Source: Anaerolineales bacterium (GTDB lineage Bacteria; Chloroflexota; Anaerolineae; Anaerolineales; E44-bin32). From it: 62,622 nucleotides of DNA. The stretch is taken from NCBI GenBank assembly GCA_041554155.1, contig JBFFMI010000001.1, positions 1-62,622 on the forward strand. The letters are read 5' to 3'. Of the stretch, positions 1 to 62,622 are shown one piece after another. Positions within the stretch are counted from its first letter, which is position 1, and each line of letters begins with the position of its first letter. The notes beneath the pieces were generated by a model that worked only from the letters and a program-made list of their open reading frames with translations, was not told the DNA's origin and did not search any database. The translations under genes were made by a program, and so were the position numbers.

Positions 1-1
1 A

Positions 2-928
2 ACACTGGAGCCCAGTCCCACGAATGCACCTGTGATCCTCGGCGGCGCCCAGCGCATCGCATTTATCAGCGACCGCGAAGATGGCGTTACATTACAGATC
101 TGGACGATGAGCCCGGACGGTTCCGATGTTCGCCAACTGACCTTTGGTCCCGGTGATAAGTCCTATCCGCGTTGGTCACCCGATGGAACCAAACTGCTGT
201 ATAGCGCTCCTGGCGGCCGTGACGAGCTGGGCAACGATCTCGGTCTTGATGTCTTCGTGATGAACTTCGATCGCACCGGCGAGCCGTTCAACCTGACCCG
301 CAATATCGGCGATGACAGCCAGGCAAACTGGTCTCCCGATGGAAGCCAGATCGCTTTTACCAGCACGCGTGTGAACGATTTACAACAGGTATTCGTGATG
401 CCAATCGATTGTCAACCTGAGCCCGAAGCCTGCCAGACAACTGGCCCGGCGCGCAACCTCACTGCAGGATTTGCAGTCGAGTATGCCCCTGCCTGGTCAC
501 CCAATGGCGGCACCCTCGCCGTGATCGCCTCTATCAACCAGGCTCCGGGAAGGATATACACCCGCCCGGCAGAAGGTGGTGACCCCACGATTTTTGACCT
601 TCAGGATCGCATCATCGGGGCGGATCATCTAACTTGGTCCAGCGATAGCCGTTTCCTTGTATTCAGTTGGACCGTAAAACGTGGCAAGCAGGAGATCTAT
701 ATCGCCGATCTGCAAAATCGCGGGCTGGATCCAATCGCCCTCACCCTAAGTTTGGGAAATAAAGAGCCCACCTTCTCACCGGATGGGCAATGGCTCGCCT
801 TCACATCTACTCGCGATCAGGATCCCGAGATCTACATTATGACGACCAATGGAACGGGTCAGAAAAACGTATCCAATAACCCGGGCAGGGATCTACAGCC
901 CGATTGGCAACCATTCGCTACCCCCTAA
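2..928 (+). CDS. TolB-like beta-propeller protein (PD40/WD40-like repeats), probably 5'-partial
   Basis: Repeated motifs of the (W/F)SPDG..(L/I)(A/V)(F/Y) type occur about 6 times, as in TolB-type propellers. The frame is open to the left window edge (TLEPSPTNAP linker precedes GTG at 32). Confidence 0.7.
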   Translation, partial: TLEPSPTNAPVILGGAQRIAFISDREDGVTLQIWTMSPDGSDVRQLTFGPGDKSYPRWSPDGTKLLYSAPGGRDELGNDLGLDVFVMNFDRTGEPFNLTRNIGDDSQANWSPDGSQIAFTSTRVNDLQQVFVMPIDCQPEPEACQTTGPARNLTAGFAVEYAPAWSPNGGTLAVIASINQAPGRIYTRPAEGGDPTIFDLQDRIIGADHLTWSSDSRFLVFSWTVKRGKQEIYIADLQNRGLDPIALTLSLGNKEPTFSPDGQWLAFTSTRDQDPEIYIMTTNGTGQKNVSNNPGRDLQPDWQPFATP

Positions 929-2115
929 ATAATGAACCCCCTTTGCATAGAAACCAGGATCACGTTGTGAAGCAAATTCTGGCGATTGATGTTGGAACCG
1001 GTACCCAAGATGTGTTCTTGCTCCGCCTTGGGTTGAGCCCCGAGAACGGTTACAAATTGATTATGCCCTCACCCACGATGCGCATCCGGCAGGACATTAT
1101 GAGGGCAACCAGCCGCGGCGAGGCTGTGCTGCTCACCGGCGTGACCATGGGGGGCGGCCCCTCACAGTGGGCGGCCGAGAACCATCACGCTGCCGGTCTG
1201 CCACTCTATGCTACCCCTGAGGCAGCACAAACATTTAATGACGACCTCAACTGGGTGAAGTCGGAGATGGGCGTGGAGATCGTTTCGGAAGATGAGGCCG
1301 CAGCCTTAACAAATTGCACCCGAGTCCACATGCAGGATCTTGACCTCCCCGCACTTCACTCGGCATTTGAAGCCTTTGGCGTCAAGCTTGAACCTGCCCT
1401 TGCTGCTCTTGCCGTCTTTGACCATGGAGCTGCGCCACCCGAGGTTTCAGACCGGAAATTCCGTTTTGATCTTATCGAACGCCAAGTCCGAGCATCGAAG
1501 CTACTGACAACCTTCGCCTTCAAGGCTGAGGATATCCCACCTGCGTTTACCCGCATGCGCGCTATTGGAGCGTCAGCCCAGGAACTGGATTGTCCTGTGG
1601 TGCTCATGGACACAGCGCCCGCCGCTGTATTGGGGGCCACGCTTGACCCCATCGTTGACGCGCTCGATAACAAGTTGATCGCCAATGTAGGGAACTACCA
1701 CACGCTTGCGTTCCGCCTTGGCCGCGACGGTATTGAAGGTCTCTTCGAGCACCATACGGGCATGCTCAACCAAGCTTCCCTGGAACGGTTGCTCACCGAT
1801 CTTGCCGCAGGCACAATTTCTGGGGAAGAGGTCTTTCAAGACAAGGGGCATGGCGCCTTGATGTTGGATCGGGCCCGGATGAAATTGCCCTCAGACACAA
1901 CGGGTGTTATTGTCACAGGACCAAGGCGGGCGTTGATGATGGGCTCAAAGTTGAATCCTTTCTTCGCGGTTCCTCTTGGAGATATGATGCTATCAGGTTG
2001 TTTTGGATTGTTGATCGCGGCAGCGGAGAAGCACCCGGAATGGGGCATGCAAATCCAGCAGACCCTTTCGGGGCAGGATGCGCACATTGCACCCTGGGAC
2101 GTGGACTCACCCTGA
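904..2115 (+). CDS. ASKHA-fold protein, DUF1786-like
   Basis: N-terminal ILAIDVGTGTQDVFLL phosphate-1-like motif. The start is uncertain: ATG 904 overlaps the upstream gene by 25 nt, and GTG 967 is the alternative. Confidence 0.45.
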   Translation: MATIRYPLNNEPPLHRNQDHVVKQILAIDVGTGTQDVFLLRLGLSPENGYKLIMPSPTMRIRQDIMRATSRGEAVLLTGVTMGGGPSQWAAENHHAAGLPLYATPEAAQTFNDDLNWVKSEMGVEIVSEDEAAALTNCTRVHMQDLDLPALHSAFEAFGVKLEPALAALAVFDHGAAPPEVSDRKFRFDLIERQVRASKLLTTFAFKAEDIPPAFTRMRAIGASAQELDCPVVLMDTAPAAVLGATLDPIVDALDNKLIANVGNYHTLAFRLGRDGIEGLFEHHTGMLNQASLERLLTDLAAGTISGEEVFQDKGHGALMLDRARMKLPSDTTGVIVTGPRRALMMGSKLNPFFAVPLGDMMLSGCFGLLIAAAEKHPEWGMQIQQTLSGQDAHIAPWDVDSP

Positions 2116-2206
2116 TTTGCGGTAAAGCGCTGTCACAATTCTTGATCCAACTCGTTATGAGACTAGAACCAAGCGAAGACGAATAATCATCTGGAGGAAA
2201 AGGACA

Positions 2207-3601
2207 ATGGTTTACAAATCAAAATTCCACTTCTTGCTCGCCATTATCGCGCTGATCCTGGCCTTGCTGGCCTGCGGCTTGCCAGGTTCGAATCAGGTAG
2301 AGGTAGATGAAGCAGTCCAGGGCACGCTTGCGGCGATGGATAGCGGATCTACCGGCGATGAAATTTCGGATGCCGCTCCAGATGCTTCGGAAGCGCAGGA
2401 TGCGCCACCGGCCACTGAAGAACCGCCAGCGGAGCCCCCAACGCCAACACCGACCGTTGAACATGTAGTGATCCCATCCAGCCCCGCTGCCGTACAGAGC
2501 TTCATGACCGATCGCTCGACGGCAGCGCTCGCCGGTGAAAGGCGCGCCATCGGGGACAATTTCGACATCAACCTTTTGGAGCGTCCGTTCACGGCTGAAA
2601 CAATGGACTACAAGGACTACCTCGACATCACCCGCGCTGAGATGAGCCTTAACCCACCCTTCATGTATGTGACGATCTACCTGGAAGGTGCTGCGCCCAC
2701 GGATAGCACGGCATCCTATGGTGTTGAGCTTGACCTGGATGTCGACGGCCATGGCGATTGGCTGGTTATGGCAATGATCCCACCCGACAGCACCTGGACC
2801 ACAGATGGCGTTCGAGCTTGTCGCGATGCAAACGGCGATGTGGGCGGTCCTACCCCGATGCGCACCGATCCACCTCACGCTTCGCGTGATGGCTATGAAG
2901 ATTGCGTCTTCGATAGCGGCTACGGGGTAGGCCCGGATGAAGCCTGGATCCGCCGCGATCCCAGCCATGCCGATCGTGTGCAAATCGCCTTCCTCTTTAC
3001 CTTGATCGGTTCGGATGGGCAATTTATGTGGGGCGCCTGGAGCGATGACGAACTTCAAGAACCGGCTTGGTTCGATTATCACGACCACTTCACGTTGGTC
3101 GAGGCCGGTTCCCCCGCCTCTGAGAGCAGCAACTATCCCTTAAAAGCTATGGCCTTGCTCGACAACAGCTGCCGCTGGGGGTATGGATTTACACCTACAG
3201 GGACTGAGATCGGCGTTTGCTATGTGCCACCAACACCGACACCGGTTCCTCAGGGATCTATCAGTGGATATGTTTCTGAGGGATATGGAGGACCAGGACC
3301 CTCAAGCACTCGAATCTCGGGTGTGACCATCAGTCTTGGACAGGGATCCTGCACGGCAAGTGGATATAAAACTACCACCACAAATGGAGAGGGCTATTTC
3401 AGCTTCAATCAGCTTCCCGCTGGAACTTACTGTGTAACTGCGATCAGCAGTTCACTTCCACCTGCAACTTATGGTTGGTCCGTATACTATCCCGGTGGAT
3501 TTGGTGGATCTCCTATACCGAATCCTTATCAGGAGGTAATCCTCTTACCCAATGGCAATGTATCTGGACGAAATTTTGTCTTCGGACGAAACATCGGATA
3601 A
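2207..3601 (+). CDS. Secreted lipoprotein with acidic/Pro-rich linker and C-terminal Cna-B / carboxypeptidase-regulatory-like domain
   Basis: GGAGGA SD lies upstream. Signal peptide with lipobox LLACG. PTPTP linkers. The C-terminus reads GYFSFNQLPAGTYCVTA. Confidence 0.5.
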   Translation: MVYKSKFHFLLAIIALILALLACGLPGSNQVEVDEAVQGTLAAMDSGSTGDEISDAAPDASEAQDAPPATEEPPAEPPTPTPTVEHVVIPSSPAAVQSFMTDRSTAALAGERRAIGDNFDINLLERPFTAETMDYKDYLDITRAEMSLNPPFMYVTIYLEGAAPTDSTASYGVELDLDVDGHGDWLVMAMIPPDSTWTTDGVRACRDANGDVGGPTPMRTDPPHASRDGYEDCVFDSGYGVGPDEAWIRRDPSHADRVQIAFLFTLIGSDGQFMWGAWSDDELQEPAWFDYHDHFTLVEAGSPASESSNYPLKAMALLDNSCRWGYGFTPTGTEIGVCYVPPTPTPVPQGSISGYVSEGYGGPGPSSTRISGVTISLGQGSCTASGYKTTTTNGEGYFSFNQLPAGTYCVTAISSSLPPATYGWSVYYPGGFGGSPIPNPYQEVILLPNGNVSGRNFVFGRNIG

Positions 3602-3627
3602 CTAGATCGTACTAACAAGAACGACAC

Positions 3628-3660
3628 AACCATCCCTCGCTTGAGGGATGGTTTTTCTTT
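3628..3660 (+). terminator. Rho-independent terminator
   Basis: AACCATCCCTC-GCTT-GAGGGATGGTT hairpin followed by a TTTTTCTTT run. Confidence 0.8.
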
Positions 3661-3678
3661 ACAAGTCAAGCAGACAAT

Positions 3679-6591
3679 TTAGTTTATAGCAAAGACAATA
3701 CTTTTCATCTCGGATTGATTGCCCGCCAGATCAACAGCCTGGACATTTAATGTATGACTCCCCGGCACAGACTCCCGCCATCGTGTTGAGTAAGGCGGGG
3801 AATCAAGGGCCTCAATCAATACGTCGTCAATGTAAAAGGCGACTTCGGCCACGCCGTAGGCATCATCGACGGCTACCTGTAAAACAATTTCCTCCCCTGC
3901 AGTGGTGAATGCCTGCCCCTCTAAAGGCAAAATGATCTCAACCTCGGGTGGTTGGTTATCAATCGTGAGGTTCACCGCCGAACTGAACAGTTGGCCATCT
4001 TCATCCACCACAATCAACTGTAAGGTATAGAGTCCATCAAGTTCGGATGTATCCCAGAGACCAAGGCGCCCAGACGTCACCGGTGTATCTCTTCCTTCGC
4101 CGATTTGCACCCACTGGGTCGGATTGAGCCCTTCGCCATATCGGAGGCGATAGTAGGAGAATTCTTGGATCGTAGCTTGGCCACGGATCGAGATTTCACC
4201 GCGCACAAAGTCAAACGCTTCAGGTGATTGGATCTTTACCCCCGGGACATCCAGCACCTCGCCGGTTAAGGTGTCATACTCACTCGGCGGAAGCTCAAGG
4301 CCTACTGCGCTAGCCCAGGCCAACGCTTCCGGGGGTGGAACCAGGTAAACACGTTCCTCAACTTGATCAATCGGTGTGAAGAGCGTCGCCAGCTTGCCGG
4401 TTTCAAGGTTGACTTGAAAGGGCTGGTAGAGGTTGTCAAAAGTATGCGGCTCGGTGCCTGCCGAAAACACCTCATTCACGACCTCTGGGCAATAAACCGT
4501 CGGCAACAAACCGGATGGGTCACAGACATCCATCACATTGACACCGGGTGGAGCAGACCAATCTTGGGCAGGCATTTCTCGGATCACATATTGCATGATG
4601 GCATGCCACACTGCGCCGGCGCTGTTTGACACTGTTAGCGCCTGTGGTTGGAGCTCTGCCAGGTTCCCCATCCATACACCAACAACAACCGCTGGCGTAT
4701 AGCCGACGGTCCAGGCAATGTCCCCATCGGTACTGATCCCGGCGATCGCTGCCGTAGGCCGTCCAATTTCCAACACATTCCCGGTGCCATATAACGGCCA
4801 CCGGGCTGGTTCATCTCGCAAAATGTCATTGATCAAGTATGCCAATTGTGGGCTAACGACTGCGCTCGTCTCAGCCCGGTAACGATATATTAATCTGCGA
4901 TTCCCATCTTCGACCTCGAACAAGATCTCTGGTTGGAGATCCACACCGTTCAAGTTAGCGCTTTGATCTTGAACTCTTGCCCCCACCTTCTGACCCTGGA
5001 AGGCCAGTACCCCATATGCCGCCGTGAGATCAAACAGACTGGTTCGCCACCGATCCTCTCCTGTTTCTGGCTCAAGCTGTATCAATGGCGTACTAAGCCC
5101 CAGGCTTCGACCGATCCGCACAACACTTTCCACGCCCACGATTTTCATGGTTTGTTCGGCTGCGTGGTTGTACAGATTTACCAGCGCCGTTCTGATGCGC
5201 ACGGGTCCATGGGCATCTTGCAGGCTCGCCTCTATCCCTTCGACCGCTGTGGAGGAGTCTCCAAGCGGCAGATCCATGATCATCGAGCCCGGGCTATAAC
5301 CCTTGGAGAAAGCTGTGAGATAGATCAGCGGCGATAGGATAGTATCAGCTCCGGCTGCAATATCGACCTGACCTGCGAGCGCCAATATTTCTCCCGATTG
5401 AGGGTCGAGGACAACGAACGCCCCGCTCCGGGTATTATGCTGGACCCCTTGATCGCGTGGTCGTAGGGGCGGCAACAGGCTGGCAGCAAGGCATGGAGCC
5501 CCTACGGTGGTTGGAACAGTTTCATTCCCAACACCGCCATCCAAACGTTCTAATTGGGTCGCTAAGACACACTCGGCCTGCTGTTGCATTTCTGCATCAA
5601 TCGTTGTGTAGACCACCAGCCCATTTCGATTTAGGGCTTGTTTTCCAAGCCGGTCCCTTAGCCAACGGGCCAAGATTTCTTCCAGGGGTAATCGATCCTG
5701 GCTTACCTTTGACGCGATAAGTACACTTTCCTGCTTGGCCTGTCTTGCCTGACTACGTGTAATCCACCCTTGATCCACCATCGTATCGAGAACTCTTTCC
5801 TGACGCTCTCTGTTTTCTTCAAGCGCGGAGAAAGGGTTGATCGATGGTTGCAGTGCGATAGGCGCCAGCAATGCGCTCTCAGCCAGGCTGAGCTCACTGG
5901 CGTGCTTGCCCAGATATACCAAGGCGGCAGCATCCAGCCCGTAGCTATCGTGGCCAAAATCTGTGCTATTCAGGAACCACTCGAGAATCTGAAACTTCGA
6001 ATAGGTGCGGCTCAGTTCCTGCCCTAAAAGTTGACGGCGGGCTTGAGCGACATTTTCAGGTACATTTTGCATACCCAGTGGGAGCAACTGTGAATCTGTG
6101 AGTGAGTGTGCAATGTTGGCGGTTAACGATGCGCCTGGCCCGCCCACCCAGGCGTTGAAAAAATCTCGGACGATCTCAATAATCGTCGGTGGAGCTTCTG
6201 ATAAATAATCGGGTTCAACGGCAGCAAGGATCGCTCTCAAGGTATGCTCTTGTATATCAATCAGACCATCTTCTTTGACATACAACCAGCGCGCACCTTT
6301 TGCCGCTGGGTTCAAAGCTTCATAAAGCAAGATTTCGCCCTCACGATCGAAGAATCGTACGGGCGTAAAAGCCTCACGGCCGAGGATTCCAAAATGATCC
6401 CCCAGGCTGGTCACTGAAGGCAGATCGGCCGTTACCCGTATGACGAAGCTGGCAACAACCAATACGCCACCAAGCAGGAGCAAACTCAGGCTCCCCAGGA
6501 TGGCGCGCAAGATCAGACCCGGGGCCGGATTCTTTTTCCCTTGCTTCGATCGTTTCTGGCGAAGCCGTAGGATCTCAACTACCTGTGGCAT
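3679..6591 (-). CDS. Class A penicillin-binding-protein homolog (GT51 + transpeptidase folds) with C-terminal Ig-like repeats; catalytic motifs look degenerate
   Basis: N-terminal TM anchor. YSKFQILEWFLNSTDFGHDSYGLDAAALVYLGK matches the GT51 core. The transpeptidase-like middle region and the tail are beta-rich. See findings for the motif losses. Confidence 0.7.
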   Translation of the reverse strand: MPQVVEILRLRQKRSKQGKKNPAPGLILRAILGSLSLLLLGGVLVVASFVIRVTADLPSVTSLGDHFGILGREAFTPVRFFDREGEILLYEALNPAAKGARWLYVKEDGLIDIQEHTLRAILAAVEPDYLSEAPPTIIEIVRDFFNAWVGGPGASLTANIAHSLTDSQLLPLGMQNVPENVAQARRQLLGQELSRTYSKFQILEWFLNSTDFGHDSYGLDAAALVYLGKHASELSLAESALLAPIALQPSINPFSALEENRERQERVLDTMVDQGWITRSQARQAKQESVLIASKVSQDRLPLEEILARWLRDRLGKQALNRNGLVVYTTIDAEMQQQAECVLATQLERLDGGVGNETVPTTVGAPCLAASLLPPLRPRDQGVQHNTRSGAFVVLDPQSGEILALAGQVDIAAGADTILSPLIYLTAFSKGYSPGSMIMDLPLGDSSTAVEGIEASLQDAHGPVRIRTALVNLYNHAAEQTMKIVGVESVVRIGRSLGLSTPLIQLEPETGEDRWRTSLFDLTAAYGVLAFQGQKVGARVQDQSANLNGVDLQPEILFEVEDGNRRLIYRYRAETSAVVSPQLAYLINDILRDEPARWPLYGTGNVLEIGRPTAAIAGISTDGDIAWTVGYTPAVVVGVWMGNLAELQPQALTVSNSAGAVWHAIMQYVIREMPAQDWSAPPGVNVMDVCDPSGLLPTVYCPEVVNEVFSAGTEPHTFDNLYQPFQVNLETGKLATLFTPIDQVEERVYLVPPPEALAWASAVGLELPPSEYDTLTGEVLDVPGVKIQSPEAFDFVRGEISIRGQATIQEFSYYRLRYGEGLNPTQWVQIGEGRDTPVTSGRLGLWDTSELDGLYTLQLIVVDEDGQLFSSAVNLTIDNQPPEVEIILPLEGQAFTTAGEEIVLQVAVDDAYGVAEVAFYIDDVLIEALDSPPYSTRWRESVPGSHTLNVQAVDLAGNQSEMKSIVFAIN

Positions 6592-6720
6592 AATCGAATT
6601 CTACCCGCGATGACAAAATCTACCTCGATTTCTGCAAGAGCTATGCCGTGAAGCTTAATCACGCAAGCAGCATCCATTGAGCCTTGCAAATACGAGAGCG
6701 CTTGTCTCTTGCAAGAGAGT

Positions 6721-7542
6721 ATGAATCAACTCGATATGATCCACGACTATCACATTCACACATCGTTTTCATGCGACTGCGAGGTCAGTATGGCAACGAT
6801 GTGCGAATCCGCCCTGCAATCAGGGATCACTGAAATCGGGATTAGCGACCATTATGATTTGCATCCCAACGAACCTTTCCCTGATTACCTGAACCTCGAA
6901 GCCTGGTGGCGAGATTTCAATGCCTGCAAGGTGGCATATGCCGGTAGGCTGACCTTACGCGCCGGTGTTGAGGTTGGCGAACCGCATCGCTTCGCGCATC
7001 AAGTCACCCGGCTTCTTCGTGACTATCCATGGGACTTCATCCTCGGTTCTCTCCACTGGGTTGGTGAGACCTGTGTATTTGATCAGGCTTTCTTTCAATC
7101 CAATGAACGCAGTGCATATATGGCCTATTTCAGGGAACTTGAAATGCTGGTCGAGGGGGGCGAGTTTGATATCCTGGCACACTTCGACGTTGTCAAGCGT
7201 TATGGTTTCGAACAGTACGGCCCCTTCCAACCCGAGAGATACGAGTCAATCATTCGCCGCATCCTTAATAAACTTGCTCGTCGTGGTGGCGCCCTCGAGA
7301 TCAACACGGCGACCCTACGGCGCTCAATCCAGCAGCCTTCCCCGGACGATTTGATCCTGCACTGGTTCTTCGAAGAGGGCGGCCGCTATATTACACTGGG
7401 GTCAGATGCCCACGAACAGCACGATATTGGCTTCGGCCTGGCAGCGATGATGGCGATGGTTCGGACTTCCGGATTTGAAGGTCTGGCACGATTCAAGCAT
7501 CGTGAGATATCACTCATGGCTTTCGATGGCCACGGGATTTGA
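6721..7542 (+). CDS. HisJ-family PHP-domain phosphatase (histidinol-phosphatase-like)
   Basis: DYHIHTSFSCD metal motif, plus ISDHYD, GSLH and LGSDAH motifs. The ORF track starts at TTG 6709; ATG 6721 is preferred. Confidence 0.7.
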   Translation: MNQLDMIHDYHIHTSFSCDCEVSMATMCESALQSGITEIGISDHYDLHPNEPFPDYLNLEAWWRDFNACKVAYAGRLTLRAGVEVGEPHRFAHQVTRLLRDYPWDFILGSLHWVGETCVFDQAFFQSNERSAYMAYFRELEMLVEGGEFDILAHFDVVKRYGFEQYGPFQPERYESIIRRILNKLARRGGALEINTATLRRSIQQPSPDDLILHWFFEEGGRYITLGSDAHEQHDIGFGLAAMMAMVRTSGFEGLARFKHREISLMAFDGHGI

Positions 7543-7546
7543 CGCC

Positions 7547-8323
7547 ATGCGATTTAATGATTCGACATTGACGGTATATTCGCTGCACCAGGTCGGGTAT
7601 GCAGATGCCCGAAAATTGCAGGAGCATTATGCACATGCTGTGGCTTCTAAAAAAGAGCAAGCGGTGTTGCTTCTGTTGGAACATCCCCATACGTACACTT
7701 TCGGCCGTCGAGGGGATTCAGAAAATCTGCTCTGGGACGAGACCGAGCTGGATGCTCGCGCGGTTGAGGTTCACTGGATCGACCGTGGTGGCGATGTTAC
7801 CTATCATGGCCCGGGCCAACTCGTCGGCTATCCCATCCTGCCCCTGGGACTCGTTGACCGTGAGGGTCATCTCCCACAAGCGGATTACGTGGGATATTTG
7901 CGCGATCTAGAAGCGGTCATCATCCGGGCGCTTGCCGGTCTAGGCCTGGTGAGTGGTCAGATCCCCGAACTAACCGGCGTTTGGGTTCAGCCCGATGTCG
8001 CCTCCCGCTGTAAACATTGTCCCCCGGCCGCAAAACTCCAGCCATCGAAAATTGCTTCTATTGGCGTTAAAGTGGATGCGCATGGCATCAGCCGCCATGG
8101 GTTTGCCTTGAATATCAACCCCGATATGTCGTTTTGGGACGGCATTATTGCCTGCGGCTTGATCGACCACCCGGCTATCTCGTTGGCAGATCTTCTCGAC
8201 CCCACACCTTCTCGGGAAGAGGTTGAAACTGCGATCATCGAAGCCTTTATCAGGGTGTTCGGATTCCATGCTATGGCTGCTAAGGCTTGTGATCCCGATA
8301 GCATCCTGATCCAGCACAGTTAG
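7547..8323 (+). CDS. lipB: Lipoyl(octanoyl) transferase
   Basis: HPHTYTFGRRG, RGGDVTYHGPGQLVGYPIL and KIASIGVKV motifs. ATG 7547 lies 4 nt after the upstream stop. Confidence 0.85.
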   Translation: MRFNDSTLTVYSLHQVGYADARKLQEHYAHAVASKKEQAVLLLLEHPHTYTFGRRGDSENLLWDETELDARAVEVHWIDRGGDVTYHGPGQLVGYPILPLGLVDREGHLPQADYVGYLRDLEAVIIRALAGLGLVSGQIPELTGVWVQPDVASRCKHCPPAAKLQPSKIASIGVKVDAHGISRHGFALNINPDMSFWDGIIACGLIDHPAISLADLLDPTPSREEVETAIIEAFIRVFGFHAMAAKACDPDSILIQHS

Positions 8324-8366
8324 CGTGAAGCTGGTGTGGATTGAGCAGCGGTGGAGGTAGAAACAG

Positions 8367-9359
8367 ATGAAAACCATTCTGAGCGTCGACGGTGGCGGTA
8401 TACGCGGGATAATCCCGCTCGCCTGCCTGGTAGAACTTGAGAAGAAGGAAGGCCAACCCGCAAGCGCGCTATTCGATATGGTGGCCGGCACCTCAACGGG
8501 CTCGATCATCGCCGGCGGCATTGCACTCGATTTGAGCGCACGCGGTCTTCTGGCCCTATACCGCGATCTTGCACGCAAGGCTTTCAAGAAACTACCCTGG
8601 TGGCAGGTTCTTTTCAATTTGGGCAACCATCGCTATAGCAATGCATTTATTGCGCAACTGCTTCAAGAAATCGGTGCCGATCGTCAAATCAACGAACTCA
8701 CAAAGGACATCATGATCACGGCCAAGAACATCGAAAGCAGTCGCACAGATTTCTTTGTTCGTGATGGCCCTGGTAACGCCAGCAGCTGGGGGACAATAAG
8801 CTTGAAAGATGCCATCCTGGCCAGCATAGCTGCTCCCACGTATTTTCCAGCCCATCAGGCTGAGGTTAGGGGCGTAAACCACACCTGGGTTGACGGGGGA
8901 GTGGGCGTCGCCGGAAACCCTTCGTACCATGCCGCCGTCGAAGCCTTGCATTACAGCGCCGGGCGCTACAAGCCTGGTGACACTAGGCTGCTCTCGTTTG
9001 GCACTGGATCCAGACCCCATCGCATCAACGCAGCAAAAGCCAATATCCTCCAATGGGGTCTCTGGTCGCTCTCGGAATCATTAGAGGACGCTAACGAATG
9101 GCAAACGTTTGTCACCCGTCAGGAGTATGACCTGAGTGGTCGAATCGATTTTCGCCGCTACCAAATTGACCTGGCTGAAGACGTCATCATAGATCTCGGA
9201 CTCAGCGTACCGAGCGGGCGAGCCCTGGATGACCTCAATATGGACGCGGTATGGGCAGTTGAGTTCCTGGAAGCCATTGGTCGAGCATTTGCCGATCGCA
9301 TTGACTTCGATCAACCTGGCGGTTTTGTGCTTGAATCAAACCTGGATAGGGTCTCGTAG
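8367..9359 (+). CDS. Patatin-like phospholipase
   Basis: DGGGIRG oxyanion motif, GTSTG (GxSxG) nucleophile and DGG catalytic Asp motif. GGAGG SD upstream. Confidence 0.85.
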   Translation: MKTILSVDGGGIRGIIPLACLVELEKKEGQPASALFDMVAGTSTGSIIAGGIALDLSARGLLALYRDLARKAFKKLPWWQVLFNLGNHRYSNAFIAQLLQEIGADRQINELTKDIMITAKNIESSRTDFFVRDGPGNASSWGTISLKDAILASIAAPTYFPAHQAEVRGVNHTWVDGGVGVAGNPSYHAAVEALHYSAGRYKPGDTRLLSFGTGSRPHRINAAKANILQWGLWSLSESLEDANEWQTFVTRQEYDLSGRIDFRRYQIDLAEDVIIDLGLSVPSGRALDDLNMDAVWAVEFLEAIGRAFADRIDFDQPGGFVLESNLDRVS

Positions 9360-9411
9360 AGCAAATCAAGAACCCGGGTCCAAATTCTCATGTTAAGCTA
9401 TCGGGATTAGG

Positions 9412-10386
9412 TTATTCTTCAGTCCCCGGTGCATTTTCAAGAACTTCCTCAATACGTTCTAGCACCTCTGGAGTCAGTTTCTCCAGTAACTCGACGGCGC
9501 CCAGATTGTCTTCCAGGTGCTCGAGTCGGGTTGCGCCTGTGATCACGCTGCTTACTTGAGGGATCCGGAGCAACCAGGCAATCGCTAGCTGGGCCATGCT
9601 GGCCCCCAGCTCGTCGGCTACTTGCGTCAATTCTCGAACCAATTCTACCCGCTCCGGTGTTACGACCTTCTCTCCCCACTCCCGTTCGCGGGTGAGCCTG
9701 GTCTCCTGCTCGGGATCCCCTTGATTGTATTTTCCGCTCAGCAACCCGAATTTCAGCGGACTCCATGTGACCATCCCGAACCCGAAATCACTGGAAGCTG
9801 GAACCAGCTCGTCTTCAAGCTTTTTTCTTACAAGCATGTTGTATTGCGGTTGCTCAACCATCGGGGCATACCCACCCACCTGATGAGCGATCCCATGTGC
9901 GTTAGCAATCTGGGCGGCACGCCATTCAGAAGTACCCCAGTAGAGCACTTTACCCTGGCGGATGAGATCATCCATCGCCCGCACGACTTCGTCCAGAGGC
10001 GTTTCTTCATCGTAGCGATGGCAGAAGTACAAATCCAGGTAATCGAGTCCCATCCTTTTAAGAGAGGCCTCGCAAGATTCCATGATGTGCTTTCTGGAGA
10101 GACCCTTGCCAGTAGGTCCGGGCATCGTGCGCCAGAAGACTTTGCTTGAAACGACCAAGCCCTCGCGCGGGAGATCTTTAATAGCTGCTCCCATCACCTG
10201 CTCTGCTTTACCATTGGCGTAGATATCTGCGTTGTCAAAAAAGTTAACCCCGGCGTCATAAGCCCGGTGGATTAGATCGCTCGCCATAGTCGCATCGATT
10301 TGATCACCAAAAGTCACCCAGGCACCAAGCGAGATGGCGCTTAGTCTTAACCCGGTGCGTCCCATATTGCGATACTCCACATGCAC
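9412..10386 (-). CDS. Aldo/keto reductase (Kv-beta-like subfamily)
   Basis: Full-length AKR signature: GLRLSAISLGAW, FFDNADIYANGKAE, YLDLYFCHR, GKVLYWGTSEW. Confidence 0.85.
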   Translation of the reverse strand: MHVEYRNMGRTGLRLSAISLGAWVTFGDQIDATMASDLIHRAYDAGVNFFDNADIYANGKAEQVMGAAIKDLPREGLVVSSKVFWRTMPGPTGKGLSRKHIMESCEASLKRMGLDYLDLYFCHRYDEETPLDEVVRAMDDLIRQGKVLYWGTSEWRAAQIANAHGIAHQVGGYAPMVEQPQYNMLVRKKLEDELVPASSDFGFGMVTWSPLKFGLLSGKYNQGDPEQETRLTREREWGEKVVTPERVELVRELTQVADELGASMAQLAIAWLLRIPQVSSVITGATRLEHLEDNLGAVELLEKLTPEVLERIEEVLENAPGTEE

Positions 10387-10547
10387 CTCCTGTACGTTAG
10401 GACCTACGTTCTATGCCGCCGGGATTATAACCCGACCTAAGCTATGGTTAATTGCCCAGAGGGATATGAAGCTCTGCTCAACGCTCTTTAATTTGCGAGT
10501 CGAGAAATTTTATCTCCAGTCGAAGCTCCCCAAAACAGGAGGTTGCT

Positions 10548-11483
10548 ATGAGTACGTCAGAAGGTAAGGGAATTAGCCTCGAACGCATTCTTATTATCGT
10601 TTTAGCTGTTTTACTTCTTATGGCTTTGTTCTATATCGCTTTCACAATGGGACGCAGGAGCGCACCGGCCTCACCGCAAGTTGATAGCGCCGCAGAACAA
10701 CCGGGGTCTGAAGAGCTTCCACCCTCCGCTGATGAAGGCCAAGAAGCAGTACAACCAGGCGACGAACCAGCGGGGGATGAACTATCTGCGCCAGCTGCCG
10801 AAGCCAGCCCAACTTCAGGGGCTCGTCGTCTTGAGCTCGAGCCGACACCTACCCCCTTTGCTGTAAGTGATCCAGAAGATCCGCGCTCGCTGCTCGATCT
10901 GGCCAACCCCGATTACGTCGACTACTTCAACAATCCGGATAACTGGTACGACTATGAAACCGAGAATATCGCCGCCTATCGTGTCGAGGGCGGGCACCTA
11001 TTCGGGATTGATTATGATCCCCTGAATAAAGGCGTTTACTGGTCCTACACCTCGATGCAGTCTGGCCGGGTGTACGCTGAGATCAGCGCCACCAATGGGG
11101 ATTGCGCTGGGAGAGATGCAGTGGGCTTTACCATCCGCATTGATCCACAAAAGACACCCAGCGGCTATGCCTTTGAGGTCTCGTGTGATGGTGCCTGGCG
11201 ATTGCTTCGCTATCGCGAATCGGGACCAACTGCAACACAGGTGGATTGGACTGCATCAGATGCGATCAATAAAGGCCTGGGCGCGACCAATCGACTCGGT
11301 ATTTGGGGTTACGACGGCAAGTTTTATCTGTTTGTTAACGGTTTTGAAGTTGGGGAGCACTGGGACTCGGGCATGCCCTATAGCTTTGGTTACTTTGCTG
11401 CATATGTGCGTTCTGCGGTCACCTATGATCTAACAGCAACATTTGACGATTTTGCCTTTTGGAATATACCATTTATTCCATGA
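10548..11483 (+). CDS. Membrane-anchored secreted protein, paralog 1 (TM + acidic/Pro linker + about 200-aa ConA/LamG-like beta domain, tentative fold)
   Basis: AGGAGG SD. N-terminal TM. C-terminal domain has DCAGRDAVGF..GYAFEVSCDG..FDDFAFW, shared with the next two genes. Confidence 0.6.
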   Translation: MSTSEGKGISLERILIIVLAVLLLMALFYIAFTMGRRSAPASPQVDSAAEQPGSEELPPSADEGQEAVQPGDEPAGDELSAPAAEASPTSGARRLELEPTPTPFAVSDPEDPRSLLDLANPDYVDYFNNPDNWYDYETENIAAYRVEGGHLFGIDYDPLNKGVYWSYTSMQSGRVYAEISATNGDCAGRDAVGFTIRIDPQKTPSGYAFEVSCDGAWRLLRYRESGPTATQVDWTASDAINKGLGATNRLGIWGYDGKFYLFVNGFEVGEHWDSGMPYSFGYFAAYVRSAVTYDLTATFDDFAFWNIPFIP

Positions 11484-12316
11484 AGCCTTATCACAACCTA
11501 ATAATTGCTTTAGCATTTCTTCTTACGCTCACGGCCTGCACCCGGACCGCACCTGTAGGGGAACCGCTGCAAGATGGACAAGAGGCAGCGGTTCCTCCTC
11601 AGCTTACATTTCCAACCAATACGCCTCCGCCCACAGCCACGGCAATCATCACGCCATCACCAGTCGCCAGCGAGACACCCACAACAGAGCCCACGGACAT
11701 TCCCACGGCTATTCCCCTTGATGAGGATGATCCACGCTATGGTCTCAATCTGTCCGCCCCAGATTACCGGGACGAGTTTGATTCCGATGTCACCTGGGTT
11801 GGTCCCAGCTTTGAGGGAGCCGCAAATATCACCACGGGCGGGGTACACCGCGCCACCGATTACCTCGCTGATTCCTTTCTTTGGTGGAGTACGACGATAC
11901 CGGATATTGACGCTGGTAATATCTATACCGAAATTGTTGCGCAGGTCGACGATTGTTCGGGAAAGGACGCTTACGGGCTTGCGGTCCGGGTTGAACCCGA
12001 GAATCGCGATAGCGGCTATATGCTTGAGTTTTCCTGTGATGGGGCATTCCGGCTTCGAAAGCTCTTCGGCGGAACTATCCAGACGCTAATTGATTGGACG
12101 ACCTCGCTTTCGATTGCCACGGATGGCAGCGACAATACCATGGGCTTGCTTGCAGTCGGCAATCAGCTCGCAGCGTTTGCTAATGGCGAATTTCTGGGTC
12201 AGGCAGAAGATTCGACTTTTTTCTCCGGGAATTACGGGCTCTATGCAAATGCGCAGGTGACCCCTGGTCTAAGTGTCGCATTCGATCATTTCAAACTCTG
12301 GTATGTAACTCCCTGA
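11480..12316 (+). CDS. Lipoprotein, paralog 2 of the same family
   Basis: ATGA stop/start overlap with paralog 1. Lipobox LTLTAC and a PT-rich linker. DCSGKDAYGL..GYMLEFSCDG..FDHFKLW. Confidence 0.6.
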   Translation: MKPYHNLIIALAFLLTLTACTRTAPVGEPLQDGQEAAVPPQLTFPTNTPPPTATAIITPSPVASETPTTEPTDIPTAIPLDEDDPRYGLNLSAPDYRDEFDSDVTWVGPSFEGAANITTGGVHRATDYLADSFLWWSTTIPDIDAGNIYTEIVAQVDDCSGKDAYGLAVRVEPENRDSGYMLEFSCDGAFRLRKLFGGTIQTLIDWTTSLSIATDGSDNTMGLLAVGNQLAAFANGEFLGQAEDSTFFSGNYGLYANAQVTPGLSVAFDHFKLWYVTP

Positions 12317-12372
12317 TTGACCAAGCTTCCATCTTGATGCTTTCTGCCGCCATCTCCGGATGGATGAGTCTG

Positions 12373-12402
12373 TTGCAACCTGATTAGTAGCCCAGGTTGC
12401 AA
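12373..12402 (+). terminator. Terminator-like hairpin (no T-run)
   Basis: Perfect 10-bp stem TTGCAACCTG/CAGGTTGCAA with a 10-nt loop, between paralogs 2 and 3. Confidence 0.4.
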
Positions 12403-12466
12403 GCACCCTTATAATGGCAATGGATTATTCGTTCAATCAAGATATCTGCTGACTATGTAATGCGTC

Positions 12467-13255
12467 ATGTCACCATCACGAGATCCCTTACTCTTGTTCG
12501 TGGCCGGTTGCTTATTCCTTTCCGGGTGCATTGGCGTTGACGCGCAGCCCATGCCTACACAGACTCCTTCGCCTGTTGCTCCTAGCCCAACCGTTGCTTT
12601 CCCCACACTCCTTCCCACTTCAACTTTTACCCCTCTTCCTACAGGTACCGCCACGCCGGACCTATCGTCCAGTCCGGGCAATACCTTCTTTGCAGACAGG
12701 TTCTCAGGAGACTTGAATTGGGCACAAGCCGCACTCGCACCAGGCGGATTGAGCCTCGCCCAGGGGCGCCTGGTGATTTCTGTGCGCCAGGCGAACAGTC
12801 TTTATATGGCGATCAGCCCTGCCGATCCAGTCCCCAACACATATCTCGAAGTTGATGTTCGACCGGAAATATGTTTGGACAACGATGAGTTTGGTCTGGC
12901 ATTCAGGATCAATGAAGACTTCGAGCATTACCGCTTCACCCTGACGTGTGACGGCCAAGCCCGGGTTGTGGGGGTTGTTGAGGGAGTCGAGCGCATACTT
13001 ATCCCCAGCACTGACTCTGATGCGATATTTCCAGGTCTTTTTCTTACCAATCGTCTCGGCGTACAGATGGAGGATGATCAATTTCGGTTTTACATCAACG
13101 GCGAGGAGCTATTCAGCGATCGCGATCTCAGCCTGCCCTCTGGTCGGTTCGGTCTCGTGGTACGAGCCCGCCAGAGTGGACAAACAACAGCTTCCTTCGA
13201 CAACTTCAGCATCCGACTACTTCAGCCGCCAACTACCAACACGCCCTCGGATTGA
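12467..13255 (+). CDS. Lipoprotein, paralog 3 of the same family
   Basis: Lipobox FLSGC and a PT-rich linker. CLDNDEFGLAF..YRFTLTCDG..FDNFSIRL. Confidence 0.6.
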   Translation: MSPSRDPLLLFVAGCLFLSGCIGVDAQPMPTQTPSPVAPSPTVAFPTLLPTSTFTPLPTGTATPDLSSSPGNTFFADRFSGDLNWAQAALAPGGLSLAQGRLVISVRQANSLYMAISPADPVPNTYLEVDVRPEICLDNDEFGLAFRINEDFEHYRFTLTCDGQARVVGVVEGVERILIPSTDSDAIFPGLFLTNRLGVQMEDDQFRFYINGEELFSDRDLSLPSGRFGLVVRARQSGQTTASFDNFSIRLLQPPTTNTPSD

Positions 13256-13259
13256 GCAA

Positions 13260-14105
13260 ATGACGGCAAAACGCCCCTTCAAGAACAAACTTAATGATTT
13301 GAACCCAAAGCAGTGGATTAAATTTCAAAAATCTTGGTTCATCCATAACCCTCCCCCGCGCAAAAAAGATGTCGTGCGTCACCCGGCAAAATTCCCTGAA
13401 ACCCTTGCCCAGAGTTTCATTGAATTTTTCACCAAGCAGGGCGACACTGTGCTTGACCCCATGGCCGGTACCGGTTCAACGTTAATCGCTTGCCTGCGGG
13501 CAGGACGACATAGTGTTGGCATTGAGCTCAATCCCGAATATGCCGCAATAGCACGTGAGCTCATCGAGCAAGAGGGGCGAGCCCTTGGAAAGTCGGCTGC
13601 AAGCCTGCGAGCAGAAGTATTCACCGGCGATGCCGCTCTTGCTGAAGAATATAGCCTACCGATGATTGATTATTTATTTACCTCTCCTCCGTATTGGAAT
13701 ATGCTGCATGCCCGGGGTGCAGAGACTCAGAAAAAACGACGCTCATCAGCCAGCATGGATGTGGTCTATTCAGACAACCCATCCGATCTCGGCAACATTG
13801 AAGACTACCAGGAATTCCTTGATCGGTTGGTAGATATTTATGCGGCACTTCTGCAGTATTTAAAACCCCAGGCCTACTTGACCATCATCGTAAAGAATTT
13901 AAAGAAGGGTGGTCGGATATATCCCCTTGCATGGGATCTGGCGCAGAGGTTAAGCACCTTCCTGACTTTAAAGGATGAGCGTATTTGGCTCCAGGATAAC
14001 GTGCCGCTCGCACCCTATGGCATGGGCAATGCCTGGGTAAGCAATATCCATCATCACTATTGTCTCCAGTTTCGATATGAGCCTGACCCCCATCCGGATC
14101 GATAG
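13260..14105 (+). CDS. N4/N6 DNA methyltransferase (PF01555-like) with permuted motif order; SPPY motif suggests m4C (inference)
   Basis: HPAKFPETLAQSFIEFF..GDTVLDPMAGTGSTLIA..GIELNPEY (motifs X/I/II) lies N-terminal to LFTSPPYW (motif IV). ATG 13260 is 4 nt after the paralog 3 stop. The longer track ORF from 12948 overlaps paralog 3 and is rejected. Confidence 0.7.
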   Translation: MTAKRPFKNKLNDLNPKQWIKFQKSWFIHNPPPRKKDVVRHPAKFPETLAQSFIEFFTKQGDTVLDPMAGTGSTLIACLRAGRHSVGIELNPEYAAIARELIEQEGRALGKSAASLRAEVFTGDAALAEEYSLPMIDYLFTSPPYWNMLHARGAETQKKRRSSASMDVVYSDNPSDLGNIEDYQEFLDRLVDIYAALLQYLKPQAYLTIIVKNLKKGGRIYPLAWDLAQRLSTFLTLKDERIWLQDNVPLAPYGMGNAWVSNIHHHYCLQFRYEPDPHPDR

Positions 14106-14247
14106 ACCAAGCACACCAGGCACTCCTCTCGCTCACATTTACAACGCGTGATCATGCGATCCGGTTAGCAGTCAGGCTTGCGCCTTCTTCGACTGGCATG
14201 TATGCTTGGCGGCTGAGTGCAATCCCACATACAGGAAATACCAAATA

Positions 14248-14892
14248 ATGTACATAGCAATCGAAGGCGTTATCGGGGTTGGGAAAACTTCCCTGACACG
14301 TTTGTTGCAGCCTGAATTTCAATCGGAAATTATCCTGGAGATATTTGAGGAGAATCCTTTTCTCAGTGACTTTTATGGGGATCGCAAACGCTATGCTTTC
14401 CAGACACAAATCTTCTTTTTGTTGAGCCGATACCGGCAACAACGCGAGGCGATTCCCAATCTGCTGGCAAAAGGGAACCTGCTCTCAGATTACACCTTCG
14501 AGAAGGATGCGATCTTCGCCCACCTGAATCTATCCGGTGATGAGCTGGAAACCTACAACCTCGTACATGAAGCCCTCGCCGAAAGGATACAGAGGCCCGA
14601 TCTGATTGTGTATTTGCGCGCCGAGACGGAGACCGCCATGCAGCGTATTGCCATGCGTGACCGTTCCTATGAGAGAAACATGGATCGCGAGTATATCAAC
14701 CAACTCAATCGTGCCTATGAGGAATTCTTTAGTGGCTACAAAGGGACCAATGTGCTCGCCCTCGATACAACACCGCTCGATTTTGTTGCCAGCAAAGAAC
14801 ACCTGCACGTGATCATCAATCGAATAAAAGGCAGCCTTGGAATACCCCCTTATCAACAAGAATTACCACTTCAAAACGAGAGCGACGCGTGA
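14248..14892 (+). CDS. Deoxynucleoside kinase (dAK/dCK/dGK family)
   Basis: MYIAIEGVIGVGKTS P-loop, FQTQIFFLLSRY, DR-type motif and LRAETETAMQRIAMRDRSYE lid. Confidence 0.85.
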   Translation: MYIAIEGVIGVGKTSLTRLLQPEFQSEIILEIFEENPFLSDFYGDRKRYAFQTQIFFLLSRYRQQREAIPNLLAKGNLLSDYTFEKDAIFAHLNLSGDELETYNLVHEALAERIQRPDLIVYLRAETETAMQRIAMRDRSYERNMDREYINQLNRAYEEFFSGYKGTNVLALDTTPLDFVASKEHLHVIINRIKGSLGIPPYQQELPLQNESDA

Positions 14893-15881
14893 AGATTGAC
14901 CGCCAGCACTTGATCGATCTGGCACGGGATGAGACACTCCGGCGTGCCAATCATGGTGATGTTCTATCAGGATATCTTATGGGCACTGTGGCAGGAGGTG
15001 ATCCTCTCCTGGGAGACACAGCCGATATCGATCTTGTGTTAATCCATCAAGCTGCTCCACCTTTGGCGCGCGAAGCAGTGCGCTTATCCCACCAAGTTCA
15101 TTTTGACATTACCCACCATCCTAAAGACCTCTACATGAAACCCAGTGACCTGCGTATTGATCCATGGCTGGGACCTGCACTTTGTGAGCCGATTTTTCTT
15201 CACGATCCTGAGCATTTCTTCGAATGGGCCCAAGCCGGTGCAAGGGGACAGTTCTTCAGACCCGATCACGTCCATGCACGGGCCACCGCTTTTATAAAAC
15301 GTGCACGGCAGGGGCACTCCCTTCTCGGTTTGTCGCAACGCTGGTTGAAGATATACCTGCGGGCGGTGATGGAAACCGCAAATGCGGTCGCGTCACTGGA
15401 TCGCTTCCCCGCGAGTGGTCGGCGTCTCGCACTCGATCTCGCCCGGCAGGCGGAGCACTTCGATTACGCCGGGCTTTATACAGATTTTCAGAGACTCATC
15501 GGCGGTGATTTGCTCTCAAGCTGGGATATCCCGAATACCCTTGCCGTATGGGCCCGTGCCTACGATACTGCATCCGAGGGTCCCTCAGCACAAAGCAATC
15601 CCCCATGCCGCCGCGATTATTACCTGCACGGATTCCAGGCCATGGTCGAAGATGGATCCGCAGATTCTATTCTGTGGCCGTTGCTGCAAATCTGGGAACG
15701 CGTCATGGCCTCGCTCGAAGAGACAGAAGAGAACCAGCCCCATTTCCAGGGCTGGCAAAACTTTCTGGAAGAGATCGGTTTGAGCGAAGCGGATAAGGAT
15801 CAGCGCAGCCAGATGCTTCATGCTACGATTGAAGCGAATGCTGCCTGGATCGAGCAATGGGCTGCCAGGAACGGAGCATGA
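14889..15881 (+). CDS. Pol-beta-superfamily nucleotidyltransferase-domain protein with helical C-terminal domain, function unknown
   Basis: G(T/S)-x9-13-DxD pattern: MGTVAGGDPLLGDTADIDLVLIH, with a possible third acidic residue in HFDITH. GTGA overlap upstream and ATGA overlap downstream. Confidence 0.5.
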   Translation: MKIDRQHLIDLARDETLRRANHGDVLSGYLMGTVAGGDPLLGDTADIDLVLIHQAAPPLAREAVRLSHQVHFDITHHPKDLYMKPSDLRIDPWLGPALCEPIFLHDPEHFFEWAQAGARGQFFRPDHVHARATAFIKRARQGHSLLGLSQRWLKIYLRAVMETANAVASLDRFPASGRRLALDLARQAEHFDYAGLYTDFQRLIGGDLLSSWDIPNTLAVWARAYDTASEGPSAQSNPPCRRDYYLHGFQAMVEDGSADSILWPLLQIWERVMASLEETEENQPHFQGWQNFLEEIGLSEADKDQRSQMLHATIEANAAWIEQWAARNGA

Positions 15882-16573
15882 GCAAAACATCTATGTCGAC
15901 CGAACCCAAACGTTTTGTAGCCGTGGCCGGCAACATCGGTGTGGGAAAGTCCACGCTTGTTGACCTACTGTCAAAGAACCTGGGCTGGTCGCCCTTTTAT
16001 GAACCTGTCGGTGACAATCCCTATCTCGCAGACTTTTATGCGGACATGACTGCCTGGGCTTTTCAATCTCAGATCTTCTTTCTCACTCGAAGACTTTCTG
16101 CCCACCGTGCCCTATTGGATCATCCTACATCAGCCATACAGGATCGCAGCGTTTATGAGGATGCAGAAATTTTTGCCCATAACCTCTTCCTGCAGGGCAA
16201 TATGACGGAGCGTGATTATCGATCCTATCGTGAGCTCTACCTCGTGCTGGCCCAATTTCTTCCACCACCCGATTTGGTGATCTATTTGCGCGCTTCCGTT
16301 GACACGTTGATGGAGCGCATCGCATTGAGAGGCCGTGAGTACGAGCGCAAGATTGAACCACTGTATCTGAAACGGTTAAACGATCTGTATGAAACCTGGA
16401 TTGATAAGTTCACCCTCTGCCCGGTGCTTACCGTTCCTTCCGATGATCTGGATTACGTTGCCCATGATTCCCATTTGAACTTAATTGTTGAAAAGATCGT
16501 GGAAAAGATTGCTGGCAAGGATCAAGTGGTCTTTGCAGATGACGAAGTGGCCCGTATAAACGGTTTCACGTAA
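15878..16573 (+). CDS. Deoxynucleoside kinase (second paralog)
   Basis: VAVAGNIGVGKSTL P-loop, FQSQIFFLTRR, DRSVYED and LRASVDTLMERIALRGREYE. The start overlaps the upstream stop (ATGA). Confidence 0.85.
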   Translation: MSKTSMSTEPKRFVAVAGNIGVGKSTLVDLLSKNLGWSPFYEPVGDNPYLADFYADMTAWAFQSQIFFLTRRLSAHRALLDHPTSAIQDRSVYEDAEIFAHNLFLQGNMTERDYRSYRELYLVLAQFLPPPDLVIYLRASVDTLMERIALRGREYERKIEPLYLKRLNDLYETWIDKFTLCPVLTVPSDDLDYVAHDSHLNLIVEKIVEKIAGKDQVVFADDEVARINGFT

Positions 16574-16600
16574 TAGCGCCCTCCTTCTCCGATGAACAAA

Positions 16601-16628
16601 AAGAGAGCCCAACTAATTGGGCTCTCTT
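16601..16628. terminator. Bidirectional rho-independent terminator
   Basis: AAGAGAGCCCAA-CTAA-TTGGGCTCTCTT, a perfect 12-bp stem flanked by an A-run and T-rich sequence, between convergent genes. Confidence 0.75.
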
Positions 16629-16649
16629 CGCTTATTGTCGAGGCTAGGT

Positions 16650-16976
16650 TTACCCCCAGCCCTGTCCTTTTATGAAATTCGTGATGACCGGGATTTCTGT
16701 ATAGTTTCCCTTAAAGGAATCATAGGCCGGCCACAGAGTCACCAACCACAGTACAGGCGCGCATATGCCCGCGAGCCCTAAAGTTACTGTGATCAAGAGT
16801 ATGATCAAGACCCAGATCGCGATATTCAATGCGATCGACTGCACTGCGTGGAACCGTAAGAAGGGGATATTCTTCTTTTCTTCCATCAGCAACACAATGA
16901 TCGAAATGATGGGGATAGGATATCCCAGAGCTGCCCACAGCTTATCGTCACTGCTTACTTGAGGTTGTTCATCCAT
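16650..16976 (-). CDS. Small integral membrane protein (DUF4870-like)
   Basis: Three predicted TM helices. The pattern YPIPIISIIVLLMEEKKN.FLRFHAVQSIALNI is typical of this family. Confidence 0.5.
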   Translation of the reverse strand: MDEQPQVSSDDKLWAALGYPIPIISIIVLLMEEKKNIPFLRFHAVQSIALNIAIWVLIILLITVTLGLAGICAPVLWLVTLWPAYDSFKGNYTEIPVITNFIKGQGWG

Positions 16977-17122
16977 GGTTTATCTTTCCTCCGTGCTTTA
17001 TTTGTGGTGCAAAGGATAAGGAAACATTCTCTTGCAAGAAAACCTGCCACATAACCGTATTCCCGATTCATACCAATTAACCCCTATTTTCCAGTAAAGA
17101 TATGATTGATTCTTTTTCCTCC

Positions 17123-17151
17123 TTGCTGAGTTAGTTTGAATCCTGTACAAT
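17123..17151 (+). promoter_or_regulatory. Sigma-70-type promoter for spoVS
   Basis: TTGCTG-17 nt-TACAAT, about 60 nt upstream of ATG 17211. GGAGAG SD lies before the start. Confidence 0.6.
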
Positions 17152-17210
17152 GCGGAAACCGACACCGGTTATCGGGCGATGTCGTTTCAACCGCCAATGG
17201 AGAGAGCCCG

Positions 17211-17471
17211 ATGAACATCATAAAGGTCTCGTCCGAATCACGCACCTCGGCAGTTGCGGGTGCAATTGCTGGTGTCGTGCGCGAACACCATCGAGCAGAA
17301 GTCCAGGCAATTGGAGCGGGGGCCGTCAATCAAGCAGTGAAGGCAGTCGCCATTGCGCGCGGCTACCTTCAAGAAGATGGCTTCGATATCATCTGCATCC
17401 CGGAATTCACTACCGTTGATATTAGCGGTAAGGAACGTACCGCATTACGCTTTGTTGTAGAACCCCGCTGA
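17211..17471 (+). CDS. spoVS: Stage V sporulation protein S family protein
   Basis: 86 aa, MNIIKVSSESRTSAVAGAIAGVVREHHRAEVQAIGAGAVNQAVKAVAIARGYL, a near-canonical SpoVS sequence. Confidence 0.85.
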   Translation: MNIIKVSSESRTSAVAGAIAGVVREHHRAEVQAIGAGAVNQAVKAVAIARGYLQEDGFDIICIPEFTTVDISGKERTALRFVVEPR

Positions 17472-17525
17472 ATTTCTATTCCCTCCCAGCCACAACTCTA
17501 TTCTTCCCGAATGACCCCTCCCGGG

Positions 17526-18539
17526 CTACAAACTGGGTATTTCCAGCATCAGGACTTCCAACGTCAGTCGTATATTGGCGGAGCGCTCAATGGCCTGTTT
17601 AGCCTCTTGTATGGCTTTTATGCAGTTTATAATTTCCCGGGATGTTAGCGTCCTGCCAAGCTTCTCAATCAGCGCAATTTGATCAGCGTTGCCAATGGTG
17701 ACGCCAGGATTGTAGCTCCTTTGTAGCGCATCATGCCATATCCCCATCCAGCTCTGAAGTAGTTCCAGCACCATTATTCGCTGTGTGTCTAAATCCACGC
17801 GTTCCTGTACTTTAGGCAAAAATTTTTCGATGAAAGTAAAACGCTCCCCCCTCGATGAGTGCAGGATTTCCGCTAGTTTTTCAATCCTCTCAAGCCGGCT
17901 TTCGAGTAAAGAAGGGTCATCAAGATACTGTAATGCCAACCTGGGGCGGCCTTGCGCTATACTGGCTATCAAATGTGCTTGCTCGTCGGGCACATCCTTG
18001 CTGCCGATCCCTTCGACTATGGCATCCTTTGCTACCGCCCTCAAGGGTATATGCTCGCAGCGCGATACGATCGTTGGCAGCAAAGACTCTGCGTCGATCG
18101 CAGTGATCACGATGATCACACTCGCACTCGGTTCTTCCAATGTTTTCAGAAAGGCGTTCGCCGCCTTATCCGTGGCAATTTCAAAGTCCGGTATAAGTGC
18201 AATCCGCCAGCGTCCTTCAAAGGGCGAGAGTGCAAGCTGCTTGAGGAACTCCCTAACTTGCTCGACTTTAATCGATCTTGAATCCTCTTCCGGTTCGAGA
18301 ACGTGAAAATCGGGGTATGCGCCAGCTGGAATCAAACGGCACGCCCGGCACGCACCACAGCTTTCCCCAGGACTATCTGCATGCGCACAATTTAACGCAA
18401 TAGCAAACTGGGTTGCCAGGGTCCTTTTACCGACCCCATTCTCCCCACTGATTAAGTACGCATGGCGTACTTGACCTGTGTTAATATGCTTTTTGAGTAG
18501 GGTTTCGGCCCATTTATGACCGATCATGTCCCATGACAT
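17526..18539 (-). CDS. holB: DNA polymerase III subunit delta-prime
   Basis: HAYLISGENGVGKRTLA P-loop-like motif, CGACRACRLI zinc module, and an SRC motif within TIVSRCEHIPL. ATG at 18539 (MSWDMIGH). Confidence 0.8.
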   Translation of the reverse strand: MSWDMIGHKWAETLLKKHINTGQVRHAYLISGENGVGKRTLATQFAIALNCAHADSPGESCGACRACRLIPAGAYPDFHVLEPEEDSRSIKVEQVREFLKQLALSPFEGRWRIALIPDFEIATDKAANAFLKTLEEPSASVIIVITAIDAESLLPTIVSRCEHIPLRAVAKDAIVEGIGSKDVPDEQAHLIASIAQGRPRLALQYLDDPSLLESRLERIEKLAEILHSSRGERFTFIEKFLPKVQERVDLDTQRIMVLELLQSWMGIWHDALQRSYNPGVTIGNADQIALIEKLGRTLTSREIINCIKAIQEAKQAIERSANIRLTLEVLMLEIPSL

Positions 18540-18617
18540 AGTTAGATTTGTACCAGACCTGAGATTGGGCCACAAGCTCGACAGGGTATAATCGCCATAC
18601 GAAAGAATCGAGGTGAT

Positions 18618-19151
18618 ATGCCCGGATTATTCCAATCGCTTCTCGATCGGCCTGCGCTAACGCGCGTTCGACGCAATCATGGGTTAGAGCACGCTTCCAT
18701 TCATTTGCTTTCCCAAAGGTACCCTCAACGCTCCTTTGTAGGTCGTTCGGATCCCAGTGGCTTCTATATTTACGGTGATGTTGAAACTTCGATTCTGGGA
18801 GAACTTATTCATGAGGCTTTACAGCGACTGCGGGACGGGGAGCAAGAATTGGCCATTCATCCCAACTGTGGAACGAACTTGGTAACCGCGGGCTTGTTGG
18901 CTGGAAGTGCTTCTTTTTTGGCACTTCTTGGGAGTGAAAGGGAGGGTTGGCGCAAACGCCTGGATCGTATGCCCAGCGCAATTATCCTGGCTATGGGCGC
19001 CCTCATTGTAGCTCAGCCCCTCGGACGTGCAGCTCAGAAACACATAACGGTGCAATCCGATCCAGGTGATCTGGAGGTTCTCGGAATCCAAAGGATCAGA
19101 GAGGACCCGCGCCCGCTTCATCGCATCATAACTTCCATTTCTCATGAATAA
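18618..19151 (+). CDS. Conserved hypothetical protein with His/Cys motifs and two C-terminal hydrophobic helices
   Basis: RRNHGLEHASIHLL and AIHPNCGTN motifs. The stop overlaps the holA start by 8 nt. Confidence 0.35.
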   Translation: MPGLFQSLLDRPALTRVRRNHGLEHASIHLLSQRYPQRSFVGRSDPSGFYIYGDVETSILGELIHEALQRLRDGEQELAIHPNCGTNLVTAGLLAGSASFLALLGSEREGWRKRLDRMPSAIILAMGALIVAQPLGRAAQKHITVQSDPGDLEVLGIQRIREDPRPLHRIITSISHE

Positions 19152-20115
19152 ACCGAAACCCAGGGTCTATTTTCTCCATGGTGATGATGAATTTGCCATG
19201 GCGGAATTTATCAAGGACTTAAGACTGAAAGTCGGTGATGACTCGACCGCAGATATGAATATCGTCACCTTCAACACTTCCGATCTCGATTGGGCTGATC
19301 TCGAAGCAGCTGCCAATTCCACACCCTTCCTCTCCGATCGCCGACTGCTTATCCTCTACGAAGTCGAAAAGATAAAGAATGCCCCGGCCCGCAGTGATCG
19401 TCTGATTGCCCTGTGTGAACATATACCAGAAAGCACGGCGCTTCTTCTTGTCGAGCGCAATCCAAAAACCTCGTCAAAGATGTCGCCGATACACAAATGG
19501 GCGAAAAATAACCCTGAAATTTCTTTCATACGCACATGCACCACACCTCAGGGGGCAAGGTTCAGATCCTGGTTGGAGGAACAGGCTGCCGCTCATGGGG
19601 GATCCTTCGAACAAGATGCAGCAGAGCTGCTCGCCGAGTGGACACAGGAAGACCCCCGCCTCGCATCTCAGGAGCTACGCAAGCTTCTGGATTATGTAGA
19701 TTTGCAACGTGCAATCCGTGTCGAAGATATCGAACAGTGTACGCCTTATCGCGGTCAAACCACTATTTTTGCGCTCGTTGACGCGCTGGGGCAACGACGC
19801 GGTGAGGAAGCACAAAAGATTCTTCATCAGGTTTTGCAGGATGCGGATGTTAGATCAGTTTTTGGGATGATCATTCGCCAATTTCGATTGATCCTGCTGG
19901 CCAGGGATCTGATGGACTCCGGAAAAGTCCCCGGCAACACGATCCATAAGAGCGACTTTGTCGTTAAGAAAGTTAGCACGCAAGCACGCAATTTTACACT
20001 CGCGGACCTTGAACGGATCTATCATGAACTTCTGGCTATCGATTTGCGTTCAAAGAACGGGGAGATGGATCTCGAGATTGCCCTCGACAGCCTCGTATCC
20101 GTCATAACCTCCTGA
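19144..20115 (+). CDS. holA: DNA polymerase III subunit delta
   Basis: YFLHGDDEFAMAEF N-terminus and about 320 aa of helical delta-like architecture. Confidence 0.7.
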   Translation: MNKPKPRVYFLHGDDEFAMAEFIKDLRLKVGDDSTADMNIVTFNTSDLDWADLEAAANSTPFLSDRRLLILYEVEKIKNAPARSDRLIALCEHIPESTALLLVERNPKTSSKMSPIHKWAKNNPEISFIRTCTTPQGARFRSWLEEQAAAHGGSFEQDAAELLAEWTQEDPRLASQELRKLLDYVDLQRAIRVEDIEQCTPYRGQTTIFALVDALGQRRGEEAQKILHQVLQDADVRSVFGMIIRQFRLILLARDLMDSGKVPGNTIHKSDFVVKKVSTQARNFTLADLERIYHELLAIDLRSKNGEMDLEIALDSLVSVITS

Positions 20116-20128
20116 ACAACCTTCTTCT

Positions 20129-20380
20129 TCAAGCAGTTTCCAGTACTTCTTTTTTCTCTTCACACCCTACCCAAAAATGTTCTGGCAAGACTTTAGCACT
20201 CGTCTCGACTCTAACAATGGGAATAGACGCGGGGTCCACTTCACCCAGCGTCATTGGATGCAGGACACAAGTGTTGGGTCGACGACCATACTTTTCCTGA
20301 TAGTAAGACGTAGCTCGTTCAACACGCGACGGCAAGCTCTTTGAAGGATCTTCATCCAGCCACAACATGCCAATATTCAT
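20129..20380 (-). CDS. Small hypothetical protein (83 aa), third gene of the putative SOS operon
   Basis: ATGA overlap with the upstream gene. No TM segment and no recognisable domain. Confidence 0.5.
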   Translation of the reverse strand: MNIGMLWLDEDPSKSLPSRVERATSYYQEKYGRRPNTCVLHPMTLGEVDPASIPIVRVETSAKVLPEHFWVGCEEKKEVLETA

Positions 20381-20649
20381 TCGCCACCTCCCTGGGGGAT
20401 AAGCGTCTCAAGACGCCAATACTTTCTGAACTCGTCGTAGGATATCGAACAGCGCAGACCCCCATGTGTTCGTATTTGAAATATCCTGCAATTCACCAAC
20501 CCCTGGGTCTGTTCTTTCAACTCGTCCGTTACGCCATCCACCTTCCATATCCTGTGCTGACGCGCTCGCCACGTAAAGGCTTCCGGTACCACTGAACCTG
20601 ACGATTGGACCACTCTAATCGGCTCCCGCACCTGTACCAACCTCATCAA
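20377..20649 (-). CDS. Small hypothetical protein (90 aa), Trp/Arg-rich, second gene of the putative SOS operon
   Basis: 17 nt downstream of the ATPase gene. Contains PEAFTWRARQHRIWKV. No TM segment. Confidence 0.5.
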   Translation of the reverse strand: MMRLVQVREPIRVVQSSGSVVPEAFTWRARQHRIWKVDGVTDELKEQTQGLVNCRIFQIRTHGGLRCSISYDEFRKYWRLETLIPQGGGE

Positions 20650-20666
20650 AGCACCTCAATTCAACC

Positions 20667-21671
20667 CTACCTGCGCTCACATGCTCTCCAGCCCGAACGC
20701 GTCAATTCAACTGCGGTATCCAGATCGCGCGCGGTCAACCAGGCGATATCGACAGTTGTCTCATTGTGACGCTCCTTGAACATGAACCTGCCGACAATCG
20801 GCGCGTGGTTATTGCCTGTGGCCGACGCAGGGAAAGCGCGTGCCATACCAGGCAGGGACCGCAAGGAGGGCAACTGTTCGAACACAGCTGAGCGGCATGC
20901 ACCAACCACATGCACACCGACTTGCCGCCCGCTCAAGCCGATTTCATACAGCAACGGATCGAGTGCTGGCCCCATAACGTCAAGCAGGCCTGCCAGTTCG
21001 TCGATGAACAGGAACATGTGGGGGTTTGAAAAACCGATCCGCTTACGGTGTTCGATCTCTTGCAATAGCCAGTGCAGCAATTCAGCGGCGTAGCCCGCCT
21101 CGCTGGCCAACATATACGTCGACTGGGGCAGTGCTTCCATGACCGCCAGCTCCCGCCCTCCAAGATCGATGCCGAGCAGTTGAACCTCGCTGCTGCGGCT
21201 GGTGAGCGCTAAAGAGAGCAACAACGAACGCAAGAGCTCTGACTTGCCCGATCCGCCCGGCGCGCTGATCCATGCGTGCCAGGTTGGCGAGCGCGCCCAG
21301 TCGATCAACAACGGCCGTTGATCGGTCTGCATGCCCACCAGCGAAGTGCACGGTTGTATGCCACGCAGCGCGTGGAGCAGCGGCAGCATCCGCACGCCAG
21401 CAGCCGGGTGAAATGGCATATCCATGGTGACACCATCCACCTCGGTCTGAATCTGCAAGCCTTCAACACCCAACGTTTCCGCTAAGCGATCAACAGCAAC
21501 CACCAGGCTCTGCACCCCGGTACCGACGTTCGGAGTGAGGTGGTAGCGAACACGATCCTCGCGAACGATGCCACCTTCGACGCGCGCCGGGGCATCATAA
21601 TCCAGAAGCATGGCCTCGATTTGATCTGCCTGCCGATCAAGGTAACCAGAAGGAGAGAACGCCCTTTGCAT
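20667..21671 (-). CDS. Soluble FtsK/SpoIIIE-like P-loop ATPase (alpha+beta motor only; no TM anchor, no gamma domain)
   Basis: FtsK-alpha-like N-terminus (IEAMLLDYDAPARVEGGIV..VRYHLTP..GV). Walker A APGGSGKSELL. Walker B MFLFIDELAGLL. GVHVVGACRS matches the FtsK sensor region. GGAGGTG SD upstream. Confidence 0.65.
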   Translation of the reverse strand: MQRAFSPSGYLDRQADQIEAMLLDYDAPARVEGGIVREDRVRYHLTPNVGTGVQSLVVAVDRLAETLGVEGLQIQTEVDGVTMDMPFHPAAGVRMLPLLHALRGIQPCTSLVGMQTDQRPLLIDWARSPTWHAWISAPGGSGKSELLRSLLLSLALTSRSSEVQLLGIDLGGRELAVMEALPQSTYMLASEAGYAAELLHWLLQEIEHRKRIGFSNPHMFLFIDELAGLLDVMGPALDPLLYEIGLSGRQVGVHVVGACRSAVFEQLPSLRSLPGMARAFPASATGNNHAPIVGRFMFKERHNETTVDIAWLTARDLDTAVELTRSGWRACERR

Positions 21672-21705
21672 CTCACACCTCCAAAAGATTTACCCGCTCC
21701 CAATA

Positions 21706-21717
21706 GAACGGGTGTTC
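21706..21717. promoter_or_regulatory. LexA (Cheo-type SOS) box 1
   Basis: GAACGGGTGTTC lies within the 20-bp inverted repeat AATAGAAC-GGGT-GTTCTATT, immediately downstream of the minus-strand -10. Confidence 0.7.
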
Positions 21718-21718
21718 T

Positions 21719-21748
21719 ATTCTAACAGAACATATGTTCGCCTGTCAA
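21719..21748 (-). promoter_or_regulatory. Near-consensus sigma-70 promoter of the FtsK-like operon
   Basis: On the minus strand: TTGACA (21748-21743), 18-nt spacer, TAGAAT (21724-21719). Confidence 0.65.
21728..21739. promoter_or_regulatory. LexA (Cheo-type SOS) box 2
   Basis: GAACATATGTTC is a perfect palindrome. With flanks it reads aGAACATATGTTCG, 13 of 14 matches to CGAACATATGTTCG. It lies in the promoter spacer. Confidence 0.75.
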
Positions 21749-21816
21749 GACCCGCTGCCGCCAACCCTTTAACACAAGTTGTTTATGCTAAAATCGATTG
21801 TGCAGTGGCAGAAAAC

Positions 21817-22653
21817 ATGGACCTTCGACCCTCCCCGATCGCGGGAACCTGGTATCCCGGCGATGCCGAGAGCCTGGCGATCTCTATTGACCAATTCCTG
21901 CATGATGTTGAGCCAAAAGATATCCAGGGGCAGATCGTCGGATTAATCGTCCCGCACGCCGGGCATCGCTATTCTGGCGGTGTCGCCGCTCACGCTTTTC
22001 GCCTGATCCAGGGATATCAACCTGAAGTCGTCGTGGTACTCTCGCCGCTGCATACGTATGCGGATGAGGTCATTCTGACCACAGACCACGATGCCTACGC
22101 AACACCGCTGGGAGCTGTCCCGGTAGATCACGATCTGACCCTGAAGCTTGCAACGCAACTTGAGCAGGACCACGGATTAAGACTCGGACGCATACGCAAC
22201 GACCGCGAGCATTCGCTTGAGATCGAACTTCCGTTCCTGCAGCGCTGCATAAAGAGTGCGTATTCGCTGGTGCCGATCATGGTGCGCGAACAGAGCACCG
22301 AGGTCGCACAAGCCCTGGGCCAGGAAATCGGGAAACTTATGCAGGATCGCTTCTGTCTCATCATCGCCAGCTCCGACCTTTCACATTTCTATCCACAGGA
22401 AGTTGCCGAGCGCCTCGATCGGGCTATGCTGGATCATCTTGAGCAATTTGACCCACCCGGATTGATCGAGGCCGAGCAACAAGGTCGCGGGTTTGCATGT
22501 GGCCGCGGTGCTATCGCTGCTACACTTTGGTCGACCCGATTTCTGGGCGCGAATCGAGTTGAGGTGCTGACACACGCAACCTCAGGCGACATCACCGGGG
22601 ATTATGATTCGGTGGTAGGCTATGGTTCGGCCGTGATCTACCACGAGGTCTGA
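21817..22653 (+). CDS. MEMO1-family protein (AmmeMemoRadiSam system protein B)
   Basis: PSPIAGTWYPGD, IVPHAGHRYSGGVAA and SSDLSHFY motifs. ATG 21817 is preferred over the track start at 21712. Confidence 0.8.
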   Translation: MDLRPSPIAGTWYPGDAESLAISIDQFLHDVEPKDIQGQIVGLIVPHAGHRYSGGVAAHAFRLIQGYQPEVVVVLSPLHTYADEVILTTDHDAYATPLGAVPVDHDLTLKLATQLEQDHGLRLGRIRNDREHSLEIELPFLQRCIKSAYSLVPIMVREQSTEVAQALGQEIGKLMQDRFCLIIASSDLSHFYPQEVAERLDRAMLDHLEQFDPPGLIEAEQQGRGFACGRGAIAATLWSTRFLGANRVEVLTHATSGDITGDYDSVVGYGSAVIYHEV

Positions 22654-22712
22654 CAAACGGCCAACCACGTCGCTTGCATGAACGAACGACAACCCAAACA
22701 CGGTTAGGTGCA

Positions 22713-24068
22713 ATGGAAACAGAAATCATCCTCACCATCCTTCGTCTACTGGCATTGGTTTTTCTGGTTCTTGCCAATGGTTTCTTTGTCGCGGCCGAGT
22801 TTGCGCTGGTCAGTGTCCGCCGCACGCGCATTGCCGAGCTCGTCTCAAAGGGCAATCCCCGTGCTCGGTGGGTCCAGAAGGCGATCAATGACCCCGACCG
22901 CTTCATCGCCGCTACCCAACTCGGTATCACACTTGCCAGTCTTGGATTGGGCTGGATCGCTGAGCCGGCGCTGGGCAATATCCTGGAACCCTTGATCCGC
23001 TTATTCCCGGCCCAAATCGAAGATGAAGTCGCCCATAGCCTTTCGGCTGGGCTTTCATTTGCAATCATCACGTTCCTGCATGTCGTAATCGGAGAGTTAG
23101 CGCCCAAGTCGATCGCTTTACAAAACCCGGAGAAGACTTCTCTCTACGTCGCCCAACCGACGATCTGGACCGAGAGAATTTTTAAGCCCGTCATCTGGGC
23201 GCTCAACGGCACGGGCAACGCCCTCCTGCGCTGGGTTGGCGTTGAGCCGGCTGCCGGTCATGAATTGGTCCACTCGGTAGAAGAGTTGAAAATGCTCGTC
23301 CGTGCCAGTGCAGAAAGCGGGGTTGTCGGTGATGAAGCCGAAGAGATGTTAACTGCTGTCTTCGACTTCGGAGGATTGCTCGTTCGCCAGGTGATGATCC
23401 CACGCACGGAGATGATCGCTGTTCACGAAGACGCCAGCGCCGAGGAAATCATCGAATTGGCGACGGCGAATCCCCTCACCAAGTTCCCGGTCTATACCGA
23501 AAACCAGGATCAGATCCTGGGCGTGGTCAACATCAAAGATCTACTCACCACTCTTAACGGTGGGGAGCGCGCCCAAGCGACAGCGCGCGATTTGATGCGT
23601 GAGGCAATTTTTATTCCTGAAACCGCAAGAGTCTACACACTGCTTCAAATGTTCCGAGCCCGCCAGCGACACATGGCCATCGTGCTCGATGAATATGGAG
23701 GAACAGCAGGCATCGTCACCCTGGCCGATCTGCTCGAGGAAATTGTGGGTGAGGTGAGCGACCCCTTCGACACTGAGCGCGATATCCAACCGCTTCCCGA
23801 TGGGTCCACACTGGTTGATGGACTCACGTTGATCGAGGAAGTTAATGAGCACTTCGACCTCAAACTGGACGATCCCAACTATGACACCATCGCCGGATAT
23901 ATCCTGGGCCATTTAGAGCGCCTGGCAAAAGTCGGCGATTCGATCCAGGTCGATGGCGTGCGCCTGCGTGTCGAGGCCATGGATGGCTTCCGCATTGCCC
24001 GAATTTCCATCACCCGCATCGACAAAATGGAAGCCTCCGGCTCCCTGTCAACCTCAAACCAACCCTAA
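22713..24068 (+). CDS. CNNM/CorC-HlyC family membrane protein (DUF21 + CBS pair + CorC_HlyC)
   Basis: NGFFVAAEFALVSVRR, GELAPKS, a CBS pair, and a C-terminal transporter-associated domain. AGGTG SD upstream. Confidence 0.85.
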   Translation: METEIILTILRLLALVFLVLANGFFVAAEFALVSVRRTRIAELVSKGNPRARWVQKAINDPDRFIAATQLGITLASLGLGWIAEPALGNILEPLIRLFPAQIEDEVAHSLSAGLSFAIITFLHVVIGELAPKSIALQNPEKTSLYVAQPTIWTERIFKPVIWALNGTGNALLRWVGVEPAAGHELVHSVEELKMLVRASAESGVVGDEAEEMLTAVFDFGGLLVRQVMIPRTEMIAVHEDASAEEIIELATANPLTKFPVYTENQDQILGVVNIKDLLTTLNGGERAQATARDLMREAIFIPETARVYTLLQMFRARQRHMAIVLDEYGGTAGIVTLADLLEEIVGEVSDPFDTERDIQPLPDGSTLVDGLTLIEEVNEHFDLKLDDPNYDTIAGYILGHLERLAKVGDSIQVDGVRLRVEAMDGFRIARISITRIDKMEASGSLSTSNQP

Positions 24069-24072
24069 GCCT

Positions 24073-26565
24073 ATGTTCGTCGAGGTCGCGGTTAACTTAC
24101 CCCATGTGTACGGGACCTTCGACTACCGCGTTCCTGAGGACCTCGAACCGGTCATCACTCCAGGCCAATTGATCACCGTCCCATTTGGCTCTCGGATAGC
24201 CCAGGGTATTATCACCGAAGTACGCGACCGAACCGACGTAGCAGAGACCAAATCGATCGAGGCTTTGCTCGATCACATCCCGGTCATCACCAATGCACAG
24301 CTCGAATTGGCACGTTGGATGGCCGGCACATATAAAGCCACCCTGATTGATTGCCTTAACCTCATGCTGCCACCGGGGCTGAGCCAACAGACGGATTCCA
24401 GTTACCAGCTCGTCTTAATGGATGCAGCGGTGTCCTCTGAGATTCAAGAGCGTATCCTCAAGCTCTTACACCGCCGGGGTGAATTGCGGGGACGCCAGCT
24501 GTCACGAGCCCTGCCACATCAACGCTGGAAAAAAGCAATGGACACGCTGGTTAGACGGGGTGTCGTCAAACGCAGTGCCGTTCTCGATCCCCCCTCCGTT
24601 CGTGCTGTGTACCAACGCACTGCCCGCCTGGCCATGACCCCGACTGCGGCTGGTGCGCGCGTGCGCGAGATCGGGCAGGCAGGCTCCGCTGCCTACGAAC
24701 GCCGAGTTTGTATGATCAAGACCCTCATCGCCGAGGGCGAGCCACTTGAGGCACAGTGGCTGTATGCTGAATGCGGTGGATCACTCAGTGATCTGCGTAT
24801 TCTAGAAGACCACGATTTAATTATCCTGAGCGATGCCGAAGTCTGGCGCGACCCGCTGGAGGAGTTTGAATATGTCCCTTCGCAAGCGCCAACGCTTACG
24901 CCCGACCAGGCACGTGTTTGGACCGCAATCAAACAAGCTGCGGGTTCCGATTCTCAAATACCGTTCTTGCTCCACGGCGTCACTGGATCTGGAAAGACGG
25001 AGATCTACCTCAATGCTGTCGAACACACACTTGAGCAGGGCCGATCTGCCATCGTGCTTGTTCCTGAAATTGCCCTCACACCACAAACTGTGCGCCGCTT
25101 CCTGGCACGCTTTCCGGGTAGAGTTGGGCTGAATCACTCCCAGCTCTCTGCCGGTGAACGATTCGACACCTGGCGTCGTTGCCGCGCTGGCGACATTGGC
25201 TTAATGATCGGTCCGCGCAGCGCACTCTTTATGCCGCTTCAAAACCTGGGCCTTATCGTGCTCGATGAGTCGCATGACGAATCCTATAAAGAACAGGCGC
25301 GCTCCCCGCGCTATCAAACGCGCAGCGTAGCGATCCAGTATCAGCGGATTACAGGATCGATATGCATCCTTGGATCGGCCACTCCAGATATCAACACAAG
25401 TTATGCAGCCGATCGTGGGCGCATCCAGAGGCTCACGCTGCCCCAGCGCATCATGGGCCATCGCCAGCGGCTGACCTCCCAGGCACAGCGCCATGGCATC
25501 CAACCCCAGTATCAATCCTTCAAAGACGATGCGCTATCGATCGACCTGCCACCCGTTCGTATCATCGATATGCGCCAGGAATTAATGGCCGGCAATCGAT
25601 CGATCTTCAGCCGTGCGCTTACCCACGAGCTGCAGGAAACACTTAACGCCGGCCAGCAAGCGATCCTGTTCTTGAACCGGCGTGGCTCGACGACCTATAT
25701 TTTCTGTCGTGATTGTGGCTGGGTTGCGCGTTGCCCACGCTGTGATGCCAGCCTGACTCACCATGCCGATGACGACCGCTGGCATTGTCATCATTGCGGC
25801 GCGAGCTCACCACAGATGCAGGCATGCCCAAACTGCAGCAGCGAGCGGGTCCGCCGCTTTGGTATTGGCACCCAGAAAGTGCAAGCTGAGCTTGAAAGTC
25901 TTTTCCCGGGAACGCGCACACTGCGTTGGGATCGCGATTCCACACGGGCCAAAGGCGCTCATGCGATTATTCTGGCGCATTTTGCTGCACAGCGTGCCGA
26001 CGTGCTGATTGGTACACAGATGCTCGCCAAGGGCTTAGATCTGCCTCTGGTTACACTCGTGGGTGTGATCAACGCTGATATCAGCCTAAACCTACCCGAC
26101 TACCGCGCCCCTGAGCGTACTTTCCAGGTCATAACCCAGGTGGCTGGCCGAGCCGGTCGCGGCCTACTTGGTGGCAAAGTGATCCTACAGAGCTTCCAAC
26201 CCGATCACTATGCGATCCAGGCGGCTGCCCAGCACGACTACGAGACTTTTTACCGACGCGAATTGGGTCTGCGCCAGGAACTCGGCTATCCACCGTTCGC
26301 TAATTTGATCCGCTTGATCTATCGCCACCCATCCAGTAAGCAGGCTGAAACCGAAGTGGAACGCTTGGGGGCCTTAATAAAAGCAGAGATCCAGAAGACG
26401 AACCGCAGGATTGCTGTGATCGGTCCGGCCCCTTGCTACTTCGGACGCATACGCGGGTTGTATCGCTGGCATATTATCTTGCGTGGCAATAAACCTGTGG
26501 ATGTCCTCCCCGCAGAAATTCCAGACGGTTGGGGCGTCGACATTGATCCAGTAAGCTTGTTGTGA
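24073..26565 (+). CDS. priA: Primosomal protein N' (replication restart helicase)
   Basis: LLHGVTGSGKTE Walker A, DESHD Walker B, and the Cys-rich zinc module CRDCGW..CPRCD..HCHHCG..CPNC. Confidence 0.9.
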   Translation: MFVEVAVNLPHVYGTFDYRVPEDLEPVITPGQLITVPFGSRIAQGIITEVRDRTDVAETKSIEALLDHIPVITNAQLELARWMAGTYKATLIDCLNLMLPPGLSQQTDSSYQLVLMDAAVSSEIQERILKLLHRRGELRGRQLSRALPHQRWKKAMDTLVRRGVVKRSAVLDPPSVRAVYQRTARLAMTPTAAGARVREIGQAGSAAYERRVCMIKTLIAEGEPLEAQWLYAECGGSLSDLRILEDHDLIILSDAEVWRDPLEEFEYVPSQAPTLTPDQARVWTAIKQAAGSDSQIPFLLHGVTGSGKTEIYLNAVEHTLEQGRSAIVLVPEIALTPQTVRRFLARFPGRVGLNHSQLSAGERFDTWRRCRAGDIGLMIGPRSALFMPLQNLGLIVLDESHDESYKEQARSPRYQTRSVAIQYQRITGSICILGSATPDINTSYAADRGRIQRLTLPQRIMGHRQRLTSQAQRHGIQPQYQSFKDDALSIDLPPVRIIDMRQELMAGNRSIFSRALTHELQETLNAGQQAILFLNRRGSTTYIFCRDCGWVARCPRCDASLTHHADDDRWHCHHCGASSPQMQACPNCSSERVRRFGIGTQKVQAELESLFPGTRTLRWDRDSTRAKGAHAIILAHFAAQRADVLIGTQMLAKGLDLPLVTLVGVINADISLNLPDYRAPERTFQVITQVAGRAGRGLLGGKVILQSFQPDHYAIQAAAQHDYETFYRRELGLRQELGYPPFANLIRLIYRHPSSKQAETEVERLGALIKAEIQKTNRRIAVIGPAPCYFGRIRGLYRWHIILRGNKPVDVLPAEIPDGWGVDIDPVSLL

Positions 26566-26587
26566 TCCTTAGTGCCTGGAGGAAAGA

Positions 26588-27037
26588 ATGAACGAAATGC
26601 GACCCATCCTTGAGCGGCACCTGACCACCATATTCGCCAATGATGTCGAGGGTTATCACGCATCCACGATCCCAGAGTTAAGCGTATATGAGTGGCACGT
26701 CACACCCCACCGCATCGACGGCTGGCCATTTCATGACTTCATGATGTCGGAGGTTTCGCGCGCCGACAGTGCCGGCATAGCACTCGATCCAAGCCCAGAT
26801 GATTCCTCCACCAAGGAATCCAGGGTTCACTTTGACCTGGCGAATTATCGCGAGCAGGTATACGGCGATGTCGCCATATGTTCCTATACCCTTTTGATTT
26901 CACGCGGCTCCGAACGGGGTGTTCGGGTTTTGAGCTACAACGAATCACGTGTGCTGGTGATGATGGAAGGGGCTTGGAAAGTGGTTCACGTGCACAAATC
27001 CCCGAGTTGGAAGGCTCCCTTTCAGCCCCCGATGTAA
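26588..27037 (+). CDS. NTF2-like (SnoaL/DUF4440-like) protein
   Basis: Size and the C-terminal AWKVVHVHKS pattern. GGAGGA SD upstream. Confidence 0.4.
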   Translation: MNEMRPILERHLTTIFANDVEGYHASTIPELSVYEWHVTPHRIDGWPFHDFMMSEVSRADSAGIALDPSPDDSSTKESRVHFDLANYREQVYGDVAICSYTLLISRGSERGVRVLSYNESRVLVMMEGAWKVVHVHKSPSWKAPFQPPM

Positions 27038-27067
27038 TCGAGGTCGTGGATAAGGCGGTGGTGAAAC

Positions 27068-27907
27068 ATGACGATAAAGATTGTCGCAGACAGCACCTGC
27101 AACCTCTCAGAGGCGGTGCTTCAAGAATTTGATATACGCATCGCCCCGATTGCGATCCAGTTTGGTCAAGAAACTTTTGAAGAAGGGATCAATATCGATC
27201 GAGATACCTTTTATCGCAAAATTGAACAGCTGGGGATGATCCCAACCAGCTCACAGCCCTCCCCAGCCTGGTTTGCCAGGTATTACGAGGAGCTCAAGGG
27301 CGATTCTGTTCTGGTCATCACCGTCACCCGCAAACACAGCGGAACCTTCGAGTCGGCGATCATGGCGAAATCGATGACCCCTCAAACAGACGTTGAGGTT
27401 TTTGATTCCGGCAGCATTTCACTGGGGACTGGTTGGATGGTGCTCGAAGCCGCCCGAATGGCCAAAGCCGGCGCAATGCTCCCGGACATCCTGCGCCGCC
27501 TGGAGGCTATCCGATCGAAATCAATGCTCTACTTGACACCACTTACGCTCAAGTACCTCCAGATGAGTGGCCGCGTTGGCCGCCTCCAGGGCGCGATCGC
27601 TTCCATGCTGCAGGTTAAGCCGATAATCTATTTGGAAGATGGTGCGCTGGAGGCCGGTGAGAATGTACGTACTCGATCGAAATCACTCGCTCGTCTGCTT
27701 GAATTGCTCGAGCTACATCTCGGGCGGGATGAACCTGTAAACCTGGCTGTAATCCATGCCCGTGCTGAAGCCGATGCTGTCTGGCTTCTCGAGAGGGCCA
27801 AGCAGATCTTCAATGTCAATGAACTATTAATCGATGACCTGGTACCCTCGCTCGCCGTTCACGGTGGGCCCGGAGTCATCGGCGCCTTCGGCTATCCGTC
27901 AACATAA
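27068..27907 (+). CDS. DegV-family fatty-acid-binding protein
   Basis: IKIVADSTCNL N-terminus, TSQPSP motif, and family-typical length. Confidence 0.85.
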   Translation: MTIKIVADSTCNLSEAVLQEFDIRIAPIAIQFGQETFEEGINIDRDTFYRKIEQLGMIPTSSQPSPAWFARYYEELKGDSVLVITVTRKHSGTFESAIMAKSMTPQTDVEVFDSGSISLGTGWMVLEAARMAKAGAMLPDILRRLEAIRSKSMLYLTPLTLKYLQMSGRVGRLQGAIASMLQVKPIIYLEDGALEAGENVRTRSKSLARLLELLELHLGRDEPVNLAVIHARAEADAVWLLERAKQIFNVNELLIDDLVPSLAVHGGPGVIGAFGYPST

Positions 27908-27930
27908 GAACGGGAAGAGCCGCATGCGAA

Positions 27931-27953
27931 AAACCCGCCCAATGGGCGGGTTT
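27931..27953. terminator. Bidirectional rho-independent terminator (degV / dnaA)
   Basis: AAACCCGCCC-AAT-GGGCGGGTTT flanked by an A-run and T-rich sequence. Confidence 0.8.
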
Positions 27954-27979
27954 ATGTTTCAACGGAAGTGCATGAACGT

Positions 27980-29314
27980 TTAGACGGTCACACCTTCGAA
28001 CAGTTGCTCCCGGATCGCCATGACATCACGACGCAGTGTGTCATTCGTCTCGAGTTGCGCTCCGATTTTCTCACAGCCATACAAGATCGTGGAGTGATCC
28101 CGTCCCCCGAGCAGATCGCCAATTTTTGGCAGCGAGTTTGATGTTTCCTCACGGATGAGATACATGGCCACTTGCCGGGCGAGCGCAACCGCTTTCGAGC
28201 GATCACGTCCGATTAATTGTTCCGGCTCGAGCCTGAAACGTTCCGCAACGGCCGAGATGATGTCATCGGTCGTCAGGCTTCCACGTCGCACCATAAACTC
28301 CCCAAGGGCCATATCCACCAAGGCAGGTGTCAGGGGTTGACCGCTCAAATCAGCATACGCGAGCACGCGAGTCAAGGCACCCTCAAGTTCGCGAATATTG
28401 CTTTGCACACGCTGGGCGATCAACTCCAACAGCTCGGCGTTAACTTCTCGGCCAGCCCGATCCGCTTTGAATCGCAGAATCGCCAGCCTGGTTTCGAAAT
28501 CGGGAGTCTGGATATCGGCCGTCATGCCCCACTCAAAGCGTGATCGCAGGCGTTCTTCGAGTGTGACCAGTGAGCGCTGTGGGCGATCGGACGAGATCAC
28601 CAACTGTTTATCCTGGCCGTGCAGAGTGTTGAACGTGTGGAAAAATTCTTCCTGGGTCGATTCTTTGCCGGCAATGAATTGGATATCATCGATCAACAGC
28701 ACATCTATCCTGCGATACCGCTCTCGGAAGATGGCCGTATTCTGGGATCGGATGGCGTTAACAAGATCATTGGTGAACTCTTCAGAAGACACGTAGAGCA
28801 CGTTTAATCCAGCCTCTATACAGGCATGGCCCACCGCATGGAGAAGATGCGTTTTTCCCAACCCCACGCCACCGTAAAGAAAGAGCGGGTTATACGCTTT
28901 CGCAGGGCTTTCCGCCACCGCCTGAGCAGCCGCATGGGCCAAGCGATTTCCTGCTCCAACCACAAATGTCTCAAAGGTATAGCGACGGTTTAATATGCTG
29001 GATATCGGGGCACTCGGCTCCTGTACGGGAACAGGGAGGATAGGCTCGGCGTGCTGCTCGTGCGTTGCACCTTGCCAAACAACAAAGCGGACATCGACCG
29101 TTCTTCCAAGGATCCCGGTAAGCACTCGCTTTGCGGTAGCCAGGAGCCGATCCTCCAGCCAATCACGAGCATAAGCATTACGAACCCCGATAACAAAGGT
29201 GCTGTCTTCGTACGTGAGATACTCAGCATCGCGAACCCAGGTATCAAAGGCACCGCGCGGCAATTCCATTTGCAATTGTCCAAGCGCTGCTTGCCAGTGT
29301 TGCTCTGCGTTCAT
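27980..29314 (-). CDS. dnaA: Chromosomal replication initiator protein
   Basis: NPLFLYGGVGLGKTHLL, LLIDDIQF, and a C-terminal domain IV ending DHSTILYGCEKI. AGAGGTG SD upstream. Confidence 0.95.
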   Translation of the reverse strand: MNAEQHWQAALGQLQMELPRGAFDTWVRDAEYLTYEDSTFVIGVRNAYARDWLEDRLLATAKRVLTGILGRTVDVRFVVWQGATHEQHAEPILPVPVQEPSAPISSILNRRYTFETFVVGAGNRLAHAAAQAVAESPAKAYNPLFLYGGVGLGKTHLLHAVGHACIEAGLNVLYVSSEEFTNDLVNAIRSQNTAIFRERYRRIDVLLIDDIQFIAGKESTQEEFFHTFNTLHGQDKQLVISSDRPQRSLVTLEERLRSRFEWGMTADIQTPDFETRLAILRFKADRAGREVNAELLELIAQRVQSNIRELEGALTRVLAYADLSGQPLTPALVDMALGEFMVRRGSLTTDDIISAVAERFRLEPEQLIGRDRSKAVALARQVAMYLIREETSNSLPKIGDLLGGRDHSTILYGCEKIGAQLETNDTLRRDVMAIREQLFEGVTV

Positions 29315-29900
29315 CTACACCTCTGATATCCCGTCAGCACCCAGGTTGTTGACGTCGACCGGTGGTCTATGGATTTTGTTTCGGAGTATTAAACAACTTC
29401 CTTGACGCCCGTGGGTTGTTGTCGTCGAGGGGACGAATTATTTCAACCTGAGCCAGTGGAAGCCGTGGGTGCTCCTCCTCTTGCTACCAATCTCACCCAC
29501 GGTGGAGCCATTCTAACAAAAGGCTGGGCTGGCTTCAATACGCTAAGCCGCCGCTTACCTAAAAAGATTGAAATTTTTAAGCTCGCCTAACCTTAAAGAG
29601 AGCATGGGAAAACATGCGATATGCGTATTTCTTACTGCGGAGCACGATCAAAAATTCGACCCATATCTAAGCCGAATCGAGCAATGCACCCCCAGATATG
29701 CGCATTATTCAGACGATACCAGCGCTTCATATCTAAGCCCGTCATAACCTTAAAAATTTTTGGGAGCAAAAAACACATGGATGCTGTGCGCTGAAGCTAC
29801 GATTTTTACAGTTAAATGTTGGCGTTTCAACATCGCGCTTTCGTTTTTAACAGAAATCCATACAGACGCGCGGGCGAGCTGACAAATCGGGTCGAGCTGC
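29315..29900. promoter_or_regulatory. dnaA upstream region / candidate oriC segment (AT-rich tracts, repeated motifs)
   Basis: 586-bp non-coding gap. AT-rich runs lie at about 29560-29590 and 29745-29860. There are duplicated GATATGCG and CATATCTAAGCC motifs and three ATCCAT cores. No perfect TTATCCACA box is present. Confidence 0.35.
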
Positions 29901-31268
29901 TTATCCAAGGGCGACGCGCAAGGCCTCCTTAAGAGACCGAACGCGCAGCAACTCGATCCCTTTCGCTTCCGCATCCTGCATCCGGGCCTGCTTGGGTATC
30001 AGCGCTCGGCGGAAGCCTAATTTCGATGCTTCAGCGAGGCGTGCCCCAATCTGCGATACCGCCCGGAGCTCCCCAGATAAACCAACTTCACCTATGAAAA
30101 GCATATCGGCTGGCGTCACTTTATCGCGGTGGGAAGAAGCCAGCGCGATAGCCATGGCCAGATCAGCGGCCGGCTCCCCGATTCTTAAGCCTCCCACAAC
30201 ATTTACGAATAAGTCCTCATCCAGCACTCGCAAACCTGCCCTGCGTGACAGCACGGCAGCGATCAACAGTAGTCGGCTCAGGTCTACACCATTGGCTGTC
30301 CGCCTTGGATTGCTATAGGAGCTCTGGCTGGTCAATCCCTGGATCTCCACTAAAAGCGGACGGGTTCCTTCCATAGTCACAGCGACTGCCGATCCGGGCG
30401 AACTGACCACGCGCTCGGCGAGCATTGCCTCGGAGGGATTGGGCACTTCCACCATCCCATTCGATTGCATCTCAAAAACACCAACCTCTGAAGTGGGGCC
30501 GAAACGGTTCTTCACAGAGCGTAAGAGGCGGTATGCGTGATAGGGGTCGCCCTCCAGGTAGAGAACAGTGTCCACGATGTGCTCTAAAACCCGCGGACCG
30601 GCGATGGATCCATCTTTGGTTACATGTCCAACCAGAAATACGGCAATCCCCGATTGCTTGGCCAAGGCCTGGAGACGGTTGGCGCATTCCCGCACTTGTG
30701 TGATCGAGCCTGGGCCCGATTCCACCTCTGGGCTATGCATGGTCTGGATCGAATCGATGATCAACAAGCGTGGCCCTAGATTCTCAACCTGAGAGATAAT
30801 TGCCTCAACATCCGTCTCAGAGAGCAGATAGAGCTGACCGGCTTCGCCATCGCCTGAATCAAGACGATTTGAACGCAATTTAATCTGACGCTCCGATTCC
30901 TCCCCAGAGACATACAGCACCGGTCCATGCCTTGCCACTTCGATGGCAGTTTGAAGCAGGAGTGTTGACTTACCGATACCCGGATCGCCGCCGATCAGAA
31001 CCACAGAACCAGGCACAATGCCGCCACCTAACACGCGGGCAAACTCGGCGATCGAAAGTACCAGACGCTCATCTGGATCGCCCACTACCTCCGCCAACCT
31101 GACCGCCCTGGGAGTCGTCCCCGAGATCGTGCGTGCTCGAGAACGACCTGATCCCACCAGCTCAGCGGTCATGCTATTCCAGGATCCACACTGGGGACAA
31201 CGCCCCAGTGGTTTTGCTGCCACTCGACCACATTGCTGGCAGATATACTGCGTTTTCGTCTTGGCCAC
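29901..31268 (-). CDS. radA: DNA repair protein RadA/Sms
   Basis: CQQCG..CPQCGSW zinc finger, GGDPGIGKSTLLLQ Walker A, a KNRFG motif and a Lon-like C-terminus. Confidence 0.95.
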   Translation of the reverse strand: MAKTKTQYICQQCGRVAAKPLGRCPQCGSWNSMTAELVGSGRSRARTISGTTPRAVRLAEVVGDPDERLVLSIAEFARVLGGGIVPGSVVLIGGDPGIGKSTLLLQTAIEVARHGPVLYVSGEESERQIKLRSNRLDSGDGEAGQLYLLSETDVEAIISQVENLGPRLLIIDSIQTMHSPEVESGPGSITQVRECANRLQALAKQSGIAVFLVGHVTKDGSIAGPRVLEHIVDTVLYLEGDPYHAYRLLRSVKNRFGPTSEVGVFEMQSNGMVEVPNPSEAMLAERVVSSPGSAVAVTMEGTRPLLVEIQGLTSQSSYSNPRRTANGVDLSRLLLIAAVLSRRAGLRVLDEDLFVNVVGGLRIGEPAADLAMAIALASSHRDKVTPADMLFIGEVGLSGELRAVSQIGARLAEASKLGFRRALIPKQARMQDAEAKGIELLRVRSLKEALRVALG

Positions 31269-31313
31269 AGACCCTCCAAGTCAGATTATACGCGCTGGGT
31301 AATGCCAATCAAA

Positions 31314-31339
31314 AAGGCCTGGCGCAGACGCCAGGCCTT
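31314..31339 (-). terminator. Rho-independent terminator of clpC
   Basis: AAGGCCTGGCG-CAGA-CGCCAGGCCTT, followed on the minus strand by TTTTTG. Confidence 0.8.
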
Positions 31340-31362
31340 AAAGGTCTTCAGGATCGCCGTCC

Positions 31363-33843
31363 CTATACTGCCGGTACTGCTTCTTGCGCCTCGTCCTCAG
31401 GTTCTTTCTTCTCAGCCTGTAGAACGATCTCATCTTCTTCGACATCGATCAAAACCTTGTCGCCGGATTTGAATCGACCAGCCAGAAGTGAGTCGGAGAG
31501 CTGATCTTCAACCCGGTTCTGGATCTCCCGTCGCAGCGGTCGCGCTCCCATTTCCGGATCGTAGCCAAGATCGGCCAATTTCAGGCGGGCTTGTTCTGAA
31601 GTGACCAGTTCGATTTCATGTTCCTTAAGACGCTCGGACACTTTCTCAATCTCAAGATCGACGATTTCAGTGATTTGCTCTTTGGTCAGGGCATGGAAGA
31701 CCATGATCGAGTCAACCCGGTTGAGAAACTCTGGCCGGAACACTTTCTTCAACGCTTCGGTTAGCTTCTTGTGCATTTCATCGTATGCCAACCGCTCCTC
31801 GGTATCCTCGTCGGCGGGGAGATCAAAGCCGAGATTGGTCTGGCGCCTGATCATGTCCGCACCCACATTCGACGTCATAACGATGATCGCATTGCGGAAA
31901 TCAACTTTACGGCCGCGTGCATCTGATAGCTGACCTTCCTCCATGATCTGGAGCAGCATGTTGTGCGCCTCAGGATGCGCCTTCTCAACCTCGTCGAATA
32001 CGATGATGGAGTAGGGTCGTCGCCTGATGGCCTCAGTGAGCTGACCGGCGTCGTCGTATCCGACATAACCCGGAGGGGCACCCACAAGCCGGCTCACCGC
32101 ATGACGTTCCATCAGCTCAGACATATCGATCTGAACCAGCGCCTCTTCCGAACCGAACATAAACTCGGCCAGGGCTTTGGTCAGCTCGGTCTTCCCAACG
32201 CCTGTAGGACCCAGGAAAATAAATGACCCGATCGGCCGGCTGGGATCTTTCAATCCCGCCCGCGAGCGTCGCACAGCCTTGGCGATAGCTGTAATCGCCT
32301 CGTCCTGGCCCACGATCCGTTCATGCAATGCTTGCTCCATATTGAGTAAGCGCTCGGATTCAGCCTCGGCCAGCGTCATGAGGGGAACACCCGTCCACAT
32401 CGAAACCACTTCGGCAATGTCTTCCTGGGTGACGCGTGTCCCGCTTTCGCTGCGATCCCAGGCGGATTGCAATTGTTCCAGTCTCTCTTCAAGTTCAGAT
32501 TCTTGATCGGCAAATGTCTGCGCCTGATCGGCTTGGTTCTGATCGACAGCCTGGTTATAGTTCTCCCGGACCTGGCGCAGCTCTTTGATGATTTCCCTGA
32601 GCGACACGGCCTCATCGCTCTTGTACATGCGCACACGCGAAGCCGATTCGTCAATCAGGTCAATTGCTTTATCAGGCAGGAAGCGATCAGTAACATACCG
32701 TGCAGAAAGATGTGCCGCTGATTCAAGTGCTTCATCGGTGATCAACAACTTATGATGTTCCTCGTACGGACGCCGAACACCGCGCAGGATATCGATGGTC
32801 TCTTCAATCGAGGGCTCTTCAACCATCACAGGTTGGAACCGTCGCTCAAGTGCTGCATCACTCTCAATATGCTTGCGATATTCATCCAACGTGGTCGCGC
32901 CAATGACCTGTAATTCCCCTCGTGAAAGCGCTGGCTTGAGGATATTAGCCGCGTCGACCGATGAGCCGGCCGAGCCCGCTCCTACCAGCATATGCACTTC
33001 ATCGATGAACAGGATGGCATCGGAGGCTTTCAGCTCATCGATCACTCGCTTCAGCCGCTCCTCAAACTGGCCGCGATACATCGTGCCCGCTACCAGGGAG
33101 CCCACATCCAGTTGAAGCACGCGCTTCCCAATCAATGGTCCCGGCGTTTCGCCTGCGATGATGCGCTGTGCCAGCCCCTCGACGATGGCTGTTTTGCCCA
33201 CACCCGGCTCCCCGATCAGGGCCGGGTTGTTTTTGGTCCTGCGGGCGAGGATCTGGATCACTCGCTCGATCTCCATCTCGCGACCAATCACTGGATCAAG
33301 CTTGTCTTCTTCCGCCAGGGTGGTCAGATCGGTTGCGAGTTGATCGACCAGGGGTGTTTTAGCAGCTGGTTCTCTCTTGCGGGCGGCGCCTTTCCGGGAA
33401 ACCCGCCGGGTGGGACTCTCCTGGAGAATACGTTTGGTCTGACGGCGAACCTGCTCTGGCGTTATCCCCAGATGCTTGAGGACATCCAGGCCGACACCTT
33501 CTGCCTGATCCACCATACCCAACAGGATGTGCTCGGTACCAATGTAATGGTGACCCATCTCTCTGGCCTGATCGATCGCATCCTGGAGAACTTTTTCCGT
33601 GGCTGGCGCCAGTTCGATACGACCGCCTGTATGGCGACCGCGTCCGGTAAGCCTCTCGACCATTTCCTTCACACGAGCAGGATCCAGCCCCAGTTCACGC
33701 AGCACCCGACCCGCCACACCACCTTCTTCCCGAATCAATCCCAGGAGAAGGTGCTCAGTGCCAATGTAATTGTGATGTAGCCTTTCCGCTTCTTCATGCG
33801 CCAGGCTCAGCACCCGCCTTGCCCTTTGAGTGAAGCGTTCCAT
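31363..33843 (-). CDS. clpC: ATP-dependent Clp protease ATP-binding subunit ClpC
   Basis: Two Clp_N repeats and two AAA+ modules ([18 protein letters not shown]). ATG at 33843 (MERFTQRA). Confidence 0.9.
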
Positions 33844-33962
33844 CTTATCGGCCACAGTCGTCCCTCCCAAACTACTACTAAGAATTTAACCCTACGCTAT
33901 CTCATTCTACCAAAGAATGGAATGCGGCTTCCTGGGATTAGGAGTATTTACCCCCATAGAAT

Positions 33963-33993
33963 AACAAAAACGGGCGCACATATGTGCGCCCGT
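33963..33993 (-). terminator. Rho-independent terminator of rpsA
   Basis: ACGGGCGCACA/TGTGCGCCCGT palindromic hairpin, followed on the minus strand by TTTTTGTT. Confidence 0.8.
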
Positions 33994-34013
33994 TCGAGAG
34001 GCAGTCTGTTTAG

Positions 34014-35729
34014 CTACTCTTTATCCTCATCCGACTCTTCTTCTGTTTGCTCGTCAGACTCAACTTGCTCGGCGTCCGCCTCCGGGACTTGCTCACCTTC
34101 AGCATCGGGCGCTTCCATAATGGCCTCAGCGTCCTCCAATTCTGTCTCGGCAGCTTCTTCATCCGCCATTTCTTCAGAAGCATCGACCGCTATGTCATCC
34201 GGCATCTCTTCTACGGCTTGCTCCACAAGCTCTACTTCATCCTCGGCGGGCTCAAGCTCGGGCTCACTGTCCGCTTCCATGTCAAGCTCAGCTTCAGCTT
34301 CGACTACCTCCACCTCGGTATCTGTCTCGCTGGTCTCTGATTCTGCACCTTCCTGTGCTTCCGGTGCCTCATCTGGCATTTCCGCTTCGATCTCTTCACT
34401 CAACGCTTCCAGCTCCGCCGGTGCGACATCGACGGCGTCTGTCTCCAGTGCTGCGTCGAAATCTTCAACCTCTGCCTCTGCTTCAGAAGCTTGGTCATCG
34501 CTGTCGACAGCTTGCATCGCTGTCTGCCAATCGAGATCAGCATATTCAGCTGAGTCGACCTGCTTCAGGCTGAGCCCGACACGCCGCTTATCGCGATCGA
34601 TCTTGATCAAACGCAATGTTACGGTCTGTGTTTCCTCAACCACTTCCTTTGGATGCTCAATCCGGCGATCAGATAATTCTGAGATATGAATCAGGCCCTC
34701 AATTTCAAAATCTTCCAGGCCCTTGATAGCCGCAAATGCACCAAATTTTGTTAGCTTCGTGATGGTGCCTTCCACCAACTGCCCTTCGGTGAAATCTGCC
34801 ATCAAATCATCCCAGGGATTCGTCTCAAGCTCACGCAGCGATAGGCTGATGCGATTACGCTCATTATCGATGTTCAAAACTTTGACTTTCACATCCTGGC
34901 CAACCTGCAGGATTTCCTTGGGATCACTGACACGCTTCCAGGAAATTTCCGAAATATGGATCAATCCATCGGCGCCACCGATATCGACAAATGCGCCAAA
35001 ATCAGCCAGGCTGATCACGGTGCCTTCGCGCACTTCTCCCGGGGTAAGATCAGCGATCAATCGTTCCTTGAGAGCATCGCGCGCCTCGCGAGCGGCTGCT
35101 TTCTCTGAGAGAATCAGCCGGTTGCGACGACGGTCGACTTCAATTACGCGTGTGACGATGGGCTCCCCAACCATCTTGCCCCAGCGTTGATCCGGGGTCT
35201 CCCCCTCTGAACGACGTCGGCGTGCAAGGCTTACCTGGGAAGCGGGGATGAAACCGCGCAGACGTCCATACTTAACAATCAAGCCGCCCTTGTTATACCC
35301 GGCGACGATGCTGTCCAGGGTTTCACGGCTTTCCATATATTTTTCAACATCGCGCCAATCTTGTTCCTCTTCAGCACGCGAGAGCGACAACAACATCGTG
35401 CCGTCACGATCTGCCGAACGAATAACATAAACCTCAATTTCTTGACCAACGTCAAGTTCGGCGCGCTCTTCTTCAGACAATTGCTCTAATTCCCTATAGG
35501 GAACCACGCCCTCAGATTTTGCACCGACATCAACGAGAACGTCGTTCTCGCTAATTCTGGCAATCGTTCCGGTCCGAATTTCGCCACGCCGTGGGGTTTC
35601 AAGTTCGTAGGCCTCTGCTTCTAGCAGGGCATCCATCGGGTGTTCCTCTCGTTGATTTTCCTCCTGGGGCGAGAGGATTTCTTCCCCAATGGCCTTCTCA
35701 TTTGCATCCATATAAGATTCGGTCTCCAA
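34014..35729 (-). CDS. rpsA: 30S ribosomal protein S1 (four S1 domains) with about 170-aa acidic C-terminal tail
   Basis: Four S1 OB-fold repeats (for example GTVISLADFGAFVDIGGADGLIHISEIS), followed by an E/D/A-rich tail. Confidence 0.9.
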   Translation of the reverse strand: METESYMDANEKAIGEEILSPQEENQREEHPMDALLEAEAYELETPRRGEIRTGTIARISENDVLVDVGAKSEGVVPYRELEQLSEEERAELDVGQEIEVYVIRSADRDGTMLLSLSRAEEEQDWRDVEKYMESRETLDSIVAGYNKGGLIVKYGRLRGFIPASQVSLARRRRSEGETPDQRWGKMVGEPIVTRVIEVDRRRNRLILSEKAAAREARDALKERLIADLTPGEVREGTVISLADFGAFVDIGGADGLIHISEISWKRVSDPKEILQVGQDVKVKVLNIDNERNRISLSLRELETNPWDDLMADFTEGQLVEGTITKLTKFGAFAAIKGLEDFEIEGLIHISELSDRRIEHPKEVVEETQTVTLRLIKIDRDKRRVGLSLKQVDSAEYADLDWQTAMQAVDSDDQASEAEAEVEDFDAALETDAVDVAPAELEALSEEIEAEMPDEAPEAQEGAESETSETDTEVEVVEAEAELDMEADSEPELEPAEDEVELVEQAVEEMPDDIAVDASEEMADEEAAETELEDAEAIMEAPDAEGEQVPEADAEQVESDEQTEEESDEDKE

Positions 35730-35832
35730 TTCGTAGATAGGTTGGCATTATAAAGGGGATGACCCTTAATGTAAACGGTGCCTGTTTTCGGTACTATTCA
35801 ATAGGGTATAATCCCGCCGGAGACCTCTTTCA

Positions 35833-36945
35833 ATGGCTATCGTATATCCTTTCACCGCGATTGTCGGCCAAGAGCGCATGCGCCGAGCGCTGGTTTTGAA
35901 CGCAATTAACCCTCGAATCGGTGGGGTTTTGATCCGAGGGGAGCGCGGTACCGCCAAATCTACAGCTGCCCGCGCACTTTCCGCCCTCTTACCCGATGTC
36001 GATGTGGTCGTCGACTGCCGCTTCCGCTGTGACCCCAATCTACCACTCAGCTTGTGTACGGAATGTCGAGAGCGCATTGAGCTCGGAAACGAATTGCCGG
36101 TTATCACACAACCAACCTCTTTTGTCGACCTTCCTGTCTCGGCTACTGAAGACCGGGTCGTGGGCACGCTGGATATCGAACGAGCGATAAAAGAGGGTGA
36201 GCGGCACTTCGAACCCGGGATCCTGGCCTCGGCAAATCGCGGTTTGTTATATATCGACGAAGTCAACCTCTTGGACGACCATGTCGTTGATGTGCTGCTG
36301 GACTCGGCCGCGCTGGGCATGAACATTGTCGAGCGCGAGGGCATCTCCTTTAGCCACCCTTCTCGCTACATCCTGGTTGGCACCATGAATCCTGAAGAAG
36401 GCGATCTCAGGCCACAACTTCTGGATCGCTTCGCACTTTCTGTCCAAATTCGAGGGTTGCTCGATCCACAGGATCGTGTGGCGATCATGGAACGCAACCT
36501 CGAATTTGAAGCGAATCCTGAACAGTTCCGCCAAACATGGCTAGAGCGGGAGCAGCAGTTATCCAAGGAGATCCATGCTGCCCGCAAGCTGGTTGATTCG
36601 GTCAAGTACAACAAACGCGATCTGCTCGCCATTGCGGCGCTCACGTCTTCCATGCAAGTTGACGGGCACCGTGCCGATCTGGTCATCTTGAAAGCCGCAA
36701 GAGCGCATGCCGCTTTTGAGGGAAGAACACAGATCAATCAACGCGATATCGCCCTGGCAGCAGAGCTGGCACTCCCTCACAGGCTTCGGCGCGGCCCCTT
36801 CCAGCAAGTCGATATCAACATTGAGGAACTACAATCAAGGATTGAACAAATTCAGGCAGATGTAAATCAAAGCAGCGATAGCCTTGATGTCCCCTCCGAA
36901 GAAGAAAGCTCTGAAACTAAAAAAAAAGACCTAAACCCGTCCTAG
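35833..36945 (+). CDS. ChlI/BchI-like AAA+ chelatase ATPase subunit
   Basis: YPFTAIVGQERMRRAL, Walker A GERGTAKST, Walker B LLYIDEVNLLDD, MNPEEGDLRPQLLDRF. Confidence 0.85.
   Translation: MAIVYPFTAIVGQERMRRALVLNAINPRIGGVLIRGERGTAKSTAARALSALLPDVDVVVDCRFRCDPNLPLSLCTECRERIELGNELPVITQPTSFVDLPVSATEDRVVGTLDIERAIKEGERHFEPGILASANRGLLYIDEVNLLDDHVVDVLLDSAALGMNIVEREGISFSHPSRYILVGTMNPEEGDLRPQLLDRFALSVQIRGLLDPQDRVAIMERNLEFEANPEQFRQTWLEREQQLSKEIHAARKLVDSVKYNKRDLLAIAALTSSMQVDGHRADLVILKAARAHAAFEGRTQINQRDIALAAELALPHRLRRGPFQQVDINIEELQSRIEQIQADVNQSSDSLDVPSEEESSETKKKDLNPS
36919..36927 (+). other. A9 homopolymer forming an A_AAA_AAA heptamer in the ChlI-like frame; candidate -1 recoding or slippage site, or an indel-prone tract
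   Basis: ACT AAA AAA AAA GAC lies 16 nt before the ChlI-like stop. The -1 frame opens at the run and continues into the VWA gene. Confidence 0.4.
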
Positions 36946-36980
36946 CAGATGAAGAAGCGGATGCTTCTGAAGAACGCGAT

Positions 36981-37910
36981 ATGGCGGAACCCCAACGTCA
37001 ACCCACGCCTGATAGCCTCTCCGCACGTTGGTGGGAAGGGGGCGACAAAGTTAAGGTCGGGAGCTCATTTGTCCCCCGCCGGCTTGAAGGAAATTTCGAT
37101 CGTTTGTCCCGGCGCCAGAGCGGACGCCGGACTCGCTCCCGTACCGAACTGAAACGAGGCCGCTATTTCCAGGCCCGGCCCGCGCACAGGAAAACAACCG
37201 ATATCGCGTTCGACGCTACGATCCGGGCAGCTGCACCCCATCAAATCAACCGGGCTGAGCAGCGCCAGCGTGTGTCATTTGCCATCATGCCTTCGGACCT
37301 GCATCGCAAGGTACGCGTGCGCAAGGCGCCTAATCTCATTCTCTTCGTTGTGGATGCCTCCTGGTCAATGGCTGTCGCCGAGCGGATGTCGGCAACCAAA
37401 GGGGCGATATTGTCCTTGCTCACGGATGCCTACCAGCGTCGCGATCGGGTGGGTATGGTGGTCTTTCAAAAAGACCGGGCCATCAGTATCCTGCCCCCTA
37501 CCAACTCAGTGCAGCTCGCACAACGTGCCCTGGCTGATATACCGGTCGGTGGCAAGACCCCTCTATCGGCCGGTCTTAGTCTGGCGCTTGAGATCGTTCG
37601 CAAAGAAAAAATACTTCACCCAGATGTGCTGCCATTAATGATTATTCTGACCGATGGGGCAGGCAATGTCTCGATGGGCGATTTAGCTCCCCAGGAAGAA
37701 GCTTTATTCATGGCCAACCGCATTCGCAAGGAAGAGATCAACTCAGTGGTGATCAATATGGAACATGCGGCCTTCGACCAGGGCCTAGCGCAAAAACTGG
37801 CTGATGAGCTCGGCGGAATATGCTACACCCTGCATGAGCTCAAAGCAGAACATCTATACCAGGCTGTCCGCCATGAGCTCAGCGAAAGCGCGGCCTCACT
37901 TCACGGATAG
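36981..37910 (+). CDS. ChlD-like C-terminal half: basic region plus VWA (MIDAS) domain
   Basis: RGRY...DIAFDATIRAAAPHQ, then ILFVVDASWSM (DxSxS MIDAS). The SD before ATG 36981 is weak. The frame is open upstream back to 36921. Confidence 0.8.
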   Translation: MAEPQRQPTPDSLSARWWEGGDKVKVGSSFVPRRLEGNFDRLSRRQSGRRTRSRTELKRGRYFQARPAHRKTTDIAFDATIRAAAPHQINRAEQRQRVSFAIMPSDLHRKVRVRKAPNLILFVVDASWSMAVAERMSATKGAILSLLTDAYQRRDRVGMVVFQKDRAISILPPTNSVQLAQRALADIPVGGKTPLSAGLSLALEIVRKEKILHPDVLPLMIILTDGAGNVSMGDLAPQEEALFMANRIRKEEINSVVINMEHAAFDQGLAQKLADELGGICYTLHELKAEHLYQAVRHELSESAASLHG

Positions 37911-37977
37911 CCGGCTTCCCCTGCATTCCATTGACTGATTGCTTGGCGTATCCTCTCTAGAGCTGAAGGAGATCAAC

Positions 37978-38385
37978 GTGGAAAATAAAATCGCCTACCA
38001 GGTTCGAATCCAGGCTTCCTTCGACGAAGCTATTGAAACCGTCACTGCTGCTTTGAAGGAAGAGGGCTTCGGCGTGCTTACACAAATCGACGTTCAAAGC
38101 ACGCTTAAAGAAAAACTTGGGGAGACCTTCAGGCCTTATATGATCCTGGGCGCCTGCAATCCACCTCTCGCCCACCGTGCACTCTCAAGCGACCCACTGG
38201 TTGGGGTCATGTTGCCCTGCAATGTAACCATTGAAGAGACGAACGGGGAGATCCTCGTTTCGCTAGCAAATCCGGAAGGGCTGCTTACAGCAGGTTCAAT
38301 GGGAGAAAATCCCGCCATGCAAGACATCGCACGCGAGGCCAATGAGCGCATTGAGCGTGTCGCTTCTCATTTGAGCAGAACATAA
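37978..38385 (+). CDS. DUF302 domain protein
   Basis: GFGVLTQIDVQSTLKEKLGETFRPYMILGACNPPLAHRAL. GTG start with GAAGGAG SD. Confidence 0.7.
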   Translation: MENKIAYQVRIQASFDEAIETVTAALKEEGFGVLTQIDVQSTLKEKLGETFRPYMILGACNPPLAHRALSSDPLVGVMLPCNVTIEETNGEILVSLANPEGLLTAGSMGENPAMQDIAREANERIERVASHLSRT

Positions 38386-38431
38386 GGTTTCTTATCAAGG
38401 CGCCTGCTGCACAGATTGGCAAATTGGCTAT

Positions 38432-39766
38432 CTACTGCGGAGTTCGCTTCTTCTCAATCCGTGCAATGCGGTGTTTGATCTCTTCCCAGAACTGATCCCG
38501 TCGCCAACCTTTCGGCCAATGACTCAAACACACCAATGCTGATTGAGCCCATACCAGAGCTTCGTTAAAGTCTTTGGCATGCCATTCATAATACTTCGCC
38601 AACTCGACACACGGCCGGGGGTCATCCGGTGCTAGCTCGTGCCATTGTCTCCAATATTCAATAGCTTTGTCGCGTTGATCCGTACGCTTTAAGTGCGCAG
38701 TCCAATAACGCAGGGCATCAACCTTCACAGCATCATCACCAGCCTCGATGGCTGAGAGAAATGCGTCGCTGGCCAAGTCCTCTCTACCGTCGCTCTCATG
38801 CCAGCGTGCCACACCCAGGGCCTCCGCGCCAGATAGAGCCAGATCGGAATCACTTTCGAAGCGACTCAAGATCTCCACGGAGAGCCCGACCAGGCTGAGA
38901 ATATCGACCATGTTGTGATAGATGACCCTCTGGATCTCACTCAGTTCACCCGTGCGCAAGTAATCGAGGTAAATCCCAGGGATCCACTCTCCAGGGACAT
39001 CCTCCCCGCTTCGTTCAACGCCGAGGATCCTGTTCTCTAGCGTGCCCAAACTACAATCAGGCAGTACCCGTTTCCAGAGTCGGCGTGCTGGGAATAACAG
39101 ATCGAGATGCGGCCAAGTTGTTATCGGGAGACGGGTCCGCAACCCCATCCTGAAGCGCATTTCCATTAAAGGAAGATCGAACACACGCCCATTGAAGCTG
39201 ATGAAACCAGATGCTGCATCCAGATGTGTTTGCAACTGGTGCAGCATGGCTGCTTCTTCAGCCGGCTCATGCAGGAAGAATTGCCGGAGGATAAATTCAT
39301 TCTCTTCGAATGCCCCCATGCCGATCAGGAACGCGATGGTCCCTGCCCCACCGACCAAGCCTGTCGTTTCTGTGTCGACAAACAGCAGACGTGACAGATC
39401 TAATCCAACCAAACTGGCATCACGCGCGACCTGAGCGGCCAGGCTGGCTTCATATCCAAAATACTCGCCTAATGCTCGATGCCCATGGGTATGATCAACC
39501 GGGAAGCGCTGCTCGATAACGAAGGCTTGGCCATGCGGAGTATTAATGGGCTCTCCCAACCGCTGCGAAGTTCCTGATTTATTCGGGGAAATGGAAGAAT
39601 CTACCCTGTCGGGCTTCTTCACCCCCAGTCGGCTCAACCGCCGGCGAAGCTTTTTGCGATCTTCCAATGATGGCTCACTCATGAGTAGGGTACTTGCCTT
39701 CGGTAAGGGCTGATCAAGCGCCTGTATTAAACGGGTTCGAGACTGCAGAAAAGCTTTGGCTGTCAC
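38432..39766 (-). CDS. RNase H-like (YprB/COG3359-type predicted exonuclease) domain protein with C-terminal TPR-like helices
   Basis: LLFVDTETTGL and ISFNGRVFDLPLMEMRF DEDD-like motifs. Helical repeat tail. GTG start. Confidence 0.6.
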   Translation of the reverse strand: MTAKAFLQSRTRLIQALDQPLPKASTLLMSEPSLEDRKKLRRRLSRLGVKKPDRVDSSISPNKSGTSQRLGEPINTPHGQAFVIEQRFPVDHTHGHRALGEYFGYEASLAAQVARDASLVGLDLSRLLFVDTETTGLVGGAGTIAFLIGMGAFEENEFILRQFFLHEPAEEAAMLHQLQTHLDAASGFISFNGRVFDLPLMEMRFRMGLRTRLPITTWPHLDLLFPARRLWKRVLPDCSLGTLENRILGVERSGEDVPGEWIPGIYLDYLRTGELSEIQRVIYHNMVDILSLVGLSVEILSRFESDSDLALSGAEALGVARWHESDGREDLASDAFLSAIEAGDDAVKVDALRYWTAHLKRTDQRDKAIEYWRQWHELAPDDPRPCVELAKYYEWHAKDFNEALVWAQSALVCLSHWPKGWRRDQFWEEIKHRIARIEKKRTPQ

Positions 39767-39832
39767 AAAAAAGTGATGGCATGGAAGAAAGTCACGCGGC
39801 CCCGATGATCTTCAACAATAGCTCCTCAAATA

Positions 39833-39886
39833 TCAAGCGAGTATTATAACGCTCGGAGACGAGAGACAGGGCACCCCTTTGCTCAT
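39833..39886 (-). CDS. Candidate 17-codon sORF (MSKGVPCLSSPSVIILA) with a strong SD
   Basis: GGAGGAG lies 6 nt upstream of the ATG, inside a structured intergenic region. No other support. Confidence 0.2.
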   Translation of the reverse strand: MSKGVPCLSSPSVIILA

Positions 39887-39909
39887 CACTGTCTCCTCCT
39901 TTGGCGAAG

Positions 39910-39955
39910 GCCTCCGTCGGGTTACCCCTCACCGCCCCGGCGGAGGCGCTTTTTC
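39910..39955. terminator. GC-rich hairpin with flanking T5/A5 runs
   Basis: GCCTCCG..CGGAGGC stem (39910-39947), followed by GCTTTTTC on the plus strand. Confidence 0.45.
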
Positions 39956-39963
39956 TATAACCA

Positions 39964-39994
39964 GAGAAGCGCTGCTTGCCTCGCAGCGCTTCTC
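39964..39994 (-). terminator. Terminator-like hairpin downstream of the histidine kinase gene
   Basis: Perfect 12-bp stem GAGAAGCGCTGC/GCAGCGCTTCTC with a 7-nt loop. The U-tract is weak. Confidence 0.5.
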
Positions 39995-40017
39995 CTATTT
40001 CCCGAGCCGACCCCCTT

Positions 40018-41934
40018 TTAGACGGGTAACGCTGGCAGCACCACGGTGAAGGTTGCACCCTGTCCCAGTTCGGATTCAACCCAGATCCTGCCCCCGTGTT
40101 GATCTACGATCGATTTAACAATCGATAAACCGAGACCCGTCCCGGGAGCATCGTCCGGGGTGTTGCTTGCACGGAAGAATTTATCAAACAGGAAGGGCTG
40201 ATCTTGCGGCGGGATCCCCGGTCCGGTATCTACCACACGCACAATGACCTGATCATCCTCCGCTTCAGCTTCAACCGAAATGACACCCGAAGTGGGCGTG
40301 TATTTCATCGCATTCTGCAGCAAATTGTCAACCAGCTGTCTTAGACGGATCGGGTCACCATAGACGAAGGGAAGACCGTCTTGAATGCTGGTTTCCAGCT
40401 TCAGACCCTTAGCTTCCATCCTGTTGCGGATATTATCCAGCGCATAATGGATGAGAACAGCCATAGGCGTGCGCTCTTTACTTGTATCGAGCCCCGATTC
40501 GATCCTACCAAGATCCAGCAGATCGCTCACCAGCTCGGCGATCTGTTCAACGCTTAACCGGACACGCCCCACGAAATCTACTTGCTGGGAAGTCAGGGGA
40601 CCGGCACGTTCTATGAGCTCGACATATCCCAGGATTGCTGTCAGGGGTGAGCGCAAATCATGCGAGACGGTGGTAACGAACTCCGACTTAATCCGATCCA
40701 GATCCTTCAAGTGGGTGATATCGTGCATCACGACGGAGTAACCCACGCCGTTGATCGAGCTCTTCTGGACGCTGAAGATTCGACCGTCTTCCACTTCTAC
40801 TTCTTCACGGCGCGCTGGGCCAGCGCCCGAGCGTATCACCTCAAGCAGCCGGGAATGGTCGAAGACTTCGGCTATCGATCGTTCAAAATAATCACCTCTG
40901 ATGTTGAAGGCTTCTCTCGCTGTTTGATTCAACAGCATCACGCGGTGATCGGGGTCCACCACAATTACACCGCTTTGGGTATCTTTGATCACCGTCTCGA
41001 GTTTGCGGCGCTCGCTTTCTGTGCGGTAGTAGAGCTTGGCATTCTCAATTGCAATGGCAGCGTAATCGGCCATTGCCATCATCACAGTTACGTCTTGGTG
41101 GGTTAAAGCCCTGCCGGCTTTGCGATTATCAACCCCAAGTACGCCAATCGTTTTTCCCCGAACCCTTAAGGGGACATAGATCAAAGAATGAACCAGATAG
41201 GCGGTCTTAATTTTCTGTGGCGATCGCTCATCGAGCAGGATCGGTTTTGAAGTCTTGATCACCTGACCAGCAAGTGAATCTCGGACATGCAGCCGGAAAG
41301 CGCTAGCGAAATCGTCATCGAAGTTCCGCGAGGCACGCATATAGAGCTCGCCGCTCTCCTCATCCAGCAAGAGCAAGCTTCCCTCTTCAGCTCCGGTCAA
41401 CTGCACGGCTTCCTCAACCACTGTTCGTAGAACCTCGTCGATATTCAACATCGCCGTCACAGTTCGGCCGATGCGTGCAAGTGTTTCTAGCTCGTGCAGG
41501 CGTCTCTCCAGGTTGGCTTCAAGCGTCTCCGCCCCAGATTTCGTCGGACGAGTTATCGCTTTCAGGGAACGGCCGAGGATCCTTTCCAGGGAATCGAGCA
41601 GGATCTGAGCCTCGAAAGGCTTGACGATAAAATCTGCCGCGCCGGCCTGATTGGCCTCAAGCGCCATCAAATCTGAACTCTCGCTGCTGATCAGGATTAC
41701 GGGTGTGTGGGGGGATTTCTTGCGCAAGCGCTCAATTAATTCGAGACCGGTCAGGTTCGGCATCTGATGGTCGGTTATGACCACATCCGGTTCCAGCTCC
41801 TGCGCCAGCGCAAGCGCCGACATACCATCACCGACCGAACGGACGCGGTATCCCGCCGGGATCAAGACTGTGTCCTCAAGAAAACGACGGATTTCCCGAC
41901 TATCATCTGCGACCAACACAAGCTCGCCCGTCAC
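40018..41934 (-). CDS. Hybrid sensor histidine kinase (REC-GAF-PAS-HisKA-HATPase)
   Basis: The N-terminal receiver has PDVVITDHQMP. H-box VSHDLRSPLTAILGY. G-boxes DTGPGI and GTGLGLSIV. Confidence 0.85.
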   Translation of the reverse strand: MTGELVLVADDSREIRRFLEDTVLIPAGYRVRSVGDGMSALALAQELEPDVVITDHQMPNLTGLELIERLRKKSPHTPVILISSESSDLMALEANQAGAADFIVKPFEAQILLDSLERILGRSLKAITRPTKSGAETLEANLERRLHELETLARIGRTVTAMLNIDEVLRTVVEEAVQLTGAEEGSLLLLDEESGELYMRASRNFDDDFASAFRLHVRDSLAGQVIKTSKPILLDERSPQKIKTAYLVHSLIYVPLRVRGKTIGVLGVDNRKAGRALTHQDVTVMMAMADYAAIAIENAKLYYRTESERRKLETVIKDTQSGVIVVDPDHRVMLLNQTAREAFNIRGDYFERSIAEVFDHSRLLEVIRSGAGPARREEVEVEDGRIFSVQKSSINGVGYSVVMHDITHLKDLDRIKSEFVTTVSHDLRSPLTAILGYVELIERAGPLTSQQVDFVGRVRLSVEQIAELVSDLLDLGRIESGLDTSKERTPMAVLIHYALDNIRNRMEAKGLKLETSIQDGLPFVYGDPIRLRQLVDNLLQNAMKYTPTSGVISVEAEAEDDQVIVRVVDTGPGIPPQDQPFLFDKFFRASNTPDDAPGTGLGLSIVKSIVDQHGGRIWVESELGQGATFTVVLPALPV

Positions 41935-42010
41935 AAAACTACCCCCATGAGATCGATCCGTCTTTTACATTTCTGCATGGAATACTCGAGGCACTCCCCC
42001 CCGCTCTACT

Positions 42011-43177
42011 TCAGGGAGTATCCTTGGCCTCCTGGATATCATCGATCCGTGATAGTACCGATTCAATATCCCGCTGGACCACCGCCAGCTGATCTTGGTT
42101 TTTCTTATTGAGTTTGGAGCCGGCCAGCTCAATAATTTCAGCATAAGCAGCCCGCAAACTACGGTGAACGTCGGACAACCACATTTGGTCGTTCTGTACT
42201 TCAGCAGCGGATTTCTTAATCTCACGTTCAAGCCGCTTGGCACGCTCCTCTAACGCCTGAAATAAGCGTGCATTCACCAACGATATCGAAGCGTAGTCCG
42301 CAACGGCCTCCAGCATCACTTGCTGGCGCTCTGTGAAAGATCGCTCGTGCTCGCGCGCCACACAGATCACACCGATGGGTTGGTCCCTGACCTTGACCGG
42401 TGCAATTAACGCAGTTGAGCAGAAATTGGCCAGTTTGAATTTTGCCAATCCTTCTCCCTGTATAGCCAGTGTCTCTCCCGATAACATCACCAGGGAGCTG
42501 ACCCCATCGTCGAACGGTTGTTGGAGCTTGGGCGCCATCCCATCGGGCAGCTGTCGCTCGGCCCGCAGGATTAACTGATCGGAATCTTCACTGCGAACCA
42601 GAACCCAACCCATATCGGCTTCGGTCACATAAAGGCTTCCATCAATCAGCTTTGAAAAAAGCTGACCTTGATTGGTCGTTGATGTAACTGTTTTGCCAAG
42701 GCCAAAAAGTGTTGTTAGTTCCCGGACTCGACGCTCGAGCTGGCGGTTGCTCTCTGCCAATTGTTCTGCAAGCTGTCGATGTTCCTGTCTCAGGCGGATC
42801 TCCTTGATCACCCGCTCCAGGGCAGATACCACCTCCGCTTCGCGCAGGGGTTTGGTCAGGTAATCATGCGCCCCGAGCCTGAAAGCCTGAATGGCATCGC
42901 TCTCCATCCCTTTCGGCGCTGTAACCAGCATGGGCACATGCGTCCCCTGGGAGCGTAACGCCACCAGGAGGTCTTTCCCGCTCAATCCTGGCAAGGTCAG
43001 GCTGGCGATGATGATGTCCGGCCCAAATTGCAATGCCTGCTGGATAGCCCTTGCACCCTCGCTGGCCGTTGCGATTTTATAGCCCATCGGCTCGAGGATC
43101 TGCTGTCCAAGTAAATGCAGTACATCAGGATCCTCGTCAACGATCAAGATGCGTTCAAGTTTTTCTGCCGCCATCAT
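42011..43177 (-). CDS. Pseudo-receiver (Asp to Ser) - GAF - DHp-like helical protein, no ATPase domain
   Basis: REC fold with IIIASLTLPG at the phospho-acceptor position. GAF domain in the middle. C-terminal WLSDVHRSLRAAYAEII H-box-like helix. Confidence 0.7.
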   Translation of the reverse strand: MMAAEKLERILIVDEDPDVLHLLGQQILEPMGYKIATASEGARAIQQALQFGPDIIIASLTLPGLSGKDLLVALRSQGTHVPMLVTAPKGMESDAIQAFRLGAHDYLTKPLREAEVVSALERVIKEIRLRQEHRQLAEQLAESNRQLERRVRELTTLFGLGKTVTSTTNQGQLFSKLIDGSLYVTEADMGWVLVRSEDSDQLILRAERQLPDGMAPKLQQPFDDGVSSLVMLSGETLAIQGEGLAKFKLANFCSTALIAPVKVRDQPIGVICVAREHERSFTERQQVMLEAVADYASISLVNARLFQALEERAKRLEREIKKSAAEVQNDQMWLSDVHRSLRAAYAEIIELAGSKLNKKNQDQLAVVQRDIESVLSRIDDIQEAKDTP

Positions 43178-43275
43178 GCAGGTATGATAGCATGGAAAAC
43201 TAGCCGCTGAGTATCACCCTCTATGCCCAGGAAGAGCCTGAAGTATAAGATTCGTATTAGATCCGGCTATACTTC

Positions 43276-43305
43276 TTGACTTGCTTTCACACGCCCGCTT
43301 ACAAT
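43276..43305 (+). promoter_or_regulatory. Sigma-70-type promoter for the J-domain gene
   Basis: TTGACT-18 nt-TACAAT. AGGTG SD lies 7 nt before ATG 43324. Confidence 0.55.
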
Positions 43306-43323
43306 CGGATTAGGTGAATTTCA

Positions 43324-44244
43324 ATGGAATACAAGGATTATTATCAGGTCCTGGGAGTCGATCGTAAGGCCAGTGCCGATGAGATAAAACGTAAATATCG
43401 CCAGCTTGCCATGGAACTTCATCCGGACAAAAATCCTGGCGACAAACAAGCAGAGACTCGCTTTAAGGAAATAAACGAAGCCTACGAAGTGCTTGGTGAC
43501 CAAAACAAGCGCGCCAAGTATGATCAGTTGGGCTCATCCTACCGCGCCTGGGAACGAACAGGGGGTCAACCAGGCGGCTTTGATTGGTCTCAATGGGCGT
43601 CTGGTTTTCCAGGAGGGGGTGTGCGGGTCGAAGTCGGAGATCTGGGCGATATGATGGGCGGCTTCTCCGACTTCTTCACCACAATATTCGGGGGTGGGGG
43701 ACCTGCAGGTCAGGGGATGCGTAGCGGTCGTAGCGCACGAGGGCGCGATGTCGAGCATCCCATATCTATCTCGCTTCAAGAAGCCTTCACAGGGACGTCA
43801 CGTACAATCCAGCTGAATGGAAAAAAACTCGAGGTGAAAATCCCGCCAGGTGCGCGCAATGGCACCAAAGTGCGCGTCAGCGGTAAAGGCGGCGAGGGGG
43901 TTCAAAAGGCTGGAGATTTATACCTTGTCGTTCGCGTCGAGAAGGATCCCCGATTTACACGCAAGGGTGACCAGCTGCACACCAAGGCATCGGTTGATCT
44001 CATCACGGCCGTATTGGGTGGTGAGGTGCGCGTTCCCACCCCCACGGGTGATGTGCTGTTGAAAATCCCGGCCGGAAGCCAGCCGGGCCAGACCTTTCGT
44101 CTCAAGGGCAAGGGTATGCCCAATCTTAAATCAAAAAACCGGCATGGGGATCTCTTTGCTGAATTAGATGTTGAGATTCCCAGCAAGCTAAGTAAGCGCG
44201 AACGCGAGCTTTACGAGGAGCTTTATAATCTACGCAAGCCTTAG
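43324..44244 (+). CDS. cbpA: J-domain co-chaperone, CbpA-like (no zinc-finger domain)
   Basis: [17 protein letters not shown] domain, G/F-rich region, two C-terminal beta domains, and no CxxCxGxG repeats. Confidence 0.75.
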
Positions 44245-44275
44245 ACGTGCCATATGGGTACTGTGAGCGGTATAT

Positions 44276-45481
44276 ATGGATAGACGGTTAAGAACCACAC
44301 TTTGGGTGAGCATCATTATTTCCACCAGCCTGGCGTGCAGTTTCAGCGGGTTGATCCCAATCGGCAACCAGCCCACCAGCATTCCAACAACGCCCCTGCC
44401 TGCACAACCGGCCCCTGCGATCACGCTCGTCGCGCCGGTGATAGAAGATCTGGGCCCGATTATCGATGGTGATCTAACCAGTCTTTACGGCAACGTCAGC
44501 CCTGGCGTTGTCACAATATGGGCATATGAGATTGGATCAGTACATGATGGCTCGATCCCAACCGGGCAGGGTTCCGGGTTTGTCATCGACAAGCAAGGTC
44601 ACATCGTGACCAATAGGCATGTGATCGAAGATGCCGAGGACATCGAGGTTGATTTTCCAAGCGGCATAAAGTCGTGGGCCACCTTGCTTGGCACCGATCC
44701 CGATTCAGATTTAGCAGTTCTCAAGGTGGATGTGCCGGAAGAATTTCTTGTACCCGTTCCACTTGGCGATTCTGATCTTGTATCCGTAGGCCAGTTTGTC
44801 GTGGCCATCGGCAACCCATTCGGGCTGTCGGGCACGATGACGGTAGGAATCGTATCGGCGATCGGCCGGACGCTTGATTCGGAGCGTCAGGCGCCTGGGG
44901 GAGGCAGCTTCTCGGCGGGCGACTTGATCCAAACAGACGCCGCCATCAATCCGGGAAATTCTGGCGGCCCATTACTGAACATGAATGGCCAGGTCGTGGG
45001 GATCAATCGTGCTATTCAAACCGAGTCCTTTTCTGTTGAAGGGGGCGCTGTGAATTCTGGTGTGGGTTTCGCCATCCCGGTTAACATTTTGCGCCGGGTA
45101 GCTCCGGGCTTAATTGAAAACGGTAAGTACGACTATCCCTACCTGGGAATCTCCAGCCTCAATGAGAGCTTTTGGAATTTAAAGACACTGGAGGCACTCG
45201 GGCTAAACCCAAATGCCTCTGGCGCCTACATCACCGATGTCGTCCGGAATGGTCCGGCTGATCGAGCTGGTTTGAGGGGAGGCCAAAGCGAGAGTGCCAT
45301 CCCGGGTCTACTGACAGGGGGAGATTTGATTATCGCCATCGATGGCTTCCCGGTGGATCGCTATGATGACCTTATTTCCTACCTGTTCAAAAACATTGAA
45401 GTCGGACAGGTCGTCACGCTTACTGTGCTGCGAGGCAGCGAGCAGATCGATCTCGAGTTGACAACCGGGGCGCGGCCGTGA
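44276..45481 (+). CDS. HtrA/DegP-family S1C serine protease with PDZ domain
   Basis: HVVTNRHV (His), DSDLAVLKV (Asp), GNSGGPLLN (Ser), and a C-terminal PDZ domain. Confidence 0.85.
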   Translation: MDRRLRTTLWVSIIISTSLACSFSGLIPIGNQPTSIPTTPLPAQPAPAITLVAPVIEDLGPIIDGDLTSLYGNVSPGVVTIWAYEIGSVHDGSIPTGQGSGFVIDKQGHIVTNRHVIEDAEDIEVDFPSGIKSWATLLGTDPDSDLAVLKVDVPEEFLVPVPLGDSDLVSVGQFVVAIGNPFGLSGTMTVGIVSAIGRTLDSERQAPGGGSFSAGDLIQTDAAINPGNSGGPLLNMNGQVVGINRAIQTESFSVEGGAVNSGVGFAIPVNILRRVAPGLIENGKYDYPYLGISSLNESFWNLKTLEALGLNPNASGAYITDVVRNGPADRAGLRGGQSESAIPGLLTGGDLIIAIDGFPVDRYDDLISYLFKNIEVGQVVTLTVLRGSEQIDLELTTGARP

Positions 45482-45530
45482 TTCGTCATCCATCTACACA
45501 GTCTGAGGCCAAAGACATTTGAAACAAAAA

Positions 45531-45556
45531 ACTCCCCACAGGCGTCTGTGGGGAGT
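45531..45556. terminator. Bidirectional rho-independent terminator
   Basis: ACTCCCCACAG-GCGT-CTGTGGGGAGT flanked by A6 and TTGT, between convergent genes. Confidence 0.8.
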
Positions 45557-45572
45557 TTGTCATCCAGGACGG

Positions 45573-46214
45573 TTATTCTCCGAATATAACTCGCTCCAGC
45601 GACAGCAGGTTGTTCGCCAGGATCTCTAGATCCCGCCGCGCCGCGAAGCTATCCGTCTCGACCTCCTCCAGCACCAATTGAAGGCGATCATTCATTTCAG
45701 CAACAGCACTGGCGTTTGCCCCTTCCAGAGTGCTTTCCAATGTACTTAATCGATCCCCCGTGCCTGTTAGCGCCGCTCGGGCAGCGATTTCATCTTCCTG
45801 TGTAAGCGCCAGTTGTGCCGTGGTCACATCAACCAAAACGTTTAAAAGATCAAGATGGGCGTTTGCCAGTGAGAGCTGCTCCTCTAACACTTGATTGCGC
45901 GCCAACAGTGGCCGCAATTCCTCGAGTTCTTTACCTTGCACGTCCAATTGTTCCTGGATCGTGGTGAGGTCGGTCTTCATCGTCGCGATTTGCTCTGCCT
46001 GTGGCTGAACCCGCAGTGTCCATGTAAGGATCACGCCAGCTGCCAGGATGATGACCAGGCTTACGGCCCAGATCAAAGCCCGCCGTAAACGTCGTCCTGG
46101 AACGGGTGCTTCTTCAGGGGCTTGCTCCAGCGGCGTGGACTCCAGCGCCGGTTCACTTTCAAGCATAGGTTCATGACTTTCGGGTTGTAGGTCTTGCCCT
46201 TCCTGCTCTTGCAT
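45573..46214 (-). CDS. Single-pass membrane coiled-coil protein (3 of 3)
   Basis: Acidic N-terminus, TM segment (ALIWAVSLVIILAAGVILTW), then a heptad-rich extracytoplasmic helix. The start overlaps the upstream stop by 1 nt (TAATG). Confidence 0.6.
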   Translation of the reverse strand: MQEQEGQDLQPESHEPMLESEPALESTPLEQAPEEAPVPGRRLRRALIWAVSLVIILAAGVILTWTLRVQPQAEQIATMKTDLTTIQEQLDVQGKELEELRPLLARNQVLEEQLSLANAHLDLLNVLVDVTTAQLALTQEDEIAARAALTGTGDRLSTLESTLEGANASAVAEMNDRLQLVLEEVETDSFAARRDLEILANNLLSLERVIFGE

Positions 46215-47056
46215 TATTGGCCTCCCGTTTCCATTTCATCCAATTGTACCGGTTGTAGCGCTTCCACGAACAACTTCCAGATCGCTTCCAGTTCGTCACT
46301 CGCAACGGCCGGTCGGAGTGGAAGATCAGCGATCACCACATCAAGCCGCTCGATAATGGTCGCTACTAACGCTTCGTCGCCAGATGGCTCGATCACCGTT
46401 GAATCAGCATCCGTCAATTCCGCCATGATCACCCGAGCCGCATCTACCTGTTCGGCAGCAAACCCCAGATTATTGCGGTCTAGTTCAAGCTGTGCGCGCG
46501 TAAGCATGCTCATCGCTTTAAGGTATACCGCAGTGCGTTGAACCCGCTGCGCAGGCAGATCGCCGGCGGCGATATCGGCAGCCAGCTGCTCCACTTGTAA
46601 AGCAAGCTCTCCCACAGCCAGCGTCAGGTCATCTTGCTCAGATTCAAGATCTCCCATTGCGTTTAGAATCCGGCCCTGTTGGCGCAGATCCTCTTGCGCA
46701 GCCGCTACCAGCGCTTCAACTGACGCCAGAGCCTCGGCATTGGAAGCCAGGCGCCCTTCAATAGCCGCTTGGCGTTGGTTCAAATCCTCACTCTCTGAGG
46801 CAGAGGCCGAGCCCACCTGTTCCAGGGATCGTTCAAGCTCGCTGATGCGATCTTCATAGCCCTGAATGGGTTCAATTGCTTCCCGGTAGAATTGGATGGC
46901 GCCATAGTAAAGACCAACCCCTAAGGCCAGGCCAATGACGATCGCCACCAACATCCTAAAAAGGATCCTGCCAATCCTGCGTAAAACGCTCGCCTCAGAT
47001 GACTTTGACTCATTCTGCAGATTACCCATTTCTTCAGTCTTTATCTCTTCAGTCAT
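46214..47056 (-). CDS. Single-pass membrane coiled-coil protein (2 of 3)
   Basis: N-terminal TM (MLVAIVIGLALGVGLYYG), then about 200 aa of coiled-coil-like sequence. Confidence 0.6.
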   Translation of the reverse strand: MTEEIKTEEMGNLQNESKSSEASVLRRIGRILFRMLVAIVIGLALGVGLYYGAIQFYREAIEPIQGYEDRISELERSLEQVGSASASESEDLNQRQAAIEGRLASNAEALASVEALVAAAQEDLRQQGRILNAMGDLESEQDDLTLAVGELALQVEQLAADIAAGDLPAQRVQRTAVYLKAMSMLTRAQLELDRNNLGFAAEQVDAARVIMAELTDADSTVIEPSGDEALVATIIERLDVVIADLPLRPAVASDELEAIWKLFVEALQPVQLDEMETGGQ

Positions 47057-47072
47057 GATGGATGACTCCTCG

Positions 47073-47861
47073 CTATGGAGATGACGGCGTTTCAGCCGGC
47101 TCGAACAAATCGGACATCAATACCCGCAGACCTTCCATAAACATGTCGAAAAGAGTGACTTTTTCAACCATGCGATCAACATCTGCCGATATCGTTGTGA
47201 CCTCATCCGATAAAGTATCCACAAGGGCTGCGGCCCGCTCAACCTCCTCCTGGAGAATGTTAAACTCGGACTCCAAGGTTGCCATTCGTCCACTCAAACC
47301 TTCAACAGCCTGGAGCCTTTGATCAGCGCTTGCCAGATCGGCTGAGAGCGTGTTCAGGGCAGATTCCATCTGGGATATTTCTGCGCTCAACTCACGAACA
47401 CTCGAATGGCGGCCGAAGTTCAGCGTACGATTAATGCCAGCCAAGATCATGAGCGAGAGTATCACGGACAGCAAGACGCTGATCGCGCTGGACACGAAAC
47501 CAAACCACACGACCTGAGTTGGAATTTGAAATCTCTCCATCGTGTTTTGTGTGAAGGATTCAAAACGATCGATCAGGCTTGGCTTGTCCATGGCTTGATC
47601 CTGGGCACTCTGCGATTCCTCGACATCTTCGACCGGTTCAGCACCTCGGCCTGACTCGACGATGATATATGGTCGAATACGAGTAAGCGTTCGCTCCCCC
47701 ACTCCTTCTACCTGGAGAAGTTGCTCGAACCCATCATAGGGGCGGCCGGTGATAATCCGCTCCGCCAAACCTTTGCCAATTCCAGGAATGGTTGTTAGCG
47801 CTTCCAAATCAGATTCATTTACATTGATAAGCAGCTTGTCTTTGTCAGTCATTGCGTGCAT
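47073..47861 (-). CDS. ComEA-like helix-hairpin-helix domain - TM - coiled-coil protein (1 of 3)
   Basis: LTTIPGIGKGLAERIITGRPY..LLQVEGVGERTL HhH pair, TM segment (VWFGFVSSAISVLLSVILSLMILAG), then coiled coil. Confidence 0.6.
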   Translation of the reverse strand: MHAMTDKDKLLINVNESDLEALTTIPGIGKGLAERIITGRPYDGFEQLLQVEGVGERTLTRIRPYIIVESGRGAEPVEDVEESQSAQDQAMDKPSLIDRFESFTQNTMERFQIPTQVVWFGFVSSAISVLLSVILSLMILAGINRTLNFGRHSSVRELSAEISQMESALNTLSADLASADQRLQAVEGLSGRMATLESEFNILQEEVERAAALVDTLSDEVTTISADVDRMVEKVTLFDMFMEGLRVLMSDLFEPAETPSSP

Positions 47862-47964
47862 CCTTTGTTTTTCAACGTGGATTTTAGATTCATACTTGAT
47901 CTTTCAGGCAACTACAGCATAGCGAACTTTACAATCTCTACCTGACACTATACCGCCAAATTGG

Positions 47965-48663
47965 TCAATCGAGTTGAGGCCAGCGCTGACCTTGATGGTA
48001 GACAACATCGACCACTGGATGGCGCGCTGCAAATATCCGTACCAAGAACAATCCAATAACAAACCCGCCAATATGCGCCCACCAGGCTATCCCGCTCATT
48101 ACAGACGCTCCCACCATCAAACCATTCGCAACCTGGGAGAAAAACCAAATCCCCAGATAAAAGAAAGCCGGAATATCGACCAACCAGGGGATGAAGAATA
48201 AGGGGATGAAGGTAGTCACCCGCGCCCGGGGATACAGCAAGAAATAGGCGCCCAATACACCCGCCACAGCACCACTTGCCCCTACGGTGGGTACATTGAG
48301 CCCGGGCGATGCGATGATGTGCGTGATCGCGGCTGCAGATCCAGAGAGCAGGTAGAAGATGATATAGCGCCCTGAACCCATGCGATCTTCGATGTTATCA
48401 CCGAAGATATAGAGGGTCCACATATTGCTGATCAGGTGGAACCAACCACCATGCATAAACATGGATGTAAAAACCGTAATCCACTGCAATGGCAAGAAGA
48501 GCGAGAACTGCGCCGGCGTAAGCCCAAACCATTGCAACAAAACATTGAAACCCCGCTCGCTCAGCGATGCTTGGAAGATGAAGATAAGCACATTGAGCCC
48601 AATAATGCCGTAATTTGCGATGGGGAATGTTCGTGATCGAATGGTGTCTCGTAAGGGGAACAT
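47965..48663 (-). CDS. Rhomboid-family intramembrane serine protease
   Basis: WFHLISNMW (HxxxN), GASGAVAGVLGAY (GxSG) and AHIGGFVIG (His). Confidence 0.85.
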   Translation of the reverse strand: MFPLRDTIRSRTFPIANYGIIGLNVLIFIFQASLSERGFNVLLQWFGLTPAQFSLFLPLQWITVFTSMFMHGGWFHLISNMWTLYIFGDNIEDRMGSGRYIIFYLLSGSAAAITHIIASPGLNVPTVGASGAVAGVLGAYFLLYPRARVTTFIPLFFIPWLVDIPAFFYLGIWFFSQVANGLMVGASVMSGIAWWAHIGGFVIGLFLVRIFAARHPVVDVVYHQGQRWPQLD

Positions 48664-48693
48664 TGTGGTCCTGAGAACCGGTTGTAAGAGTCA

Positions 48694-48717
48694 AATGGGC
48701 GGCCTAGGCCGCCCATT
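48694..48717 (-). terminator. Terminator hairpin downstream of hsp20
   Basis: AATGGGCGGCC-TA-GGCCGCCCATT, followed on the minus strand by TTGACTCTT. Confidence 0.6.
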
Positions 48718-48740
48718 GTACCTTACTAAAGTTTAACAAC

Positions 48741-49145
48741 TTAGGAAGTTTTAACCTTGATCGACTTGGGTCGAGCATGCTCGGATTTTGGAATTCTCAA
48801 CTTTAAGATGCCATTCTCAAGTTGTGCTTCGGCCTTTTCGGCGTCAAGCGACTCAGAGAAACGAAGGCTTCGCTTAAAGTTGCCTTGAGGGAGCTCCTGC
48901 AACAGCGCATCACGCTCAGCCTCATCCTCGTTCCGCACATCTCCGGCAAGTGTCACAACATCATCGAGGATCTCGATCTTGAGATCTTCGGCTGTCAATC
49001 CAGGCACCGCAGCGGTGATCATGTACTCTTCTGGGCTGGCGTGCACATCCACTGACATGCGACGTCCACCATTGAAGCCAACTGGACTATAGCTCTGATA
49101 TCTGCGCGTGCGTCGGGGAACCATATAATACGTCATCTTTACCAC
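48741..49145 (-). CDS. Hsp20/alpha-crystallin small heat-shock protein
   Basis: Alpha-crystallin domain (DVHASPEEYMITAAVPGL..LKIEILDDVVTLAG..ENGILKLRIPK). GAGGAG SD upstream. Confidence 0.85.
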   Translation of the reverse strand: MVKMTYYMVPRRTRRYQSYSPVGFNGGRRMSVDVHASPEEYMITAAVPGLTAEDLKIEILDDVVTLAGDVRNEDEAERDALLQELPQGNFKRSLRFSESLDAEKAEAQLENGILKLRIPKSEHARPKSIKVKTS

Positions 49146-49295
49146 TCCTCACGATTTATTTGTAATTAAGCATTATTTTGCTCACTAAAGAGATCTTACC
49201 CAACTACTGTCAGAGGAATGCTAAGATCGCATTGGAGATTTGTTAACGGTGAACGCAATTTCGAGCCTGTGCACCTTGCGTGTTATTGTCTGTGG

Positions 49296-50261
49296 TTACC
49301 AATCCGAAGCGAGGTATGAGAACATTTGCGGGATCATCTGGATCCAGGTTGCTGACTCATGGCTTCCTTCTACCTCAATGTAACGGTGTTCTACTCCCTC
49401 CTCCTCGAGCGAATCCGCAAACTCCAGGGTCATTGCCCGTGCTGAGTCGCGATCTCCTGCACCAAGGAAGATTTTGTCGGGAAGTTGTGCTGCACGATGC
49501 ACAATCTGAAAGGGATCATAGCTTTGTCCAGCATAGTTGACATTCAATGCCGGGCTTAAGACACCCACACTTCCGAAATATTCAGGATGGCGGAGGCCAA
49601 TTTCCAGCGCCCACACACCGCCGCGCGAGATTCCACCAATCGCCCATCGTTGGCTTTCTCCCGAAACGGCATAGCGATCTAGAATAAACGGAATCAGACC
49701 GCTCAGGATCTCCTGTTCCAGAGATCCCGGTCCTCCGGAGGTCTGGGAGAATAGCGGTTCAGGTTGGTATGGCATCACCAAAACCGTTGGTGGCCAGTCC
49801 CCATTGTTGATCCCTTGGGCGACCGCCGATTGCACATCCAGCAGTAACCAGTGGCGCTCATCCTGTGGCTTGCCATGCAACAAGAAGATCACCGGGTATA
49901 CTCGCAGGAAGGGATCGTAACAAGGTGGAAGGAAGATCAGAACCGGGATGGCTTCTCCGCTAAGAAATCCCGAGTAGGATGTCCGCACGATAAGCCCATT
50001 TTGATCATCACAAGCAACCGGTTGTTGGTCACTCCCATCACCAGCTTGCAGGGTGAGTTCAATCTCTTCGATGGAGAGTTCTTTTACGGCTTGTTCTTGG
50101 TCTGGAGAACCATCTACTTGGTCGATTTGCTCAGCCACGGCGGCTTGAGCGCTTTCCACGATCTGGGGTAGTGGGTTGTTAGATTCTTGCGCGCTACAAG
50201 CACCGGTCATGATCCCCAGTATACTGAGAGGCAATAAGATCTGAACAAACCAAGACTGCAT
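49296..50261 (-). CDS. Secreted esterase-family alpha/beta hydrolase (PF00756-like)
   Basis: Signal/lipobox MTGACSA. GGISRGG (GxSxG) nucleophile elbow. FLLHG. The start at 50261 (MQSWF) is preferred over the track start. Confidence 0.65.
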   Translation of the reverse strand: MQSWFVQILLPLSILGIMTGACSAQESNNPLPQIVESAQAAVAEQIDQVDGSPDQEQAVKELSIEEIELTLQAGDGSDQQPVACDDQNGLIVRTSYSGFLSGEAIPVLIFLPPCYDPFLRVYPVIFLLHGKPQDERHWLLLDVQSAVAQGINNGDWPPTVLVMPYQPEPLFSQTSGGPGSLEQEILSGLIPFILDRYAVSGESQRWAIGGISRGGVWALEIGLRHPEYFGSVGVLSPALNVNYAGQSYDPFQIVHRAAQLPDKIFLGAGDRDSARAMTLEFADSLEEEGVEHRYIEVEGSHESATWIQMIPQMFSYLASDW

Positions 50262-50385
50262 ACTCCATGTATACTCCACAGCGCGACCAAGGTTTCTGGG
50301 TAATAGGTCCTCTTCGACTTTGGCTTGAATGGTTAGTTTCTTGTGATATAGGACTAAACGACCAGGGAGATCTGGAGACACCTGT

Positions 50386-52755
50386 ATGCGCCCCCGCGAA
50401 TCAATCAGCTTGATCCTGATCGCTACGGCCAGCCTGGCGTATGAGATCTGCCTCACCCGTGTCTTCGCCGTCCAGCAGTTCTACAGCTTCGCCTTCCTCG
50501 TCGTCAGTCTGGCTGTTATGGGTTTCGCAGCCAGCGGTGTGGCTTTAACCCTCATCAGAAATCAACCTTCCCGGAGATTCCTGGCCGCTGGCTTCTCCTT
50601 AACCGCGATCCTAGCCTATGCGGTGATCAATTACGTACCGTTCGACTCGTTTCGTATTGCCTGGGACCGTACCCAAATATGGATTTTGCTTTTTTACTTC
50701 ACTGCAGCAGGTGTGCCATTTCTGTGTGGGGGTTGGTTCATCGGCAGCGCACTTCGCCAGGCTGGAGAGTCAGCCTTTCGACCTTACGCCGCAAACCTTC
50801 TCGGCTCTGCAATGGGCTGTCTGGTGGCTCTTGCCAGCCTGCAATGGGTCAGCGAAGAGGGTGCACTCGGTATTGCCATTGCGCTTGGTTTTATATCTGC
50901 CGCGTTGCTAGAGGAACGGATTTTCCAGCGCAGCATCGTGCTTATTCTGGCAACGGCTTCATTAATCTTCTTCCTGCAACCGCTTGCACCTGTCCGCTTG
51001 AAACTTTCCCCTTACAAACCACTTAGCGTTGCCATGCAATTCCCGGGCGCCAAAGTGATGGCAACCCAAAGGAATGCATCGGCACGGGGTGAAGTTCTTG
51101 CCAGCGGCGGGATACATTCCTATCCAGGATTGAGCCTGACCTCACCCGTTCCTCCTTACAGGCAGCTGGGGCTCTTCATCGACGGTGAAGGCCCATACCC
51201 GATCACGAATATAGCCGCAAGGGGACAGGAGGGGGCTGCGTTCTATCAACATATGCCTGCTGCGATAGCCTACACCTTGCGGCCAGGCTCCCAAGCATTA
51301 GTCGTCAATCCCGGAACAGGTATGGCAGCTCAAGGTGCTCTCGTCATGGGCGCGAGCCAAGTGTCCATACCCACCGATCAACCTTTAATTGCGTTGCTGC
51401 TCGATCAGGACCTGAGTGAAGCCAGTGCTAATTTTCTGCGCGATCAACGCCTCGATCGATATCCTTTTTCGAGTAGAAGTATGCTAAGCATGCGTGACAA
51501 TGAATACACCGTTGTGGAGTGGGCCCTCAGCGATCCTTACAGGCCAATCGCGTCCGGTGCTTTCAGCCTCGTGGAAAACTTTATCCTCACACAAGAGGCT
51601 TTCGAGGCAGGATGGAAACGACTAACCTCGGATGGCATCCTGGTGATAACACGCTGGATTGGCACACCACCCAGTGAAGCGACTCGCGCCTGGTCAACTC
51701 TGCTCCAAGCATTGAGAAGTCAGGGACTCGCCAGACCGGCTGACCATTTGGCAGCCTTTCGCGGTATGCGCACGATGACAATCCTTGCCAGTAAACAACC
51801 CTTTTCTGGGGAGGAGCTATCGATAATCCGGGCTTTCCTCACCAAGAATGCCTTCGATCCTGTCTACCTGCCTGATCTCGCAGAGAAAGAAGTTAATCAA
51901 TTCAACCGTCTTCCGCAGCCAATCTATCAGCGATTGTTCTCGGCGCTGGTTTCAAAACCACAGATCACGATGGGGGAATATGATTTCCGACTTGAACCCG
52001 CGACGGATGACCAACCGTACTTCTTTCACTTTTTCCGCTGGGCCCAATCATCCCAGGTTCTTGCGACGCTGGGGGTCATCTGGCAGCCCTTTGGCGGTAG
52101 CGGCTATTTCGTTTTGCTTGCGATGTTAGCCTTGATGTTCATGCTCTCAACCCCTCTCGTGCTACTCCCCTGGCTGGCAACGCGAAGAGACCGGCAAGCA
52201 TCGCTACCCCAAAGAAGGGCATGGTTTTACTTCGGCGCTCTGGGGGCAGGATTTATGCTTGTGGAAATCCCTTTGATTCAACGGCTCAACCTCATGCTCG
52301 ATTTCCCGGTCCTGGCGTTTGGTCTTGTTCTCTTTATTCTGCTGCTCAGCTCGGGCTTCGGCAGCCTTCTCTCCGAGCAGATCCGGCTTCGCCGCGCTTT
52401 GCTTGCTCTGATCGTTCTCCTCTCAACGCATATAGGCCTGCTCCCGATTGTCATCCAGGAAAGTTTAGCCCAACCATTGATGATACGTGTGCTGATCGTC
52501 ACTCTCTGGCTTGTTCCTACGGGCATTTGTATGGGCATTCCCTTTGCCGCTGGTCTACGTCTGCTCGAGCAGCGAACGCCTGGTTTCATCCCCTGGGCCT
52601 GGGCGATTAATGGGGCCGTATCGGGCATAGCCGGCGTACTGGCTTCGCTCGCTTTACTGGATCTTGGTTTTCAGATGACACTCTTTCTTGGGGGTGTTTG
52701 TTATACGGGTGCCCTGTATGCCGCTGGCATCTGGGCCGACAGTTCACTGGTGTAA
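50386..52755 (+). CDS. Polytopic membrane protein with central spermidine-synthase-like domain (fused TM-SpeE-like-TM architecture)
   Basis: N-terminal LAYEICLTRVF motif typical of the membrane SpeE-like family. The central soluble domain has NPGTGMAA in place of the usual Gly-rich SAM loop. A second TM bundle repeats the FMLVEIPLIQRL-type motif. Confidence 0.45.
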   Translation: MRPRESISLILIATASLAYEICLTRVFAVQQFYSFAFLVVSLAVMGFAASGVALTLIRNQPSRRFLAAGFSLTAILAYAVINYVPFDSFRIAWDRTQIWILLFYFTAAGVPFLCGGWFIGSALRQAGESAFRPYAANLLGSAMGCLVALASLQWVSEEGALGIAIALGFISAALLEERIFQRSIVLILATASLIFFLQPLAPVRLKLSPYKPLSVAMQFPGAKVMATQRNASARGEVLASGGIHSYPGLSLTSPVPPYRQLGLFIDGEGPYPITNIAARGQEGAAFYQHMPAAIAYTLRPGSQALVVNPGTGMAAQGALVMGASQVSIPTDQPLIALLLDQDLSEASANFLRDQRLDRYPFSSRSMLSMRDNEYTVVEWALSDPYRPIASGAFSLVENFILTQEAFEAGWKRLTSDGILVITRWIGTPPSEATRAWSTLLQALRSQGLARPADHLAAFRGMRTMTILASKQPFSGEELSIIRAFLTKNAFDPVYLPDLAEKEVNQFNRLPQPIYQRLFSALVSKPQITMGEYDFRLEPATDDQPYFFHFFRWAQSSQVLATLGVIWQPFGGSGYFVLLAMLALMFMLSTPLVLLPWLATRRDRQASLPQRRAWFYFGALGAGFMLVEIPLIQRLNLMLDFPVLAFGLVLFILLLSSGFGSLLSEQIRLRRALLALIVLLSTHIGLLPIVIQESLAQPLMIRVLIVTLWLVPTGICMGIPFAAGLRLLEQRTPGFIPWAWAINGAVSGIAGVLASLALLDLGFQMTLFLGGVCYTGALYAAGIWADSSLV

Positions 52756-52788
52756 GGGAATGTGAGACTCGTCAAGCCTCTCGACAGA

Positions 52789-53607
52789 TCACTCCGTTCG
52801 ATTATAGTCAGTGGGTTTTCCAGTTCGGGTGAATGGGACGAAACGGACCCCCCCCAGGCTTGATGTGCTGATAGCCCCATCCTCGTCTTTGTTTATTCGC
52901 CAGAGTTCCTGGATCCCACCGATCGGCCCCACCGGGATGACCATCACACCACCCTTGGCCAGTTGCTCTACCAGTGTTTGGGGGACATGATCTGGAGCAG
53001 CTGTGACGATGATTGCATCGAATGGGGCTTGATCCGACCACCCATAATATCCATCATCATTGCGTAGCTGGATCTCTGTATAATCCAGGCGCCGCAGTCT
53101 TTCCGAGGCTTCCTGCGCCAATTCGCTAATGATTTCAACAGTAAAAACATCAACTCCCAACTCCGCCAGGATTGCCGCCTGATATCCAGAACCCGTTCCA
53201 ATTTCCAACACTTTCTCACCCGGCGATAGATCCAACTCCTGAGTCATCAAGGCAACAATAAAGGGTTGGGAAATGGTTTGGCCGTACCCAATTGGCAGGG
53301 CATGATTTGCATACGCCATAGATTTGTGCTCTTGCTGCACAAATTCATGTCGAGGCACTCGTCCCATCACTTCGAGCACAGCTTGATCCTCGATTCCATA
53401 GGCCTTGATAGCGAAGTCGATCATGTTCTGGCGCGCAGTTTCGAAATAGATCTCCGTTGCCTGCGTGTCAGTATCTTGGACGAGTGAACTTGTCGATCGA
53501 GGATCAGCTTGACCAACCTCTATCGGGGGGGGCGCACAACCTGCGAGGGTAAAGATACCCAAGATAATCAAAGGGGTGGAAAGGTAGCGTGCCATAGCAA
53601 CCTCCAC
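52789..53607 (-). CDS. pcm: Protein-L-isoaspartate O-methyltransferase with N-terminal lipoprotein signal
   Basis: GYGQTISQPFIVALM, VLEIGTGSGYQAAILAEL and IIVTAA. The N-terminus is LIILGIFTLAGCAPPP. Confidence 0.8.
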   Translation of the reverse strand: MEVAMARYLSTPLIILGIFTLAGCAPPPIEVGQADPRSTSSLVQDTDTQATEIYFETARQNMIDFAIKAYGIEDQAVLEVMGRVPRHEFVQQEHKSMAYANHALPIGYGQTISQPFIVALMTQELDLSPGEKVLEIGTGSGYQAAILAELGVDVFTVEIISELAQEASERLRRLDYTEIQLRNDDGYYGWSDQAPFDAIIVTAAPDHVPQTLVEQLAKGGVMVIPVGPIGGIQELWRINKDEDGAISTSSLGGVRFVPFTRTGKPTDYNRTE

Positions 53608-53630
53608 CCCTGATTGTAATCAAAAATATG

Positions 53631-54044
53631 TCAGCTGTTGACTACCAATTCCTTGACGCTGGTTTGAATGTTGAAGCTCGGTGGGTTCTCGAAATGCTTC
53701 TTAACCGCACAGAGTTCAGCCGTGCGGATCAGTGCCTCTAGGTATCTTTCGGGAAAATCTGGCGGAACTTGAATATCAATTTCGATTTCCCCCACCATCC
53801 CGGTGACCGGGTTGGTATGCATGCGCTGACGCAAGCTGACTCCCTCGATCGAAAGGCCGCGCTTGCGCAAAAAACCCAGCACATAGATCCCCGCACAGGT
53901 TCCTATAGAAGATAAGAAAACAGCAAACGGGGTGGGGGCCAGTCCTGCTCCACCACCCAACGGAGGTTGATCCGTTTGAACCGTAAAGGGGCCAAAATTT
54001 GCATCAACTCGAGCCCCACCCGGGAACGTAATTTCCATGTCCAT
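53631..54044 (-). CDS. OsmC-family protein
   Basis: Size plus TPFAVFLSSIGTCAGI and AELCAVKKH Cys motifs. Confidence 0.65.
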   Translation of the reverse strand: MDMEITFPGGARVDANFGPFTVQTDQPPLGGGAGLAPTPFAVFLSSIGTCAGIYVLGFLRKRGLSIEGVSLRQRMHTNPVTGMVGEIEIDIQVPPDFPERYLEALIRTAELCAVKKHFENPPSFNIQTSVKELVVNS

Positions 54045-54124
54045 TATTTACCACCTCTTCGATTATGCTATCCACTTCGATGCATCGGTGCTAAAAAGGT
54101 TACAAGCACATCGGAAAACCTTAA

Positions 54125-54155
54125 ATAAAAAAGATGGTCCTTGACCATCCTTTTT
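54125..54155 (-). terminator. Rho-independent terminator of the FHA gene
   Basis: GATGGTC-CTT-GACCATC stem, followed on the minus strand by TTTTTTATTT. Confidence 0.65.
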
Positions 54156-54177
54156 GGCGATAGAGTACAGATCTTAT

Positions 54178-54747
54178 CTAGAAAAAACCCAACCAGCGTA
54201 ACGGGGCGTAGAGGATATCGGGATAGAAAGCATCCATGAACAAGAATACGCCACCGCAAGCCAGAATCATTACGAAACATCCAAGCCCGGCGAACAACCA
54301 GGGGGAACGGCGCTTCTTCTCAGCCGGTGGTTGAACATCTGATGGAGCAACAGCCGCAGGCGCCGGTGGTGTTGCCACGGGTTCAGCCTGCGCTGGCTCG
54401 GGGTCTGCTACCGTACTGGCGACCGTTGCCGCGGCTTCAGGTGTAGCAGCATCAAATGTCAAACTCACATTTTCGCCCAGCGCTACCAGGTCACCCGGGT
54501 TGAGAACCCGCGGCGCCATCAAGCGCTCACCGTTGACGAAGCTTCCATTGGTAGAGCCAAGATCTTCAAGGACATAACCGCCGGGCGTTCTCGTCAGACG
54601 CGCGTGCTGGCGCGAAATTTCCGCATCACCCAAAATGATGTCATTGCTCACATCCCGACCAATCACCGTGACTTCTTTCGTCAGGTCATAGGTTGTGCCA
54701 GGATTCGGGCCTGTGCGCACTATCATTCGGAAGGAAGAAGCCGTCAT
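54178..54747 (-). CDS. FHA-domain protein with Pro/Ala linker and C-terminal TM anchor
   Basis: VIGRDVSNDIILGDAEISRQHARL..LEDLGSTNGSFVNGERL, then the TM segment WLFAGLGCFVMILACGGVFLF. Confidence 0.8.
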   Translation of the reverse strand: MTASSFRMIVRTGPNPGTTYDLTKEVTVIGRDVSNDIILGDAEISRQHARLTRTPGGYVLEDLGSTNGSFVNGERLMAPRVLNPGDLVALGENVSLTFDAATPEAAATVASTVADPEPAQAEPVATPPAPAAVAPSDVQPPAEKKRRSPWLFAGLGCFVMILACGGVFLFMDAFYPDILYAPLRWLGFF

Positions 54748-54805
54748 CGTGCCCTCCTTATCACCTTGGCGACAGTGTACAAGCTCACCAAGATCAAGTC
54801 AACCA

Positions 54806-56125
54806 CTACTTCGCTGTACGGGGCTTCACGAGCAAACGTAGGCCATCCACTCCAATGATCTCAACCCATTCACCAGAACCTAGCGTGCTGGATTGATCCT
54901 CTAGGATGGCGGTCCACAGCTCCCCGGCAACGTGAACCATCCCGGTTGGGGTCAGTTCAGTGCGCGATTCCCCGATTCGACCCACCAATGCTTCACGCCC
55001 GACTTCCACTGGCCGCAGTTGCGCCCGGATCGCAAAGCTTACAATCACCATGAAAAACGCTGCCGTCGCAATAGCGGTCCCAATGACGAGCGGCACCGAG
55101 ACACGTAAAAAGGATGGGGTTTCAGGGGAATTGAACAATACCAATGCGCCAACGACGAAAGAAGCTAACCCAGCAATCGTCAACGCCCCATGCGTCGGCG
55201 CCTTTACCTCCAGGACGAAAAGGACAAAGGCCGTCACGATAAAAGCCAGCCCGAACCAATTCACCGGAAGAATGCCCAGGCCATAGGTGCCAAGCGCCAG
55301 GCAGACCACCCCGATAAATCCAGCGATCCAACCGCCCGGGCTCGAGATTTCAATCAGCAGTGCTTGAACACCAATCGTGATCAATAAAAAGACGATATTG
55401 GGGTTGGTAAGGACTTGAAGAAACTGCTCGATAAATCGCTGGGGCACCTCGACAATCTCGGCATCAGCTGTATGCAGGATTCGCTCGCCCTGGACATCTA
55501 CCTTTGACCCATCAATCTGATCCAGAAGCCCATCTAAATCCTGGGCAACCGTATCGATCAATCCTACCTCTAATGCTTCGGACGCGGAGGCCGCCAGGGC
55601 ATCTTCGATCGCGGCCTCTGCCATTGCGATTGCAGCTTCACCGCGATCTTCAGCCAGACTCCGCACCGTGGCTTTGAGAATCTCTTTCTCCTTCGCTTCG
55701 ATCGTCTGACCTAAATCTTCGCCCTGCCCGCCAACTGGGCTGGCCGCGCCTATGGCAGTCTCAGGCGCCATCGCCGCAATATGGCCCGCCAGCGTGATGA
55801 CCGTTCCTGCGCTACCCGCAATCGCTCCTCGCGGGGATACATACACTACAACCGGTACTTTGCTGGCAAGGATCATCTGAACCATGCGGTTCATAAGCTC
55901 AATCGAGCCGCCCGGTGTATCCAGTTGAACCACGAGGGCCTCAACATCTTCATTCTCGGCTCTGGTTATCCCGCGTTCCAAATATCCAACCATCGCTGGA
56001 GTTAACGGGCCCTTCAGTGTGAGCACGAGCACCTCATGTTCCGCTTGTGCCCGACCATATTGCTGCCCGCCGAATCCCAGCAGCAGGACAAACATGAGCA
56101 GGATAATCAAGTTGCGTTTCATCAT
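54806..56125 (-). CDS. NfeD-family membrane-bound ClpP-class serine protease (long form)
   Basis: Signal peptide, ClpP-like domain (TPGGSIELM..GAIAGSAGT), 4-5 TM helices and a C-terminal OB-like domain. Confidence 0.8.
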   Translation of the reverse strand: MMKRNLIILLMFVLLLGFGGQQYGRAQAEHEVLVLTLKGPLTPAMVGYLERGITRAENEDVEALVVQLDTPGGSIELMNRMVQMILASKVPVVVYVSPRGAIAGSAGTVITLAGHIAAMAPETAIGAASPVGGQGEDLGQTIEAKEKEILKATVRSLAEDRGEAAIAMAEAAIEDALAASASEALEVGLIDTVAQDLDGLLDQIDGSKVDVQGERILHTADAEIVEVPQRFIEQFLQVLTNPNIVFLLITIGVQALLIEISSPGGWIAGFIGVVCLALGTYGLGILPVNWFGLAFIVTAFVLFVLEVKAPTHGALTIAGLASFVVGALVLFNSPETPSFLRVSVPLVIGTAIATAAFFMVIVSFAIRAQLRPVEVGREALVGRIGESRTELTPTGMVHVAGELWTAILEDQSSTLGSGEWVEIIGVDGLRLLVKPRTAK

Positions 56126-56304
56126 ATAGACATTATAGCTTCAAGACCGTTGACTTGTCCGACAGATAGGCTGACTTATAATCAGAGCACGGCACATTGA
56201 GTTGGCATCAAACTTGCAGATTGTTGATAGGTCCCGCATGGGTCAGCGGGATTCTCGGTGCAGACCCGTTGGGCAACAACCAAGACCCCGGAAAAGGGAA
56301 CGCC

Positions 56305-57192
56305 ATGAACCGGATCGAATGCTCGCCATTTCGCAATGAGGAAGGTCAAATTGGCCTGGAACAGCGCTTGCGGGGCACACTTCAGAATGGACTTGCCTGG
56401 TATGGCGAAATGCAGGCGATTGACACCGCCTTCCATCAACTTGAAAAATCTCTGGGTGACGAACATACAGCCTTGACAAGTGCACCCATTCCCGGGACTG
56501 GCATCATTGTCCCTTTGATGCTCCTTAGTCCACAGGGGGTACGTACCTTCCTGACGACCGCCACACAGGGTGTCTTTCGCGCCAAAGGTGATGAGTGGTT
56601 GAAGTTTGGTGGAGGCACCGCGCGTAGATTCACTGAAGCCAAACCGAATTTACAGTTGAAGGGCTTCGAGATGGCTCAAGCCACGCTCAACTACCTGCGC
56701 AGTGTGGGCTTTGGCCTCCCCGAGGTTGAAGCTGTGTTGATTTTTACCAACCCGCGCACTCATGTCGAGACCTCCAACGCGACCACCCGCATTGTGCTCG
56801 CTGATGCAATTGAACGATTTGCCTCAAATATCCTTCAGTTTCAAGCCATCATGGACCGGGAAGATATCCGTGATCTTGTCAGAGCTATCACTACCCCGGA
56901 GGAGTTCAGGGCCGAATCCGAGCCTGCCCCTGCTCCTGAACCACAGCCGGCGACACCCCGCGCCTCCAGCCCGATCGATCTTCCCGAACCTTCACGTGTC
57001 GACTCAGAAGCCTTGATTCAGGGGGAAGCGGCGGCTCTATCACCGCGACAACAGCGATCCTTGAGCGGAATCCGACAAAAACGCTTTCCCTTCTCGCGCC
57101 GACAGTGGATCCTGTTGGGCGTGATGGCCCTTCTTGACATTCTTGTGATCGGTATCTTTGCCATTCTGGTGCTATCAGATTCGGTATACTAG
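56305..57192 (+). CDS. Hypothetical C-terminally anchored membrane protein, possibly with a NERD-like N-terminal domain
   Basis: IVPLMLLSPQGVRTFLTT..GVFRAKGDEW..AVLIFTNP resembles the NERD pattern. Pro-rich linker. C-terminal TM. The start is uncertain (56197 or 56305). Confidence 0.35.
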   Translation: MNRIECSPFRNEEGQIGLEQRLRGTLQNGLAWYGEMQAIDTAFHQLEKSLGDEHTALTSAPIPGTGIIVPLMLLSPQGVRTFLTTATQGVFRAKGDEWLKFGGGTARRFTEAKPNLQLKGFEMAQATLNYLRSVGFGLPEVEAVLIFTNPRTHVETSNATTRIVLADAIERFASNILQFQAIMDREDIRDLVRAITTPEEFRAESEPAPAPEPQPATPRASSPIDLPEPSRVDSEALIQGEAAALSPRQQRSLSGIRQKRFPFSRRQWILLGVMALLDILVIGIFAILVLSDSVY

Positions 57193-57217
57193 AGGCACTT
57201 GAATCGCGGAGCTTCCT

Positions 57218-57943
57218 TTGCCACCGCTGTTATCTGTCATCATCCCAGCACATAACGAAGAGACCCGTTTGCCAGCCAGCCTAGAGAAGGTGCTGGCATT
57301 TCTGCGTTCCCAGGATTATCCATCCGAGGTTGTAATTGTCGAAAACGGGAGCAGCGATGCTACTGCCGAGATCGCACGTATTGCTGCTGAGAAAAACACA
57401 AACGTCAGGTGGCTCAGCGAATCCGAAGCGGGCAAAGGCCTGGCCGTTCGCAGCGGGATGCTGGCCGCCGAGGGAGAATACCGTTTTATCTGTGATGCTG
57501 ACCTTTCGATGCCGATTGAGGAAGTTAACCGCTTTCTTCCACCCCAACACGAGCCTTACGATGTTGCCATAGCTTCTCGCGAAATCCCGGGTGCCGTTCG
57601 CTACGGAGAACCGGCTTACCGCCATTGGATTGGGCGAGTGTTCAACTGGCTCGTGAGGGTCATCACCCTGCCCGGCCTGCAGGATACACAGTGCGGTTTT
57701 AAATGCTTCCGGGCGGATGTGGCAGAAGATTTGTTTTCCGACCAAACCATTCATGGCTGGACCTTCGATGTTGAAATTCTGTTCCTGGCCATGCGACGGG
57801 GTTATCACATTATCGAAATCCCCATTCCCTGGTATTACAATCCCGGCAGTCGAGTGCGCATCCTGCGCGATTCAATCCACATGCTAACGGATCTATTCCG
57901 TATCCGGCTAAACGCCTGGCGCGGCAACTATGATGGTGGGTAA
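57218..57943 (+). CDS. Family 2 glycosyltransferase (polyprenyl-phosphate glycosyltransferase-like)
   Basis: LSVIIPAHNEE, VENGSSD and CDADLS (DxD). TTG start. Confidence 0.8.
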   Translation: MPPLLSVIIPAHNEETRLPASLEKVLAFLRSQDYPSEVVIVENGSSDATAEIARIAAEKNTNVRWLSESEAGKGLAVRSGMLAAEGEYRFICDADLSMPIEEVNRFLPPQHEPYDVAIASREIPGAVRYGEPAYRHWIGRVFNWLVRVITLPGLQDTQCGFKCFRADVAEDLFSDQTIHGWTFDVEILFLAMRRGYHIIEIPIPWYYNPGSRVRILRDSIHMLTDLFRIRLNAWRGNYDGG

Positions 57944-58580
57944 TCCGGAACGCCTGCCAACGACCAAACTTGAATCGGCGCTCTACGGGTTCGGCGTCCA
58001 GCATATCGCCGGGATCGACGAAGCCGGCCGTGGTGCCTGGGCTGGCCCGGTGACCGCCGCAGCCGTGGTGCTCCCACCACCAGGCCCAGATCTTGAGAAG
58101 CAACTCGACGGCCTGCACGATTCGAAGCGCTTATCCGCCTCACAGCGGGAGCATTGGGATCAACAGGTTCGGCAAGTTGCAAGGAATGTATCGATCGGCG
58201 AAGCCTCGGTGGAGGAGATTGACCAGATCGGTATCCTGCCCGCAACCCGGCTTGCAATGCAGCGCGCTGTGCAAGATCTGGGATTCGTGGCCCACCACCT
58301 GCTGATCGACTATATCTTGATCGGCGATATGGGCATCAACCAGACAGCTATTCCTCATGGTGATAGCCTGACGCTCTCGATCGCTGCCGCTTCTGTCGTC
58401 GCCAAAGTCGCGCGCGATCGATTGATGGAGGAACTCGATCGACTTTACCCCCGCTTTGGTTTTGCCAGGCACAAGGGTTATGGTACCCGTCAGCACCAAT
58501 CAGCCCTTGAGCTTTTTGGACCCTGCCCGCTGCATCGGCGTTCTTTTGCACCCACCAAACGTGCCCTGGGATTACTTTAA
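57930..58580 (+). CDS. rnhB: Ribonuclease HII
   Basis: IAGIDEAGRGAWAGPV, DSKRLS and HGDS/ASVVAK motifs. 14-nt overlap with the upstream gene. Confidence 0.9.
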   Translation: MMVGNPERLPTTKLESALYGFGVQHIAGIDEAGRGAWAGPVTAAAVVLPPPGPDLEKQLDGLHDSKRLSASQREHWDQQVRQVARNVSIGEASVEEIDQIGILPATRLAMQRAVQDLGFVAHHLLIDYILIGDMGINQTAIPHGDSLTLSIAAASVVAKVARDRLMEELDRLYPRFGFARHKGYGTRQHQSALELFGPCPLHRRSFAPTKRALGLL

Positions 58581-58697
58581 CCTTCACCGTAGCTATCGCT
58601 ACACAACCAGTATGACCCGTCGCCCCACCCATTAACCCTTTGGAGATAGTGCGCTTCGCGTTACACTTAGAGGGTAACTCATAGAGAAAGAAATCAT

Positions 58698-60845
58698 GTG
58701 AGCCTGCAATCCTTCTTTACGCCATCCGCCATCGCCGTTATCGGCGCGTCCACCAACCCGGAAAAGCTGGGCTATGCCGTGTTGGATAATCTAGTGAATG
58801 GTGGCTTTCTTACGGACGGCAGGCAGGTTTACCCGATCAATCCCAAAGCTGATGAGATCCTTGGCTTAAAAGCCTATGCTGATGTCAATCAGGTCCCCGG
58901 CGAAATCGACCTTGCCGTCATCGTTATCCCTTATCCTATTGTCCCGGATGTGTTGCGCACCTGTGGACAAAAAGGAATTCCCAGCGTGATCGTCATCAGT
59001 GCTGGCTTTCGTGAAGCCGGCATGGAGGGCCTTGAGCGTGAGGGGGAGTTGCTTCAGATCGCTAAGGAATTCGACATCCGCCTGATCGGACCCAACTGCC
59101 TTGGTGTGATCGATACCATCACACCGATGAACGCCTCTTTTTCCGCCGGAATGCCGCCCGATGGCCCAATGGACTTTATGTCTCAATCCGGTGCGCTGGG
59201 AACAGCGATTCTGGATTGGGCTCAAGCCGGTCGTCTTGGCTTGAGTAAATTTGTGTCGCTGGGGAACAAAGCCGACGTCAACGAAATTGATCTATTGGCA
59301 GCCTGGTCTGATGACCCCGGATCGCGCGTGATCCTTTCGTACATCGAGGGACTACCGGATGGCGGGCAATTCATAAGGGTAGCCCGCCAGGTATCCAAAG
59401 TAAAACCCATCGTCGCACTCAAGTCGGGTGTGACGCAGGCCGGATCGCGCGCCGTCAGCTCTCATACAGGCTCACTGGCGGGATCTGAACAAGCCTACGA
59501 AGCCGCCTTCCGCCAAGCTGGTGTGATCCGTGCCAACTCGCTGCAGGACTTATTTGACTTTGCCCTTGCCTTTGGCTATCTGCCACCGCTAATGGGAGAT
59601 CATATTGCTATAGTGACCAATGCCGGAGGCCCTGGCATCCTGGCCACCGATGCGCTGGAACGCGCCGGCCTGGCACTGGCTCGATTCGAGCCCGAGTGCA
59701 TCCGTGCCCTGGAAACATTCCTGCCGGATGCTGCCAGCGCCGCCAACCCAGTGGATTTACTTGGTGATGCACGCGCCGACCGCTATCGATTTGCCCTCGA
59801 ACGGGTAGTTGCTGATCCGGGAGTGGATGGCGTTCTCGTCATTCTTACACCCCAAGCGATGACTGAAATTGAAGCCACGGCCGAGGTGATCGCTGAGATC
59901 ACACAACAAGTTGACTTGCCCATTTTGGCCTGCTTCATGGGTGAAGCGCGCATTGAAGCAGGCACCGCAATCCTCGAGCGGGCTCGGATTCCAAATTACG
60001 GTTTCCCCGAGCGTGCCGCCCTTGTTTACAAGGCCATGAGCCAATATCGCAGCTATCAAGCTGAGCCTTTACCGGAATATGAGCACTTTGAAGTCGACCA
60101 GGAAACGGTGCGCAGTGTGATCGACACGGTCATCGCCGATGGACGCGTCACAATTGGCGATGCCGAGGCCCGCCAGATCCTTGTGGCCTACGGGTTTAAA
60201 ATCCCTGAATCGCAACTGGCAGCTTCCGCCGATGAAGCAGTTCAGATCGCATCCGAAATGGGATTTCCCGTCGTGCTCAAGGTCGCCTCGCCGGATATCT
60301 TACATAAGACCGATGTCGGTGGGGTTAAAGTTGGTTTACAAGATGCCGAGGCCGTCCGGGATGCCTTCGATTTGATCACGTATCGCTCGCAGCGCTATTT
60401 GCCCGAGGCGCGCCTGTGGGGTTGTTTGGTGCAGAAGATGGTGCCACCTGGCCTGGAAGTCTTGGTCGGGATGAACCGTGATCCTCAGTTTGGCCCACTA
60501 GTCACCTTTGGCCTGGGTGGAATTTATGTTGAGACGTTGAAAGATGTTGCTTTCCGTATCGCCCCTTTCTCGCGTCGGGAAGCCGGAGAAATGATTCAGG
60601 AGATCCGAGCCAATGCCCTGCTTGATGGTGTGCGGGGAGAAGCGCCCGCAGATAAAGAAGCGCTTACGGATGCTCTCCTGCGGATCGGGCAGCTTGTCCT
60701 TGATTTTCCTGAAATTGCTGAATTGGATATCAATCCCTTTATGCTGTATCGCAATAGCCAGGGGGGGATAGCTATCGATATGCGGCTTATCCTTGAAATC
60801 AAAGGTCCCAAAAAGACGTTAGCCCATAGCAGGAGTTCTGTATGA
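58698..60845 (+). CDS. ADP-forming acetyl-CoA synthetase family protein (fused CoA-binding/ligase + ATP-grasp)
   Basis: IAVIGAS CoA-binding N-terminus, GPNCLG, SQSGALG and a C-terminal ATP-grasp domain (FPVVLKVASPDILHKTDVGGV). GTG start. Confidence 0.8.
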   Translation: MSLQSFFTPSAIAVIGASTNPEKLGYAVLDNLVNGGFLTDGRQVYPINPKADEILGLKAYADVNQVPGEIDLAVIVIPYPIVPDVLRTCGQKGIPSVIVISAGFREAGMEGLEREGELLQIAKEFDIRLIGPNCLGVIDTITPMNASFSAGMPPDGPMDFMSQSGALGTAILDWAQAGRLGLSKFVSLGNKADVNEIDLLAAWSDDPGSRVILSYIEGLPDGGQFIRVARQVSKVKPIVALKSGVTQAGSRAVSSHTGSLAGSEQAYEAAFRQAGVIRANSLQDLFDFALAFGYLPPLMGDHIAIVTNAGGPGILATDALERAGLALARFEPECIRALETFLPDAASAANPVDLLGDARADRYRFALERVVADPGVDGVLVILTPQAMTEIEATAEVIAEITQQVDLPILACFMGEARIEAGTAILERARIPNYGFPERAALVYKAMSQYRSYQAEPLPEYEHFEVDQETVRSVIDTVIADGRVTIGDAEARQILVAYGFKIPESQLAASADEAVQIASEMGFPVVLKVASPDILHKTDVGGVKVGLQDAEAVRDAFDLITYRSQRYLPEARLWGCLVQKMVPPGLEVLVGMNRDPQFGPLVTFGLGGIYVETLKDVAFRIAPFSRREAGEMIQEIRANALLDGVRGEAPADKEALTDALLRIGQLVLDFPEIAELDINPFMLYRNSQGGIAIDMRLILEIKGPKKTLAHSRSSV

Positions 60846-61915
60846 AATCCTTATATATCACCTCCGTTGAGCCTTACTCGGGGAAGACCGCTGTTTGCCT
60901 TTCACTGGGCCGCTACCTCCAGGGCCGTGGCCTGGAGGTCGGTTACCTCAAACCAGTTAGCACGCAACCCTGGCGGACCCCATCGGGCTCGCTGGCAGAT
61001 GAAGACGCCGTATTTGTACACAGCGCACTCGGTTTAGCAGGCGATGCAGCCGATGCATCACCAATCATTGTGACCTCTTCCACATTGCGCGAGCACCTTA
61101 AAGGGGTGCACACAGATAACCTGGTAGATACGATCAAGCAAGCCGCACAACAGGCCGGTGATGGCAAAGATGTATTGCTGCTTGAAGGTGGCGCCAGCCT
61201 GCGAGAAGGCTACGCCATTGGGCTATCCAACCTGCGCGTTGCAGAAGTCCTTGCCGCACCGGCCCTCGTGGTTGTGCCCTATCGCGGCGAAATGTGCCTG
61301 GTGGACGATGTGCTCACGGCTAGATTTCGACTGGGCGAGCAGTTATTGGGCGTGATTCTCAACCGTGTGACCGAAGAGGGAAGTGATTTCATCAATGATT
61401 ACGCCATTCCCTTCCTCGAGACAAAGGGTATCCGTATCTTTGGTGCGATCCCCAGCGTACCGCGCCTATCCGCTTTGAGTGTTGGGGAGCTGATTGAGTT
61501 GTTGCAAGCTGAGGTTCTCACCGAGACGGTAGATTTGGAGGCGTTGGCCGAGACCCTTACCGTGGGCGCCATGACAGCAGATGCTGCCTTGTCTCGCTTC
61601 CGCCGTTACCAAAATAAAGCGGTTATCACTGGAGGGGATCGCACCGATATCCAACTCGCTGCGCTCGAAACTTCGACGGTGGTGATGATTCTCACCGGGA
61701 ATCTACATCCCAGCCCGCTCATCATTCAACAAGCCGAAGCCTTGAATGTCCCTATTCTTCTCGTAAATCAAAACACCATGGAAACCATCGAACTGGTGGA
61801 GCGCTCTCTCGGGAAGACCCGCCTGGGTCAGCCGGAAAAAATGGAGACCTTCCTCAATCTGATGACTGAGAATGTCCGGTTAGAAGAAATTTGCAGTGAT
61901 CTGGGGTTGTGCTAG
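60842..61915 (+). CDS. Pta N-terminal-like protein (BioD-like P-loop fold + DRTGG domain), no PTA_PTB catalytic domain
   Basis: MKSLYITSVEPYSGKTAVCLSL. The later ITGGDRTDIQLAAL resembles the DRTGG motif. ATGA overlap with the upstream gene. Confidence 0.55.
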   Translation: MKSLYITSVEPYSGKTAVCLSLGRYLQGRGLEVGYLKPVSTQPWRTPSGSLADEDAVFVHSALGLAGDAADASPIIVTSSTLREHLKGVHTDNLVDTIKQAAQQAGDGKDVLLLEGGASLREGYAIGLSNLRVAEVLAAPALVVVPYRGEMCLVDDVLTARFRLGEQLLGVILNRVTEEGSDFINDYAIPFLETKGIRIFGAIPSVPRLSALSVGELIELLQAEVLTETVDLEALAETLTVGAMTADAALSRFRRYQNKAVITGGDRTDIQLAALETSTVVMILTGNLHPSPLIIQQAEALNVPILLVNQNTMETIELVERSLGKTRLGQPEKMETFLNLMTENVRLEEICSDLGLC

Positions 61916-62622
61916 AGCAGATTTGGATCGCTATCAGACTTGTCAGGATTCAGGGGTAGCCACAGGGTGAAGGTGCTGCCTTTTTGTTCCTCACTCTCCA
62001 GGGTGATCACACCCTTGTGACGGGTGAGGATCTCTCTGCAGATCGATAAACCCAGGCCAGTTCCAGGCGTTCCCATCTTGCGGCTCGTCTCACCACGATA
62101 AAAGCGTTCGAACACCTGTTCGCGTTCCTTCTCCGGGATCCCCAGCCCGGTATCGCGCACAGCCAGTGTGACCCATTGTTGCCGATCTTTTTCCACCACG
62201 CGCGTGATCAGGGTAACCGAACCGCCGGCCGGCGTGTAATTCAGAGCATTCGTCATAAGGTTTGCGATGACCTGCGAAATCATTTGCTCATCAGCCAGCA
62301 CCGAAGGCAGATCGCTCTGGAGGCTCAGGCCCAGGGTGAGATCACGATCCCCGAATAGTCGACGGCGATCTTCAACCAGGCCACGGGCAAGGACATTGAG
62401 ATTGGATGAGACTGGATATGGGGTAGCTGTACCAGCATCCAGACGAGATATCGCCAGGAGATCTTCGATCAGGTTCACCAAACGATTTGTTTCTCTATTG
62501 AGCGTGCGCATGTAGTCATCGAATCGGTCCTTATGACCTTTTCGCAAGAGATCCAGATAGAGGCGTATATTGCTCAATGGCGTGCGCAGTTCATGCGAGA
62601 CATCCGATACGAACTGCGTCTT
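61912..62622 (-). CDS. Sensor histidine kinase, partial (N-terminus beyond the window edge)
   Basis: H-box SHELRTPLSNI lies at the window edge. N-box LMTNALNYT. G-boxes DTGLGI and GTGLGLSI. Confidence 0.85.
   Translation of the reverse strand, partial: KTQFVSDVSHELRTPLSNIRLYLDLLRKGHKDRFDDYMRTLNRETNRLVNLIEDLLAISRLDAGTATPYPVSSNLNVLARGLVEDRRRLFGDRDLTLGLSLQSDLPSVLADEQMISQVIANLMTNALNYTPAGGSVTLITRVVEKDRQQWVTLAVRDTGLGIPEKEREQVFERFYRGETSRKMGTPGTGLGLSICREILTRHKGVITLESEEQKGSTFTLWLPLNPDKSDSDPNLL

Follow-up and report, generated by a model that had tools for sequence, protein, structure and literature searches.

A 47-bp element upstream of a three-gene operon in an Anaerolineales contig is very probably a LexA-repressed promoter with two AGAAC-N4-GTTCT operators, which would make the operon damage-inducible. 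The initial annotation had proposed SOS repression through dual LexA operators, and we find this reading, drawn from comparative sequence analysis, well supported because the boxes are conserved in 28 orthologous promoters, the cassette is linked to lexA and stands behind it in other Chloroflexota, and the same motif occurs on Anaerolineae lexA promoters. The window, by which we mean the whole 62,622-nt stretch of DNA analysed, holds no recA, lexA or uvr gene (none in 62.6 kb), and we therefore infer the cognate LexA from the class.

On the minus strand, positions 21669-21750 read cTTGACAggcGAACATATGTTCtgtTAGAATaGAACACCCGTTCtattgggagcgggtaaatcttttGGAGGTGtgagATG. The elements follow one another as cTTGACA, 3 nt, GAACATATGTTC, TGtTAGAAT, A, GAACACCCGTTC, the leader, GGAGGTG and the ATG at 21671 (Table 1). 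The hexamer TAGAAT at 21724-21719 is separated from the -35 by an 18-nt spacer. Both boxes overlap the core promoter: the distal one, with its 12-mer core GAACATATGTTC at 21728-21739, lies in the -35/-10 spacer, and the proximal one, with its core GAACGGGTGTTC at 21706-17, lies just past the -10 within a 20-bp palindrome, AATAGAAC-N4-GTTCTATT. The expected transcription start, predicted at ~21711-21713, would be covered by the proximal box. In a consensus scan of positions 20000-22500 this promoter was the only sigma-70-like site, with 11/12 hexamer matches and a TG before the -10. The earlier description of a near-consensus promoter agrees with these matches and with the spacer length, and its coordinates for promoter, boxes, Shine-Dalgarno sequence and ATG were all correct on re-reading of the sequence.

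Table 1. Positions in the window of the promoter elements, the leader hairpin and the genes of the operon
Feature	Position	Strand	Evidence or remark
-35 hexamer TTGACA (cTTGACA)	21743..21748	-	consensus scan; invariant, 2.0 bits/position, in 25 orthologous promoters
Distal LexA-type box (box 2) cGAACATATGTTCt (minus strand)	21727..21740	.	fills the -35/-10 spacer
Extended -10 TGtTAGAAT	21719..21727	-	TG flagged by consensus scan; TG-n-TAnnAT kept in orthologs
Proximal LexA-type box (box 1) aGAACACCCGTTCt (minus strand)	21705..21718	.	begins one base past the -10
Leader hairpin ACCCGTTCT-ATTG-GGAGCGGGT, then TCTTTT	21692..21713	-	terminator-like match in consensus scan
Shine-Dalgarno GGAGGTG (21682-21676) and ATG (21671-21669)	21669..21682	-	GGAGG before the start codon kept in orthologs
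Gene 1, FtsK/SpoIIIE-like ATPase, 334 aa	20667..21671	-	only Pfam match PF01580 (FtsK_SpoIIIE), E 5.8e-18
Gene 2, DUF6504-family, 89 aa	20377..20646	-	PF20114, 22.6 bits, under the 24.2 cut-off
Gene 3, 83 aa, unnamed family MxxGMLWFDxD...KYG..P..C.VHP...HFWLGV	20129..20380	-	start overlaps the stop of gene 2 (ATGA)

Conservation was assessed in 28 orthologous promoters, made up of 25 non-redundant metagenome promoters, those of two named Anaerolineales MAGs and that of locus L122. The metagenome contigs were scanned with aligned N-terminal sequences of the ATPase (112 residues, a family-specific region), which returned 44 loci; over this 112-residue region the orthologs were 34-88% identical to the window ATPase. 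Every ortholog locus with upstream DNA carried two perfect GAAC-N4-GTTC boxes, located ~60 and ~38 nt upstream of the start codon. The arms of both boxes were perfect in 28/28 promoters; the N4 spacers and flanks varied. Across the 25 non-redundant promoters, all 8 arm positions of each box reached 2.0 bits, and the -35, the TG and the T-A...A-T of the -10 reached 1.8-2.0 bits. The central two N4 positions carried 0.2-0.4 bits and the outer N4 positions were better conserved; the distal box showed 10 distinct N4 sequences and the proximal box 12. Further upstream than the -35, the DNA of these 25 promoters could not be aligned. The flanks TA...TA of the proximal box were conserved, and the common design was cTTGACA, N3, GAAC-N4-GTTC, TG-n-TAnnAT, one or about nine bases, and GAAC-N4-GTTC-TA. 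Two Anaerolineales MAGs, with ATPases 73% and 38% identical to that of the window, retained the PriA-CNNM-Memo synteny together with both boxes. No box was found at a remote FtsK-like paralog (27% identity) that has neither a DUF6504 nor an 83-aa neighbour. In 303 kb of Chloroflexota loci there were 71 perfect sites, nearly all in cassette promoters or lexA promoters, and the Anaerolineae box consensus was (A/T)AGAAC-N4-GTTCT(A/G).

The spacing between the boxes was less constant than their arms. The box starts are 22 bp apart in the window, as the initial annotation had held when it placed both boxes on the same DNA face, and the same interval was found in 17 promoters. In 11 of the 28, however, the spacing was 27-31 bp (27, 29, 30, 31), so that helical phasing and same-face cooperative binding are not a conserved feature.

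The window contains 4 GAAC-N4-GTTC sites where 0.88 are expected, and 0 of 100 shuffles reached 4. Besides the two promoter boxes these are a site at 22225, inside the Memo gene, and one at 62110, inside a histidine-kinase gene; a single further site had been reported before, and there are two, though both are intragenic. We consider the idea that the boxes are functionless chance palindromes to have a negligible probability. The small size of the motif is the one point in its favour. Against it stand the excess of sites in the window and the 28 promoters in which two perfect sites keep their place with respect to the -35 and -10 while the remaining bases outside the promoter elements have changed; we regard the idea as refuted by this conservation. 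When the 14-mer was searched at <=2 mismatches, 25 matches were found in the window against 21.3 expected, which is chance level; the window therefore has no other SOS-promoter look-alike. One near-match, AGGACCTACGTTCT at 10399-10412, differs from the 14-mer by one mismatch and has an aldo/keto reductase gene (9412-10386, minus strand) on one side and an ORF at 10548-11483 (plus strand) on the other. It is probably due to chance, because near-site counts are at background.

The proximal box and the downstream GGAGCGGGT can pair as a 9-bp hairpin at the predicted mRNA 5' end. This raises an explanation in which the palindromes act as an RNA leader hairpin or attenuator and not as protein operators, and both the terminator-like hairpin with its TCTTTT tract and the minimum free energy of the window leader (-15.1 kcal/mol) would suit it; the leader of a close relative, L099, folds at -13.9 kcal/mol. 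We nevertheless judge such a role highly improbable. Being upstream of the -10, the distal box would be left out of the transcript, and the strong hairpin is present in the closest relatives only. RNAalifold returned the 4-bp box palindrome as the sole conserved structure of the leader, with no compensatory changes, and folding was not weakened when 5' arms were swapped across orthologs (self -6.6 versus cross -6.0 kcal/mol). We rejected the hairpin both as a conserved element and as a covarying one on these two results; it is probably lineage-specific and incidental.

The region 20129-21671, named in the initial annotation as the transcribed stretch, holds three genes and not one: translation meets stops once 334 codons have been read, and the annotations of six publicly available copies of the contig agree on the three. 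Gene 1 encodes an ATPase that consists of the alpha and beta motor domains, with a Walker A motif GGSGKS and a Walker B motif FIDE; the Walker A lysine and the Walker B aspartate are invariant (K143 and D224). Its family profile matches the FtsK motor structures 2IUU (E 3.5e-35) and 2IUS as well as EccC, and the PF17854 alpha domain was found in relatives. The alignment to FtsK spans alpha/beta only, the membrane, linker and gamma (KOPS/XerD) domains being absent from the 334-aa protein, and its NCBIfam FtsK score is 25.5 bits against a cut-off of 1566. As it has no membrane or gamma domain, we call the ATPase FtsK-like and not an FtsK ortholog; it probably acts as a soluble hexameric dsDNA motor. 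We found 86 homologs of 320-376 aa, and all those with an organism name are from Anaerolineales. A scan of genome contigs with the Walker A peptide yielded only actinobacterial FtsK/EccC proteins of ~30% identity, with neither DUF6504 nor 83-aa partners, and these were set aside.

The two small proteins are less readily classified. Although the product of gene 2 scores below the PF20114 cut-off, 13/13 aligned orthologs match this family (best E 1.1e-9), so that DUF6504 membership is likely. DUF6504 was found alongside the ATPase in every cassette type, with the exception of the Chloroflexia-type loci and L138. The start of gene 3 overlaps the stop of gene 2 (ATGA), its orthologs follow the ATPase in at least 20 loci, and the 83-aa family comprises about 1200 cluster representatives at E<=1e-3. 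The 83-aa protein had no match in Pfam, NCBIfam, PADLOC, PHROG or PDB. Searches of PADLOC, PHROGs and NCBIfam with both small proteins gave no match, and PDB profile searches of the DUF6504 and 83-aa families gave nothing below E 0.2. Longer members of the 83-aa family showed no informative domain fusions, and single-sequence AlphaFold2 models were poor (pLDDT 59 for the 83-aa and 48 for the 89-aa protein). Against the PADLOC defence models the ATPase had only P-loop-level matches (SspH, mad8, HerA) and the small proteins none, and no phage relatives of the operon proteins were found.

The operon sits in a chromosomal, core-like contig with priA, holA, holB, dnaA, radA and clpC, which named homologs assign to Anaerolineales, Chloroflexota. 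The Memo gene, with its start at 21817, is divergent, and the end of the operon is convergent with holA. The dnaA gene (27980-29314, minus strand) is 6 kb from the operon, and since radA, clpC, priA, holA and holB are also nearby, the contig may be origin-proximal; a search near dnaA with the E. coli consensus found no E. coli-type DnaA-box cluster. Elsewhere in the window, 12948-16573 holds, after an N6/N4 DNA methyltransferase gene, two deoxynucleoside-kinase genes with a 330-aa ORF between them that has no recorded Pfam match.

In more distant Chloroflexota, the FtsK-like gene is physically joined to lexA. Tblastn with LexA placed lexA immediately upstream of these FtsK-like genes and on the same strand. 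In L113-117 the order is lexA, FtsK-like gene, DinB_2, an 82-aa homolog of the window 83-aa protein, and DUF6504; in the Chloroflexia-type loci L123, L125 and L129 it is lexA, an S24-domain protein and the FtsK-like gene. The protein between lexA and the FtsK-like gene (L123:5185-5940, L125, L129, L120) has 251 aa, and in these Chloroflexia-type loci it shows only an S24 peptidase domain (the LexA/UmuD-like C-terminal half) with no recognised DNA-binding domain. We looked up six matches to the LexA of L114 (L131, L134, L135, L136, L137, L138). In 5/6 of these (L131, L135, L136, L137, L138) a lexA gene, here lexA2, is followed by the FtsK-like gene and small ORFs; the L134 sequence breaks off within the N-terminal part of the FtsK-like gene. 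DUF6504 was present in 4/5 lexA2 loci (L131, L135, L136, L137) and was not detected in L138. These cassettes are often extended by DinB_2, YCII/ABM and AlkZ-like DNA-glycosylase genes, and the DinB_2 and AlkZ-like neighbours are a DNA-damage context. A second lexA (lexA1) lies just upstream of lexA2 in 4/5 loci, and both tandem lexA genes of L131 score above the TIGR00498 cut-off (176 and 173 bits versus 111).

The lexA promoters themselves carry the motif. All four lexA1 promoters, from Anaerolineae MAGs, read TTGACA-N2-3-GAAC-N4-GTTC-N2-5-TATAAT; the motif thus lies in the -35/-10 spacer of a LexA-type repressor gene's own promoter, which is the classical signature of autoregulation. All six lexA2 promoters have dual boxes arranged as in the window, both perfect in three and with one arm mismatch in the distal box in the other three. 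A perfect box was also found on the lexA promoters of L114 and L123/L129. These findings bear on the possibility that some unrelated transcription factor reads GAAC-N4-GTTC and has the palindromes as its operators, in which case the operon would not be damage-inducible. We think this very unlikely: although no lexA was found in the window, several Chloroflexota lineages have the cassette joined to lexA operons, lexA promoters carry the motif at autoregulatory positions, and experiments have established it as the LexA box of Firmicutes and Actinobacteria (PMC3323433).

The boxes might alternatively be bound by a cassette-dedicated LexA2-type paralog encoded elsewhere in the genome, which would make the operon a specialised branch of the damage response. 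LexA2 forms a distinct subfamily of 471 proteins (E<=1e-10), and its gene is followed by the FtsK-like gene in 7/7 loci examined. It is in tandem with a LexA1-type gene at the four loci with upstream DNA, and its promoters share the dual-box design of the window. Moreover, some LexA2 proteins carry IGASLP in place of the Ala-Gly site, so the regulatory logic of the clade may exceed a single LexA. We still hold a dedicated LexA2 to be an unlikely reader of the window boxes. None of the 28 window-type loci has a lexA2 adjacent to the cassette, and LexA1 and LexA2 promoters bear the same motif, so that both paralogs probably read the same operator. A dedicated LexA2 would in any case alter which LexA binds and not the kind of element. 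The LexA of the window species was absent among the 120 matches listed for the L114 LexA, which are all of the cassette-linked LexA2 type and include none from the window's assemblies. With E. coli RecA as a tblastn query, no recA was found in the window or in 54 Chloroflexota loci, a set that does not include L131-L141.

Several further features of the lexA loci were seen. The IGASLP replacement of the Ala-Gly self-cleavage site was found in the LexA2 of L131:4001-4612, L135:4001-4609 and L137:3001-3609; Ala-Gly is kept in the LexA2 of L136, L138, L134 and L114 and in all LexA1, and the catalytic Ser and Lys are kept in all. In three Anaerolineae MAGs, the 5' leaders of lexA1 (L131:3040-3160, L135:3075-3170, L137:~2060-2150) contain the direct repeat TTGGGA(T/A)AA four to six times, downstream of the -10 and ahead of the start codon; these repeats could be the site array of a second regulator or an RNA element. 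At L136:354-632 there is a second, weak DUF6504-like ORF (E 1.9e-7) by a cinA fragment, ~1.5 kb upstream of lexA1.

Together, these data suggest a model of LexA repression at the dual operators. A LexA dimer on the distal operator, in the -35/-10 spacer, would keep RNA polymerase off the promoter, and LexA on the proximal operator, over the start, would prevent open-complex formation or escape. As long as the cells are undamaged, both operators would be occupied and the operon silent. Upon DNA damage, activated RecA would trigger LexA self-cleavage, both sites would clear, and transcription from 21671 to 20129 would yield the ATPase, the DUF6504 protein and the 83-aa protein. Two operators would be expected to give tight repression and probably late induction. 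The ATPase could then work as a hexameric dsDNA translocase in repair or in post-repair chromosome processing. Elsewhere in the Chloroflexota the cassette begins with a lexA paralog of its own under the same dual-box promoter design, and the window operon is the form without lexA. As the two promoter designs are superimposable, the window-type promoter most likely descends from a lexA2 promoter after loss of lexA2. It is an even call whether the ATPase, the DUF6504 protein and the 83-aa protein form an undescribed Chloroflexota SOS effector module, in which small adaptor subunits would serve a soluble hexameric dsDNA translocase and whose ancestral form was headed by its own LexA paralog. Such a module, with a motor where lexA2-imuA-imuB-dnaE2 has a polymerase, may work on chromosomes that are damaged or undergoing recombination; removing or remodelling stalled complexes, handling repair intermediates and separating linked sister chromosomes are conceivable tasks.

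The operator itself is an ordinary, textbook one; the new part is the regulated cassette, which is undescribed in the SOS response. In the library searched, nothing relevant was found on DUF6504, PF20114 or a Chloroflexi/Chloroflexota SOS regulon. The analysis provides a phylogenetically footprinted Anaerolineae LexA motif, AGAAC-N4-GTTCT, from more than 60 sites in a phylum whose SOS network is essentially uncharted. It would also place three uncharacterised families, the motor-only FtsK-like ATPase, DUF6504 and the 83-aa family, in the DNA-damage response. The tight association of the cassette with a dedicated LexA paralog suggests an SOS module that is ancient and self-contained, and makes the functions of the three families directly testable.

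Compared with known systems, the window boxes are closest to the Gram-positive-type operator, with which they share the overlap with the promoter core, although the host belongs to the Chloroflexota. The B. subtilis Cheo/SOS box (consensus CGAACATATGTTCG) has the same palindromic core, and the distal box matches the idealised 14-mer at 13/14 positions, the same figure as given in the initial annotation. The flanks differ, being CGAAC...GTTCG in B. subtilis and (A/T)AGAAC-N4-GTTCT(A/G) in Anaerolineae. LexA of Dehalococcoides is reported to be a precedent for GAAC-N4-GTTC. Several LexA boxes per promoter occur in B. subtilis and at lexA and recN of E. coli.

The organisation of the cassette resembles that of lexA2-imuA-imuB-dnaE2 of Proteobacteria, in which a second LexA paralog reportedly heads a damage-response operon with its own operators; some lineages are said to retain that cassette and its operators without the leading lexA, which is the form of the window cassette. 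The cargo is different: there is no ImuA, ImuB or DnaE2 but an FtsK alpha/beta ATPase, a DUF6504 protein and an 83-aa protein, to which some relatives of the window cassette add DinB_2 and AlkZ-like genes. A loose functional precedent for an FtsK-family DNA motor under LexA control is E. coli ftsK, which is SOS-induced from the dinH promoter (PMC4080785). However, E. coli FtsK is a 147-kDa septal membrane protein whose gamma domain reads KOPS and activates XerD, whereas the window ATPase has 334 aa, no membrane or gamma domain and small partner proteins, and is additional to the cell-division FtsK.

Follow-up and report, generated by a model that had tools for sequence, protein, structure and literature searches.

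The closest described systems are the fs-chlD genes. In Antonov et al. 2013 (PMC3711429), fs-chlD genes with A11, A9 and A7 runs are reported to yield the frameshift product at 63, 40 and 10 % in E. coli, and the cluster of Mg-chelatase fs-genes spans Pseudomonas, Burkholderia, Delftia, Herpetosiphon, Methanocaldococcus and Methanococcus. The same paper cites in-frame ChlI-VWA fusions in Chloroflexus aggregans and Rubrobacter xylanophilus. Kuznetsov et al. 2022 name the Anaerolineaceae explicitly as carriers of fs-chlD, and several of these lack the large subunit as well as the chlorophyll and B12 pathways (PMC9227772). Antonov 2020 (MBE; doi 10.1093/molbev/msaa081) also deals with fs-chlD. 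The slippery motif A_AAA_AAR is under purifying selection (PMC5009743). A second point of reference is dnaX, for which PMC3711429 gives a ribosomal -1 shift on A_AAA_AAG in E. coli and transcriptional slippage on A9 in Thermus thermophilus.

The locus described here lies at positions 35833-37910 (+) of a 62,622-nt stretch, hereafter the window, of an Anaerolineales bacterium (GCA_041554155.1, contig JBFFMI010000001.1). Its ChlI-like and VWA "genes" are, judged from the sequence and its orthologs, very probably one chelatase-type gene that yields a short and a long product through a -1 shift on an A9 run. This central claim is not new. It is a rediscovery of published fs-chlD work, and the recoding idea put forward in the initial annotation had been anticipated by Antonov et al. 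2013 and Kuznetsov et al. 2022.

The locus shares with the Anaerolineaceae fs-chlD genes (PMC9227772) its taxonomic group, the succession of a ChlI-like AAA+ part and a VWA part, the -1 split and an AT-rich slippery site. It differs in that the published signals "usually" come with a downstream RNA structure, whereas the present A9 site has no significant one. The uncultured species concerned is not named in the fs-chlD papers. With the cluster of Antonov et al. 2013 the locus has in common two ORFs of ~1 kb that are annotated separately, their -1 relation, a poly-A run of the A7/A9/A11 kind and in-frame fused homologs elsewhere; that cluster, however, comes from other taxa, and the 62.6-kb window holds neither cobN nor chlH. 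Like dnaX, the locus would make a short and a long product with a common N-terminal ATPase from one AAA+ gene by a -1 shift on poly-A, and in the two-ORF type of dnaX (PMC3711429) the long product (tau) likewise needs recoding. In E. coli dnaX, by contrast, the long product is encoded in the zero frame, an arrangement encountered here only in the rare relatives L081-L084. Beyond the AAA+ fold the two do not belong to one family, and the resemblance to dnaX is one of functional analogy rather than homology.

Organization and family matches of the locus

ORF1 (35833..36945, +) encodes a ChlI-like AAA+ ATPase of 370 aa with matches to Pfam AAA_lid_2, Mg_chelatase and AAA_5, a Walker A motif (GERGTAKST), a Walker B motif (LLYIDEV) and an AAA lid domain. 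The protein ends in the acidic tail ...PSEEESSETKKKDLNPS, and the 3' end of the ORF reads ...ACT AAA AAA AAA GAC CTA AAC CCG TCC TAG, with the stop 15 nt past the A9 run. This run (36919..36927, +) is read as AAA AAA AAA in frame 0 and contains an in-phase A_AAA_AAA heptamer. ORF2 has an offset of 2 relative to ORF1, i.e. -1. A TAA at 36918-36920 closes the -1 frame, which from there on reads without interruption via KKRPKPVLADEEADASEERD-M(36981) into the VWA ORF, up to 37910. On all these points (run, heptamer, end of ORF1, upstream stop and open -1 frame) the initial annotation had read the sequence correctly. The -1-frame TAA and the frame-0 TAG (36943-36945) delimit a recoding window of 28 nt (36918..36945, +), to which the shift is therefore confined and in which the A9 run is the sole slippery sequence. 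Both frames are open together over 22 nt at the present locus; in orthologs this overlap goes down to 10-13 nt, which is essentially the run alone.

The -1-frame linker RPKPVLADEEADASEERD (36927..36980, +) is read only after a shift and is acidic and Pro/Gln-rich like the linker of ChlD. It leads into ORF2 (36981..37910, +; 309 aa), a VWA module resembling the C-terminal part of ChlD (Pfam VWA_2 and VWA), which carries a conserved N-terminal EPxxQ...WWEGG motif and the MIDAS motif DASWS. When the linker and the N-terminus of ORF2 were scanned for the Pfam family PF26791 ("AAPxQ"), no match was obtained. The conceptual -1 fusion comprises 692 aa with the VWA module as its C-terminal part, and its predicted junction peptide is ...SSETKKKRPKPVLADEEADASEER..., from which the predicted tryptic junction fragment at this locus is PKPVLADEEADASEER.

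The family models describe the two halves as parts of one chain. ORF1 matches positions 1-354 of the 641 positions of TIGR02442 (508 bits) and ORF2 positions 385-640 (257 bits), while the fusion aligns in one continuous match over positions 1-640 of 641 with 775.7 bits, 3.7 bits short of the curated cutoff of 779.45 bits. The ChlD-like order of AAA+ domain, acidic/Pro-rich linker and VWA domain, recognized from the sequence in the initial annotation, is indeed present. The single chains of TIGR02442, termed "putative cobaltochelatase", are thus like the conceptual fusion from end to end; they differ from the present chain in that the latter is interrupted and requires a -1 shift. Matches to the Mg-chelatase models likewise lie below the equivalog cutoffs, with 425.2 bits for ORF1 against TIGR02030 (BchI/ChlI; cutoff 466.95) and 431.1 bits for the fusion against TIGR02031 (BchD/ChlD; cutoff 499.55). 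The dnaX NCBIfam models matched only the Walker A stretch (E = 0.007-0.009), which leaves the locus outside DnaX gamma/tau.

At the structural level, the ChlI chains 8osf, 6l8d and 1g8p align to residues 3-341 of ORF1 and the BchD VWA chain 2x31_A to residues 501-640 of the fusion. These sequence-level matches fix the folds of both modules. The locus thus resembles the canonical BchI/ChlI and BchD/ChlD proteins (1g8p, 6l8d, 8osf, 2x31) in the ChlD domain order, the ChlI fold and the Walker and MIDAS motifs. In the canonical enzyme, I and D are separate paralogous genes, whereas here the AAA+ module would be identical in both products.

According to the proposed mechanism, standard decoding would give the 370-aa ChlI-like ATPase, while a fraction of expression events would shift by -1 on the A9 run. 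The shift could be ribosomal, by backward slippage on A_AAA_AAA, or could arise during transcription, if RNA polymerase inserts an additional A so that an A10 mRNA results; both routes would lead to the same protein. The long product would be a ChlD-like protein of 692 aa, made up of the same AAA+ module, the acidic/Pro-rich linker and the VWA/MIDAS domain. The locus would in this way supply the small (I-like) and the medium (D-like) subunit of a chelatase-type AAA+ complex, with an I:D ratio set by the efficiency of slippage, and it would represent a clean natural example of subunit stoichiometry set by a homopolymer. That the run indeed gives rise to the fusion is suggested by the published homologs, among which an A9 cassette yielded 40 % in E. 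coli.

Comparison with orthologous loci

The A9 run is the only A/T run of at least nine nucleotides in the window. Its expected number there is 0.61 and 39 of 100 shuffled windows contain at least one, and we rejected an argument for significance from the window, where such a run is unremarkable by chance. The argument consequently rests on the comparison with orthologs. The comparison set consisted of 80 orthologous loci from distinct species of Anaerolineales/Chloroflexota (including MAGs of Longilinea, Levilinea, Leptolinea, Pelolinea, Brevefilum and Anaerolinea), 81 with the present locus. Counts over the 80 loci are not phylogenetically independent.

The initial annotation had proposed to compare orthologs for conservation of the run and of the frame relation, and both were found conserved. 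An uninterrupted A7, A9 or A10 run occurs at the junction of 80 of the 81 loci, within an otherwise unconserved linker in which the flanks of the run are just 35-50 % conserved. In 78 of the 81 loci, at 65-79 % identity, the VWA part occupies the -1 frame and overlaps the ChlI-like ORF; three long-read-style MAGs show a +1 relation instead. A9 or A10 is present at 71 of the 80 junctions, and the 529 kb of the 80 loci hold no other A/T run of at least nine nucleotides. The -1 relation is maintained across seven different linker lengths. In 97 % of the loci a frame-0 stop follows within 25 nt of the run (median 4 nt), and a +1-frame stop comes at a median of 15 nt past the run, whereas in the -1 frame every locus can be read for 940 nt or more without a stop. 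The traits of described fs-chlD genes are thus found here: consecutive AAA+ and VWA ORFs, a -1 overlap, an A-rich heptamer and a conserved site and frame. The downstream stimulatory RNA structure that is "usually" present (PMC9227772) is lacking at this locus and is found in nine A7 orthologs.

The stretch between the two annotated genes carries a signature of its own. Over 77 loci, stops in the linker number 0 in the -1 frame, but 96 and 145 in the two remaining frames. Substitutions over the whole linker fall on -1-frame codon positions 1/2/3 in numbers of 42/19/131, and those 5' of the Met position in numbers of 16/9/43 (p = 7e-7). The supposed intergenic stretch evolves as a coding region of the -1 frame, and both halves of the gene are under purifying selection.

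These data bear on the reading in which the two genes are truly separate, with the VWA protein made from ATG 36981 by independent initiation or by termination-reinitiation and the run merely encoding Lys-Lys-Lys. An in-frame ATG does occur at the present locus, 36 nt past the ORF1 stop, all public annotations call two genes (among the matches listed, 240 of 240 homolog clusters are annotated as halves or fragments), and in Antonov et al. 2013 (PMC3711429) some constructs show downstream initiation beside frameshifting. This start is not conserved, however: no ATG is found between the run and the conserved WWEGG motif in 60 of the 80 loci, and the nearest relatives have S, K or D in place of Met 36981, which is unconserved even at 78 % identity. 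Inspection of the sequence 5' of ATG 36981 revealed no GGAG or other Shine-Dalgarno element, in agreement with the initial annotation, while ORF1 has a GGAG Shine-Dalgarno-like element 10 nt 5' of its ATG (35819..35822, +; read from the sequence). A conserved KKK could make use of the synonymous AAG, yet the run is unbroken in all loci but one. In every locus, the VWA frame extends back to the run without a stop, the coding substitution pattern extends 5' of the Met, the -1 relation survives every change of linker length, and the TIGR02442 model describes a single chain. The annotated lengths point the same way: the closest 120 ORF1 homologs all measure 365-425 aa and end near 370 aa, while homologs of the VWA half are called at many lengths (267-324 aa), a scatter expected where a true start codon is missing. 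We therefore consider two separate genes, one of the options listed in the initial annotation, improbable. ATG 36981, which is present here unlike in most relatives, might conceivably serve as the start of some free VWA protein beside the recoding.

A cause at the DNA level has also to be weighed, i.e. a homopolymer error that hides a true A10, a recent frameshift in a pseudogene, or phase variation by replication slippage. Homopolymers are prone to errors and indels, and the comparison contains candidates: the three MAGs in +1 relation mentioned above, and four relatives (L081-L084) whose short metagenome contigs encode an in-frame fusion, two of them (L083 and L084) being exactly the A9 type plus one A. 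A literature search with the sample identifiers of these two for a metatranscriptome origin returned no match. The in-frame relatives retain the run, and both alternative frames stop nearby. Phase variation, however, predicts a mixture of in-frame and out-of-frame genomes, whereas in-frame forms make up just ~3 % of the homolog clusters and are single low-coverage contigs. A9 was found in six assemblies of the present species (the present locus and five independent ones), which makes sequencing error or phase variation unlikely, and the stability of run length and frame relation across species also speaks against phase variation. The -1 split in 78 of 81 species-level loci, the purifying selection on both halves and the uniform end of the 120 closest ORF1 homologs near 370 aa argue in the same direction. 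Taken together, we give very little credence to this option, which the initial annotation had also listed in the form of a sequencing error or phase-variable indel. Its equation of A10 with a simple fused gene proved too simple, as 20 orthologs with A10 are still split in a -1 relation. The claim that one locus gives rise to an I-like product of ~370 aa and a D-like product of ~690 aa is, in contrast, supported by the 80-locus comparison and the fs-chlD literature. For annotation, this implies that both "genes" would best be merged into a single recoded gene that gives two products.

Ribosomal and transcriptional slippage

Given recoding of a single gene, the frame change may be brought about by the ribosome or by RNA polymerase; we assign roughly half of the probability to each, or to a mixture of both. 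At every A7 site a strong hairpin begins 2-9 nt past the run, whereas the A9/A10 sites have none, and the mean structure z-score is -2.1 for A7, -0.5 for A9 and -0.3 for A10 (Mann-Whitney p = 7e-6, for loci that are not phylogenetically independent). All nine A7 runs also lie in the sole phase that gives an in-frame A_AAA_AAA. This combination of phase and hairpin indicates that ribosomal frameshifting is used in some lineages of the family. RNAalifold on the nine A7 sites gave no alignable consensus (-0.96 kcal/mol), and the A7 hairpins are lineage-specific.

At the present A9 site, the downstream structure has a z-score of -1.05 to -1.2, and 33 of 200 shuffled sequences fold equally well; the element that classically stimulates -1 shifting by the ribosome is thus missing there. 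The initial annotation had pointed to a small hairpin (AGAAGC-GGAT-GCTTCT; 36952..36967, +). The hairpin does exist, but as a stimulator of frameshifting it was rejected: it begins 24 nt past the run, has a z-score of about -1 and is missing in the nearest relative (L001), and it is probably not functional.

The alternative that the frame change is mainly transcriptional, with slippage of RNA polymerase on A9 giving A10 mRNAs in which the fusion is a single continuous frame, agrees with several of these features. The nine or ten A residues at 71 of 80 junctions exceed what a ribosomal heptamer needs and lie in the range of RNA polymerase slippage; runs An with n>7 are cited as a motif for transcriptional realignment in PMC3711429. 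The A9/A10 sites do without the hairpin that all A7 sites share, and the A9 runs are spread over all three phases (12/30/9). Frames 0 and +1 both close soon after the run, so that A8 and A9 transcripts would all yield short products. In E. coli the yield climbed with run length, in assays that were unable to separate transcription from translation (PMC3711429). Ribosomal slippage is nevertheless equally allowed by the A9/A10 runs, each of which contains an in-phase A_AAA_AAR heptamer; the A7 orthologs, with their phase and nearby hairpin, fit the ribosome, and the authors who studied fs-chlD genes term the process ribosomal frameshifting. We give a mainly transcriptional frame change somewhat less than an even chance. 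The lack of a stimulatory hairpin at the present A9 site makes it plausible that transcription contributes substantially there.

A more far-reaching scenario would have the recoding site switch mechanism within the family, from ribosomal frameshifting at A7 sites with a hairpin to largely RNA-polymerase slippage at A9/A10 sites that have lost it, with an I/D complex that acts without a large subunit. We regard this as doubtful as a whole. If true, the I:D ratio would be set transcriptionally in most Anaerolineales. The set of 80 species, with its A7 sites with hairpins, A9/A10 sites without them and in-frame reversals, offers a comparative system for ribosomal versus transcriptional slippage.

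Genomic neighbourhood and putative role

The role of the protein pair as chelatase subunits is putative, the window being devoid of a cobN/chlH large-subunit gene and of any ORF >970 aa. No tetrapyrrole or cobalamin genes were found near the locus in the neighbourhoods of the 80 loci. In this lineage the I/D pair of AAA+ and VWA proteins apparently does without the large subunit of the chelatase, and an I/D complex acting in this way would imply a function other than tetrapyrrole metalation. A search of the junction for promoter-like or terminator-like sites gave none. The neighbourhood offered no functional clue; in 44 of the 80 loci a gene for an S1 protein precedes the locus, and the downstream genes vary.

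The ORF1/VWA junction and its products

The ChlI-like AAA+ open reading frame (ORF1; 35833-36945, + strand, 370 aa) ends with ...ACT AAA AAA AAA GAC CTA AAC CCG TCC TAG, which contains the A9 run (36919-36927, + strand) on which the initial annotation had proposed -1 recoding. In the -1 frame, relative to the frame of ORF1 (frame 0), a TAA stop is located at 36918-36920 (+ strand). Beyond this stop the frame is open, reads KKRPKPVLADEEADASEERD, passes the ATG at 36981, where the VWA open reading frame (ORF2) begins, and continues up to the stop at 37908-37910. Upon re-reading of the sequence, all coordinates and reading-frame statements of that annotation proved correct, as did its remark that ATG 36981 lacks a strong SD: a GGAG is found 10 nt 5' of the ORF1 ATG, and nothing like it precedes ATG 36981. 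Neither promoter-like nor terminator-like sites were found between ORF1 and ORF2. The small hairpin reported at 36952-36967 exists and begins 24 nt past the run, but its fold is not significant (91-nt region against shuffled sequence, z = -1.05; equal folding in 33 of 200 shuffles).

Judged alone, the A9 run is unremarkable, with 0.61 occurrences expected by chance in the window (62.6 kb, 54 % GC) and at least one in 39 of 100 shuffles. No other A/T run of the window exceeds 7 nt; the longest G/C runs are C8 (52848-52855) and G8 (53525-53532). A sequencing or assembly error at the run was excluded, since exactly the same A9 is present in five out of five independent same-species assemblies (two JGI metagenomes and three NCBI MAGs; 0-1 mismatch in 460 nt). 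Among these assemblies no heterogeneity in run length is visible at the DNA level, which argues against phase variation. Contigs with proteins identical to those of the window number 6 for ORF1 and 8-11 for ORF2. The best 120 ORF1 homologues (75-91 % identity), originating from many independent metagenomes and MAGs and assigned to Anaerolineales/Anaerolineaceae wherever named, are all 365-425 aa long. The best 120 homologues of the VWA half were called at many differing lengths between 267 and 324 aa, with the exception of four in-frame chains.

The Pfam matches of ORF1 are AAA_lid_2, Mg_chelatase and AAA_5. Both of its Walker motifs are intact (A, GERGTAKST; B, LLYIDEV), ChlI and BchI chains in the PDB align over residues 3-341, and its product is predicted to be a ChlI-type AAA+ ATPase. 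ORF2 comprises a VWA domain with the MIDAS motif DASWS, to which the BchD VWA chain 2x31_A aligns. The separate ORFs cover positions 1-354 (ORF1) and 385-640 (ORF2) of NCBIfam TIGR02442, a single-chain model of 641 positions named "putative cobaltochelatase". A conceptual fusion with the -1 shift placed at the run's final AAA (692 aa; junction ...SSETKKK|RPKPVLADEE...) covers positions 1-640 in a single stretch with 775.7 bits, 3.7 bits under the curated cutoff (779.45). Against the models of the genuine chlorophyll enzymes, BchI/ChlI and BchD/ChlD, the scores also stay under the cutoffs. In precomputed annotations, all VWA halves carry Pfam PF26791 "AAPxQ", corresponding to the motif AEPxxQ...WWEGG; at the N-terminus of ORF2 (36981-37050) there was no Pfam-A match at E ≤ 10.

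Junction run and linker across orthologous loci

A scan with one genome per species yielded 80 orthologous loci (65-79 % protein identity), or 81 including the window, with MAG labels such as Longilinea, Levilinea, Leptolinea, Pelolinea, Brevefilum, Anaerolinea and Ardenticatenaceae. Both features described for the window recur: a junction poly-A run is present in 80 of the 81 loci (A7, n = 9; A8, n = 0; A9, n = 51; A10, n = 20), and in 78 the VWA part lies in the -1 frame, in an open frame that overlaps the end of ORF1. The three loci with a +1 relation (L003, L034 and L067) are all "MFD" MAGs with A9, each locus being on a very long contig, and their +1 relation probably stems from miscalled homopolymer lengths in long-read assemblies. 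Seventeen of the 20 A10 runs are in phase xAA AAA AAA AAG and end in a classical A_AAA_AAG heptamer. A poly-A run is missing only from L033, which has ACC CCC CCA AAA GTG TAA (C7A4) some 60 nt 5' of the ORF1 stop and retains an in-phase C_CCA_AAA heptamer; polymerase slippage on its C7 run could occur. Positions flanking the run are only 31-66 % conserved each, and no further A/T runs of at least 9 were found in 529 kb of orthologous loci. One relative, L002, has an in-frame TAA in its ChlI-like ORF about 97 nt 5' of its A10 run, inside the conserved ...LQxRIEQIQ..., which may reflect a pseudogene or a MAG assembly error.

Past the end of the run, frame 0 terminates after at most 25 nt in 97 % of loci (median 4 nt) and the +1 frame after a median of 15 nt; in all loci the -1 frame remains free of stops over 940 nt or more. 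In a dozen loci, the window among them, the initial A's of the run complete a TAA that terminates the -1 frame; as the frame-0 stop follows a few codons on, the shift is possible on the run alone.

Several observations contradict the VWA part being a separate gene. An ATG is absent between the run and the WW[ED]GG motif (31-37 codons 3') in 60 of 80 loci, and the Met of the window aligns to S, K or D in the nearest relatives (L001, L002 and L004). The linker occurs in seven lengths, all of which keep the -1 register, and contains no -1-frame stops in 77 loci, against 96 and 145 in the other two frames. Linker substitutions at -1-frame codon positions 1/2/3 number 42/19/131 (p = 2e-24; 13 disjoint pairs of related loci). 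Restricted to the part that two genes would leave intergenic, from each ORF1 stop up to the site aligned with the window's Met, the count is 16/9/43 (p = 7e-7). Moreover, AAG codons would be tolerated if only Lys-Lys-Lys were conserved, but nothing interrupts the run.

The absence of -1-frame stops and the third-position bias of the substitutions argue that the stretch between the ORF1 stop and the position of the window's Met is translated in the -1 frame, which in many loci is reachable from ORF1 only via the run. Based on this predicted translation and the uninterrupted run, we conclude that the long product would be a fusion of ORF1 and the VWA part; some extra initiation at ATG 36981 may take place in the window. 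Frame conservation and the coding linker back the recoding interpretation of the initial annotation, in which we have high confidence.

Candidate mechanisms: ribosomal or transcriptional slippage

Slippage of either the ribosome or RNA polymerase on the run would give the same protein. All nine A7 sites (L006, L007, L017, L023, L029, L031, L059, L069 and L077; approximately four clades with differing downstream sequences) are in one phase, xxA AAA AAA G, giving an in-frame A_AAA_AAA. All nine are also followed by a strong hairpin starting 2-9 nt past the run (mean MFE -19.5 kcal/mol, mean z -2.1). These GC-rich hairpins lie 2-45 nt past the run, and their stem sequences vary by clade: L007 has a 10-bp stem (CTCTGGCGAG/CTCGCCAGAG), and L029, L031 and L059 have CGCCGG/CCGGCG stems. 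An alignment-based consensus fold fails because the stems vary in sequence and position, so that the predicted hairpins are supported only by single-sequence energies. No comparable hairpin is found at the A9 and A10 sites (means -11.8 and -12.3 kcal/mol, z -0.5 and -0.3; A7 vs other sites, Mann-Whitney p = 7e-6 without phylogenetic correction), whereas downstream GC is alike (0.61 at A7 vs 0.57-0.58 at A9/A10 sites). Phase and hairpin together, as found at the A7 sites, are what classically marks ribosomal -1 frameshifting.

RNA polymerase slips on runs of 9-10 A, as in the A9 run of Thermus thermophilus dnaX (PMC3711429). Since such runs always contain an in-phase heptamer, ribosomal and transcriptional slippage are both possible there. 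For the stimulator-less A9 site of the window, the chances for and against a substantial transcriptional contribution appear evenly balanced.

Known fs-chlD genes, in-frame relatives and neighbourhood

The gene in the window is a further case, from an uncultured Anaerolineales species, of the published fs-chlD phenomenon, which is known in Anaerolineaceae too. In Antonov et al. 2013 (PMC3711429), 23 magnesium-chelatase genes that contain a -1 frameshift form one cluster (Pseudomonas, Burkholderia, Delftia, Herpetosiphon, Methanocaldococcus, Methanococcus); they had been annotated as two neighbouring genes of ~1 kb, and in-frame fused homologues are noted in Chloroflexus aggregans and Rubrobacter. 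Frameshift product in E. coli reporters is given there as 63 % for A11, 40 % for A9 and 10 % for A7. The review of Atkins et al. 2016 (PMC5009743) places the A_AAA_AAR site under strong purifying selection. Kuznetsov, Milenkin and Antonov 2022 (PMC9227772), citing Antonov 2020 (MBE 37:2268), name fs-chlD genes of Anaerolineaceae and emphasise that these anaerobes have neither the large subunit nor the chlorophyll and B12 pathways, the function of the I/D pair being unknown.

Modestly new are the conservation over 80 species, the direct evidence for a coding linker, the occurrence of A7 with and A9/A10 without a hairpin, the lack of A8 runs and the retention of the run in rare in-frame relatives. 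The latter are four short JGI metagenome contigs (L081-L084; ~3 % of homologue clusters among the matches listed) with AAA lid, linker and VWA in one frame; they are possibly real variants, errors or RNA-derived sequences. In L081 the A9 run precedes an additional C, and in L082 an A10 run precedes an additional base; both contigs have stops 5-16 nt past the run in the two alternative frames. The A10 runs of L083 and L084 are in phase 0, L084 being exactly the window arrangement plus one A. L081 and L082 share the layout of E. coli dnaX, in which standard decoding gives the long product and slippage the short one. Functionally, the window locus would work like dnaX, as in the two-product idea of the initial annotation, but the family models place it outside the DnaX family.

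None of the ORFs in the 62.6-kb window is as large as cobN or chlH (maximum 970 aa), and no tetrapyrrole genes were found among the neighbours examined. Both results fit the published "orphan I/D" picture for the window, as opposed to the whole genome. The mechanistic split and the role of a chelatase-type I/D complex without a large subunit are worth following. Downstream neighbours are a DUF302 gene, an RNase-H-like gene and two-component regulators. Upstream, four - strand genes in a row adjoin the locus (27980-35729): dnaA (27980-29314), a radA/sms-like gene (29901-31268), clpC (31363-33870) and, just upstream and divergent, a gene for an S1-domain protein whose acidic C-terminal tail is very long (34014-35729). 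The S1-domain protein is found upstream in 44 of 80 loci. Its acidic tail gives rise to a spurious 297-aa Ser-rich antisense ORF (33796-34689).
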